From Dehalococcoidia bacterium UBA5629 (lineage in GTDB: Bacteria; Chloroflexota; Dehalococcoidia; GIF9; UBA5629), in contig DIKB01000080.1 of NCBI GenBank assembly GCA_002421445.1, positions 288 through 38,106 of the forward strand: a stretch of 37,819 nucleotides of DNA. Direction: 5' to 3'. The position numbers and the translations under genes were made by a program. The notes beneath the pieces were generated by a model. The model ran no database searches and had not been told where the DNA came from. It was given only the letters and a program-made list of their open reading frames with translations. This document shows positions 1 through 37,819 of the stretch, piece after piece. How positions within the stretch are numbered: position 1 is the first letter of the stretch; each line of letters starts with the position of its first letter.

Positions 1-368
1 CCGTAGGCGACATTATCGAAAATGGACATCGGGAAAGGGTTTGGTTTTTGAAAAACCATGCCGACTCTGCGCCTGAGATCAACGACGTCTACAGAACTAT
101 CATAGATGGGCATGTTATCGAGTCTGATATCGCCTTCCATCCGTGCGTTTAGTATGAGATCATTCATCCGATTGAACAACCGTAAAAAGGTAGATTTGCC
201 GCATCCGGATGCCCCGATGATCGCGGTTATGGTGCGATCCGGGATATCGAGGGTAATATCTCTCAATGCCTGCATTGCACCATAAAATACACTGACGTTG
301 CGTGCACACATTTTAATTTTGGTGTTTGTGACTTCAGTGTTTGATGCCACAATGCTGTTGACGTTCAC
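1..368 (-). CDS. pstB: Phosphate ABC transporter ATP-binding protein PstB (N-terminal part; the gene runs off the left edge)
   Basis: Reverse-strand translation from GTG at 368-366 gives [71 protein letters not shown]...[21 protein letters not shown]. It has a Walker A motif (GASGCGKST) and the PstB-typical QKPNPFP motif. The GTG overlaps the pstA TAG by 1 nt. The gene is last in the order pstS-C-A-B. Confidence 0.9.
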
Positions 369-1240
369 TACTCATGCCTCCGCTGACGTGCTTTCATTCT
401 GATGAGGATCGCTCCAAGGTCAAAGATGAGTACCACTGCAAGCAGGACGAGCGCAACCCCCCAGATAGTGGTCTTTGATACTCCGGGGACATTAGCGGCT
501 ACAGTGTATAGGTGGTAGGCGAGCGCCATGAACTGATCAAACGGGGATTGTGGAAGTGTGGGAAGATAGAAGGCTGCTCCTACTGTTAAGATGGGTGCTG
601 TTTCTCCTGCAGCGCGGCTGATTGCCAGCACTGCCCCCGTTATAATTCCCGGCATCGCCTGGGGCAGCACAATATGCCGTATCGTTTGCCATCTGGTTGA
701 GCCGAGAGCAAGGCTGGCCTCCCCGTATTCACGTGGTACGGCAATGATAGCTTCACGCGATGACGTAATCATCATCGCCAGCGCCTGGCATGACAGGGTA
801 AGAATAGCGGCCAGAAGTGACATTCCAATATTCATAACCAGCACAAAGAATCCCAGCCCGAACAATCCATAGACGATACTGGGCACTCCTGCAAGGTTGA
901 CTATTGTCAGATTGATGATCTTGACCAACCGGTTTTGCCGTGCGTATTCCGTGAGATAGAGTGCTGCGAACATGCCGACCGGGAGCGCACAGAGCAGTGT
1001 GCCCATCATTAAATAGAATGTTCCGATTATTGCCGGGAAAATGCCTCCGGCCTTTCCTGCCATGGAGGGCATCTGAGTTAGAAAGTCCCAATTGATTGCG
1101 CCGATCCCATTGATGAAGATATAAATCAGGATGAATATGACCGGGGAAACGATAATGAGAGTGAACAGGCCGAGGATGAAGAACGCAATACGTTGCGTCG
1201 TATCATGCTGTTTGCTGTGTGTACTATTTGCTGTAATCAT
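368..1240 (-). CDS. pstA: Phosphate ABC transporter permease PstA
   Basis: 290-aa polytopic membrane ORF with an ABC permease EAA-like loop ([28 protein letters not shown]). It overlaps pstC by 4 nt and sits between pstC and pstB. Confidence 0.9.
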
Positions 1241-2157
1241 CGTGCAAATTTCCGTCTCTGCCGTTCCAGTACAAGATCAGCAGCTAAATTAACAAAGAAT
1301 GTCAGGATAAATAACGCTAACCCGATAGCAAAGAGCGCATGATATTGGGCACCGTCTCTGACTGCGTTGTTGATTTCAGCAGCGATGACTGCAGTCATCG
1401 GACGCATGGGTTCGAGTGGCGAGAAATTCAGTGCTATGGCTCCGCCGGCGACCATGAGCACTGTCATTGTTTCCCCGATAGCGCGTCCTATTCCGAGCAT
1501 GATGGCTGCGGTGATGCCTGATAATGCTGCAGGTACGCAGACATGGACTATTGTCTGCCACTTTGTTGCTCCCAGCGCGTATGATGCCTCCCTGAATTCT
1601 CCGGGCACTGTAGATAATGCGTCCTCGGATATGCTTACAACGATTGGAACGCTCATAAATGCAAGTATAATACCGGCGGTCAGCCCGCATAATCCTGTAT
1701 TCAAATTGAATGTTTCTCGTACCACTGTAGTCAGCAATGCCAGCCCGATTACACCCATAACGATAGAAGGAATACCTGCGAGCAATTCGATCAGTGGTTT
1801 TACGGTCTCTCTTATTTTCGGCTTTGCGATCTCAGCCAGATAAATAGCACAGCCGACACCAAGCGGTATCGCTAACACTGTTGCAATGATTGTGACAACG
1901 ATTGTGGAGATGAAAAATGTCAGCACTCCAAAGGTCGGAGGATCGGAGACTGGATACCATTTTGTGCCCGTGAAGAAATCCCAGAGCGAAGTATGGGAAA
2001 AAGCCGGGATGCCCTGGATAAGCAACATAATGAGAATGCCTATCAGCACGGCGACAACAAGGATACCATTGCACAGAATGAAGAGTTCGATGATTTTTTC
2101 TCTCCATTTGCGATTAGCTCGGAGATGTTCTCCTGATGTGATTTTTTGATTTCGCAT
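1237..2157 (-). CDS. pstC: Phosphate ABC transporter permease PstC
   Basis: 306-aa membrane ORF with a permease loop (SEDALSTVPGEFREASYALGATKWQTI). It lies downstream of pstS and overlaps pstA. Confidence 0.9.
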   Translation of the reverse strand: MRNQKITSGEHLRANRKWREKIIELFILCNGILVVAVLIGILIMLLIQGIPAFSHTSLWDFFTGTKWYPVSDPPTFGVLTFFISTIVVTIIATVLAIPLGVGCAIYLAEIAKPKIRETVKPLIELLAGIPSIVMGVIGLALLTTVVRETFNLNTGLCGLTAGIILAFMSVPIVVSISEDALSTVPGEFREASYALGATKWQTIVHVCVPAALSGITAAIMLGIGRAIGETMTVLMVAGGAIALNFSPLEPMRPMTAVIAAEINNAVRDGAQYHALFAIGLALFILTFFVNLAADLVLERQRRKFAR

Positions 2158-2188
2158 CGCTCTTAATTATTCTCACCTATTATACAGG

Positions 2189-2247
2189 ATACCATCATCT
2201 GAATCCTCCCCAGAGGTACAATATGGGGAGGATTCAGATGATGGTAT
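2189..2247. repeat. Perfect 23-bp inverted repeat (hairpin) in the pstS-pstC spacer
   Basis: Arm ATACCATCATCTGAATCCTCCCC (2189-2211) is the exact reverse complement of 2225-2247. The loop is 13 nt (2212-2224). No U-tract follows on the coding (-) strand. Confidence 0.85.
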
Positions 2248-2265
2248 ATATTTTAGCTGGCTTAG

Positions 2266-3201
2266 CTATGGAAGCGGGACGAATCCCATATCCTCCACGA
2301 CCTTTTGCCCATCTTTGGATTTTGCGAAATCGATGAAAGCTTTAATTGCGCCTTTTGGTTCGCCATCGATGTAGAAGAATAGCGGACGTGACGCCGGATA
2401 CGATTTGTCATGGACTGTTTTGATGCTTGGCAGAACAGCCGCGGCAGAGGCGGCTTTCTTAATGCCCAGCACCTTTACATCCTTACTCACGTAGCCCAGT
2501 CCCGCGTAAAAGATTGCTTTGCTGTTGCTGGAAATTTCGGTGATGCCCGACTCGGTCGAGGGAAGAAAAAGCACCTGTGTTCCGTATTCTGCTTTCTTAT
2601 CCTTCATCTGTACCACATGTTCTTTGAAGAATAAGTGTGTGCCCGAGTTGCTGTCACGGGATATTGCAACGATCGTTGCGTTATCGCCGCCGACCTCGCT
2701 CCAGTTTGTTATTTTGCCGGCATAGATGTTTGATAGCTGCTCCATCGTAAGCTCATTAACCTTATTGTTCTTGTTGACGACGATAGCCAGCCCATCGTAG
2801 GCTACGATGATCTCATTGGTCGTATGTCCATTGGCCTTCGCCTTAGCGATCTCATCAGCTGTGATGGGGCGTGATGCCTGGCAGATATCAGTGGTGCCGT
2901 CAATGAATGCGGCTATGCCAACGCCTGATCCGGGTCCGCTGACGGCGATGCTTACCTTTTGGTTCGCCTTCATAAAATTCTCAGCCCATACGGTGCTGAT
3001 TGGTGTGACCGTGTTGGATCCGATGATCTTGATAGAACCACTGAGTGTTGATGATGGTGCCGGTGTCGGTGTCGATGTCGATGTCGGTGTCGATGATGAT
3101 TGCGGGGAACAGCCTGCTAGCAGCAAAGCAAATAGCAGTGTGATCACTATGAGTGTTGCCCATGTAGATCCGTGCAGTTTTTGTCCGTGTAAACTTAACA
3201 T
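2266..3201 (-). CDS. pstS: Phosphate-binding lipoprotein PstS
   Basis: 311-aa ORF. The N-terminus has a signal peptide plus lipobox (LLLAGC, Cys31) followed by a Ser/Thr/Pro linker. The body has the PBP fold typical of PstS (GSNTV...SGPGSGVG...SRDSNSGT). GGAG lies 4 nt upstream of the ATG. It is the first gene of pstSCAB. Confidence 0.9.
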   Translation of the reverse strand: MLSLHGQKLHGSTWATLIVITLLFALLLAGCSPQSSSTPTSTSTPTPAPSSTLSGSIKIIGSNTVTPISTVWAENFMKANQKVSIAVSGPGSGVGIAAFIDGTTDICQASRPITADEIAKAKANGHTTNEIIVAYDGLAIVVNKNNKVNELTMEQLSNIYAGKITNWSEVGGDNATIVAISRDSNSGTHLFFKEHVVQMKDKKAEYGTQVLFLPSTESGITEISSNSKAIFYAGLGYVSKDVKVLGIKKAASAAAVLPSIKTVHDKSYPASRPLFFYIDGEPKGAIKAFIDFAKSKDGQKVVEDMGFVPLP

Positions 3202-3255
3202 AATACTCCTTTACAACTTATTATTAAGGGCGGATTTTTATCTACCCTTTTTCAG

Positions 3256-3307
3256 TGTAACAGGCTGATGTAAAGGTTGGCTTAAGCTCATGTTAAATGG
3301 GTGTTAA
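3256..3307 (-). promoter_or_regulatory. Pho-box-like array: five direct TT(A/T)ACA-type hexamers at about 11-bp spacing upstream of pstS
   Basis: On the - strand the hexamers are TTAACA (3307-3302), TTAACA (3296-3291), TTAAGC (3285-3280), TTTACA (3274-3269) and GTTACA (3261-3256). Start-to-start spacings are 11, 11, 11 and 13 bp. The array lies 55-106 bp upstream of the pstS ATG. It resembles the Bacillus-type PhoP site, which is TT(A/T/C)ACA repeats with an 11-bp period. Confidence 0.55.
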
Positions 3308-3328
3308 GATTTCGAGACTTCGTGGTGC

Positions 3329-4705
3329 TCAGATGGCCATCGGCAGAGAAAAATAAAAAGTGGAGCCTTTTCCTTCGATGCTTTTTGCCCAGATGCTGCC
3401 ACCATATGCGGATATGATGTGTTTTGCGATAGCTAGCCCAAGTCCTGTTCCTCCCCCGCTTCGAGCCTTATCCGCCTTATAAAATCGCTCGAATACCCGC
3501 GGCAGGTCTTCCTCAGATATCCCAATCCCTGTATCTGTGATGGAAACTATTATGCTGTTATCCTGTACGGTTGCAGCAATTGTGACTTTACCACCCGTGA
3601 CGGTAAATTTTATGGCGTTATGAACGAGATTGATTATAACCTGTTCTATATGGTCATCTGCGAGCACAAGAGGAAGCAACCGGGCGCTCTGTATTTCAAG
3701 GAGAATACCTGCTCTCTCTGCCTGTGCGGTGAGCCGCTCAACAGAGCGGTTGATGATCTTGGCAAGGTCAGTGGGTTTCCTCTCGATTGGAACACTACCA
3801 CTCTCTATGCTCGATAACTCTCCAAGCTCTTCGATCATCTGGGATAGTTTATCTGTCTCGATAACAATTTTGCCTAAAAAGTCAGGAGCTATGACGGGGT
3901 CATTGAGAGCACCTTCGTGCAGAGTTTCTGCCAGCGCTTTGACGGAGGCAACAGGCGTACGCAATTCGTGGGAAATATTGGCGACGAAATCCTGCCGGAT
4001 CGTTTGCAGTTTCTTCAGTTCCGTATAATCCTGAATACGTACCATGAATCGCTTTTCCCCGGAGAGAGGTGTGACTGTTACGCTGATTATTTTATTTTGG
4101 GATCGTAGCTCCACAAGCCCTGTTTGCTGTTTGTTTTCAGCGATGCATTTCTTGACGAGATTATCTATTTCATAGTCTCGAACTATTTTGATCAGCGTTT
4201 TATCACCGTCATATAGATCATCATGTATTTGAAACTGCGTTTCTGCTGCCTTGTTCATCATCAGAACTTTGCGATTTTCATCGATGATGAAGATGCTGTC
4301 GTTTATGTATGAGAACATCGTGGATAGCCTGCTCCGTTCTCTTGTAATACGATCAAGTTGTGTTTGGCTTTGATTGCGCAGCTTATTAAATGCTCTGATG
4401 AGATCGCCTATCTCGTTTCTGGCTGTCTTGATTGGTTGTGGTGCTGTTTCGCCGTTTTGTAGCAAGTTTGCTGCTCTGGTAAGTCTCTTGATTGGCCTGA
4501 TGATTTTTATCCATAGCAATAACGTTCCGAGTATGGCGATTCCTGCGGCTGCACATATGCCTATCGTCAGGACTGTTCCCGTGTGGTTGATGAAAAAATC
4601 TTTAGCGTTTGGAGATGATGTTATATAGATAGCCAGTCCCAGTAGCGGTACCAGGGCTGCAATTACCATCGTGGTTAGAATGAGCCATTGAAGACGATTA
4701 CGCAT
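3329..4705 (-). CDS. phoR: PhoR-like sensor histidine kinase (TM-HAMP-PAS-HisKA-HATPase)
   Basis: 458 aa with two N-terminal TM segments, an H-box (SHELRTPV) and N/G boxes (LVHNAIKF, DTGIGI, GGTGLGLAI). It sits directly downstream of an OmpR-type regulator and upstream of pstS. Confidence 0.8.
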   Translation of the reverse strand: MRNRLQWLILTTMVIAALVPLLGLAIYITSSPNAKDFFINHTGTVLTIGICAAAGIAILGTLLLWIKIIRPIKRLTRAANLLQNGETAPQPIKTARNEIGDLIRAFNKLRNQSQTQLDRITRERSRLSTMFSYINDSIFIIDENRKVLMMNKAAETQFQIHDDLYDGDKTLIKIVRDYEIDNLVKKCIAENKQQTGLVELRSQNKIISVTVTPLSGEKRFMVRIQDYTELKKLQTIRQDFVANISHELRTPVASVKALAETLHEGALNDPVIAPDFLGKIVIETDKLSQMIEELGELSSIESGSVPIERKPTDLAKIINRSVERLTAQAERAGILLEIQSARLLPLVLADDHIEQVIINLVHNAIKFTVTGGKVTIAATVQDNSIIVSITDTGIGISEEDLPRVFERFYKADKARSGGGTGLGLAIAKHIISAYGGSIWAKSIEGKGSTFYFSLPMAI

Positions 4706-4707
4706 AA

Positions 4708-5412
4708 TTATTCAGCAAATTTATAGCCAACACCTCGTACGGTGATGATGTATGCGGGTTTTGTCGGGTCAACCTCGAGTTTCTGTCTCAACCATCTAAT
4801 GTGTACATCGATGGTGCGGCTATCTCCGGCATAGTCGTAATGCCAGATATGTTCCAGTAATTGATCTCGAGTTATCACCTGCCCTCTATGCTGTATCAGG
4901 AAAGATAGTAGGTCAAATTCTTTTGGACTCAGGTCGATAATCGATTCTCCCCGTGTAACTCTGTGTCTACCGAAATCAATCTCCATGTCTTTTGTTTTGA
5001 GAACATTTTTCTGTTCTACAGACAGTGCTTTTGCTTGATGTATCATGTCTGCACGTCTGAGCATGGCTTTGATGCGTGCCATCAACTCACGGATACTGAA
5101 TGGTTTGGTTACGTAGTCATCCGCACCCATCTCCAATCCCACTACCTTATCTATTTCATCTGTTTTCGCTGTCAGCATAAGAATTGGAATCGATGTTTCC
5201 TGCCTGAGAATTCGACAGACCTCCAAACCGTTGAGTTTGGGAAGCATGATGTCAAGGATGACAAGATCGGGTTTCTCTGTCCGTATGAGATCGAGGCCCT
5301 GAGCACCATCGGCAGCAGAAATGGCAATATAGTGCTCTTTGACCAGATTATATGTCAGCACTTCGCGTAGAGTCGGGTCGTCTTCAATTATTGCTATTTT
5401 TGGCGTTTCCAT
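4708..5412 (-). CDS. phoP: OmpR/PhoB-family response regulator (PhoP/PhoB-like)
   Basis: 234 aa with a receiver domain (DLVILDIMLPKLNG, TAKTDE, KPF) and a winged-helix output domain (LSPKEFDLLSFL...TVRGVGYKF). It is 2 nt from the kinase gene and adjacent to the pst operon. Confidence 0.8.
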   Translation of the reverse strand: METPKIAIIEDDPTLREVLTYNLVKEHYIAISAADGAQGLDLIRTEKPDLVILDIMLPKLNGLEVCRILRQETSIPILMLTAKTDEIDKVVGLEMGADDYVTKPFSIRELMARIKAMLRRADMIHQAKALSVEQKNVLKTKDMEIDFGRHRVTRGESIIDLSPKEFDLLSFLIQHRGQVITRDQLLEHIWHYDYAGDSRTIDVHIRWLRQKLEVDPTKPAYIITVRGVGYKFAE

Positions 5413-5773
5413 GAATTTTATGTCTTTCTAGAATAGTATAGATTGTATCAGTTTTAAGCTTGTTGTGTACTTGTATCGGTGTCAATATGCTGCACAACAC
5501 GAATGTATTGAATATGTCGACTTTATGATGTCAGCGTCGCCAATGGTATTTATGCAGCATCCGATATGATTTTCCGGTTGAAGCCATGTTTGACGGATGG
5601 CTATGAATGCAATAAACTGTATGCCGACGTTCTAAAAAACAGTCGAGTGCGATTATATCTTATCATTGCAGCTGCGCTCAAAACCCAATGATAGTATGCT
5701 GTGTAACCTGCAAATTCCATTACTCAGTAATGTTCGTCGGAATACGATTTTGTGACAGGAAGGAAGAGGCACG

Positions 5774-7516
5774 ATGACTTCTGAACGAAAAGAACCTATG
5801 TTAGAGACACTGCGGCATTCAACATCTCATATTATGGCTCAGGCTGTAAAGTCTTTGTTTCCTGATGCCAAATTCGGTATTGGCCCCTCAATTGAGGATG
5901 GCTTCTACTATGATTTTGAGCTTGCCCGTGCATTGGCCCCGGAAGATTTGGCTTTGATTACGGAAAAAATGAAAGAGATTGCTGCGGCAGACCTTCCATT
6001 TGTCCGTGAAGAGATTGACAAAGCGAAAGCTCAGGAACTGTTTGCTAATCAACCGTATAAACTGGAGCTTATCAATGACCTTCCTGATGAGAACGTGACG
6101 ATTTACACACAGGGAGAATTTACCGATCTGTGTCGCGGACCTCACGTAAAATCATCCGGTAAACTCAAAGCTTTCAGGCTGACGACTATTGCCGGAGCAT
6201 ACTGGAGGGGCGATGAGAAACGCCCCATGCTTCAGCGTGTTTATGGTGTCGCATTTGATACTGAGGCAGAACTCGAAGAGTATCTCACCCGTGTTGCCGA
6301 AGCGAATAAACGCGACCACCGGAAATTAGGCAAGGAATTGGATTTATTCAGCCTTCACGAGGAGTTCGGTCCAGGTCTCGTTATGTGGCATCCGAAAGGC
6401 GCTATGGTGCGACAGATCGTGGAGGATTTCTGGAGGGCGGAGCATCTGAAGCGCGGTTACGATATTGTCTATACTCCACATATCGCCAAGCTGGATTTAT
6501 GGAAGACCAGCGGTCACTGGGATAATTACCGTGATAACTTATACTCTCCAATGGATATTGATGGGCAGGACTATATCGTCAAACCGATGAATTGCCCCGG
6601 ACACATTATTATCTATAAGACACAGTTGCGCAGCTATCGTAATCTGCCTCTGCGCATAGCCGAACTTGGGACAGTGTATCGCTATGAGCGCTCCGGAGTG
6701 CTTCATGGTCTTGCTCGTGTTCGCGGCTTTACCCAGGATGATGCGCATATCTTTTGCCGTACAGATCAGATTCGTGATGAGGTTGCAAGCGTTGTCGATC
6801 TGGCGCGGTTTATGATGAAGACCTTTGGATTCAATGACTATAAAATGCTTCTCTCTACCCGACCTGAGAAAGCCATTGGCAGCCTGCAATCCTGGGAAGA
6901 AGCGACAGAAGCGCTGAAAAACGTACTGGAATTGCTTGACACCCCCTATGAGATAGATCCGGGCGAAGGGGTTTTCTACGGTCCAAAAATCGATGTGAAG
7001 CTGACTGACGCTCTGGGACGGATGTGGCAGGGGCCGACAATCCAGGTTGATTTTCAATTGCCGCAGCGTTTCGATGTCAACTATGTAGGAGCAGATGGTG
7101 CCGAACATCAGGTTATTATGATTCATCGCACTGTGCTTGGCAGCATGGAACGCTTTATGGCCTGTCTGGTTGAACATTATGCCGGTGCTTTCCCCGTATG
7201 GCTGGCGCCAATTCAGGTGACGATCATACCGATTGCTGATCGCCATATCGAATATGCCAATCAGGTAGCGGGCAAACTGAAGGAAAGGGATGTACGAGTT
7301 CGCGTTGATGATCGAACCGAGAGAATGAACATGAAAATACGCGAAGCTCAACTTGAGAAAGTTCCCTATATGTTCATTGTCGGCGATAAAGAAGTCACTT
7401 CAAATGCAGTTTCTGTCCGGTTGAGAACCGGTGAAGATCTGGGGTCAGTGCAAGTCTCCGATTTCGTTGACAGAATGGCTACTGTTATCAAAGAGAAATC
7501 TTGTGATTCACTTTGA
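5774..7516 (+). CDS. thrS: Threonine--tRNA ligase, short form lacking the N-terminal TGS domain
   Basis: 580 aa. It starts directly in the editing/SAD domain (LRHSTSHIMAQAV...GFYYDFE), followed by class II motifs (FRLTTIAGAYWRG, RGFTQDDAHIF, GSMERF) and an anticodon-binding domain. An in-frame TGA lies 7 codons upstream of the ATG. SD is GGAAGGAAGAGG. Confidence 0.95.
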   Translation: MTSERKEPMLETLRHSTSHIMAQAVKSLFPDAKFGIGPSIEDGFYYDFELARALAPEDLALITEKMKEIAAADLPFVREEIDKAKAQELFANQPYKLELINDLPDENVTIYTQGEFTDLCRGPHVKSSGKLKAFRLTTIAGAYWRGDEKRPMLQRVYGVAFDTEAELEEYLTRVAEANKRDHRKLGKELDLFSLHEEFGPGLVMWHPKGAMVRQIVEDFWRAEHLKRGYDIVYTPHIAKLDLWKTSGHWDNYRDNLYSPMDIDGQDYIVKPMNCPGHIIIYKTQLRSYRNLPLRIAELGTVYRYERSGVLHGLARVRGFTQDDAHIFCRTDQIRDEVASVVDLARFMMKTFGFNDYKMLLSTRPEKAIGSLQSWEEATEALKNVLELLDTPYEIDPGEGVFYGPKIDVKLTDALGRMWQGPTIQVDFQLPQRFDVNYVGADGAEHQVIMIHRTVLGSMERFMACLVEHYAGAFPVWLAPIQVTIIPIADRHIEYANQVAGKLKERDVRVRVDDRTERMNMKIREAQLEKVPYMFIVGDKEVTSNAVSVRLRTGEDLGSVQVSDFVDRMATVIKEKSCDSL

Positions 7517-7541
7517 TTTACTCCTATAGATATGATATAGT
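7513..7541 (+). promoter_or_regulatory. Candidate sigma-70-type promoter for infC-rpmI-rplT
   Basis: TTGATT (7513-7518), a 17-nt spacer and TATAGT (7536-7541) with an extended -10 TG (7533-7534). It overlaps the thrS stop codon. This is a sequence match only. Confidence 0.4.
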
Positions 7542-7579
7542 TTTCTGCTGGTATATTACATAGGGAGGTGAGTGCCAAC

Positions 7580-8140
7580 ATATTTAAAGAATTGCGAGTC
7601 AATCGTCAAATTCGCGCCAGAGAGGTTAGGCTCATTGGTGAAGAGTCAGAACAAATGGGCGTTGTGCCGACAGATAAGGCACTGCAAATTGCCAGAGAGC
7701 GTAACCTGGATCTTGTAGAAGTAGCATCAACGGCGGTACCGCCGGTATGTCGTATGCTGGATTACGGAAAGTATCGGTTTGAGCAGACAAAAAAAGAGCG
7801 GAAGGCGCGGGTTAGTCAAAAGGGTGGAGCGCTTAAGGAAATCCGGGTCAGGCCCAGAGTGCAGGATCATGATCTGGAGACAAAGATAAAAACGGCAAAG
7901 AAGTTTTTTGCAGATGGTGATAAAGTACGCTTTTTTGTCATATTCAGAGGGAGAGAGATTACGCATCCGGAGCTTGGAGTGAGAGCATTGCAAAAGGTAA
8001 CGGATGATTTGAAAGAGGTAGCTGTACTGGATGGAAAACCATCGTTGGAAGGGCGCATTATGAGCGTAGTATTCTCTCCGATTTCTGCGAAGAAACCAAA
8101 GGAACAGCCTGCAGAAGTAAAAGTGAAGGAAGAAGTATAA
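7580..8140 (+). CDS. infC: Translation initiation factor IF-3 (probable non-AUG ATA start; the maximal ORF begins at GTG 7568)
   Basis: The protein reads ...IFKELRVNRQIRAREVRLIGEESEQMGVV..., a typical IF-3. A strong SD (GGGAGGTGA, 7563-7571) overlaps the GTG at 7568 but sits 8 nt upstream of the in-frame ATA at 7580. Confidence 0.9.
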   Translation: MFKELRVNRQIRAREVRLIGEESEQMGVVPTDKALQIARERNLDLVEVASTAVPPVCRMLDYGKYRFEQTKKERKARVSQKGGALKEIRVRPRVQDHDLETKIKTAKKFFADGDKVRFFVIFRGREITHPELGVRALQKVTDDLKEVAVLDGKPSLEGRIMSVVFSPISAKKPKEQPAEVKVKEEV

Positions 8141-8344
8141 ATGCCGAAACTGAAAACACATAAAGGTGCAAAAAAACGGTTTCATGTAACTGGTAGCGGC
8201 AAGATCATGCGGATGCATGGGATGAAAAGCCATTTTCGCAGAAGAAAGTCAGCACGGGTGAAGCGTCTCTTTGATGAGACTATTCAGGTTAATCGTGTTG
8301 ACGAGCGCAAATTGCGCCTGCTGATGCCGTACAGTATGAAATAA
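8141..8344 (+). CDS. rpmI: 50S ribosomal protein L35
   Basis: 67 aa starting MPKLKTHKGAKKRFHVTGSGKI. It starts immediately after the infC stop. Confidence 0.95.
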   Translation: MPKLKTHKGAKKRFHVTGSGKIMRMHGMKSHFRRRKSARVKRLFDETIQVNRVDERKLRLLMPYSMK

Positions 8345-8358
8345 AGAGGAGGCCAGGA

Positions 8359-8721
8359 GTGCCGAGAGTCAAAGGTGGAACAACTACTCGTAGACGACAT
8401 AAAAAGGTATTAGAATTAACCAAGGGGCATGTTGCTTCAAAGCACAAGCTTTATAGACGTGCCCGTGAGTCGCTGACGCATGCGCTGAAGTATGCGTATC
8501 GCCATCGAAAAGAGTTGAAGGGCGATATGAGGCGATTGTGGATCGTCAGGATTAATGCTGCAACTACGGCATCAGGGTTATCCTACGGCCGATTCATTAA
8601 CGGCTTGAAAAAGGCAAATGTAGTTGTTAATCGCAAAGTGCTTGCCGAGATGGCTCTTAATGACTCCGCAGGCTTTTCCAAGCTGGTGGAGATTGCTACC
8701 AAGAATCTCGATAATAACTAA
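8359..8721 (+). CDS. rplT: 50S ribosomal protein L20
   Basis: 120 aa (PRVKGGTTTRRRHKKVLELTKG...RRLWIVRINAA). GTG start with GAGGAGG upstream. Confidence 0.95.
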   Translation: MPRVKGGTTTRRRHKKVLELTKGHVASKHKLYRRARESLTHALKYAYRHRKELKGDMRRLWIVRINAATTASGLSYGRFINGLKKANVVVNRKVLAEMALNDSAGFSKLVEIATKNLDNN

Positions 8722-8741
8722 ATTCAGTCGTACTCAAAGTC

Positions 8742-9776
8742 ATGCTGGACAAAGTTGAATGGCTAGCTTCACAGGCTTTTGCTGACCTGAATAAAATCGC
8801 CAATCTGAAAGATCTTGAGGATTGGCGAGTTCGTTATCTGGGACGAAAAAGCGACTTTTCTCAAATATTGCGTTCGTTATCCGCACTTTCTCCTGATGAG
8901 AGGCGTGTTGTTGGGGCGCGGGCTAATGATCTGAAGGTCAAACTCGAAGAAACCCTGACGCAAAAAAAGAGCAGTCTTGAAGATGTAGTTCTTTCTTCCT
9001 CCGCAGAAGCTCTTGATGTTACCTTGCCCGGCAGACCTGTTAAGGCAGGCCGTTTGCATCCTGTTACGCAGATACTCAACGAGGTCTGTGATATTTTTAT
9101 TGGCATGGGGTTCCAGGTTGCCGAAGGTCCTCAGGTTGAGTGGGAATATTACAATTTTGAAGCGCTGAATATGCCTGCGGATCATGCTGCTCGTGATTCA
9201 TTCGCTACATTATGGATGGATTATGAATCGGAGCCGGGACACCGACCTATGTTACTGCGGACGCACACCTCTCCTGTGCAGGTGCGAGTAATGGAGCGGA
9301 CCCGTCCACCCATTAGAATCATAGTCCCGGGACGCGTTTATCGCTACGAGGCAACTGACGCCACACATGAGTGGATGTTTAATCAGATAGAAGGATTGGC
9401 TATCGATACTAATATCACGCTGGCTGATCTCAAAGGCACGCTCTATGAGTTCGCCCGATCCATCTTCGGAAAGGATAGAAAAGTTCGTTTCCGCTGCGAT
9501 TATTTCCCGTTTGTTGAGCCTGGCGTTGACATGGCGATCGATTGCTTTATGTGCGCTGGCGCAGGGTGTCGGCTTTGTGGATATACGGGCTGGATTGAAA
9601 TAATGGGTGCGGGCATGGTGCATCCCGATGTATTGCGGCGTGTCGGCATTGATCCTGATGTTTATTCCGGCTTTGCTTTTGGTATGGGAGTGGAGCGTAT
9701 CCCCATACTGCGATATGGCATTGATGATATTCGTCTATTTTTTGGCAACGACCTGAAATTTTTACAGCAGTTTTAG
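8742..9776 (+). CDS. pheS: Phenylalanine--tRNA ligase alpha subunit
   Basis: 344 aa with class II motifs (HPVTQ, LRTHTSPVQ, GRVYR, FPFVEPG, GFAFGMGVERI). Confidence 0.95.
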   Translation: MLDKVEWLASQAFADLNKIANLKDLEDWRVRYLGRKSDFSQILRSLSALSPDERRVVGARANDLKVKLEETLTQKKSSLEDVVLSSSAEALDVTLPGRPVKAGRLHPVTQILNEVCDIFIGMGFQVAEGPQVEWEYYNFEALNMPADHAARDSFATLWMDYESEPGHRPMLLRTHTSPVQVRVMERTRPPIRIIVPGRVYRYEATDATHEWMFNQIEGLAIDTNITLADLKGTLYEFARSIFGKDRKVRFRCDYFPFVEPGVDMAIDCFMCAGAGCRLCGYTGWIEIMGAGMVHPDVLRRVGIDPDVYSGFAFGMGVERIPILRYGIDDIRLFFGNDLKFLQQF

Positions 9777-9823
9777 GGTAAATAACGATTTCGAAAGGTT
9801 TTTATTCTGACTGAGGATAGACC

Positions 9824-12229
9824 ATGAAAGTCTCATTAAAATGGCTTCGCGATTATGTTCCGGTAACCGAAGCTGCATCTGAAATTGCGCATAAGCTGAC
9901 TATGGCAGGGCTTGAAGTCGAGGGGATGCAGGTCATCGGCGGCGATTGGAAGAACATATTCGTCGGTGAAATCCTCGCTATCAATCCTCATCCCAATGCG
10001 GATCGTTTGCGTCTGGCAACTGTTAATCTCGGTTCAAAACAGGTTACTGTTGTCTGTGGTGCTCCGAATCTTACCATCGGTGATAAGATTGCGTTTGCAG
10101 AGGTCGGCGCCGAGCTTATCGATGGGCATACAGGACAAAAAGCACAGTTGAAGCCTGCAAAGATCCGCGGTGTCGTCTCCGAGGGAATGATCTGCTCGGA
10201 GAAAGAGCTTGGTATTTCCGGTACGCATGAAGGTATTCTGGTTCTTCCTCAGAGCGTCCAGTTAGGTATGCTTCTTGCTGATTATATGGGCGATACTATT
10301 TTAGATATTGCCGTCACATCCAACCGCCCCGACTGCATGTCCGTCATCGGTGTGGCGCGTGAAGTGGCCGCACAAACGGATAAACAGGTTTCTGTTCGGG
10401 CACCCGCGTATGCTGAAGAAGGACCTGCAATACATTCGCTGGCAGCCATTGAAATTAAAGCTCCTGATCTCTGCCCCCGCTATTGTGCCAGCCTGATTAC
10501 CGGAGTAAAGATCGGCCCGTCACCATCATGGCTGCAGCAGCGTTTGCTGGCAAGCGGTATGAGGCCGATCAATAATGTTGTTGATGTGACTAATTATGTG
10601 ATGCTTGAATACGGTCAACCTCTACATGCTTTCGATTTCAAAAAAGTTCAGGATCATCGAATCGAAGTACGACGCGCACAGGAAGGTGAGCCGTTCAAAA
10701 CGCTTGATGATATCGATAGGAAGTTAACAAAAGATATGCTGGTCATTGCAGATGGCAAACGTGCTGTTGCGGTTGCAGGCATCATGGGGGGACAATCGAC
10801 GGAAGTGACCGATGCTACGGCCGAGATACTTATTGAGTCAGCAACGTTTAATGCAGCTGTTATTCATCGTGGTAGCCTGGCTCTTAATTTGCGCACGGAG
10901 GCTTCGTTGCGCTTCGAAAAAGGACTGAGCAGGGAATTGCCGCTTATAGCCTTGAAAAGGGCGACACAGCTTATGGTGGAGTTGACCGGTTGTCGGGTAG
11001 CGAAGGGAATCATCGATGTGTACCCGGGCAAAGAAGATTCGAAACAGATACTGTTTTCGGCATGGGAAGTGAAACGATTGCTTGGTGTGGACTTATCGGT
11101 TGATGAGATCATCAGAACTCTGGAGAAATTAAGTTTCGAGTGTGAAAGTACAGGCATAGCTGAGGAAATCCTCGTGACGGTGCCATGGTGGCGTACTGAT
11201 GTTACCAATAAAGCTGATCTAACAGAAGAGGTTGCACGTATTATCGGCTATGAATCTATTCCGACGACAATGCTTAGTTCATCATTGCCCGAACCGCAAA
11301 CTCTGCCGATGCGCTCCTTTAGACAGAAGACACAAGATATTATGGTTCATTGTGGATTCCAGGAGATCATCACCTATTCGCTGACCAGCATGGAGATGTT
11401 GCAGAAACTCTCACCGAAAAACGAGTACATAGGACCTCAACCGGTACGAACTGCGCATCCGATGAGCCGGGAGTTGGAATATCTGAGAACGTCTCTACGT
11501 CCAGGGATTTTAGCAACGCTTGTGCGGAATCAGCGGTACAAAGAAGCAACCATAAATCTGTTTGAGATCGGCAAAATATTCCTCTATAAAGAGAAAGATT
11601 TGCCGGAAGAACGGGAGATGCTGTGCGCAGTGCTCAGCAGCGCACAACCGAAGCTGTTCTGGCGGGGTAATGCTGATCCTGTCGACTTTTATGTTGCCAA
11701 AGGGGTGGTGGAGACGTTGTTATCCCAGCTCGGAATCGAGGCAGCGTTTAATCCCGGTGATGATGCGAGTTTGCTCTCCGGCAGGAACGCTGTAATCGTT
11801 GTCGATGGTGATCCCGTCGGAGTGCTTGGAGAAGTGCATCCCCGCGTGGCGCGGGCGTTTGATATAAACGACACAGCATACTTGATCGAGATTGATCTCG
11901 AAAAATTATTCAGCTATAGAAATGATGTAAAGAGCTATACGCCGATTTCACGATATCCGAGCACGATAAGAGATATTGCTCTTCTTGTTGATGTGGCGGT
12001 ATCGTACGAGCAGATTCGAAAGGTCATCGCAGCTTCACCGCTGGTCAATCAGGTTATCCTCTTCGACCTGTATAGCGGGGAACAGGTGCCGCAGGGAAAG
12101 AAGTCTCTGGCGATCAGGATTATTTATCAATCTGCTGAACATACGCTGACCGATGCTGAAGTGGATGAGGTCCATAAAGAAATCCTCGATATCTTAAATC
12201 ACGAGTTCGGCGTTACGCTGCGCTCATAA
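9824..12229 (+). CDS. pheT: Phenylalanine--tRNA ligase beta subunit
   Basis: 801 aa with an N-terminal tRNA-binding (OB) domain, B3/4, B5 and a C-terminal FDX-ACB domain. It follows pheS. Confidence 0.95.
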   Translation: MKVSLKWLRDYVPVTEAASEIAHKLTMAGLEVEGMQVIGGDWKNIFVGEILAINPHPNADRLRLATVNLGSKQVTVVCGAPNLTIGDKIAFAEVGAELIDGHTGQKAQLKPAKIRGVVSEGMICSEKELGISGTHEGILVLPQSVQLGMLLADYMGDTILDIAVTSNRPDCMSVIGVAREVAAQTDKQVSVRAPAYAEEGPAIHSLAAIEIKAPDLCPRYCASLITGVKIGPSPSWLQQRLLASGMRPINNVVDVTNYVMLEYGQPLHAFDFKKVQDHRIEVRRAQEGEPFKTLDDIDRKLTKDMLVIADGKRAVAVAGIMGGQSTEVTDATAEILIESATFNAAVIHRGSLALNLRTEASLRFEKGLSRELPLIALKRATQLMVELTGCRVAKGIIDVYPGKEDSKQILFSAWEVKRLLGVDLSVDEIIRTLEKLSFECESTGIAEEILVTVPWWRTDVTNKADLTEEVARIIGYESIPTTMLSSSLPEPQTLPMRSFRQKTQDIMVHCGFQEIITYSLTSMEMLQKLSPKNEYIGPQPVRTAHPMSRELEYLRTSLRPGILATLVRNQRYKEATINLFEIGKIFLYKEKDLPEEREMLCAVLSSAQPKLFWRGNADPVDFYVAKGVVETLLSQLGIEAAFNPGDDASLLSGRNAVIVVDGDPVGVLGEVHPRVARAFDINDTAYLIEIDLEKLFSYRNDVKSYTPISRYPSTIRDIALLVDVAVSYEQIRKVIAASPLVNQVILFDLYSGEQVPQGKKSLAIRIIYQSAEHTLTDAEVDEVHKEILDILNHEFGVTLRS

Positions 12230-12245
12230 ACTTGGATAGTATCTG

Positions 12246-13955
12246 TTACCTTTTTGATTTGTCTGTGAGCATCTTTTCTACGGCGTCAATTATGCCATCC
12301 AGCGGTAACATCTGTGCCTGCTTTTCCTGTCGCCACTTCGCCTCGACGCTCTTGTTTTGCAGCGCCCGCGGGCTTATGGTGAGACGCAGGGGAATACCGA
12401 GGAGATCAGCATCGTTGAACTTGATTCCGGGTGATTCAATGCGATCATCGAACAGGACATCAATGCCCTTTGCGATCAGTCCTTTATAGACCGTCTCTGC
12501 TGTTTGCGATACTGTTGCATCCTCAAGACGCAGTCCGCAGAGATAAACCTGATATGGTGCAATTGGCAACGGCCAGATGATGCCTTTTTCATCGTGATTT
12601 TGTTCAACGGCAGCTGCCAGCAACCTGCCGACGCCGATACCATAGCATCCCATAATGATAGGCTGTGATACTCCATTGCTATCGAGGAAATATGCTCCAA
12701 GACGTTCACTAAGGAATGTGCCCAGCTTGAACACATGGCCGACTTCAATGCCGTTCTGTGATTGTAATATACCGTCGCATCCGGGACATTGATCTCCGGC
12801 GCTGGCTGTGGCTATATCGGCGACGATAGTTGCTGTGAAATCCCTGGGATAATTGACGTTTTTGAGATGAGTGTCCGGTTTATTTGCGCCGGCAACGAAA
12901 TTGCCACCTGTGGTGATCGATTCATCGGCTATGATCTTGATATTTTTAAGGCCAATCGGTGATGCTGAGCCGGCAACCAGCCCTGCTGCTTTTACCTCTG
13001 CATCGGCAGCCAGATGTAGATCGGTGCATTTGAGTATATTTTTAAGCTTTGTTTCATTGACTTCGATATCGCCTCTGATGGTGACGAAAATGATGTCTCC
13101 GTCGGCTACATAAAATACCGCTTTCAGCGTATTATTTTTATCGATGCCGACAAATCTGGCGACTTCTTCGATTGTTTTAATGCCGGGCGTTGCTATCTCT
13201 TCCAGCGGCAGCGGTTTCGTTGAAGCGGGCTTTTTCTTGATGCTCCTGGCTTTTTCTGTATTTGCGGCATAGCCGCATTTCGGACAGAGGATAATCATAT
13301 CTTCGCCGCTTTCCGTGACCAGCATAAATTCATGAGATGCTTTGCCACCGATGGCTCCGCTGTCCGCTTCAACCATTACGGCGGGCAAGCCGCAACGTGA
13401 GTAGATGTTTTTGTACGCTTGAACAGTTCTCTGGTAGTTCATTTCCAGTCCTTTCTCATCAACATCAAAGCTGTAGAGGTCTTTCATGATGAATTCCCGT
13501 ACCCTGAGCAATCCGCCGCGGGGTCGCGGTTCGTCACGGAATTTGTTCTGCATCTGGTAGGGCAGGAGCGGCAGGTCGCGATAGCTTTGCACGTAGCGGC
13601 GAACCAGGTCGGTTATAATCTCTTCATGGGTCGGCCCAAGCACCAGTTTGTGATCTTTGCGGTCGGTTATGGTGAACATCGTTTTGCCGAAGGATGACAA
13701 CCGCCCCGATTGTTCCCATATCTCAAGAGGTTGAAGCGACGGCATCATAAGCTCCTGTCCGCCTGCGGCATCCATCTCCTCGCGGATAATCTGCTCGATT
13801 TTTCTAAGTGTACGCCAGCCAAGCGGCATATAGGCGTATACGCCGGCGGCCACCTGCTGGATCATGCCGGCGCGAACAAGAAGCTGATGACTGATGCTAT
13901 CAGCTTCCGTTGGTATTTCCTTTAATGTTTTTCCAAAGAGCTTAGAAAAATACAT
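12246..13955 (-). CDS. proS: Proline--tRNA ligase (bacterial type with INS editing domain)
   Basis: 569 aa (MYFSKLFGKTLKEIP...AGMIQQVAAGVY..., FRDEPRPRGGLLRVREF, GCYGIGVGRL). It is convergent with pheT, with 16 bp between the stop codons. Confidence 0.95.
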   Translation of the reverse strand: MYFSKLFGKTLKEIPTEADSISHQLLVRAGMIQQVAAGVYAYMPLGWRTLRKIEQIIREEMDAAGGQELMMPSLQPLEIWEQSGRLSSFGKTMFTITDRKDHKLVLGPTHEEIITDLVRRYVQSYRDLPLLPYQMQNKFRDEPRPRGGLLRVREFIMKDLYSFDVDEKGLEMNYQRTVQAYKNIYSRCGLPAVMVEADSGAIGGKASHEFMLVTESGEDMIILCPKCGYAANTEKARSIKKKPASTKPLPLEEIATPGIKTIEEVARFVGIDKNNTLKAVFYVADGDIIFVTIRGDIEVNETKLKNILKCTDLHLAADAEVKAAGLVAGSASPIGLKNIKIIADESITTGGNFVAGANKPDTHLKNVNYPRDFTATIVADIATASAGDQCPGCDGILQSQNGIEVGHVFKLGTFLSERLGAYFLDSNGVSQPIIMGCYGIGVGRLLAAAVEQNHDEKGIIWPLPIAPYQVYLCGLRLEDATVSQTAETVYKGLIAKGIDVLFDDRIESPGIKFNDADLLGIPLRLTISPRALQNKSVEAKWRQEKQAQMLPLDGIIDAVEKMLTDKSKR

Positions 13956-14034
13956 GCGTACACACTTACCCTCTAAAGTATCTATATGATTTTATTTTGC
14001 TTTTTGCCTGTGTAGAGTATCCGCTGAATTACAG

Positions 14035-14646
14035 TTAATTATTCATTAATGTGAAATACCCGCCTATAAGTAATGCGATAATAACATAGAGGACGTAAAC
14101 GGCGAGACTCACGAAGAATAAGATGACACCCCATTTTGACCAGGTATGTTGGGTCCTCTTGAAATGCTCAATGCTGTCCCATTTTTTATGCTGCCATGCC
14201 CACTCATTGCCCCTGGCTCCCAGTACGAAACACCATATGATGTTCAAGAGCGGGATAAATACGAGAAATGCAATCCAGACACTATTTCCGATTCCCCATA
14301 TCCAGTTCAGAAAGAAGGCTCCCCAGTTCCAACCTCTTATTTCGGGAGGAAGCGTCGATACTGCGCCCTGGCCTGATGCCGTAGCAGACGAAGTGGGGGC
14401 TGCCGCTGAGTTCACATTGACAACAACCGGTGGTGGCGCTTCAGTTCTCGGTTGTGATGCACTCGATGTTGCTGCTGACGGTGCTGTTCCAGCCTTTTGA
14501 TGAGCAGCAAATATCGTATCGCTGCATGGCTGACAGTATGTCTTGCCTCCAATCAGGTTTCTGCACTCCATGCAGACAAGCTTTCCACATGATACACAGG
14601 CTCCAACCGGTTCACGATCAGAATGAAATGCGCATTGCATTGGCAT
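14035..14646 (-). CDS. Membrane protein with an N-terminal B-box/zinc-ribbon-like Cys cluster, an Ala/Ser/Pro linker and a C-terminal Trp-rich TM domain
   Basis: 203 aa. The N-terminus is CAFHSDREPVGACVSCGKLVCMECRNLIGGKTYCQPC, followed by a low-complexity linker. The C-terminus is RGWNWGAFFLNWIWGIGNSVW...GARGNEWAWQHKKW with 3 predicted TM helices. SD is AAAGGAGG. I cannot assign a family with confidence. Confidence 0.6.
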   Translation of the reverse strand: MPMQCAFHSDREPVGACVSCGKLVCMECRNLIGGKTYCQPCSDTIFAAHQKAGTAPSAATSSASQPRTEAPPPVVVNVNSAAAPTSSATASGQGAVSTLPPEIRGWNWGAFFLNWIWGIGNSVWIAFLVFIPLLNIIWCFVLGARGNEWAWQHKKWDSIEHFKRTQHTWSKWGVILFFVSLAVYVLYVIIALLIGGYFTLMNN

Positions 14647-14722
14647 AGGATTTATCGCCTCCTTTAAATATTCAACTTGTTTTGGAATGTGTCGAAATTA
14701 AACCATATCCAGCCTATTTCGT

Positions 14723-15778
14723 CTAGTGCTCTGTGAGGTTACGTATCTCGCTCAGTAAAGCCTGCAGAAAATTATTTTCTTCAACTGTTTGCACTACCTC
14801 GCCATGTCTGAAAATGGCTCCCTTGCCCTTGCCGCAGGCAATACCGACATCTGCTCCCCGCGCTTCTCCGGGGCCGTTGACTATGCAGCCCATGACCGCC
14901 ACCTTAATGGGCTTATCGATATGCTTAAGCTCTTTTTCAACTGCCGCGATAAGTCCGAGGATATCCACCTCAGAGCGGCCGCAGCTCGGACAGCTTATCA
15001 GCAGAGGACCTCGCTGCCGCAAGTTCAAACTGCGTAGAATCTCCCATGCAGCATCAACTTCTTCGACGGGATCGGTACTGATCGATACGCGGATCGTATC
15101 CCCAATGCCTTCATAAAGCAATATGCCTATTCCTACGGCGCTGCGTATCGTCCCGCTCTTTGGCGGTCCAGCCTCTGTGATGCCAACGTGAAGGGGATAG
15201 GGCATCTCTGTGGCCATGAGCCGATATGCTTCGATGGTTGTTGGTACGTCAAATGCCTTGAGCGATATTTTTATCAGATCGAAATTTTCTCTGTGCAGGA
15301 GTTCTATCTCTTTCAATGCGGCATCTACCATGCGTCTTGCCATGGAATCGTATTGTTTTGCGGCTGGTGGGAGGCTTCCGGCATTAACTCCGATTCTGAT
15401 TGGCACGTTTCGTTGTTTAGCCGCTTTGACAACCTGTGCGATATGATCGGGGTCTTGAATATTTCCTGGATTTAGCCGCAGTCCATCGATATTCGCTTTC
15501 AATGCAGCGAGCGCCAGCCGATAATCGAAATGAATATCGGCAATGACCGGTAACGGACTGTTTTTCTTGACCGAGGCTAGTGCCTCAGCTGCTTCCTTAT
15601 CAGGCACTGCGACCCGTATGATTTCGCAGCCATGTTCTTTGAGTCGGCATATCTGCGCTACCGTTGCTGCAGCGTCGCGCGTATCTGTCTTCGTCATCGA
15701 TTGGACGGCGATTGGCGCTGCGCCACCGATAACGACTGTGCCTATCGTTATTGCTGTTGAAATCCTTCGGGTAATCAA
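14723..15778 (-). CDS. ispG: 4-hydroxy-3-methylbut-2-en-1-yl diphosphate synthase (flavodoxin)
   Basis: 351 aa (RVAVPD, PLVADIHFD-like VIADIHFDY, RINPGN-like RLNPGNI, C-terminal CPSCGR...GCIVNGPGE). Confidence 0.93.
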   Translation of the reverse strand: MITRRISTAITIGTVVIGGAAPIAVQSMTKTDTRDAAATVAQICRLKEHGCEIIRVAVPDKEAAEALASVKKNSPLPVIADIHFDYRLALAALKANIDGLRLNPGNIQDPDHIAQVVKAAKQRNVPIRIGVNAGSLPPAAKQYDSMARRMVDAALKEIELLHRENFDLIKISLKAFDVPTTIEAYRLMATEMPYPLHVGITEAGPPKSGTIRSAVGIGILLYEGIGDTIRVSISTDPVEEVDAAWEILRSLNLRQRGPLLISCPSCGRSEVDILGLIAAVEKELKHIDKPIKVAVMGCIVNGPGEARGADVGIACGKGKGAIFRHGEVVQTVEENNFLQALLSEIRNLTEH

Positions 15779-16836
15779 GGCAATAGACTGCCTCCCTGTA
15801 TAATACGCACTATATCATAATAACTGACAACCATTATGAGCGCTATCAGAATGAAGAATCCAACCATGTGTACCAACCCCTCTTTTTTTGGGGAGATACG
15901 TTTGCCGCGCCTGACCCATTCAAGCAGTACAAAGATAAGGCGGCCTCCATCGAGCCCCGGGAAAGGGAATAGATTAATAATGGCCAGGTTAATGCTCAGG
16001 AGGGCTGTAAATTCCAAAATTGAGGCCAATCCGCTCTTTGCCACTTCGCCTGTTACCTGTACAATGCCTATCGGGCCTGTCAGTATCGGAGCGGTATTTT
16101 TGGTGAACCAGCCGATTACCTCGTTCTTAAATAATACTAAAATTTCCCAGCAGTGAACAAAGCTGTCCGGAATGGCTTTCCAGAATGGTGTTGATTCGGT
16201 AGTGGTGGTGGTATCAACCCCTTTTATTTTAATGCCGGTAGCGCCTTCACCCTGTGGCGGACTCCATCTGGCATGGACGACTACTTCTTTTTGCGTGTTA
16301 TCGGTTTTTTGGAGCAGGAATCTAACATCGGAGCCGAGGTTGAGCTGTACCAGATAACTTACATCCTGACGATTCTGAATGGTACGTCCGTTTATCTGGA
16401 GTAATGTGTCTCCTGCTGAGACGCCAGCCAATTGTGCAGGGGATCCGATGTTGACCTCCTCTATTTGCACCTTCTCGATATAAGCGGTATGAGGGACCAT
16501 AAAGCTGATTGTATACAAAAGAACGGGCAGCAATAGATTCATGAGCGAGCCTGCTGCCAGAACAAGTATCCTGATCGGGATGCTTTTACTTGCCAGACTC
16601 CGCGGGAACGTAGGATCCTCTTCGCCGAGCATTTTAGTGAAACCGCCGAGAGGTAAAGCATTGAGCGAATAAATGGTCTCTCCTCGCTTAAAACTGATAA
16701 GTCGAGGGGGGAAGCCCAGTCCGAATTCCTGTACTTCGATTCCTGAGAGTTTTGCAGTGATAAAATGTCCGAACTCATGTGCGAGAATGAGTACTGCCAG
16801 GACAGCAACAAATACAACTATAGTAAGCAACATCAT
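15775..16836 (-). CDS. rseP: RIP metalloprotease RseP (M50 site-2 protease with PDZ domain)
   Basis: 353 aa with an HExxH motif (AHEFGHF), a PDZ segment (GSPAQLAGVSAGDTLLQING) and a C-terminal NLFPFPGLDGG motif. It overlaps both dxr and ispG by a few nt. Confidence 0.9.
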   Translation of the reverse strand: MMLLTIVVFVAVLAVLILAHEFGHFITAKLSGIEVQEFGLGFPPRLISFKRGETIYSLNALPLGGFTKMLGEEDPTFPRSLASKSIPIRILVLAAGSLMNLLLPVLLYTISFMVPHTAYIEKVQIEEVNIGSPAQLAGVSAGDTLLQINGRTIQNRQDVSYLVQLNLGSDVRFLLQKTDNTQKEVVVHARWSPPQGEGATGIKIKGVDTTTTTESTPFWKAIPDSFVHCWEILVLFKNEVIGWFTKNTAPILTGPIGIVQVTGEVAKSGLASILEFTALLSINLAIINLFPFPGLDGGRLIFVLLEWVRRGKRISPKKEGLVHMVGFFILIALIMVVSYYDIVRIIQGGSLLP

Positions 16837-17954
16837 TACATCCTTATTTTGTGATCATTCATTGTTGTTTCTCTAGCCCAGGTATCGGCTGCCATTATCT
16901 GGTCTAGATTTGGATTATCAATATTAGTATGAGCAGCTATCGTTTTCTCTATTACCGGTGCAATGTCTGTAAAACGTATTCGCCCGGATAAAAATAGCTC
17001 CACGGCCACCTCATCGGCTGCGCAGAGCACTGCCGGATACGTACCCTCTTTTTTCCCTGTTTCGATAGCCAGTGAAAGACAGGGGAACTTCTTATAAGGT
17101 ACCGGTTCAAATGTTAATTGACTCACCTTTGTCAGGTCCAATTTCTGATACTGCGTGTCAGGTAATCGCTTTGGATAAGAGAGCGCATACTGAATTGGCA
17201 GATGCATATCCGGATGACTGAGTTGGGCTTTTATTGATCCATCGACAAATTCTACGAGAGAGTGAACAATGCTTTTAGGATGAATAATAACGTCGATTTT
17301 ATCAAATGGTATGGAAAAAAGCCAATGTGCTTCTATTACTTCCAACCCTTTATTCATCAATGTTGCAGAATCGATGGTTACTTTTTGTCCCATTTTCCAT
17401 GTTGGATGATTGAGTGCTTGCGCTGGTGTTACACGGGCCAGCGCCTCAGCGCTCAATGTATAAAAAGGGCCTCCCGATGCTGTGAGTATTATTTTTGATA
17501 CAGCATTTCTTTCATTACGCAGACATTGCCAGACGGCGCTGTGTTCACTATCGATGGGAAGAAGCTGTGCGTTATTTTTCTTTGCCTCCGTGGTGAGTAT
17601 GTGTCCGGCCATAACCAGTATCTCTTTGTTAGATAACCCGATTTTCTTGCCTGCCCGTATGGCGGCTAGGGTCGGTACTAACGCGACCTTTCCCGAAGTG
17701 GCAATAACGACGAGATCGATATCCGGATGGCTGGCTATTTCCTCCATGGTGGATTGTCGACTGGAAGATTTGCGCAGTTTGTGTGGAGAATGAACCAGTT
17801 TCGGTTTGAACTCATCGATCTGGGATTCCAGCAGTTTCGTGTTATTACCGGCGGCAAGTCCCAGCACTTTGAATCTCCCGGGGAATTGTCTGATGACATC
17901 CAGTGTCTGCTGCCCTATGGACCCAGTCGATCCTAGAATGGCTATCGTTTTCAT
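16836..17954 (-). CDS. dxr: 1-deoxy-D-xylulose-5-phosphate reductoisomerase
   Basis: 372 aa (ILGSTGSIGQQTLDVI, PIDSEHSA, NHPTWKMGQKVTIDSATLMNKGLEVIEA). Confidence 0.95.
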   Translation of the reverse strand: MKTIAILGSTGSIGQQTLDVIRQFPGRFKVLGLAAGNNTKLLESQIDEFKPKLVHSPHKLRKSSSRQSTMEEIASHPDIDLVVIATSGKVALVPTLAAIRAGKKIGLSNKEILVMAGHILTTEAKKNNAQLLPIDSEHSAVWQCLRNERNAVSKIILTASGGPFYTLSAEALARVTPAQALNHPTWKMGQKVTIDSATLMNKGLEVIEAHWLFSIPFDKIDVIIHPKSIVHSLVEFVDGSIKAQLSHPDMHLPIQYALSYPKRLPDTQYQKLDLTKVSQLTFEPVPYKKFPCLSLAIETGKKEGTYPAVLCAADEVAVELFLSGRIRFTDIAPVIEKTIAAHTNIDNPNLDQIMAADTWARETTMNDHKIRM

Positions 17955-18072
17955 CGTGTGTATTATCTTACACCATGAAGCAGTAAAGACAAAATCAGGC
18001 TCTGTTCAAAGTCGTATGAAGGGAAGAAATGAACGTTGATCTGGCCTATCCGCACATGGCATGTTACTGATG

Positions 18073-18717
18073 TTAAATAAACAAATCTTTGTTTTCGTGC
18101 CGCAACTTTGCGCGTCTTCGAATAATAACGAGTCGTATGATCCAGATAATAATGATGGTGGCGACGAGAAAGACGACGACCTGCCAGAGCGCCGGGGTAA
18201 AACCAAAGTAATGGAAACCGCTGTTCATGATAAATCCGAGGATTATCAATGCTCCATCGAAAATGAGAGATGATAGCACGACTCCGATTAGAAAATGTCC
18301 GTATCGCAGCTTTATACCTCCTGCAGCCATTGAAGTGAGAGTCATCAATCCTGATATACGTGGAATGGCGATGGCAAACGCTGCTTCACTTACGATTCTT
18401 GCTTCAATATTTACCAGATGTTCTTTGATTTTCTTAAACCGTTTTGACAGCCAGTTAATCGTCGCATTTCCCAGTAAACGTGTAAACCAGTAGACTGCGG
18501 CAGAACCGGCAAGTCGCCCCAGAAAAATCGCTAATAAAGTATAAAGCACCTGGACAGATGGACCGTTCTGATAGCTCGATAGGAATAATATCCCATCCAG
18601 TATGAATGGGAACGGGACGCCCATCTCTGTAAACATGGTTATCAAAAACAATCCTCCCAGAGCCGGGATGTTCAGGATTGTCAGGATTGTTGTTAGCGCT
18701 TGATTAAACCACTCCAT
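18073..18717 (-). CDS. DedA/VTT (SNARE-associated) family-like membrane protein
   Basis: 214 aa, polytopic. The motifs resemble DedA (TEMGVPFPFILDGILFL..., LGRLAGSAAVYWFTRLLG, PRISGLMTLTSMAAGGIKL). Assigned by pattern recognition only. Confidence 0.5.
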   Translation of the reverse strand: MEWFNQALTTILTILNIPALGGLFLITMFTEMGVPFPFILDGILFLSSYQNGPSVQVLYTLLAIFLGRLAGSAAVYWFTRLLGNATINWLSKRFKKIKEHLVNIEARIVSEAAFAIAIPRISGLMTLTSMAAGGIKLRYGHFLIGVVLSSLIFDGALIILGFIMNSGFHYFGFTPALWQVVVFLVATIIIIWIIRLVIIRRRAKLRHENKDLFI

Positions 18718-18871
18718 TTTATGCGCACCGATTATACCATGTCATTACATGCTCTCTCTACTATTCATAATCGAATGTTGTATGCAAAGTTTGGTGTTCT
18801 TTTGTTAGGTTTTACCATGTTGACGGCAGCAGAAATTACCCGAGATCTTTGTCAATGGCGCCGCTGAAAAT

Positions 18872-18899
18872 TTGTGTATTATTATTGTGGTAGTATAAT
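18872..18899 (+). promoter_or_regulatory. Candidate promoter for the MFS transporter gene
   Basis: TTGTGT (18872-18877), a 16-nt spacer and TATAAT (18894-18899), about 55 bp upstream of the ATG at 18954. Sequence match only. Confidence 0.3.
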
Positions 18900-18953
18900 T
18901 GGCTCCGATTATAGTAATTCATTTTTATCACTAACGTCAGGTTTAAACCCCGC

Positions 18954-20177
18954 ATGATCAATTTTAAATCATCACGCCCTCAAAAAATATTCGGTCTGCA
19001 CCCAAATATATTCCTTCTGGGACTGGTAAGCCTGCTTACCGATGTGAGCAGCGAGATGATTTTTACCTTACTGCCGTTGTTTCTTGCCAATGTGCTGGCT
19101 GCTGCGCCGGTGATAATCGGTCTCATAACCGGCATATCTGATGGCGTTGCTTCCGTTATGAAGTTTTTCAGCGGATGGATCAGCGATAAAGTTGGAAAGC
19201 GGAAATGGCTTGCGTTCATCGGCTACGGGCTCTCTAATTTCATTAAACCGATCATGTATTTTGCTTCGAGTTGGGGAGTTGTCTTCGGTGTGCGATTTAC
19301 TGACAGGTTTGGCAAGGGCATTCGTACCGCGCCTCGCGATGCGTTGATTGCTGACTCTCTGACATCTTCAGAGAGGGGTAAAGGCTTCGGATTACATCAG
19401 GCGATGGATACCAGCGGCGCTGCAATCGGTCTGCTGCTGGCAGCTGTTATCATCTTTTTCCTGCAGCAAAATGCACTGGACCTCGCGAAAAATACCTATC
19501 AGTGGCTGGTTCTGATCGGGGTTATTCCCGGCCTGCTGGCTTTGATGGTTTTCCCCTTCATTCGAGAGAAGAGACATGAGGCTGCGAAGCAAGCTACAGT
19601 TTCTCAAACTGCCAAAAACGATCTGGATAGACGCTTTATTATCTTTCTGGGCATCATGTTTCTGTTCACTCTCGGTAATTCGAGCGATGCTTTTCTTATT
19701 TTACGTGCTCAGAATCTGGGCAGCTGCGTGCTGGATATTGCGCTTATGCTGCTCGCGTTTAATCTCGTTTATGCCGCTGTATCACTGCCTGCAGGCTTGC
19801 TCTCGGACAAGATCGGGCGTCGAAGAGTACTGGTGCTGGGATGGCTGATATATGGTCTCGTCTATGCGGGATTTGCTGCGGCATCGGCAATATGGCAGGT
19901 ATGGTTGTTATTTGCCCTCTATGGTGTTTATTACGGTTTATCGGAAGGTGTTGCCCGTGCCTTTATCGCTGACCTGATACCGGAGGGTCGGCGAGGCACT
20001 GCGTATGGTGTTTTCCATGGTGTGGTAGGAGTAACACTGCTGCCTGCCGGGCTGATTGCCGGATGGCTCTGGGAATCGGTTAGCCCGGCAACGACATTCT
20101 ATTTTGGCGCCGTGGTTTCATTTCTGGCGATGATAGGTCTTTTGTGTCTGGTTAAGGAACGATCTACTTCAGCGTAA
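18954..20177 (+). CDS. MFS transporter
   Basis: 407 aa with about 12 predicted TM helices and MFS loop motifs (DKVGKRKW, DKIGRRRV). Substrate unknown. Confidence 0.75.
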   Translation: MINFKSSRPQKIFGLHPNIFLLGLVSLLTDVSSEMIFTLLPLFLANVLAAAPVIIGLITGISDGVASVMKFFSGWISDKVGKRKWLAFIGYGLSNFIKPIMYFASSWGVVFGVRFTDRFGKGIRTAPRDALIADSLTSSERGKGFGLHQAMDTSGAAIGLLLAAVIIFFLQQNALDLAKNTYQWLVLIGVIPGLLALMVFPFIREKRHEAAKQATVSQTAKNDLDRRFIIFLGIMFLFTLGNSSDAFLILRAQNLGSCVLDIALMLLAFNLVYAAVSLPAGLLSDKIGRRRVLVLGWLIYGLVYAGFAAASAIWQVWLLFALYGVYYGLSEGVARAFIADLIPEGRRGTAYGVFHGVVGVTLLPAGLIAGWLWESVSPATTFYFGAVVSFLAMIGLLCLVKERSTSA

Positions 20178-21009
20178 TATTATCGATGAGCCTTGTTTTT
20201 CCCACTTTTACGGCGAGAGAGACAAGCGCCGGTGTATCGATGGTATTCAACTCGTGAAGTGTCTCGTCATCCGCAATACTGACATATTCGATCTTCGCCA
20301 GCGGTTCTTTATTGATTAGCTCGGTCATTTTGCCCCGGATGATATCAGCGTCTCGCTCTCCTTTTTGCCACAGGTTCTGGGCGAGCATGAGAGATTGGGA
20401 TAAGACGGTCGCTGCCTTACGCTCATGAGGATTGAGATAGGTATTGCGGCTGCTCATGGCGAGGCCGTCAGGTTCACGGATTGTCGCGCAGACGATGACA
20501 TCGAGATTCATATTGAGGTCTTTGACCATTTTCTGGAGCACTTTTGCCTGCTGCGCGTCTTTTTGCCCGAAATACGCACGGGTCGGCTCGACAATATTGA
20601 ACAGCTTGGCTACCACCGTGCTGACCCCTTTGAAATGTCCCGGCCGACACTGTCCTTCAAGAGGTTCGGTGATGCCGTCAACGATTACCCACGTATTGTA
20701 CTTTGGTGGATACATCTCTTCGGCGTTTTCGGGGATAAAGACGACGTCCGTGGTGTCTTTGAGCAACGCAAGGTCGCGGTCGATATCGCGGGGATATGTT
20801 TTGAAATCCTCTTTAGGTCCGAACTGTGTCGGATTGACGAAAATGCTGGCGACAACATGATCATTTTCTTTCCTGGCCTGTCTGGTGAGAGAGATATGTC
20901 CTTCGTGCAGGTATCCCATTGTCGGCACAAAGCCGACCGAGCCTCGCATCTCGCGTCGCAGTGATTTCATTTCAGCGATCGTTCCGGCTATCTTTATCTT
21001 GCTGCTCAT
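20164..21009 (-). CDS. panC: Pantoate--beta-alanine ligase
   Basis: 281 aa (GFVPTMGYLHEGHISL, FVNPTQFGP, FGQKDAQQ, MSSRN). Its 3' end overlaps the convergent MFS gene by 14 nt. Confidence 0.95.
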   Translation of the reverse strand: MSSKIKIAGTIAEMKSLRREMRGSVGFVPTMGYLHEGHISLTRQARKENDHVVASIFVNPTQFGPKEDFKTYPRDIDRDLALLKDTTDVVFIPENAEEMYPPKYNTWVIVDGITEPLEGQCRPGHFKGVSTVVAKLFNIVEPTRAYFGQKDAQQAKVLQKMVKDLNMNLDVIVCATIREPDGLAMSSRNTYLNPHERKAATVLSQSLMLAQNLWQKGERDADIIRGKMTELINKEPLAKIEYVSIADDETLHELNTIDTPALVSLAVKVGKTRLIDNITLK

Positions 21010-21845
21010 TATTTCAGTCCTGCGAGAAGGCTTTCATCCATGCTGGAGCTGTTCTGCGCCGTGGGGAATACGCCCTCTTTTACCTCTTTGGCATAATCAC
21101 TGACCGCCGATTTAATAGTGTCGGCGAGTTTTGCGTACTGTTTGGCATGTTTCGGCACAAAATCGGTGAACATACCGAGAATGTCACTAACCACCTGAAC
21201 CTGTCCATCGCAGTACGGTCCGGCGCCGATGCCGATTGTGGGGACACTGATTTTTTGAGAGATGAGTTTTGCCAGTGGAGCGGGCACTACTTCAAGGACA
21301 ACGGCAAAGGCTCCGGCCTGCTCAAGGGCTATGGCATCTTTCAACAGACGCTCTGCTGCTGCCGTCGTTTTCCCCTGCAATTTGTAGCCGCCCAGTTGAT
21401 GTATAGATTGGGGGGTAAGCCCGAGGTGTCCCATGACCGGGATGCCGCAACTGACGATCTTGTGGATTGTTTCCGCCATGAATTCGCCGCCTTCAAGCTT
21501 AACTGCCTGCGCTCCGGCCTCCTGAATAAATCGGGCGGCGTTGTGCATAGCCTCGCCCAGGCTTGCGTGATAGGTCATAAATGGCATATCGGCGACGACG
21601 AGAGCCTGTTTTGTGCCTCGTGCCACTGCCTTTGTGTGATGAATCATGTCATCCATCGTTACCGGAATCGTGGAGTCGTAGCCCAATACAACCATACCAA
21701 GGCTATCTCCCACCAGTATGATGGGTATGCCGGCTTCATCAATGATCTTTGCCGTGGGATAGTCATATGCGGTGAGTACGACTACTTTCTCTCCGGCGCG
21801 CTTCATGTCTTTGATCTGATTGATTGTCACCCGCTCGCTTGCCAC
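21009..21845 (-). CDS. panB: 3-methyl-2-oxobutanoate hydroxymethyltransferase
   Basis: The protein from GTG 21845 reads VASERVTINQIKDMKRAGEKVVVLTAYDY...LVGDSLGMV...VKLEGG. AAGGAGG lies 5 nt upstream of that GTG. The longer tracked ORF (to 21947) would overlap panD by about 90 nt, so I trimmed it. Confidence 0.9.
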   Translation of the reverse strand: MASERVTINQIKDMKRAGEKVVVLTAYDYPTAKIIDEAGIPIILVGDSLGMVVLGYDSTIPVTMDDMIHHTKAVARGTKQALVVADMPFMTYHASLGEAMHNAARFIQEAGAQAVKLEGGEFMAETIHKIVSCGIPVMGHLGLTPQSIHQLGGYKLQGKTTAAAERLLKDAIALEQAGAFAVVLEVVPAPLAKLISQKISVPTIGIGAGPYCDGQVQVVSDILGMFTDFVPKHAKQYAKLADTIKSAVSDYAKEVKEGVFPTAQNSSSMDESLLAGLK

Positions 21846-21855
21846 AGCGTCCTCC

Positions 21856-22257
21856 TTATACCTTTGACAGCAATTCAGTCGTCCAGTCTTTCTCTGTCGG
21901 GACTCCGTTGGTCTGAGCAATGCGATTCTGTGCATCGACGTACACAAGTCGCGGGTGATAATCCTTCGTCTTTTCCTCCGGAACCTGATGGTAGGTAAGG
22001 ATGATCACAACATCGCCTTTATCCGCCAAACGCGCTGCAGCACCGTTAAGGCAGATGACACCGGAATCCCTTTCGCCTTCGATTGCGTATGTAGTGAATC
22101 TGGCTGCGTTGTTCACGTTGAGCACTTCCACCTGTTCATACGGCAGGATGTCGGCAGCTTCCATCAGCCCTTTATCGATGGAGATGCTGCCTTCGTAATC
22201 GATATTGCTCTGCGTTACCCGTGCCCTGTGGAGTTTGCTCTTCAACATTGTTCTCAT
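21856..22257 (-). CDS. panD: Aspartate 1-decarboxylase (pyruvoyl-dependent)
   Basis: 133 aa ([25 protein letters not shown]), including the Gly-Ser self-cleavage site. Confidence 0.93.
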
Positions 22258-22270
22258 CGTTTTCTCCTGG

Positions 22271-23134
22271 TTAGCTTAATATGGCCTGCAAGTCCGATAT
22301 TTGTCGTGTATCGATTTTTCCCTTGGCAAGTGCGATAGGTAGAGTCTGTCTACCCAGTTCTTTATAAATAGTAAAAGCTGCCGGCACCTGCGTTCGCAGT
22401 GCGTCCAGATGTTTTTTGATAGTACCGCTATCTCCTCGTGCGATCGGTCCGGTCAGACAATCAGGGAGTCCGACTGTTTCGATGTTATGCAATGTCCCTT
22501 TTATCAGAGGAGCGAGCGCTTTAATAGCCTGCTCCTGTGGGACGCCGAATGTTTGCCACAGGTCTGTGGCCAGTTTTACCAGCGTAACGAAATAATTTGA
22601 GGCGAAGACGGCCGCGGCATGATACAGCACTTTATCTCCCGGCTTCAGGATTATCCAGTTACCTTCGAGATCGTTAGCCATATCTTTCAGTATGCTGAGC
22701 AGTCCATTCTGCGCTTCTATGCCGAATGTCGATCCGGGCAGATTATCGATGGCATGCTCGATGCTGGCAAAGGTCTGTAAGGGGTGAAAGCAGCCGGTAT
22801 GTCCTCCGCTGGTTTCTGCATGTTTGAGGATATCGATTGAATGTACGCCACTGCAATGGACGACGTATTGACCGTCATGCCATTTTATTTCAGAAGCGAT
22901 TTTAGCGATGACGTCATCCGGTGTCGTGATAAAGGTGAGCTGAGTTTTATCGGCTACTTCCTGTGCGGTGTGATATGCGTTGCAGCCTGGTATTCTCGCT
23001 GCCAGCTTTTGTGCGGATGAGAAGCTCCGGCTGGAGGCGGCGACGACTTCATAACCCCTCTGGCTTAGCCTGACAGCCAGAGCGGTCCCTGTGGTTCCTG
23101 CACCTATGAAACCAATCTTGAGCATTTTCCTCAC
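22271..23134 (-). CDS. Rossmann-fold NAD(P)-dependent oxidoreductase (DUF2520-like); candidate ketopantoate reductase of the pan operon
   Basis: 287 aa with an N-terminal GxGxxG motif ([14 protein letters not shown]). It is the first gene of the operon, 13 nt upstream of panD. GTG start at 23134 with AAGGAAGG 8 nt upstream; the alternative start is ATG 23125. The function is inferred from context. Confidence 0.6.
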
Positions 23135-23154
23135 TCCGAAAGCCTTCCTTTATT

Positions 23155-23197
23155 CCAATAAAAAAGCCTTCTCATTATCCCCGAGAAGGCTTTTTAC
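23155..23197 (-). terminator. Intrinsic (rho-independent) terminator hairpin with flanking A/U runs, inside the pan leader
   Basis: The arms AAAAAGCCTTCTC (23161-23173) and GAGAAGGCTTTTT (23183-23195) are perfectly complementary, with a 9-nt loop. On the - strand the GC-rich stem is followed by UUUUUUAUU. It lies 27 nt upstream of the GTG at 23134 and about 215 nt downstream of the flavodoxin stop. Confidence 0.75.
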
Positions 23198-23332
23198 ATG
23201 CGCTAATACAACCCCGTCTCGGTCTTTCCGATCCAAGCGGATACTATTTAATTGATTTACAACCGGCTCACCGCTTCTTACGAAGTCGATGGCTTACGAC
23301 ATAATGCTAGTGCATTCTAAAAGTTTTGTCAA
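23198..23332 (-). promoter_or_regulatory. Candidate promoter plus structured 5' leader of the pantothenate operon (possible attenuator or pan-motif-like element)
   Basis: On the - strand: TTGACA (23332-23327), a 17-nt spacer and TAGCAT, followed by about 100 nt of non-coding sequence. That sequence has a 6-bp stem AAGCGG...CCGCTT and two GGTTGTA motifs 51 nt apart (plus-strand TACAACC at 23207-23213 and 23258-23264). A CCGAGA element (plus 23217-23222) is complementary to UCUCGG in the 5' arm/loop of the terminator. Confidence 0.4.
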
Positions 23333-23412
23333 AAACGGGTGGAACCGAGTTTAGCCAGATATAACGACGGACACTTCCTTTTACAATTTTCAGTGAATAA
23401 ATTGAAGTCAAG

Positions 23413-23853
23413 CTATCGAGTAATTTCCTTTGCCCAACTGGCTGCTCTTTCGATCTCTCCTTCTTTTAGCGGACCTTCTTTGCCTTTGACAAAGAAAGCT
23501 GCGGGGGGAGAAATGAGCGTAGCTCCTTTTACTTTCAGGCTTTCGGCGATTTTCCCGGCGGCATAGCCGAACACTCCGACCCATTTGGTCGATAGCCTGG
23601 TATCGAACGCAGCTACTTTGATACCTTTAATAGCCGCCTCTGATATACCGCTAAGAAATTCTTGAATAGCCGGTGTCGGCCTGCCCCCATAGGTCGGAGA
23701 GCCGATGATGAGCATGTCCAAAGATTCTAATCTGGAAGGGTTTGCTTCACCGACACGGAGCACTTGAACATCGCCGGTAATAGCACTGCCGATAGCCCTG
23801 GCAATTTTCTCTGTATTCCCGTAGCCCGAGTCGTAGACTATTAGAGCTTTCAT
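23413..23853 (-). CDS. Short-chain flavodoxin
   Basis: 146 aa (MKALIVYDSGYGNTEKIARAI...LIIGSPTYGG). This is a flavodoxin FMN-binding signature. Confidence 0.8.
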   Translation of the reverse strand: MKALIVYDSGYGNTEKIARAIGSAITGDVQVLRVGEANPSRLESLDMLIIGSPTYGGRPTPAIQEFLSGISEAAIKGIKVAAFDTRLSTKWVGVFGYAAGKIAESLKVKGATLISPPAAFFVKGKEGPLKEGEIERAASWAKEITR

Positions 23854-23902
23854 CAGTCACCTCCGATATAATATACAATACCTATTGAAACTAATAAAAC
23901 TG

Positions 23903-23960
23903 TTGACACTAATAGTGTCGTGTCATTATACTTAAATCGTATGTAGGATATCATGATATC
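23903..23960 (+). promoter_or_regulatory. Candidate hicBA promoter with two palindromic operator-like sites
   Basis: TTGACA (23903-23908), a 17-nt spacer and TTATAC (23926-23931). Palindrome GACACT-aat-AGTGTC (23905-23919) lies inside the -35/spacer. A perfect 14-bp palindrome GATATCATGATATC (23947-23960) lies just downstream of the predicted start site. Confidence 0.45.
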
Positions 23961-24090
23961 TTATCATAGAAAACTGATTTACAGAGGAATATTCTATGAT
24001 GGAGTTATCCGTTGAAATTCGCAGATATAGTTAAAGCTTATATCGAGAGAGGCATGTAGGAAAGATGGTGTCACTGATAAACTTTGGAGC

Positions 24091-24390
24091 ATGAAAATGA
24101 ACAACGATCTTGAATTCAGAATAGAGATAGAATATGAACAGGATGGTGAAGGGTACCATGCATATTGTCCTGCTTTAAAAGGATTGCATGCATCCGGTGA
24201 TACCAAAGAAGAAGCAGTTGACAATGCTTGCGAATTGGCTCGTTTATATATTAGCTCCCTCATAAAGCACAAAGAGCCTATCCCCATTGGCATTAAAATG
24301 GAAAAATCTGGCACAAAAGATAGCAATATTGAGCATAAAGGCAAGTCCGGTTGTGTTTCCAGGGAGTTATTAGTAGGTTCAGTTGCGTGA
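24091..24390 (+). CDS. hicB: HicB-family (UPF0150) antitoxin-like protein without a recognisable DNA-binding domain
   Basis: 99 aa (FRIEIEYEQDGEGYHAYCPALKGLHASGDTKEEAVDNACELARLYI), a HicB N-terminal fold signature. GGAG at 24084-24087 favours ATG 24097 over ATG 24091. The stop overlaps the next gene's start. Confidence 0.7.
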   Translation: MKMNNDLEFRIEIEYEQDGEGYHAYCPALKGLHASGDTKEEAVDNACELARLYISSLIKHKEPIPIGIKMEKSGTKDSNIEHKGKSGCVSRELLVGSVA

Positions 24391-24641
24391 ATTATCCTGG
24401 AAACATATGGAAACAACTCAAGAATATTTCTGCCGATGATTTAATAGCGGCGCTTCAGAAAGATGGATTTATTCCTGATTTAAGTAGCGGTTCAAGGCGA
24501 GTGTACAGGCATAGTGACGGCAGAAGAATCGCAATAGATTATCATCCCCAAAAGACCTTTGGCCCCAACTTGTTAAAGGCGTTATTGGATGATGCAAGTT
24601 GGAAAGAGTCCGATCTCAAAAGATTGAAATTAGTGAAATAA
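24387..24641 (+). CDS. hicA: HicA-family (YcfA-like) toxin-like protein
   Basis: 84 aa from GTG 24387, where start and stop overlap as GTGA. The sequence is ...DDLIAALQKDGFIPDLSSGSRRVYRHSDGRRIAIDYHPQKTFGPNLLKALLDDASWKESDLKRL. This has the HicA layout, but GSR replaces the usual GSH. Confidence 0.65.
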   Translation: MNYPGNIWKQLKNISADDLIAALQKDGFIPDLSSGSRRVYRHSDGRRIAIDYHPQKTFGPNLLKALLDDASWKESDLKRLKLVK

Positions 24642-24695
24642 TCCAATATGTTAAGTTCAGGAGTCGGTTGCTGATAGGGAGGGCTTATTGTACCT

Positions 24696-25484
24696 TCATA
24701 TATTTTTGTGCTTTGTCTCTCGATCTTGCGGAATAGGCCATTCGATTATCCTGGTCGACCATAGATTATAGATAGCTTTATCCAATGTGCTGCGGCGCGG
24801 TTCGCGGATGTCCAGTTTTCTGTCTAAGATACGGTCATGGAATGTTTCGATGAAATGGCATTGCTGCCTGAATGTACGTATCGTGTTATCCTCACCATCC
24901 AAAATAACGTAGTTCAGTTGTCTGGCAAATGGCTCTATTATCTCGCGTGCGTGTCCGCAAACACGGGTAAAGAAATATTCGATCTGTTTCTCACGATGCC
25001 TTTGGAATCGTTTCGCAGAAGAGCCGCCTTGCCGGTGACGCGCGTGGACATTGCCGGTTCCGACTTTGGATGCCAGTACTGTTTCTCCCTCCGCTACCGC
25101 GATTGCATAAGCGCCGAGCCGTATCAGCAGCATGGCGCATACACGTTCGTTTTTAAGAAGATCGCGCAGCGGATTTACCTCGCAGCGGTTGAGCGCTACG
25201 GATTGCTGAAGAGGAAATGGCGGCAGCAGTATATACAGCATCTCCTGAGAATAGAGAAGCGCTGCTCCGGTGGGTGAAGTCTCAATACGACGGATGAGAG
25301 CATCGGGCAATTGAAATTCAGGTCGATTAATCTGGATTACTGCTTTGCCCGATGCCCCGTCTGATTTTGCGGGCACGTGCAGACTGATGGCGATAGTGCC
25401 TTTTGTCTCAATCTCATCGAGCCATGCCAGCATGGTTCGTCTGCCTAGTTGATACTGTTTCAATTCTTCCATGTTTTCTTTCAC
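24696..25484 (-). CDS. Vms1/ANKZF1-like (VLRF1, eRF1-fold) release-factor-like protein; putative peptidyl-tRNA hydrolase or tRNA nuclease
   Basis: 262 aa. The core MLLIRLGAYAIAVAEGETVLASKVGTGNVHARHRQGGSSAKRFQRHRE and the tail RILDRKLDIREPRRSTLDKAI match, by eye, my recollection of the Vms1/ANKZF1 VLRF1 domain: (hydrophobic strand)-G-x-FA-x-A-V, then HK...Y..R.KQGGSQ, then a C-terminal basic P/T-rich helix. It lies 17 bp downstream of mutS2 on the same strand. GTG start at 25484; alternative ATG at 25472. Confidence 0.55.
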   Translation of the reverse strand: MKENMEELKQYQLGRRTMLAWLDEIETKGTIAISLHVPAKSDGASGKAVIQINRPEFQLPDALIRRIETSPTGAALLYSQEMLYILLPPFPLQQSVALNRCEVNPLRDLLKNERVCAMLLIRLGAYAIAVAEGETVLASKVGTGNVHARHRQGGSSAKRFQRHREKQIEYFFTRVCGHAREIIEPFARQLNYVILDGEDNTIRTFRQQCHFIETFHDRILDRKLDIREPRRSTLDKAIYNLWSTRIIEWPIPQDRETKHKNI

Positions 25485-25501
25485 GTATCTTCACTACCGT
25501 C

Positions 25502-27889
25502 TCATTGCAGGTTTACGGTAGTGGTTCCATCTCCGCCCTCGCCTTTAGTGCCCGGAGTGAATGATTTGACCAGCGGGTGCGATGCCAGTACCTCACGAAC
25601 GATCTGACGGACCGTGCCCGTGCCGTAGCCGTGGATAATTCTGACGCTGCTGAGGCTGGCAAGAAAAGCATCGTTCAGGTAAGTATCTATGATCCCCTCT
25701 ATTTCGACGCTTCTTTTTCCCCGTAAATCAAGCTCCATTGATACCGGCTTGCTGCTGCGTTTGAGCGAAAAATTCTGAGGGAGCTTGAAATGGACCTGCC
25801 TGTCCGTGATTTTTTCGATATCGGGCAGGTCAACGGTGATTTTGGTGCTACCGGCCTGCACTTCAATAGTGCCTTCTTTCTCAGCGATAGAGATAATGAC
25901 TCCTTCCAATCCTTCATTGATCAATCGGACGCGCTCGCCAATAGCGAGATCAGTAATAGACGGTGTTTCTCCTGTTTGCCCAACCCTGATTTTCCTCTGC
26001 CATCCGGGGCTATCTATACGTTCGTGCAACTGCGCCAGCGCTTGTTTCGCTTTTGCAACATTCTCCGCTTTCTGCTGCTTCTTCAGTTGTGTGGTAACGT
26101 TTTTAATCATGTTTTGAAGCTGTGATGCTTCCAGCAGCAGCCTGTCCTTCGATTGCCGCAACAAATCGCTTTCCTGTTGCTCCAGATCATGTTTCTTTTG
26201 TTCCCAGCCTTCTTTCAGTTCCTCTGCTTCCTGTACTCGCTGCGTCAGCTTCTTTTGCAGTGTCTCCGCCTTTTGTTTTTCAGCCATGAGATCATGCAGG
26301 ACGGTTTCCATCTCCACTGATCCCGATGATGACAGCATCTCTTTTGCCGAGTTGATGATATCTTCCGGCAACCCCAGACTGGAGGCGATGCTGAGGGCGT
26401 TGCTGCCTCCCGGTATTCCGATGCTGAGGTGATATGTTGGTTTTAATGTTTCAGCATCGAAGTCCAGCGAGGCGTTTTTTATGCCCGGCGTTTTATAGGC
26501 AAACGCTTTCAGTTCGCTGAAATGGGTAGTTGCCACAACGATAGTTTTGGTCTGGAGAAATCGGAGTAGAATAGCCTGTGCCAGCGCCGCGCCTTCTGCC
26601 GGATCCGTGCTTGTCCCAAGTTCATCCAGCAATACCATGCAGTTGTTGGTTAAGGCTTTAAGTATTCTATTGATGTTCCCGATATGCCAGCTAAATGTGG
26701 ACAATGTGTGTTCAATGCTCTGTTCGTCACCGATATCGGCAAACACATTTTTGAAGATTGGTACGCTGCTTTCCGGTAATGCGGGAATCGGTATCCCTGC
26801 CTGCGTCATTAAAACAAGCAGCCCGACCGTTTTGAGCGCCACTGTCTTGCCGCCCGTGTTCGGGCCGGTGATAATCAATGTAGAAAAATCCCGCCCGATT
26901 TCTACCGTCAGAGGCACCGCCGCACCCTTTAACAGGGGATGACGGGCATTGACCAGCCTCAGTATGCGGGCATCCGGTCTCTCTTCGGTGCTTTTCTTAT
27001 CATGATGCGGGATTGTAGGCACGGCAGCATGTGCTTTCTCGGCATACCGCGCCTTCGCCAGCGCAAAGTCCAGCTCTGCAGTCAGACTGACGCTTAACGT
27101 TATCTCCGATGCATGTGCTGCTATTTCTTCGCTCAAAGCGGACAGGATACGTTCAAGTTCCAGCTTTTCTTCAATAATGAGGGACCGGAGTTCGTTGCCC
27201 ATATCGATTGTGTTCATCGGCTCGATGAATACGGTGGATCCTGTATTGGAGACATCGTGGACGATGCCTTTGACGTCTCGCCTGTTTTCCGTTTTGACGG
27301 GTATGACATAGCGCCCTTCCCGTTCGGTGATGAGCGGTTCCTGCAATAGTTTCTGACCCTTCTCCGATTTGATGAAGGAGTCCAGACGCTCAATAATCCT
27401 CTGCCGCCCTTCTCTTAGCCGGCGGCGCACATCCAGCAGCTTGTCAGAGGCACTATCTAATATGTCTCCCTGCGGGCTGATGCATCTCCGTATCTCCGAT
27501 TCCAGGTGTTTCTGCTCAATAATGCCCTGCGCAATCTTCCAGAGTAGAGGGACATCATCCGATTGCCTCTGAAATTTCGATCGCAACTCGCGCAACGCGA
27601 TAAGCGTATCCTTTACCGCGAGCAATGCCTGTGCATCAAGCATTTTGCCTTTAGTCGTCAGCCCGACGATCTCTCGTATATCGGTGACACCGCCTATTGA
27701 AAACTCCGGTTTCAGTGATAGCAGACGGCACGCTTCGTCCGCCTGCTGCAGCAGCAGCATTATCTGCTCGGGATTGGTTAGCGGTTCAATCGCCCGGGCT
27801 ATCTCGTTACTGGCGCTGAATGAAGTGAATGATGCGAGTATTTCGCGTATTTTAGGAAATTCCAGTAATTCCGTGCTTTGTTTATCCAT
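25502..27889 (-). CDS. mutS2: Endonuclease MutS2 (MutS paralogue with a C-terminal Smr domain)
   Basis: 795 aa with Walker A (GPNTGGKTV), DELGTSTDP, a long coiled-coil linker, a KOW-like segment and a C-terminal Smr domain (LDLRGKRSVE...VRIIHGYGTGTVRQ). Confidence 0.93.
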   Translation of the reverse strand: MDKQSTELLEFPKIREILASFTSFSASNEIARAIEPLTNPEQIMLLLQQADEACRLLSLKPEFSIGGVTDIREIVGLTTKGKMLDAQALLAVKDTLIALRELRSKFQRQSDDVPLLWKIAQGIIEQKHLESEIRRCISPQGDILDSASDKLLDVRRRLREGRQRIIERLDSFIKSEKGQKLLQEPLITEREGRYVIPVKTENRRDVKGIVHDVSNTGSTVFIEPMNTIDMGNELRSLIIEEKLELERILSALSEEIAAHASEITLSVSLTAELDFALAKARYAEKAHAAVPTIPHHDKKSTEERPDARILRLVNARHPLLKGAAVPLTVEIGRDFSTLIITGPNTGGKTVALKTVGLLVLMTQAGIPIPALPESSVPIFKNVFADIGDEQSIEHTLSTFSWHIGNINRILKALTNNCMVLLDELGTSTDPAEGAALAQAILLRFLQTKTIVVATTHFSELKAFAYKTPGIKNASLDFDAETLKPTYHLSIGIPGGSNALSIASSLGLPEDIINSAKEMLSSSGSVEMETVLHDLMAEKQKAETLQKKLTQRVQEAEELKEGWEQKKHDLEQQESDLLRQSKDRLLLEASQLQNMIKNVTTQLKKQQKAENVAKAKQALAQLHERIDSPGWQRKIRVGQTGETPSITDLAIGERVRLINEGLEGVIISIAEKEGTIEVQAGSTKITVDLPDIEKITDRQVHFKLPQNFSLKRSSKPVSMELDLRGKRSVEIEGIIDTYLNDAFLASLSSVRIIHGYGTGTVRQIVREVLASHPLVKSFTPGTKGEGGDGTTTVNLQ

Positions 27890-27910
27890 GTATTATATGC
27901 CTCTTGTATA

Positions 27911-27939
27911 TTGACTGTTGTCCTTTAGTCAACTACAAT
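27911..27939 (+). promoter_or_regulatory. Candidate promoter for yebC-ruvC-ruvA
   Basis: TTGACT (27911-27916), a 17-nt spacer and TACAAT (27934-27939). The -35 hexamer and the spacer end form a 6-bp inverted repeat, TTGACT...AGTCAA. Sequence match only. Confidence 0.35.
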
Positions 27940-28051
27940 CTTGCGGTATGTTTAAACGGGCTTTTGTTGGTGTCCGTACAGTGTTTGTTTATTGTATATC
28001 ATTTACCGCTAGTTTACATGGTGGTAGAATTTAGTAGAGAGGTATTTTAAG

Positions 28052-28807
28052 ATGTCAGGACATTCGAAGTGGTCTAAGATAAAGCGTTCTAAAGGTAATG
28101 CTGATGCCAGTCGTGGACAGTTATTCACAAAACTTACCAAGGAGATTATATTCGCTTCCCGTCAGGGTGGCGTTAATCCTGAAGGCAATTTTCGGTTGCG
28201 CCTGGCCATACAGAAAGCGCGGGACAACAACATGCCTCTGGATAATATCGAACGAGCCATCAAGAAGGGTAGTGGTGAATTGGGTGGCGCAATACTCGTG
28301 GAGTTAACATTGGAAGGGTATGGGCCGGGTGGTGTGGCTGTCATGGTGGAGGCGACGACGGACAATCGTAACCGTACGGTGAGCGATGTACGCAGTACGC
28401 TGGCAAAGCACGGCGGCAATCTCGGTGAGAACGGCAGTGTCTCCTGGATATTTGAATCAAAGGGCGTTCTGGTGGCTGAAGTAAACCCCAAGAACAAGGA
28501 TGATATCGAGCTTCTGGCAATCGATGCCGGTGCTGATGATGTGAAGGAGGGTGAGGATTATCTTGAAATTTTAACTCAACCTCAACAACTGGAAGAGGTG
28601 AGAAAGGCCGTCGAAGGGAAAACGAAAGTGCTGTCCTCCGAGGTGTCTCTTATTCCTAAAACGATGGTTGTGCCCGATGAAAAAGGGTATTTTTCGATGT
28701 TGAAACTGCTGGATCATCTGGAAGAGCTGGATGATGTTCAGCATGTTTATGCTAATATAGATTTCCCGCCGGATATTATGGAGAAATACGAATCAGGGAC
28801 TGTGTAA
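28052..28807 (+). CDS. yebC: YebC/PmpR (TACO1) family protein
   Basis: 251 aa (MSGHSKWSKIKRSKGNADASRGQLFTKLTKEI...), the canonical family N-terminus. It is upstream of ruvC, as in many bacteria. Confidence 0.93.
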   Translation: MSGHSKWSKIKRSKGNADASRGQLFTKLTKEIIFASRQGGVNPEGNFRLRLAIQKARDNNMPLDNIERAIKKGSGELGGAILVELTLEGYGPGGVAVMVEATTDNRNRTVSDVRSTLAKHGGNLGENGSVSWIFESKGVLVAEVNPKNKDDIELLAIDAGADDVKEGEDYLEILTQPQQLEEVRKAVEGKTKVLSSEVSLIPKTMVVPDEKGYFSMLKLLDHLEELDDVQHVYANIDFPPDIMEKYESGTV

Positions 28808-29304
28808 TGCGTATTCTTGGTATTGATCCGGGCACGCTGCATATGGGATATGGGCTGATTGATGACGTCAACGGCGTCATCAGCATGGTTGAGTGCGGTG
28901 TGTTGTCGCTTCCCAAGACGGTTCCTCTGGAGAAGCGGTTGCATCGCTTTTATGTGGAATTGCTGGATATAATTGGCTCTTTTCATCCTGAGGAGGTAGC
29001 AGTTGAGGAACCGTTCGTTGCTCTCAATGTGCGTTCGGCCCTGGCTATAGGAAGAGCACAGGCGATTGCGATTTTAGCTGCAGCCGGCAATAATTTGCCA
29101 ATATTCCGCTACTCGCCGACCCAGGTGAAACAGCAGGTAACCAATTATGGGAGAAGCAGCAAAGCTCAGGTAGAGACTATGGTGAAGCTTCAACTCGGGC
29201 TGTCCGTTTTGCCGCAACCGAGCGATGCTGCGGATGCGCTGGCTATAGCTATTTGCCATCTTCAGCAGAGACGCCTGAATTCTTTGATCTCAAAAATACG
29301 CTGA
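28807..29304 (+). CDS. ruvC: Crossover junction endodeoxyribonuclease RuvC
   Basis: 165 aa (MRILGIDPGT...VAVEEPF...SDAADALAIAICH). The ATG overlaps the yebC TAA as TAATG. Confidence 0.93.
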   Translation: MRILGIDPGTLHMGYGLIDDVNGVISMVECGVLSLPKTVPLEKRLHRFYVELLDIIGSFHPEEVAVEEPFVALNVRSALAIGRAQAIAILAAAGNNLPIFRYSPTQVKQQVTNYGRSSKAQVETMVKLQLGLSVLPQPSDAADALAIAICHLQQRRLNSLISKIR

Positions 29305-29313
29305 GAATTAACG

Positions 29314-29895
29314 ATGATAGTTGCCTTAGACGGAATTTTACAGAGCATCAGTGCCAATTCCATTGTGGTGAAAATCGGCCCTATCAGCCTTGAAGTCCAC
29401 ATGCCTGTCTCGGCTATCGTCAGTCTCGGTTCTCCGGGCGATGCTGTATCTATCCGTACGTATTTACATTATCGCGAGGATGCTATCGCACTTTACGGTT
29501 TCACCTCTTCCGAACAATTGTTCCTGTTCCGCAAGCTTCTTACGGTAACCGGTGTCGGTCCGAAAGTTGCACTCGGGCTACTTTCCGGTTTGAGTGCTGA
29601 CAAGCTGGCTGCTGCCATCATCAATGATGATGTAGAGGCATTGACTCAGATATCGGGCGTCGGCAAGAAGACCGCAGCCAGGCTGGTTGTGGAATTGAAG
29701 ACGACACTGGAAAAGGAGTGGCAGGGCGAGACATCTGCCGTCTTTGTTAGAGAGGATACAGAGGTTGTCTCCGCGCTATTGAGCCTCGGCTACTCATTGA
29801 AAGAGGCGAAACAGGCAGCCTCTCTTATCTCCGGAGATGGGCTTGGTACAGAAGAGAAGTTAAGGCTGGCGCTCCGCAATCTGTCGAAAACATAG
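29314..29895 (+). CDS. ruvA: Holliday junction branch migration complex subunit RuvA
   Basis: 193 aa with an OB domain, two HhH motifs (LLTVTGVGPKVAL, LTQISGVGKKTAARL) and a C-terminal domain III. Confidence 0.9.
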   Translation: MIVALDGILQSISANSIVVKIGPISLEVHMPVSAIVSLGSPGDAVSIRTYLHYREDAIALYGFTSSEQLFLFRKLLTVTGVGPKVALGLLSGLSADKLAAAIINDDVEALTQISGVGKKTAARLVVELKTTLEKEWQGETSAVFVREDTEVVSALLSLGYSLKEAKQAASLISGDGLGTEEKLRLALRNLSKT

Positions 29896-29945
29896 TCCAT
29901 CATTCCTGATTTTTCTGTATGGGTCCGCTTCTGCGGAGGAGTTCA

Positions 29946-31949
29946 ATGTCCGAGTTCGTTTTAACCACAGATTTCAAATTAACCGGTGATCAACCTGCGG
30001 CCGTTGATAAACTTGTTGACGGTGTTCAACAGGATTACAAGAAACAGACGTTGCTTGGGGTTACCGGCAGCGGCAAGACGTTTGCTATGGCTAACGTTAT
30101 CGCCAGGGTCAAGAGACCGACGCTCGTTATCTGTCACAATAAGACGCTTGCCGCCCAGTTGACTACGGAGTTCAAGGAGTTCTTCCAGAACAATGCCGTG
30201 GAGTACTTCGTCAGCTATTACGATTACTATCAGCCCGAAGCGTATATCCCGAAGACGGATACCTATATTGAAAAGGACATCGATATCAATGAGGAGATCG
30301 ACAGGATGCGCCACTCGGCGACGAGGTCGTTGCTGGAACGCCGTGACGTAGTCATCGTTGCCTCGGTATCCTGTATCTATGGTCTGGGAGAACCGGAGGA
30401 ATACCGGAGCTTCATCGTTTCGCTGAAAAAAGGAGAGAAAGCCATCAGAGACAGGATCATTCGCCGTCTGGTGGATATGCAGTATGAGCGGAACGATTTT
30501 CAGCTGACGCGCGGCAAATTCCGGGTACGCGGCGATACTCTTGAAGTGTTTCCTGCGTATGAAGAAGAGCTGGTACGGGTTGAGTTCTGGGGTGATGAGA
30601 TAGAACGTATTAATATTGTCGATCCATTGACCGGTGAGATGCTTTCCGATCGTGACGCTCTCGATCTGTATCCGGCCAAGCATTTCGTCACGTCTCACGA
30701 ACGCCTCATGTTGGCCATCGCTTCCATCAGAGAGGAGCTTCAACAACAGTTGAAGGTGCTGGACGGCGAGGGGAAATTGCTTGAAGCTTCCCGTCTGGAG
30801 ATGCGTACCAATAACGATCTGGAGATGCTGATTGAGACAGGATACTGCAATGCGGTTGAGAACTATTCACGGCATCTTCAGCAGCGTCCTGCCGGCAGTG
30901 CACCGTGGACGTTGATTGATTATTTCCCCGATGACTTTTTGCTGTTCATCGATGAATCGCATATGACGCTGCCGCAGATACGGGGCATGTACCATGGCGA
31001 TGCCTCGCGCAAGCAGACGTTGATCGACTATGGCTTTCGTCTGCCATCGGCACGGGATAACCGTCCGCTTACCTTTGAGGAGTTCGAAGGGCGGGTGAAT
31101 CAGGTTGTCTATGTATCGGCCACGCCGCGTGCCTACGAGAGAGAACACAGCAAACAGATCGTTGAACAGTTGATCCGGCCCACTGGGCTGTTGGAGCCGA
31201 CAATCGAGGTGAAGCCGACGAAGGGACAGGTTGATGATCTTATCCAGCAGATCAGGGAACGGGTGGGTAGGCGCGAGCGCTGTCTGGTGACCACGCTAAC
31301 CAAGAAGATGGCTGAGGAGCTTGCCGAATATCTGCTGGAGATGGACATCAAGACTCACTATCTGCATTCCGAGATCGATACGCTGGAGCGTGTGGAGATA
31401 CTTCGCGATCTACGGCTTGGTGTGTATGATGTGATCGTTGGTATCAATCTGCTTCGTGAGGGGCTTGATCTGCCGGAAGTGAGCCTTATTGCCATCCTGG
31501 ATGCGGACAAGGAAGGTTATCTGCGGTCGAGGGATTCGCTCATTCAGACGATGGGCAGGGCGGCACGCCATGTCGAAGGCCATGTCATTATGTATGCCGA
31601 CAGGATCACAAAATCAATGCAGGATGCGATGGATGAGATAATTCGTCGCCGAAAGATACAGGAATCGTACAATAAAGAGCACAATATTACGCCTCAGTCT
31701 ATTCAGAAGGCGATCAAGGATATCACCTCCATGGTGAAGGTAGTTTCCGAGCAGAGAGCGCGTTATGAAGCGACACCTATCTCGAAAGAAGAGCTTATGC
31801 GTTTGATCAAAGACCTTGAGACTCAGATGAGGAAGGCAGCCAAGAATCTTGAGTTTGAAAAAGCTGCTTTGCTCAGGGACCGGATAGTGGAATTGAGAAC
31901 TGATGCGGAGATTCTGGCGCCTCTGGTTAAACCGAAAAGATCGAAGTAA
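29946..31949 (+). CDS. uvrB: Excinuclease ABC subunit B
   Basis: The sequence from ATG 29946 is [23 protein letters not shown]...GVTGSGKTF, with GGAGGAG 5 nt upstream. Helicase motifs and a C-terminal UVR domain ([13 protein letters not shown]) are present. The tracked ORF start at 29919 has no SD. Confidence 0.95.
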
Positions 31950-31960
31950 TGACTTCTTTT

Positions 31961-32314
31961 GTCACCCCGAGTGCCCTATTGTTACCCCGAGTGCCCTATT
32001 GTCACCTTGAGCGAAGCCGAAAGGTCTCTTGTTTCTATTGCAAACTGGATTATTATTTCCGATTAGTGTAGAAAATAACAAGAGATCATCACGTCGCTTT
32101 GCTCCTCATGATGACAAAGTTTGTCACCCAGAGCGCAACCGAGGGGTCTTAGGTTACTGAGCTACAGCTCAGGTCATTTCGAACGAAGCTGAGAAATCTC
32201 CTGTTACTTTTTATACTAATTTAAAGTAAGCAGCCAGTTCATGGTGCAACCTGAGACCTTTCGGCAGGCTCAAGGTGACAACACACTTCTGCACCTCGAC
32301 TGCGCTCGGTGAAC
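31961..32314. repeat. Cluster of short hairpin-forming repeats (REP/MITE-like family) in both orientations, plus a 20-bp tandem duplication
   Basis: The family has the form GTCA-[4-6 nt]-GAGCGAAGCCGA-like core-[complement]-TC. Plus-strand copies are at 32001-32028, 32123-32149 and 32173-32200. Minus-strand copies are at 32084-32115, 32253-32279 and 32291-32314. The stems differ between copies but stay complementary (ACCTT/AAGGT, ATTTC/GAAAT, ACCC/GGGT, CACC/GGTG, TCATCA/TGATGA). There is also a tandem GT(C/T)ACCCCGAGTGCCCTATT at 31961-32000. Confidence 0.8.
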
Positions 32315-32366
32315 GGCTTGAAAGTAGTCACGGTAGTGATAGTATCGAGGAGATACTATTCGTATC

Positions 32367-34463
32367 CTACGGTAACCCTTCTTCCTCTTTTTGTCCCTTC
32401 TCCACCAGTCCCTCGGCTTCGAGTTCTTCCATAAGGCGGGCAGCGCGGGGGAAACCGATGTGAAGCCGCCGCTGCAGATATGAAGCGGATAGCTCCAGAT
32501 GATCGTGTGCGAGCTGTCTGGCAGCAACAATAAGCGGATCATCGGGATCTTTTCTGATCGGAAGAGAGGTTTGTTCGCCTTCTTCAAATGAGGTTGCTAC
32601 CTCGCCGGGACGCTTCTGCTTACCCCAGAAGTAGACTATCCTTTCTATCTCGGCATCAGTGACGAATGGTCCCTGAAGGCGCTTGGGCTTGATGGCATCG
32701 GTTGCCATGAACAGCATGTCGCCTCTACCCAGCAGCTTTTCCGCCCCGACTGCGTCCAAAATCGTCCGCGAATCCACCTGCGATGTCAACGCAAAGCTGA
32801 TACGTGTGGGGAAGTTAGCTTTTATCAGGCCTGTGATAACGTCGACAGACGGGCGCTGTGTTGCCACGATCAAATGGATACCTGTAGCGCGCGCCAGTTG
32901 TGCCAGACGGCAGATTGTCCTTTCCACCTCGTCGGAAGCGGTCATCATCAGATCAGCAACCTCGTCAATGATGAGCACGATATATGGCATCTTATCGCTG
33001 CCCTGCCTCTCCTGATTGTAGCCTTCTATGTTTCGTACACCGGCTTTGGCAAAAGTCTTATAGCGACTATCCATCTCCTGCGTCAGCCAGCGGAGCGCTG
33101 CTACTGCCTCCTGAGGCTCTACGACAACATGACTCTTTTCAAGATGCGGCAGGTTGTTGTAGATCACCAGCTCCACGCGTTTGGGGTCTATCATAATGAA
33201 CCGCACCTCATCCGGTGTATGCTTCATCAGCAAACAGCAGATAGCTGCATTCAGGAACACGGACTTACCGCTGCCGGTAGCACCGGCCACGAGCAGATGC
33301 GGCATCTTTGCCAGATCTGCGACTGATGTCTCTCCTCCGGTGCCCTTACCAAGCGTTATTGACAGAGGCTTGACTGAGAATTTCTTGTAGACATCGGATT
33401 CCATGATGCTGCGCAGGTTCACTGAGGCAAACGTTAAATTCGGCACTTCGATGCCAACGGCGGATTTACCCGGTATCGGTGCTTCGATTCTGATACTGGG
33501 AGCGGCGAGCGCGAGGGCGAGATCGTTTGAAAGCGAATTGATCCGCTCCACTTTCACACGCGTTTTTCCTATCTCTTTTTTAGAGATTTTGACGTTGCCG
33601 TCTTTGTCCTTCTCTTTGATCTCCTTGAATTTGCGATCCCAGCCCGGCTCCACTTCGAATTGCGTTACCGTGGGACCGATATTGGCTCTGGTAACCTCCA
33701 CATCGACGCCGTAGCTTGCGAGCGCATTCTGAAGAAGTTTTTGCTGTGTCTCGACGTCCGCCTTGCTGACCTCCAGGTCAACGCTCTTATCGAGCGTGCT
33801 CATCGGCGGCAATTGCCAGCCTCCGGCAGTCAATATCGGTTTCATATTTGCCGGCGTTTCTATGCTCTGTGGTTGGACAGGATCGGGAGCGGGAACCGGT
33901 TTTGTCACTGGAGACGGTTCTGGCTTTGGCCGAGGCTGATTATTTGAGGAGAAGAAGCTTTTTACCGATGCGAAAACAAAGCCCATCCCTTTCCAGATAT
34001 AGCCAATGATTTTGGGGATGATAAAGATGATGCCGATAAAGGCCAGACCGAAAACACGTAATCCTCCAACGGTTCCGGCATCACCGCTGATATTGGCACC
34101 GATAGTACCACCCAGCGTTGCCTGTTTTAATGTCCCTTCGCCGGCGGCGAAGAACGAGGCCAGCCCCCATACGGCAGCGGCGAGGAACAGTATCCCTATC
34201 CAGATATTCCAGTAACGGATGAGCAGCGAAGGTTTACATAAAATAATACCGATCAATTCAGCAATTAAAGCAAGGAGAATAAAGAAGCCGATGCCGAAAG
34301 TTTTCAGAATACTTTCCCAGAAAGATTCGATCCAGTCGATGATCTCCGGCAGGAACCACCAGAATACCCCGAGAATAGCGAGGACAAGTATCGTGATCAG
34401 GATGCTGGTGGTCAGCGTTGAGTTCGATTTCGTTTTTCGATGCGAAGATTTTTTCCCCGTCAT
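32367..34463 (-). CDS. ftsK: DNA translocase FtsK/SpoIIIE
   Basis: 698 aa with N-terminal TM helices, a Pro-rich linker, a motor domain (Walker A GATGSGKS, Walker B IVLIIDEVADL) and a C-terminal gamma winged-helix (ASYLQRRLHIGFPRAARLMEELE). Confidence 0.93.
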   Translation of the reverse strand: MTGKKSSHRKTKSNSTLTTSILITILVLAILGVFWWFLPEIIDWIESFWESILKTFGIGFFILLALIAELIGIILCKPSLLIRYWNIWIGILFLAAAVWGLASFFAAGEGTLKQATLGGTIGANISGDAGTVGGLRVFGLAFIGIIFIIPKIIGYIWKGMGFVFASVKSFFSSNNQPRPKPEPSPVTKPVPAPDPVQPQSIETPANMKPILTAGGWQLPPMSTLDKSVDLEVSKADVETQQKLLQNALASYGVDVEVTRANIGPTVTQFEVEPGWDRKFKEIKEKDKDGNVKISKKEIGKTRVKVERINSLSNDLALALAAPSIRIEAPIPGKSAVGIEVPNLTFASVNLRSIMESDVYKKFSVKPLSITLGKGTGGETSVADLAKMPHLLVAGATGSGKSVFLNAAICCLLMKHTPDEVRFIMIDPKRVELVIYNNLPHLEKSHVVVEPQEAVAALRWLTQEMDSRYKTFAKAGVRNIEGYNQERQGSDKMPYIVLIIDEVADLMMTASDEVERTICRLAQLARATGIHLIVATQRPSVDVITGLIKANFPTRISFALTSQVDSRTILDAVGAEKLLGRGDMLFMATDAIKPKRLQGPFVTDAEIERIVYFWGKQKRPGEVATSFEEGEQTSLPIRKDPDDPLIVAARQLAHDHLELSASYLQRRLHIGFPRAARLMEELEAEGLVEKGQKEEEGLP

Positions 34464-34468
34464 CTTCT

Positions 34469-36127
34469 TTACACTTCTAACGTTGTTGTCAGGATCATCG
34501 GCCTGCGTTTTGTCTGCTCGTAGAAGAATCTGGCTAGCGTATCCTTGATTTTGATGTTGATCAGGCTCCGGTCTACCGGGTGATTATCCCGGTGAGTCAG
34601 GGCGGTTGCTACCAGCGCCCGTCCCTGCTCGATGATCATTTTTCCTTCTTCGGTATCGACAAATCCACGGGACAGTATATCCGGCTTTCCGATGACTTTG
34701 CCCGAGCTTCTATCGATGGCTACTGTCACGACGACGATGCCGTCCCTGGATAACAATTTTCTGTCACGCAGGATAACGTTCGCATAATTGCCCATCACCA
34801 GACCATCGACGTAGATGTTATCGGATGGTATTCTACCGGTAACGCGTCCCTGTTCGGAATCAATATCCAGAATGTCCCCGTTCTCCATGATAAATATATT
34901 GTTTTCCTGCACTCCCACACTTTTTGCCAGTTTGCTGTGAATACATAGATGTCTGTATTCGCCGTGGACCGGTACGAAGTACTTTGGTTTGACTAAAGTC
35001 AGCAGGAGCTTCAGTTCTTCCTGGCTGGCGTGTCCATGTACATGTACCTGTGCCAGCTTTGAATAAATGACATCCGCTCCCTGACGGAAGAGGTTGTCCA
35101 TGGTTCTGTTAACGAGTGATTCGTTGCCCGGAATGGGAGAGGCTGACATGATGACGGTATCGCCGGGAACGATACGTATCTGCCCGTTGTCCTGGTTGGC
35201 AACGCGTACCAGTGCCGATGTTGGCTCTCCCTGGCTGCCGGTCATGAGGATAACGACCTGGTTGTTCGGGAATCGATGAAGGTCTTCGGGTTGGAGGATG
35301 ACACCGTTCGGCACACTGAGATAACCGTTTTCGAGTGCCATCCGCACGATATCTTTCATGCTGCGGCCTACGATGAAAACGTGTCTTTTATAGGCTACGG
35401 CTGCATCCAGTATTTGCTGAATGCGTGAAACAAGCGAGGAGAATGTGGCGATTAATACTCTGCCTTTAGCTGCGCCAATGATGCGGTTAAGCGTTTCTCC
35501 GACGACAGATTCTGAGGGAGTATATCCCGGCAGTTCGGCATATGTAGAATCGGCAAGCAGAAGCAATGTACCTTTTGCACAGACCTGTGCCAGTCTGGAG
35601 AGGTCTGTCCCTTTGCCATCAACCGGTGTGTAATCGATTTTGAAATCGCCGCTATGAACAACAAGTCCCAATGGCGTATTGATCATGAGTCCGACGGCAT
35701 CAGGAATACTGTGACAGACCGAGAATGGCTCGATATTGAACACACCGAGATTGAATGAGGTTCCTGGATTGATCATTTTCAGCCGCGCCTTTGACAGGTT
35801 ACGGCGTTCTTTGAGTTTAACAGCAATTAAATCTCTGGTAAGCTTTGATGCATAAATGGGCACATCAAGCTGGGGCAGAATGTAGGGCAGTGCACCGATA
35901 TGATCTTCATGCCCGTGCGTAATAACTATTCCCCTGACCTTGTCTTTCTTCTTGACCAGGTAGCTTATATCGGGAATGACGATATCAACTCCAGGCATAT
36001 CTTCATGCGGAAACATGAGTCCGGCGTCTATGACGATGATATCATTGCCGTACTCGATGGCGAGCATGTTTTTACCGATCTCGCCGAGCCCCCCGATGGG
36101 GATTATTCTGAGTTTATTCTTGTTCAT
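34469..36127 (-). CDS. rnj: Ribonuclease J
   Basis: 552 aa with a metallo-beta-lactamase/beta-CASP fold (ITHGHEDHIGALP, HVHGHASQEEL) and a C-terminal domain. It lies 5 nt upstream of ftsK. Confidence 0.9.
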   Translation of the reverse strand: MNKNKLRIIPIGGLGEIGKNMLAIEYGNDIIVIDAGLMFPHEDMPGVDIVIPDISYLVKKKDKVRGIVITHGHEDHIGALPYILPQLDVPIYASKLTRDLIAVKLKERRNLSKARLKMINPGTSFNLGVFNIEPFSVCHSIPDAVGLMINTPLGLVVHSGDFKIDYTPVDGKGTDLSRLAQVCAKGTLLLLADSTYAELPGYTPSESVVGETLNRIIGAAKGRVLIATFSSLVSRIQQILDAAVAYKRHVFIVGRSMKDIVRMALENGYLSVPNGVILQPEDLHRFPNNQVVILMTGSQGEPTSALVRVANQDNGQIRIVPGDTVIMSASPIPGNESLVNRTMDNLFRQGADVIYSKLAQVHVHGHASQEELKLLLTLVKPKYFVPVHGEYRHLCIHSKLAKSVGVQENNIFIMENGDILDIDSEQGRVTGRIPSDNIYVDGLVMGNYANVILRDRKLLSRDGIVVVTVAIDRSSGKVIGKPDILSRGFVDTEEGKMIIEQGRALVATALTHRDNHPVDRSLINIKIKDTLARFFYEQTKRRPMILTTTLEV

Positions 36128-36143
36128 GATGAAGATGCTGTGG

Positions 36144-36983
36144 TTAGAACAAATTGAGCTGCTTTGGCTCCAACGCTTGTTCTTCTATTATGATAGCAGG
36201 TTTTTCATCCCTGGGAGGAATCGTCTTATTTTCAGGGAGTTTTTGTTCTTCCGCTTTTGTTACAGTTTCCTCTTCTTTTTGTGGTGCAACCGGTTTCTCG
36301 GATATTTCTTGTTCTTTTGCCGGCGCAGCAGGCTTTTCTATCTGCGCAGGAGCCGGCTTGCTGTCGATGAGCTTTTTATCTTCCATCTTCGCTAAAAGCT
36401 TCTCTTCCTGAGCAGGAACAGCTTTGCTTGCATCCCGCAATTTCGCCAGAAGCGGTGGAATTTTTAGCATATCGGCTTCAATCGTGCTTTTCAAATTCGC
36501 CTGATGCAAAGCAGCTGCCGGATGATACATGGCAAAATACGTGATATTGTCCTTTTGTTTCGCAGTTCCGTGAATCTTGCCTATGGTTTCATTGGGAAAA
36601 TATCGTGCCATAGAATAGCGTCCCAGCGTAACAATCATTTTTGGCTTAATAAGCTCAATTTGTTTATCGAGATATTTGCTGCATACCTGAATTTCGCCGG
36701 GTAGCGGATCGCGGTTGCCCGGTGGTCTGCATTTAATTACATTGGCGATGTAGACCTGGTTTCGATTCAAGCCGATGGAAGCCAGTAGACTGGTGAGGAA
36801 CTGACCTGCAGCACCGACGAATGGTAGCCCCTGCTGATCTTCATTCCAGCCGGGAGCTTCGCCAATGAACATGATCTCTGCGTTTTCCAGACCTTCACCG
36901 GGGACTGCTCTCGTGCGATATTTGCCGAGAGCGCAGTCCTGACATCGCTCAATCTGTTTATGGAGTTCTTCAAATACGGACAT
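36144..36983 (-). CDS. Family 4 uracil-DNA glycosylase (Fe-S type) with a ~90-aa low-complexity C-terminal tail ending in QLNLF
   Basis: 279 aa with an N-terminal Cys cluster (CQDCALGK), motif A (FIGEAPG), VGAAGQ and motif B (YHPAAAL). From about residue 186 the sequence is a Lys/Glu/Pro/Ala-rich tail. The last five residues, QLNLF, are encoded at 36147-36161. Confidence 0.85.
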   Translation of the reverse strand: MSVFEELHKQIERCQDCALGKYRTRAVPGEGLENAEIMFIGEAPGWNEDQQGLPFVGAAGQFLTSLLASIGLNRNQVYIANVIKCRPPGNRDPLPGEIQVCSKYLDKQIELIKPKMIVTLGRYSMARYFPNETIGKIHGTAKQKDNITYFAMYHPAAALHQANLKSTIEADMLKIPPLLAKLRDASKAVPAQEEKLLAKMEDKKLIDSKPAPAQIEKPAAPAKEQEISEKPVAPQKEEETVTKAEEQKLPENKTIPPRDEKPAIIIEEQALEPKQLNLF

Positions 36984-37020
36984 TCAGAGGTATCATAGCA
37001 TAGCGCTTTAACTCGGTCAA

Positions 37021-37392
37021 TCAGAATCGAACGAAGACAAATACCAGAAGTATGCTGAGAAAAAAGAGGATACTGGCGGTAATTGCTATCAGCTTATTGT
37101 CTCGCGTGATAATCGCGCTAATCGTTGTGATTAATACGGGCAGAAACGATGATATGAATAATATCAGAATGGCAAGGGATGCGATGGCAAACGGATCGAA
37201 ACCGGCGAGAGCCTGGGGCAATTGCGACGGGGTGATACTTCTACCGTCGTTGTAGCCTTTACCGGTGGCTATAAATATGATGAACGCTGCGAGAGTCAAT
37301 GTAAGTGCGATGTACATACCGATGCGCAGGATGACTTCTGTCCATCTCTTCGTGATTTCGATTGCTCTTGTCGTTTGATCTTTATTGTTCAT
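37021..37392 (-). CDS. Small membrane protein (DUF1634-like)
   Basis: 123 aa with 3-4 TM helices. It lies immediately downstream of a TauE/SafE-type permease gene, which is the usual DUF1634 context. Family assignment is from memory of that pairing. Confidence 0.5.
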   Translation of the reverse strand: MNNKDQTTRAIEITKRWTEVILRIGMYIALTLTLAAFIIFIATGKGYNDGRSITPSQLPQALAGFDPFAIASLAILILFISSFLPVLITTISAIITRDNKLIAITASILFFLSILLVFVFVRF

Positions 37393-37408
37393 ATTGTTGC
37401 GTGCTCGG

Positions 37409-37819
37409 TTATGTTATAACCTGTGCTGCTTTCAAAAACATGAGTATTGCAATGATGACCATGATGCCGGCGAAGATTGACCTCAGGAGATCTCCCCTTG
37501 TTTTTTGCATCAGCCGTGCGCCAATTCGCGCACCGATATAGGCTCCGATGATAAGCGATGCGGCGACGAATGGGTCTATCAGCCCGTTTTGAAAAAACAC
37601 CAGCGCGCCGACTGATGCTGTCATCATAATGATAAAGCTGCTGGTCGCAATGGCTGCTTTTATGGGCACTCCCATTAGGATATTCATGACCGGTATATTA
37701 ATGATACCACCGCCGACACCCAGCAGGCTGGCAAGGATGCCGGCAAAGGTACTGATGGCCATTGCCGGCCCGGTTTTATTAAACCGGTATCTGATGGTTG
37801 TTTGCTCTTCTTTATCGAA
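37409..37819 (-). CDS. TauE/SafE (DUF81) family anion/sulfite exporter, C-terminal part (the gene runs off the right edge)
   Basis: The ORF is open to the window edge. The sequence ...GILASLLGVGGGIINIPVMNILMGVPIKAAIATSSF...IGAYIGARIGARL is the typical DUF81 repeat signature. Confidence 0.7.
   Translation of the reverse strand, partial: FDKEEQTTIRYRFNKTGPAMAISTFAGILASLLGVGGGIINIPVMNILMGVPIKAAIATSSFIIMMTASVGALVFFQNGLIDPFVAASLIIGAYIGARIGARLMQKTRGDLLRSIFAGIMVIIAILMFLKAAQVIT

Follow-up and report, generated by a model that had tools for sequence, protein, structure and literature searches.

The Pantothenate Operon and Its Leader

The window analyzed here is a stretch of 37,819 nucleotides from contig DIKB01000080.1 of Dehalococcoidia bacterium UBA5629, and all coordinates given without further reference are positions within it. 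The source genome assembly amounts to 1.27 Mb and is 81% complete. An operon for the biosynthesis of pantothenate is encoded on the minus strand. Its first gene (23125-22271) codes for an oxidoreductase with Rossmann-like and DUF2520 domains (Pfam PF10728, 1.8e-37; PF10727, 7.2e-15). This gene is followed by panD for aspartate 1-decarboxylase (22257-21856; PF02261, 2.1e-50), panB for ketopantoate hydroxymethyltransferase (21947-21009; PF02548, 7.9e-120), and panC for pantoate-beta-alanine ligase (21009-20164; PF02569, 5.4e-105). The open reading frame listed for panB overlaps panD at its start, and the real start of panB is probably further downstream. Judged from context only, the DUF2520 gene appears to fill the slot expected for ketopantoate reductase. 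In the literature searched, DUF2520 was not found to be linked to any proven ketopantoate reductase, and the first gene is therefore not named PanG or PanE.

The operon is preceded by a leader of ~170 nucleotides, upstream of which a flavodoxin gene is read from the same strand (23853-23413). In the direction of transcription, a promoter is followed by two hairpins with bulged adenosines (23294-23214), an intrinsic terminator (23195-23160), and then the pan operon. The predicted fold of the leader was better than that of 200 of 200 shuffled sequences (z = -2.96). The promoter-like element is of the sigma-70 type (23332-23304, minus strand) and consists of TTGACA (23332-23327), a 17-nucleotide spacer, and TAGCAT (23309-23304), with 10 of 12 matches. 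The initial annotation had placed such an element between the flavodoxin stop codon and the pan operon, and the comparison with other genomes agrees with this assignment. Of 126 related leaders, 116 keep an equivalent -35/-10 pair in register, and in 111 of these 116 the -10 element ends 5-8 nucleotides before the first base of the RNA motif described below. The RNA therefore begins with the first hairpin, and the transcript start in the window is predicted to be at or just 5' of the first base of this motif.

The first gene of the operon probably starts at the ATG at 23125-23123, with GGAG (23137-23134) as the probable Shine-Dalgarno sequence. The GTG at 23134, preceded by AAGGAAGG, had been taken as the start codon with its ribosome binding site. 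This assignment is less likely because the corresponding GTG in a sister copy of the operon (L002) runs in frame into a TAA, which is located between the GTG and the ATG. The ATG at 23125 is conserved in the relatives.

The sister copy is found in the same assembly (contig C41, 1415-3047) and aligns to positions 23340-21711 of the window with an identity of 83.4%. It extends from the promoter through the leader, the terminator, the DUF2520 gene, and panD into the first part of panB. The homology begins exactly at the promoter, and the upstream neighbor of the sister copy is a gene for a ZIP transporter and not a flavodoxin gene. An identity of 83% is too low for a strain variant, and L002 is either a true paralogous operon or a contig of a related organism that was binned with this assembly. 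A pair of matches to the motif was likewise obtained from two other genomes of the order.

Attenuation by a leader peptide was also considered and was rejected, since the leader has no reading frame beyond one of four codons that begins with GUG and an AUG-UAA pair. A match to the Phe_leader family scored 22 bits against a cut-off of 55 and stems from the terminator alone.

Identification of the pan Motif

The window was searched with all Rfam families. The sole match above threshold is the pan motif (RF01749) at 23294-23210 of the minus strand, with a score of 38.2 bits relative to a gathering score of 36.2 bits. Model positions 1-92 are all aligned, with E values of 0.003 in the search of the whole window and 2.4e-5 in that of the genome, where a second pan match is found on another contig. 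The initial annotation had suggested a pan-motif RNA and a search with the Rfam model, and after this search the assignment of the leader to the pan family is nearly certain.

The pan family goes back to Weinberg et al. (2010, Genome Biol 11:R31, PMC2864571), who reported tandem hairpins with bulged adenosines before panB, panC, and the genes for aspartate decarboxylase in three phyla, one of which was the Chloroflexi. The leader in the window has the same features. Two hairpins, each with two conserved bulged adenosines, are arranged in tandem with a linker of 24 nucleotides between them, which is the usual form outside of the delta-proteobacteria. They are located in a 5' untranslated region, with a promoter directly upstream and panD, panB, and panC in the same operon. 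We find no essential difference between this copy and the family. The score is near the cut-off because the upper stem of the first hairpin is longer and carries a GUAA loop and because the 3' tail is without the consensus AAGG.

The Rfam alignment defines hairpin 1 as AGCCAUCGACUUC-GUAA-GAAGCGGUGAGCC (23294-23265), with a GNRA-type loop. Its bulged adenosines at 23286 (5' strand) and 23268 (3' strand) are invariant in 36 aligned relatives, and its stem is supported by compensatory changes among these homologues, with six of the nine stem pairs changed on both sides. The linker (23264-23241) is rich in A and U, and its length and sequence vary among the relatives. Hairpin 2 (23240-23214) has the sequence CCGCUUGGAUC-GGAAA-GACCGAGACGG, with one bulged adenosine on each strand; these, too, are invariant in the 36 relatives. 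The sequence of hairpin 2 is almost invariant throughout the order, and the four stem segments that were tallied (the lower and middle stem on both strands) are identical in 106 of 129 leaders. Hairpin 2 is consequently uninformative with regard to compensatory changes.

The Intrinsic Terminator

The second part of the leader is an intrinsic terminator (23195-23160, minus strand) with a perfect stem of 13 base pairs, a loop of nine nucleotides, and six U residues. The 5' arm AAAAAGCCUUCUC (23195-23183) and the 3' arm GAGAAGGCUUUUU (23173-23161) enclose the loop GGGGAUAAU, and an extra U is located at 23160. The energy was -17.6 kcal/mol in a custom scan of the window and -17.4 kcal/mol for the stem alone. 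A standard terminator scan allows for loops of up to 8 nucleotides and missed this hairpin because its loop has nine. The perfect 13-bp hairpin with a U-run reported earlier is present, and no other terminator in the window is as clean. The earlier statement that it is the only one is not supported. The custom scan gave weaker candidates, hairpins with U-runs, at three other sites: 18684-18641 (minus strand, -13.4 kcal/mol), 17032-16989 (minus strand, -16.6 kcal/mol), and 37731-37780 (plus strand, -19.9 kcal/mol).

In the alignment of 36 leaders, 12 of the 13 stem pairs of the terminator change on both sides. When hairpin 1, hairpin 2, and the terminator are taken together, 93.5% of the cells are paired and 19 pairs are changed on both sides. 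None of 500 shuffled alignments reached these values, and in controls in which the structure was slid along the alignment, 32-50% of the cells were paired.

Since the hairpin and the flavodoxin gene share a strand, with the hairpin 3' of the stop codon, it might be supposed to terminate the flavodoxin message, with the pan operon transcribed from elsewhere. This is extremely improbable, and it is contradicted by the comparative data. More than 200 nucleotides separate the hairpin from the stop codon, and a conserved promoter and the pan motif lie in between. The same unit stands before pan genes in ~120 genomes in which the upstream genes differ and are found in either orientation, and the sister copy, which is homologous exactly from the promoter on, adjoins the gene for the ZIP transporter instead. 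Because the upstream genes vary in both identity and orientation, the hairpin belongs to the pan leader and not to the flavodoxin gene. The earlier proposal of a regulatory role rather than a gene-end role is in keeping with this result, as the unit is kept in 120 of 151 genomes whatever gene lies upstream.

A Proposed Alternative Pairing Between the pan Motif and the Terminator

The 3' strand of hairpin 2, denoted here as segment 2 (CCGAGACGG, 23222-23214), is complementary to segment 3 (CCUUCUCGG, 23189-23181), which consists of the upper 5' arm of the terminator and the first two bases of its loop. The initial annotation had noted CCGAGA (23222-23217) and UCUCGG (23186-23181) as a possible antiterminator. 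The complementarity extends further, to six base pairs, one mismatch, and two base pairs (CCGAGA.CGG versus CC.UCUCGG). Since segment 2 is itself a strand of hairpin 2, neither hairpin 2 nor the terminator can form when segments 2 and 3 are paired.

The potential for this pairing is conserved. In the alignment of related leaders, 92% of the cells of the antiterminator are paired, compared with 45-68% in slid controls. For 124 leaders, the mean duplex energy of segments 2 and 3 was -12.9 kcal/mol, compared with -6.9 kcal/mol for shuffled arms. A footprint of the pairing is found in the 5' arm of the terminator. Among 122 leaders, the eight positions of this arm that face segment 2 are 89-99% conserved, whereas the two positions of the stem that do not face segment 2 covary freely (U-A in 61 and C-G in 55 leaders; A-U in 63 and G-C in 35 leaders). 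One-sided wobble changes at the antiterminator positions number 40 on the 3' arm versus 8 on the 5' arm in the same leaders. In one lineage, CCGAGA has changed to CCAGGA jointly with a change of UCUCGG to UCCUGG. The cognate duplex of this lineage was calculated at -15.6 kcal/mol, and the noncognate duplexes at about -10 kcal/mol. Among the Dehalococcoidales types, duplex energies distinguished cognate from noncognate partners, which they failed to do among the G-rich types of other phyla.

The alignment of related leaders had been proposed in the initial annotation as a check for covariation in the predicted stems. Covariation was obtained for hairpin 1 and for the terminator but not for the antiterminator, for which the MAFFT alignment contained no pairs changed on both sides and the shuffled alignments gave equal values. 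Both strands of the antiterminator are nearly invariant.

The folding of the nascent RNA was calculated for a transcript of 121 nucleotides that ends before the 3' arm of the terminator. The fold of minimum free energy contains the antiterminator at -32.0 kcal/mol, versus -29.8 kcal/mol with hairpin 2 forced, and the antiterminator is favored in the window by ~2 kcal/mol. Once the leader is complete, hairpin 2 and the terminator make up the favored fold at -46.8 kcal/mol. Among 122 leaders, the fold of the nascent transcript contains the antiterminator in 51 and hairpin 2 in 67, and the stability of hairpin 2 surpasses that of the best fold lacking it by a mean of 3.4 kcal/mol. The antiterminator is weakened in some lineages, including one genus with UCCCGG and locus L008. 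The conserved pairing potential, the footprint in the 5' arm, and the fold of the nascent transcript support the proposed antiterminator without proving it.

Related Leaders in the Order and in Other Phyla

Members of the pan family were found in 30 of 41 close relatives. Within the order, 120 of the 151 genomes sampled gave a match, and the unit of promoter, pan motif, and terminator occurs in these 120. Only 11 of 151 genomes sampled across the phylum gave a match. A terminator was called 0-22 nucleotides after hairpin 2 in nearly all of the related leaders.

A pattern scan for variants of hairpin 2 was used to look beyond the order. Such variants were found in the Syntrophales and other Thermodesulfobacteriota, Desulfitobacteriaceae, Acidaminococcaceae, Nitrospinota, and Acidobacteriota. 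Many of these copies stand before a terminator with a 5' arm (such as CCUCCCGUC) that complements the 3' end of the hairpin and its AAGG tail; in the leaders of the Syntrophales type, GGGACGGAAGG pairs with CCUCCCGUC. Outside the order, the duplex energies were better than those of shuffled controls in only 37% of the loci. The sequence of the panB leader from Bacillus subtilis is printed in the supplement to PMC2864571. In the computed fold of its nascent transcript, GACAGAGGGAU pairs with AUCCUUCUCGUU at -12.7 kcal/mol and replaces hairpin 2 before the 3' arm of the terminator exists. The layout of an antiterminator followed by a terminator is the same as that in the window.

Other arrangements were also encountered. 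At loci L035 and L038, from high-GC members of the same phylum, the pan motif precedes a gene that begins with MLVAADIDNT and resembles a type III pantothenate kinase, so the regulon of the motif reaches beyond the synthesis of pantothenate. There is no intrinsic terminator near the motif at these two loci, and control may be exerted there on translation. At loci from Nitrospinota (L130, L134, L136, L139, L142, and similar ones), a pan hairpin resembling hairpin 2 directly follows or overlaps the apparent end of an upstream coding frame that is conserved, and another 80-110 nucleotides separate it from the nearest hairpin resembling a terminator. This arrangement is unlike that in the window.

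Proposed Mechanism of Regulation

The leader is a new copy of an RNA motif that was catalogued in 2010 and is not a new kind of element. A mechanism for the expression platform was not described in the paper that introduced the motif (PMC2864571), and the overlap with an antiterminator was worked out in the present analysis. In a search of the literature, no experimental study of the pan motif after the 2010 description was found. The value of the present comparison is that ~120 related leaders and the panB leader of B. subtilis point to one simple and testable wiring.

We consider it probable, with appreciable room for doubt, that the pan motif is fused here to a platform for the termination of transcription and that a factor which closes hairpin 2 promotes the terminator and turns the operon off. 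In the mechanism that we propose, transcription would start from the operon's own promoter, and the message would open with the two bulged-A hairpins. Segment 2 would then have two rival partners, its own 5' strand in hairpin 2 or the 5' arm of the terminator in the antiterminator. If the antiterminator were formed during transcription, the terminator could not form, and the DUF2520-panD-panB-panC operon would be transcribed. A factor that recognizes the bulged-A hairpins would hold hairpin 2 closed, with the consequence that the terminator would form and the polymerase would stop at the U-run. Without this factor, segment 3 would capture segment 2, and the polymerase would read through. The factor could be a protein, possibly a dimeric one, or a metabolite of the pathway for pantothenate and CoA. 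Hairpin 2 would serve as an anti-antiterminator, and the element as a whole as an off-switch that feeds back on the synthesis of pantothenate. That switching takes place in vivo, its direction, and the nature of the signal are inferences. The earlier reading of this region as an attenuator or regulatory leader is supported by the match to the pan family, the conserved unit, and the conserved potential for an antiterminator.

The closest parallel is found in the pyr operon of B. subtilis. Attenuation by PyrR depends on an anti-antiterminator hairpin that is bound by the factor, an antiterminator, and an intrinsic terminator, and the binding of PyrR loaded with the end product leads to termination. 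This three-part logic matches that proposed for the pan leader. The sequence and shape of the hairpins are unrelated, however, and the pan leader has two hairpins, only the second of which overlaps the antiterminator. We know of no PyrR-like protein that has been identified for pan. A similar platform is found in the terminator-type SAM-I and TPP off-riboswitches of Firmicutes, where the 3' strand of the helix stabilized by the ligand doubles as the 5' strand of the antiterminator, and where the choice is a kinetic one, made while the RNA is being transcribed. The sharing of a strand is alike in the pan leader, but the SAM-I and TPP aptamers are complex multihelix folds with proven ligands, whereas pan has a simple stem interrupted by two bulges, and no ligand is known for it.

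The hairpins could also form a genuine riboswitch aptamer, or two aptamers in tandem, and bind a small molecule of the CoA pathway without a protein. In that case, the logic of the platform would be unchanged. We regard this as unlikely. The position in cis before biosynthetic genes and the terminator/antiterminator platform are typical of riboswitches, the bulged adenosines and their neighboring bases are invariant while the stem of hairpin 1 covaries, and the occurrence of the family before a coaX-like gene in other Chloroflexota would be consistent with one signal shared by the pathway. The candidate ligands would include pantoate, 4'-phosphopantothenate, 4'-phosphopantetheine, dephospho-CoA, and acyl-CoA. 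Against a riboswitch, the hairpin is very simple and offers little room for a binding pocket, and the dimeric arrangement was taken by the original authors as a hint of a dimeric protein partner (PMC2864571). In-line probing of a pan RNA from Geobacter revealed no modulation by pantothenate, CoA, or beta-alanine at 1 mM, although this construct contained a single hairpin (PMC2864571, supplement). That the tandem hairpins themselves sense a metabolite such as 4'-phosphopantetheine, pantoate, or acyl-CoA, the binding of which closes hairpin 2 and triggers termination, is to our minds similarly doubtful. If this were the case, pan would be a very small class of riboswitch for vitamin B5/CoA in at least three phyla, B. 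subtilis included.

It is less probable still that the terminator attenuates partially and constitutively or is simply an insulator, that the pan hairpins act in some other way (on the stability of the message, on translation, or as a docking site for a protein), and that the complementarity of segments 2 and 3 is due to descent and has no function. The absence of covariation for the antiterminator in the alignment would be expected under this explanation, as would its weakness in some lineages, the formation of hairpin 2 ahead of the antiterminator and usually as the more stable fold, and the occurrence of the hairpin without a nearby terminator in high-GC relatives and in some other phyla. 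It leaves unexplained, however, why the positions of the 5' arm that face segment 2 are frozen beside neighbors in the same stem that covary freely, why CCAGGA and UCCUGG have changed jointly, and why the same overlap was reached with other sequences in B. subtilis and the Syntrophales. An on-switch, in which a factor binds when the product of the pathway is scarce and favors read-through, is highly improbable. Termination by default is plausible, because hairpin 2 together with the terminator is the thermodynamic ground state, but the conserved and recognizable structure is the hairpin, and the hairpin and the antiterminator are mutually exclusive, so that any factor that binds the hairpin would favor the terminator. 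Under the proposed off-switch, the last pan hairpin competes with the antiterminator, and whatever binds this hairpin would turn the synthesis of pantothenate off. The wiring indicates which mutations would be informative and provides a read-out, termination at the leader hairpin, in a tractable organism.

Additional Features of the Leader and Its Relatives

Two repeats had been noted in the leader. The nine-nucleotide sequence GAAGGCTTT from the 3' arm of the terminator does recur at 23147-23139, as annotated, but the proposal that the ribosome binding site might be masked through it was not sustained. The repeat lies upstream of the probable Shine-Dalgarno sequence, is degraded in the sister copy (GAAAGCTTT), and is absent from the other relatives. 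The two copies of GGTTGTA are likewise present, at 23264-23258 and 23213-23207, 51 nucleotides apart. No role for this pair is supported; a repeat of seven nucleotides within ~200 nucleotides is expected roughly once by chance, and the pair is conserved no further than the sister contig.

The gene that follows the pan leader differs among the relatives. A DUF2520-type oxidoreductase is the first gene in at least 44 of 129 related leaders. In at least 57 of the 129 (including L003, L007, and L008), it is not a pan gene but a gene for a peptidase of family S58 (DmpA-like). From its position, an S58 aminopeptidase under pan control might supply beta-alanine. At locus L004, ~60-110 nucleotides past the pan motif, the 3' arm of the terminator and the first codons of the S58 gene occur twice in tandem (…gctgagaaggtttt…atgtataacgc…), which looks like a local duplication or an artefact of the assembly.

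Follow-up and report, generated by a model that had tools for sequence, protein, structure and literature searches.

Organization of the mutS2-acVLRF1 locus

The stretch of DNA analyzed here (the window, 37,819 nucleotides from Dehalococcoidia bacterium UBA5629) carries on its minus strand a mutS2 gene followed by a gene of the acVLRF1 family, both lying where the original prediction had placed them. The features referred to below are:

27890..28051, no strand, divergent intergenic region between mutS2 (minus) and yebC-ruvC-ruvA (plus); presumed site of the operon promoter, from gene layout
25502..27889, minus strand, mutS2, 795 aa; TIGR01069 equivalog, 818 bits (cut-off 400); Pfam MutS_V, MSSS and Smr
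26330..26878, minus strand, MutS domain V (ATPase), Pfam PF00488, residues 338-520
26840-26866, minus strand, Walker A motif GPNTGGKTV, MutS2 residues 342-350
26615-26635, minus strand, Walker B motif VLLDELG of MutS2
25826..25942, minus strand, MSSS (KOW/SH3-like) domain of MutS2, Pfam PF20297, 32 bits, residues 650-688
25508..25732, minus strand, Smr domain of MutS2, Pfam PF01713, 71 bits
25718-25729, minus strand, DLR motif of the Smr domain, replacing DxH
25616-25633, minus strand, HGYGTG motif of the Smr domain
25473..25501, minus strand, spacer from the mutS2 stop to the acVLRF1 start, 29 nt
24696..25472, minus strand, acVLRF1-family gene, 258 aa; Pfam PF18859, 90 bits; start set by homologue alignment
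25005..25046, minus strand, putative catalytic loop HARHRQGGSSAKRF, residues 143-156 of the 258-aa acVLRF1 protein

The downstream gene had been described as beginning 17 nt past the MutS2 stop, which is correct for the open reading frame read from a GTG (24696-25484, minus strand, 262 aa, including the strings MLLIRLGAYAIAVAEGETVLASKVGTGNVHARHRQGGSS and LDIREPRRSTLDKAI cited at the time). Alignment of homologue N-termini (ME[ED]LKQYQIGKK.MLAWL) places the start instead at the ATG at 25472, and the spacing becomes 29 nt. Public gene calls begin at a later Met (245 aa, P0001), and the conserved N-terminus is thereby lost. The absence of a terminator between the genes is borne out by a simple scan of the 29-nt spacer, which returned no terminator-like hairpin. 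The accompanying claim that no promoter-like element separates them needs the qualification that a single weak match (9 of 12) falls within the 3′ end of mutS2; promoter-like matches in the region are no more numerous than in shuffled controls. In the divergent intergenic region such matches occur on the plus strand only. The mutS2 gene is here divergent from a yebC-ruvC-ruvA-uvrB cluster, a neighborhood restricted in our survey to this contig and its duplicate. Taken with the conservation described below, mutS2 and acVLRF1 probably constitute a two-gene operon.

MutS2 resembles the ribosome-splitting enzyme of B. subtilis

The assignment of the upstream product as a 795-aa MutS2 with an intact Walker A motif and a C-terminal Smr domain is secure, since it matches the NCBIfam mutS2 model over its full length (3-794), scoring 818 bits where the cut-off is 400, and is recognized by Pfam Smr. 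MutS2 of B. subtilis is brought to collisions by its KOW and SMR domains, and the enzyme, which has the same DLR-type Smr configuration, splits ribosomes without cutting mRNA and needs no Pelota-like partner to do so (PMC10897456). The protein encoded here is an ortholog that shares the domains of this enzyme and its DLR/HGxG configuration, and the motifs are widely retained: Walker A and Walker B are both intact in at least 54 of the 61 MutS2 proteins linked to acVLRF1, and DLR is present in the Smr domain of 58 of these 61. Judged by DLR, HGxGTG and intact Walker motifs, the acVLRF1-linked MutS2 is of the B. subtilis splitter type, and by orthology it would serve here both to sense collisions and, as an ABC-type ATPase, to split ribosomes.

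A minimal eRF1-like protein encoded downstream of mutS2

The original prediction saw a resemblance of the downstream product to the VLRF1 domain of Vms1 and ANKZF1, and profile and structure comparisons both uphold it. The protein matches Pfam PF18859 at 90.1 bits (cut-off 27.1; E 1.8e-25) over profile positions 3-129 of 130, and the NCBIfam acVLRF1 model (NF041024) at E 6.9e-31, yet at 107.5 bits it falls below the strict cut-off of 125 of that model, which appears to be tuned to another branch of the family. Pfam baeRF_family10 is also matched, as is Pfam eRF1_2 (29.0, cut-off 27.1). An AF2 model (pLDDT 87) has two small domains, and Foldseek searches with this model return eRF1/aRF1 most strongly (best E about 4e-9, ranging to 1e-7), with weaker matches to the Vms1 release domain (6r84_R, Vms1 on the 60S subunit, E 1.4e-5, TMq 0.43 over 197 columns; 5whg, E 7.7e-5) and to Balon, a bacterial aeRF1-like hibernation factor (E about 3e-7); Pelota/Dom34 is found as well. 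A profile search against the PDB matches aRF1 at 1.5e-14 with GG aligned on GG, and Vms1 is undetected in that search at E<=1. At the sequence level, archaeal aRF1 is the closer relative and Vms1 the more distant one.

The architecture comprises a vestigial eRF1 N-domain and the eRF1 M (release) domain. A C domain is absent, and the aRF1 alignment correspondingly bypasses the codon-reading part and stops before domain C. This agrees with the definition of the acVLRF1 family, an M domain with a short N-terminal extension and neither a stop-codon-binding nor a C domain (PMC6514570), and the RNase-H-like fold of the M domain, in which an Arg-rich helix comes after the loop that carries GG, is that of the aeRF1 superfamily. 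The result is a minimal eRF1-like factor lacking both the codon-reading domain and the domain that binds GTPases or ABCE1. Burroughs and Aravind (2019) placed acVLRF-1 and Vms1/ANKZF1 in the same VLRF-1 clade, and called the acVLRF-1 family stand-alone in the paper that defined it (PMC6514570). Pfam finds no zinc-finger, ankyrin or VIM accessory domains in the protein, which is a relative of the eukaryotic Vms1/ANKZF1 family and not a member of it. Its closest named relatives, like all 80 genome loci that we surveyed, come from Dehalococcoidia/Chloroflexota MAGs. A defense or phage role was considered and dropped, as PADLOC matched neither protein and PHROGs matched MutS2 only.

A conserved GG loop without the canonical glutamine

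In the HMM alignment to aRF1, which runs through the loop without gaps, the loop GG aligns to the GG of the aRF1/eRF1 GGQ motif, and unlike that of Vms1 the loop is equal in length to that of aRF1. The glutamines of both known motif types are absent: in the loop RQGGSSAKRF the position of the GGQ Gln is Ser and that of the GGxSQ Gln is Ala, such that GG and S are kept and Q is replaced by A, and no Gln follows GG in the manner of the Vms1-type GxxQ. Most of the same acVLRF1 clade likewise has GGSS[A/S] in place of either Gln. Across the family the GGxSQ Gln is missing in 48 of 148 representatives and is therefore not universal, and any catalysis by the family, as judged from these alignments, cannot rest on its side chain. 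The titles of PDB entries for deposited Vms1(Q295L)-60S complexes indicate that these carry the equivalent Gln mutation.

The loop and the following helix are nonetheless retained as H..R.H.R..GG.S..RF.R.R, invariant or near-invariant in 40 homologues, with the residues H, R, GG, S, RF and R invariant. This conservation points to an active site and argues against decay; inactive relatives typically lose GG and the flanking loop residues (PMC6514570). A Gln relocated to the position just before GG (QGGSS[A/S]) was examined as compensation for the loss. Among 29 representatives with such a Gln, 25 lack the canonical one, but all belong to one clade, and in 20 of the 148 representatives Gln is missing from all three loop positions checked. 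The compensation idea was rejected, and we treat the pre-GG Gln as a clade signature.

The linkage recurs in many Chloroflexota

Neighborhoods were surveyed in species-level Dehalococcoidia genomes (80 loci, 76 informative) and in metagenome loci of a sister clade (68 informative). MutS2 lies directly upstream of acVLRF1 on the same strand in 61 of the 76 and directly upstream in 64 of the 68, and four more distant branches have the reversed order, acVLRF1 then MutS2, in one case with a 4-bp overlap. The adjacency anticipated from a single contig is thus conserved, in either gene order, in more than 100 genomes and metagenome contigs of Chloroflexota, and its recurrence in more than 120 related loci places it far beyond chance. 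MutS2 is the sole conserved neighbor of acVLRF1 (61 loci, against at most 15 for any other family), and the flanks on both sides of the pair are shuffled among loci, so the pairing does not reflect general synteny. Most spacers in the related loci span 4-40 nt when the start defined by the ORF is taken as their end. Loci lacking the adjacency belong to roughly three clades, a pattern indicative of secondary loss. Literature searches found no published description of the linkage.

In five species an extra gene stands between mutS2 and acVLRF1. Its product has a weak match to an IS200-like Y1 transposase (20.6 bits, below the cut-off of 23), and the same gene is also present at loci with a broken MutS2 link (L009, L010); it was therefore read as a mobile insertion and rejected as a third component of the pathway.

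Not every acVLRF1 gene has a MutS2 partner. One Chloroflexota branch pairs it with Abhydrolase_10, an uncharacterized alpha/beta-hydrolase, two sampled branches have neither neighbor, and Actinobacteria lack any MutS2 (survey PMC11633108). With one acVLRF1 branch using a different partner, the self-contained pathway of the original prediction stays a supposition. Among 1,306 genomes of Chloroflexota, about 26% encode RqcH and almost none encode RqcP or YlmH (PMC11317155 Table S1), and in a set of 41 Chloroflexota genomes mutS2 was found in 35/41 and rqcH in 26/41 (PMC11633108). Neither RqcH (NFACT) nor an S4-domain partner is encoded within the 37.8-kb window, and a motif scan for RqcH gave no match in the 1.84 Mb of surveyed loci, a negative that carries no weight for the genomes themselves. 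The partial presence of RqcH and near absence of RqcP/YlmH in Chloroflexota support a need for a release factor.

Discussion

We lean toward a mechanism in which the mutS2-acVLRF1 operon rescues collided ribosomes, with MutS2 splitting them and acVLRF1 releasing the nascent chain from the resulting 50S-peptidyl-tRNA complex. The KOW/Smr end of MutS2 would recognize the collision and its ATPase would split the stalled 70S ribosome, steps established in B. subtilis and extended here by orthology, and splitting would leave a 50S subunit still bearing peptidyl-tRNA. The acVLRF1 protein could then enter the exposed A-site side of the 50S subunit and place its GG loop in the peptidyl-transferase center, where the chain may be freed by hydrolysis of the ester bond, or by cleavage of the tRNA 3′ end as with Vms1/ANKZF1; this release activity is proposed by analogy. 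Expression of both genes from one transcript would match the supply of releaser to that of splitter, and in lineages without RqcH/RqcP the pair may replace the tag-then-Pth route of Bacillus. A more specific version of this proposal, which we hold tentatively and with slightly less than even confidence, is that many Chloroflexota have a tag-free, two-gene RQC consisting of the MutS2 splitter and a co-translated, Vms1-like minimal eRF1 whose Gln-free chemistry uses the GG backbone and the invariant His/Arg, for example for cleavage of the tRNA 3′ end.

The proposed pathway has partial counterparts in several known systems. As in Vms1/ANKZF1, an eRF1-type release domain with no codon-recognition or GTPase-binding role would act straight after ribosome splitting; acVLRF1 differs in lacking the Rei1 zinc finger, ankyrin repeats, VIM and Cdc48-binding parts, in having GG but no GxxQ/GGxSQ Gln, and, unlike Vms1, in having a genetic link to the splitter. 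The Bacillus route, MutS2 to RqcH/RqcP (YlmH) to Pth, presumably passes through the same 50S-peptidyl-tRNA intermediate. There the chain is Ala-tailed and then freed by the housekeeping Pth, with no dedicated release factor known (PMC11317155), whereas in the present locus mutS2 is coupled to a gene of release-factor fold, in a phylum essentially without RqcP/YlmH and with RqcH in a minority. The best fold and sequence matches to acVLRF1 are found in the aRF1/eRF1 and Pelota systems, which with ABCE1 also pair an eRF1-family A-site protein with a ribosome-splitting ABC-type ATPase, but acVLRF1 has neither the NIKS/YxCxxxF codon-reading domain nor the C domain, the GGQ Gln of aRF1/eRF1 is replaced by Ser, and the ATPase is of the MutS family and not ABCE1.

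These likenesses suggest other roles that must be weighed. ArfB is likewise a small stand-alone rescue release factor that does not need a stop codon, and acVLRF1 might by the same token release chains on intact stalled 70S ribosomes, before or independently of splitting, with MutS2 recycling the vacant ribosome. The eRF1 M-domain fold and GG loop would suit such a factor, and the Actinobacteria and Chloroflexota branches that have acVLRF1 without MutS2 indicate that it can work without this partner. ArfB, however, has the bacterial RF fold, which is unrelated and carries GGQ, and its C-terminal tail probes the mRNA channel of the 70S ribosome on which it acts, whereas acVLRF1 has no sensor for the decoding center or mRNA channel, neither such a tail nor an eRF1 N domain, its own N-terminal part being vestigial (PMC6514570). 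In a mid-message collision the A site holds mRNA, and Vms1, the closest functional analogue, works on the free large subunit; release on the 70S ribosome is accordingly judged unlikely. That acVLRF1 is instead a non-catalytic A-site cofactor that helps the MutS2 ATPase to engage or split the stalled ribosome, in parallel to Pelota-ABCE1, is quite unlikely. The pairing of an eRF1-family protein with an ABC-superfamily ATPase, the loss of the canonical Gln from this clade and from one third of the representatives of the family, and the Foldseek matches to Pelota/Dom34 would all fit such a cofactor, but GG and the flanking loop are invariant where inactive relatives typically lose them (PMC6514570), the C domain by which Pelota/eRF1 contact ABCE1 is missing, and B. 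subtilis MutS2 splits ribosomes partner-free (PMC10897456).

The match to Balon, a fellow bacterial member of the aeRF1 superfamily, raises the idea of a hibernation or protection factor joined to MutS2 by a shared stress regulon and not by a pathway. We regard this as very improbable, because Balon is a non-catalytic, three-domain protein with EF-Tu as its partner and acVLRF1 has no C domain, because the eRF1/aRF1 matches are stronger, and because the tight operonic coupling (a 4-bp overlap, both gene orders) points to stoichiometric partnership; our analysis brought up nothing that links Balon to MutS2. Least credible is the view that the adjacency is functionally meaningless or tied to DNA recombination, an earlier proposal for the role of MutS2. 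The divergent ruvC-ruvA-uvrB cluster invites the latter thought, but the ruv neighborhood is limited to this contig and its duplicate while the acVLRF1 link is kept in more than 120 loci with both orders and shuffled flanks, and a release-factor fold has no plausible DNA role. The neighborhood survey already brings this view close to refutation.

The exit of the nascent chain from the 50S subunit after splitting by MutS2 is the least understood step of bacterial RQC, and a 2024 paper reports that bacteria have no known dedicated RQC termination factor (PMC11317155). The pairing with acVLRF1 addresses the question of what route follows MutS2 in bacteria without RqcH/RqcP, including most Chloroflexota, and the conserved, order-independent operon presents a concrete, testable candidate for a dedicated nascent-chain release factor. 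If the mechanism of splitting by MutS2 and release by acVLRF1 is true, it would provide the first such termination factor in bacteria, a prokaryotic counterpart of the eukaryotic Vms1 step, and the first function for the acVLRF-1 family. A eukaryote-like pairing of splitter and releaser would then exist in bacteria, and the Gln-less loops of the family would be a natural collection in which to study release chemistry.

Gene organization of the mutS2-acVLRF1 pair

The original prediction described two adjacent same-strand ORFs encoding MutS2 and a VLRF1-like protein, and profile searches confirm both. The features of the window are as follows.

25502-27889, minus strand: mutS2, a 795-aa ORF
24696-25472, minus strand: acVLRF1 gene, 258 aa from the ATG at 25472, after a 29-nt spacer following the mutS2 stop
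24097-24641, plus strand: hicB-hicA antitoxin-toxin pair, convergent on the acVLRF1 gene and ending 54 nt from its stop
23210-23294, minus strand: Rfam pan motif RF01749 (38.2 bits; gathering score 36.2)
within 27890-31949, divergent from mutS2: yebC-ruvC-ruvA-uvrB
elsewhere in the window: phosphate-type ABC transporter and two-component system
elsewhere in the window: thrS-infC, pheS-pheT, proS
elsewhere in the window: ispG, rseP, dxr, panBCD

The second ORF, which includes the peptide strings quoted in the prediction, can also be read from a GTG (24696-25484, minus strand), and a start at 25484 would give the 17-nt spacer originally proposed; aligning its N terminus with those of close homologues (ME[ED]LKQYQIGKK.MLAWLD) sets the start at the ATG at 25472 and the spacer at 29 nt. 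A sequence scan of the spacer found no terminator-like hairpin, and shuffled sequence gives promoter-like matches at least as often as the region around the pair. Public gene calls for the small protein (database entry P0001) use an internal Met, giving 245 aa and dropping 13 conserved N-terminal residues (window 25433-25472). Outside the pair the window is ordinary chromosome, in which no tRNA or tmRNA gene and no further rescue gene was found. The hicB-hicA pair occurs on this contig only and is not kept in related loci, and the pan motif precedes a gene that Pfam matches to DUF2520/F420_oxidored, with panD-panB-panC coming after it.

Protein families and predicted fold

MutS2 is an equivalog-level match to TIGR01069 (818 bits, cut-off 400, residues 3-794) with MutS_V, MSSS (KOW/SH3-like) and C-terminal Smr Pfam domains, a Walker A motif (GPNTGGKTV), a Walker B motif (VLLDELG), and the Smr motifs DLR and HGYGTG. 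In B. subtilis, the KOW and SMR domains bring MutS2 to collided ribosomes, which it splits through its ATPase, leaving the mRNA uncut, and Smr domains with DLR in place of DxH are regarded as non-nucleolytic (PMC10897456). Of the operon-linked MutS2 proteins 58/61 have DLR, and these proteins retain HGxGTG and intact Walker motifs; judged by these motifs, they are of the B. subtilis splitter type. Along most of its sequence the window MutS2 also matches phrog_30120 (496 bits), a family of unknown function in PHROGs, so MutS2-like genes occur among sequences catalogued as phage.

The small protein scores 90.1 bits against Pfam acVLRF1 (PF18859; cut-off 27.1, E 1.8e-25) and also exceeds the Pfam cut-offs for baeRF_family10 and eRF1_2, as the prediction of a VLRF1/eRF1 domain 2 fold had anticipated. 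The NCBIfam acVLRF1 model, named there as a further check, gives an E-value of 6.9e-31 yet a score of 107.5 bits that falls below its strict cut-off of 125, and the aRF1/eRF1 equivalog model scores 60.8 bits. An AlphaFold2 model built with 40 homologues is confident (pLDDT 87, pTM 0.81). Its top PDB matches by Foldseek are eRF1/aRF1 (E ~4e-9), and the proposed likeness to Vms1 is borne out at lower rank by 60S-bound yeast Vms1 (6r84_R, E 1.4e-5, TMq 0.43). Searched against PDB sequences, the family profile aligns with archaeal aRF1 (E 1.5e-14) from the N-terminal helix and 'SLYIPP' strand through the entire M domain, skipping the codon-reading part and ending before domain C. By its fold matches and the extent of this alignment, acVLRF1 is a minimal eRF1, consisting of an N-domain vestige and a release domain, which is also how Burroughs and Aravind describe acVLRF-1 (PMC6514570). 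The 'Vms1-like' clade placement of acVLRF-1 is theirs (PMC6514570). By the tests made here, the window acVLRF1 is nearer to aRF1 than to Vms1.

A putative release loop without the canonical glutamine

In class-1 release factors, bacterial and eukaryotic, both glycines of the release loop are essential, and substitutions of the Gln side chain lower hydrolysis without abolishing it; for Vms1/ANKZF1, cutting at the tRNA 3′ end is reported in place of ester hydrolysis. The motif ascribed to the acVLRF-1 family is GGxSQ (PMC6514570). The window protein reads HARHRQGGSSAKRF, and HMM alignment places its GG on that of aRF1 GGQSQ, with Ser at the GGQ Gln and Ala at the GGxSQ Gln. The missing Gln is not a private defect of this protein: GGSS[S/A] occurs in 117 of the 120 closest database homologues, nearly all with Gln directly before GG, and only 3 retain GGxSQ. 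Clustering the family at 50% identity gives 148 representatives, of which 100 carry GGxSQ and 48 lack it; in 20 of the 148, none of the positions -1, +1 and +3 relative to GG is Gln. GG, the next Ser, RF, and the flanking His and Arg residues show little or no variation. Burroughs and Aravind note that conservation of this loop is usually lost in inactive relatives (PMC6514570), and we therefore read the conserved, Gln-less loop as functional. A loop of this kind, otherwise invariant, would be compatible with ester hydrolysis or tRNA 3′-end cutting alike.

Conservation of the linkage

With each GTDB species represented by one genome, a scan using a pattern specific to the window protein's own (QGG) clade found relatives encoded in 219 species. 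The best 80 loci are all from Dehalococcoidia/Chloroflexota MAGs; 4 of them have no upstream flank, and in 61 of the 76 informative loci MutS2 is the immediate upstream neighbour, in the same orientation, mostly with spacers of 4-40 nt (measured to the ORF-defined start). Neighbour-ORF clustering finds MutS2 in 61/82 loci and the next commonest family in 15, making MutS2 the only widely shared neighbour, and the genes flanking the pair vary by lineage. The 15 non-adjacent cases fall in about three clades of the acVLRF1 tree, a distribution that indicates secondary loss of an arrangement that would be ancestral.

In 5/61 of the adjacent cases a gene of ~190 aa with a weak IS200-like match sits between mutS2 and acVLRF1. 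This gene (155-197 aa; its Y1 transposase match scores 20.6 bits, under the cut-off of 23) lies exactly between the two in related loci L005, L007, L017, L022 and L063, and also upstream of acVLRF1 where MutS2 is missing (L009, L010), which suggests a preferred insertion site and element-driven rearrangements.

A metagenome scan seeded with canonical-Gln representatives recovered a sister clade whose loop reads HxRHKKGGSSQ and which includes a member named Dehalococcoidia, and MutS2 is directly upstream in 64/68 informative, non-dereplicated loci. Since this Gln-bearing clade shares the linkage, the operon is older than the loss of Gln. In distant branches, which share 27-38% identity with the window protein, the order is reversed, acVLRF1 preceding MutS2 with gaps of 91 nt (L168) and 27 nt (L171) or a 4-bp overlap in three marine contigs (L173-L175); at L170, also reversed, a toxin-antitoxin insertion separates them. 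That insertion (L170:6916-9365) carries zeta-toxin-like, PIN/MazE, HTH and mobile genes, and the pair is still on the same strand. Neighbourhood conservation, which the original prediction left to be surveyed, thus extends well beyond this genome, and a linkage that outlasts shuffled flanks, mobile insertions and order inversion provides strong comparative evidence of shared function.

Another, distant Chloroflexota branch, with the loop KNRHRAGGSSQRRFERSRER, has acVLRF1 directly downstream not of MutS2 but of a 665-693-aa protein whose sole annotation is Pfam Abhydrolase_10 (PF20091), with no NCBIfam or PDB sequence match. The pair (L163-L167) is 3-48 nt apart in three different flanking contexts (for example L167: Abhydrolase_10 3943-5964, acVLRF1 6001-6732), and by gene order this protein is a second conserved acVLRF1 partner. 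At L166:5080-5962, two small TIR-domain genes lie between the Abhydrolase_10 gene and acVLRF1. Two further sampled branches have neither partner beside acVLRF1, and mutS2 occurs in 0/3,213 genomes of Actinobacteria, the other home of acVLRF1 (PMC11633108 Table 1). These cases indicate that acVLRF1 can work without MutS2, and, among the branches sampled, the partnership marks several in the Chloroflexota and not the whole family.

Discussion

In the mechanism we propose, MutS2 would split the collided ribosome and leave a 50S-peptidyl-tRNA complex, acVLRF1, lacking both a codon-reading and a GTPase-binding domain, would occupy the A-site side so vacated, and its GG loop would free the nascent chain, like Vms1/ANKZF1 on the 60S subunit. 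It is quite probable that MutS2 and acVLRF1 work in a single pathway of ribosome rescue; for the particular order of splitting by MutS2 and then release on the 50S by acVLRF1, our analysis leans only slightly in favour. RqcH is found in ~26% of 1,306 Chloroflexota genomes and 0/6,679 Actinomycetota, both phyla having practically no RqcP or YlmH (PMC11317155 Table S1), and a second survey of 41 Chloroflexota genomes found mutS2 in 35/41 and rqcH in 26/41 (PMC11633108). With mutS2 commoner than rqcH and RqcP/YlmH nearly absent, many Chloroflexota have a splitter without a known downstream pathway, and acVLRF1 fits this missing step, the rqcH figures being phylum-level surveys.

Alternatively, acVLRF1 might release the chain on the intact 70S ribosome, with the same loop. 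It could also be a non-catalytic, Pelota-like splitting cofactor, Pelota/Dom34 being among the Foldseek PDB matches of the model, a reading to be set against a loop conserved as in active factors; or it could be a hibernation factor like Balon, a bacterial aeRF1-like protein that the model matches at E ~3e-7, behind eRF1/aRF1. The link might finally be coincidental or related to DNA, and the divergent yebC-ruvC-ruvA-uvrB genes are suggestive under the older DNA-repair view of MutS2, but that neighbourhood is not kept in any other species examined.

The rescue interpretation of the original prediction is supported by every computational test proposed with it, the caveats being the missing Gln, the non-universal partner and the phylum-level scope of the rqcH figures. 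Both families are already named in Pfam and NCBIfam. No description of their linkage was found in the full-text literature searched, and mention in subscription papers is possible. The paper that defined acVLRF-1 is older than the discovery of MutS2's ribosomal role. It mentions neither MutS2 nor Smr (PMC6514570). If the proposed reading is true, the pair would represent bacterial ribosome quality control with a dedicated, eukaryote-like release step, assembled from known parts.
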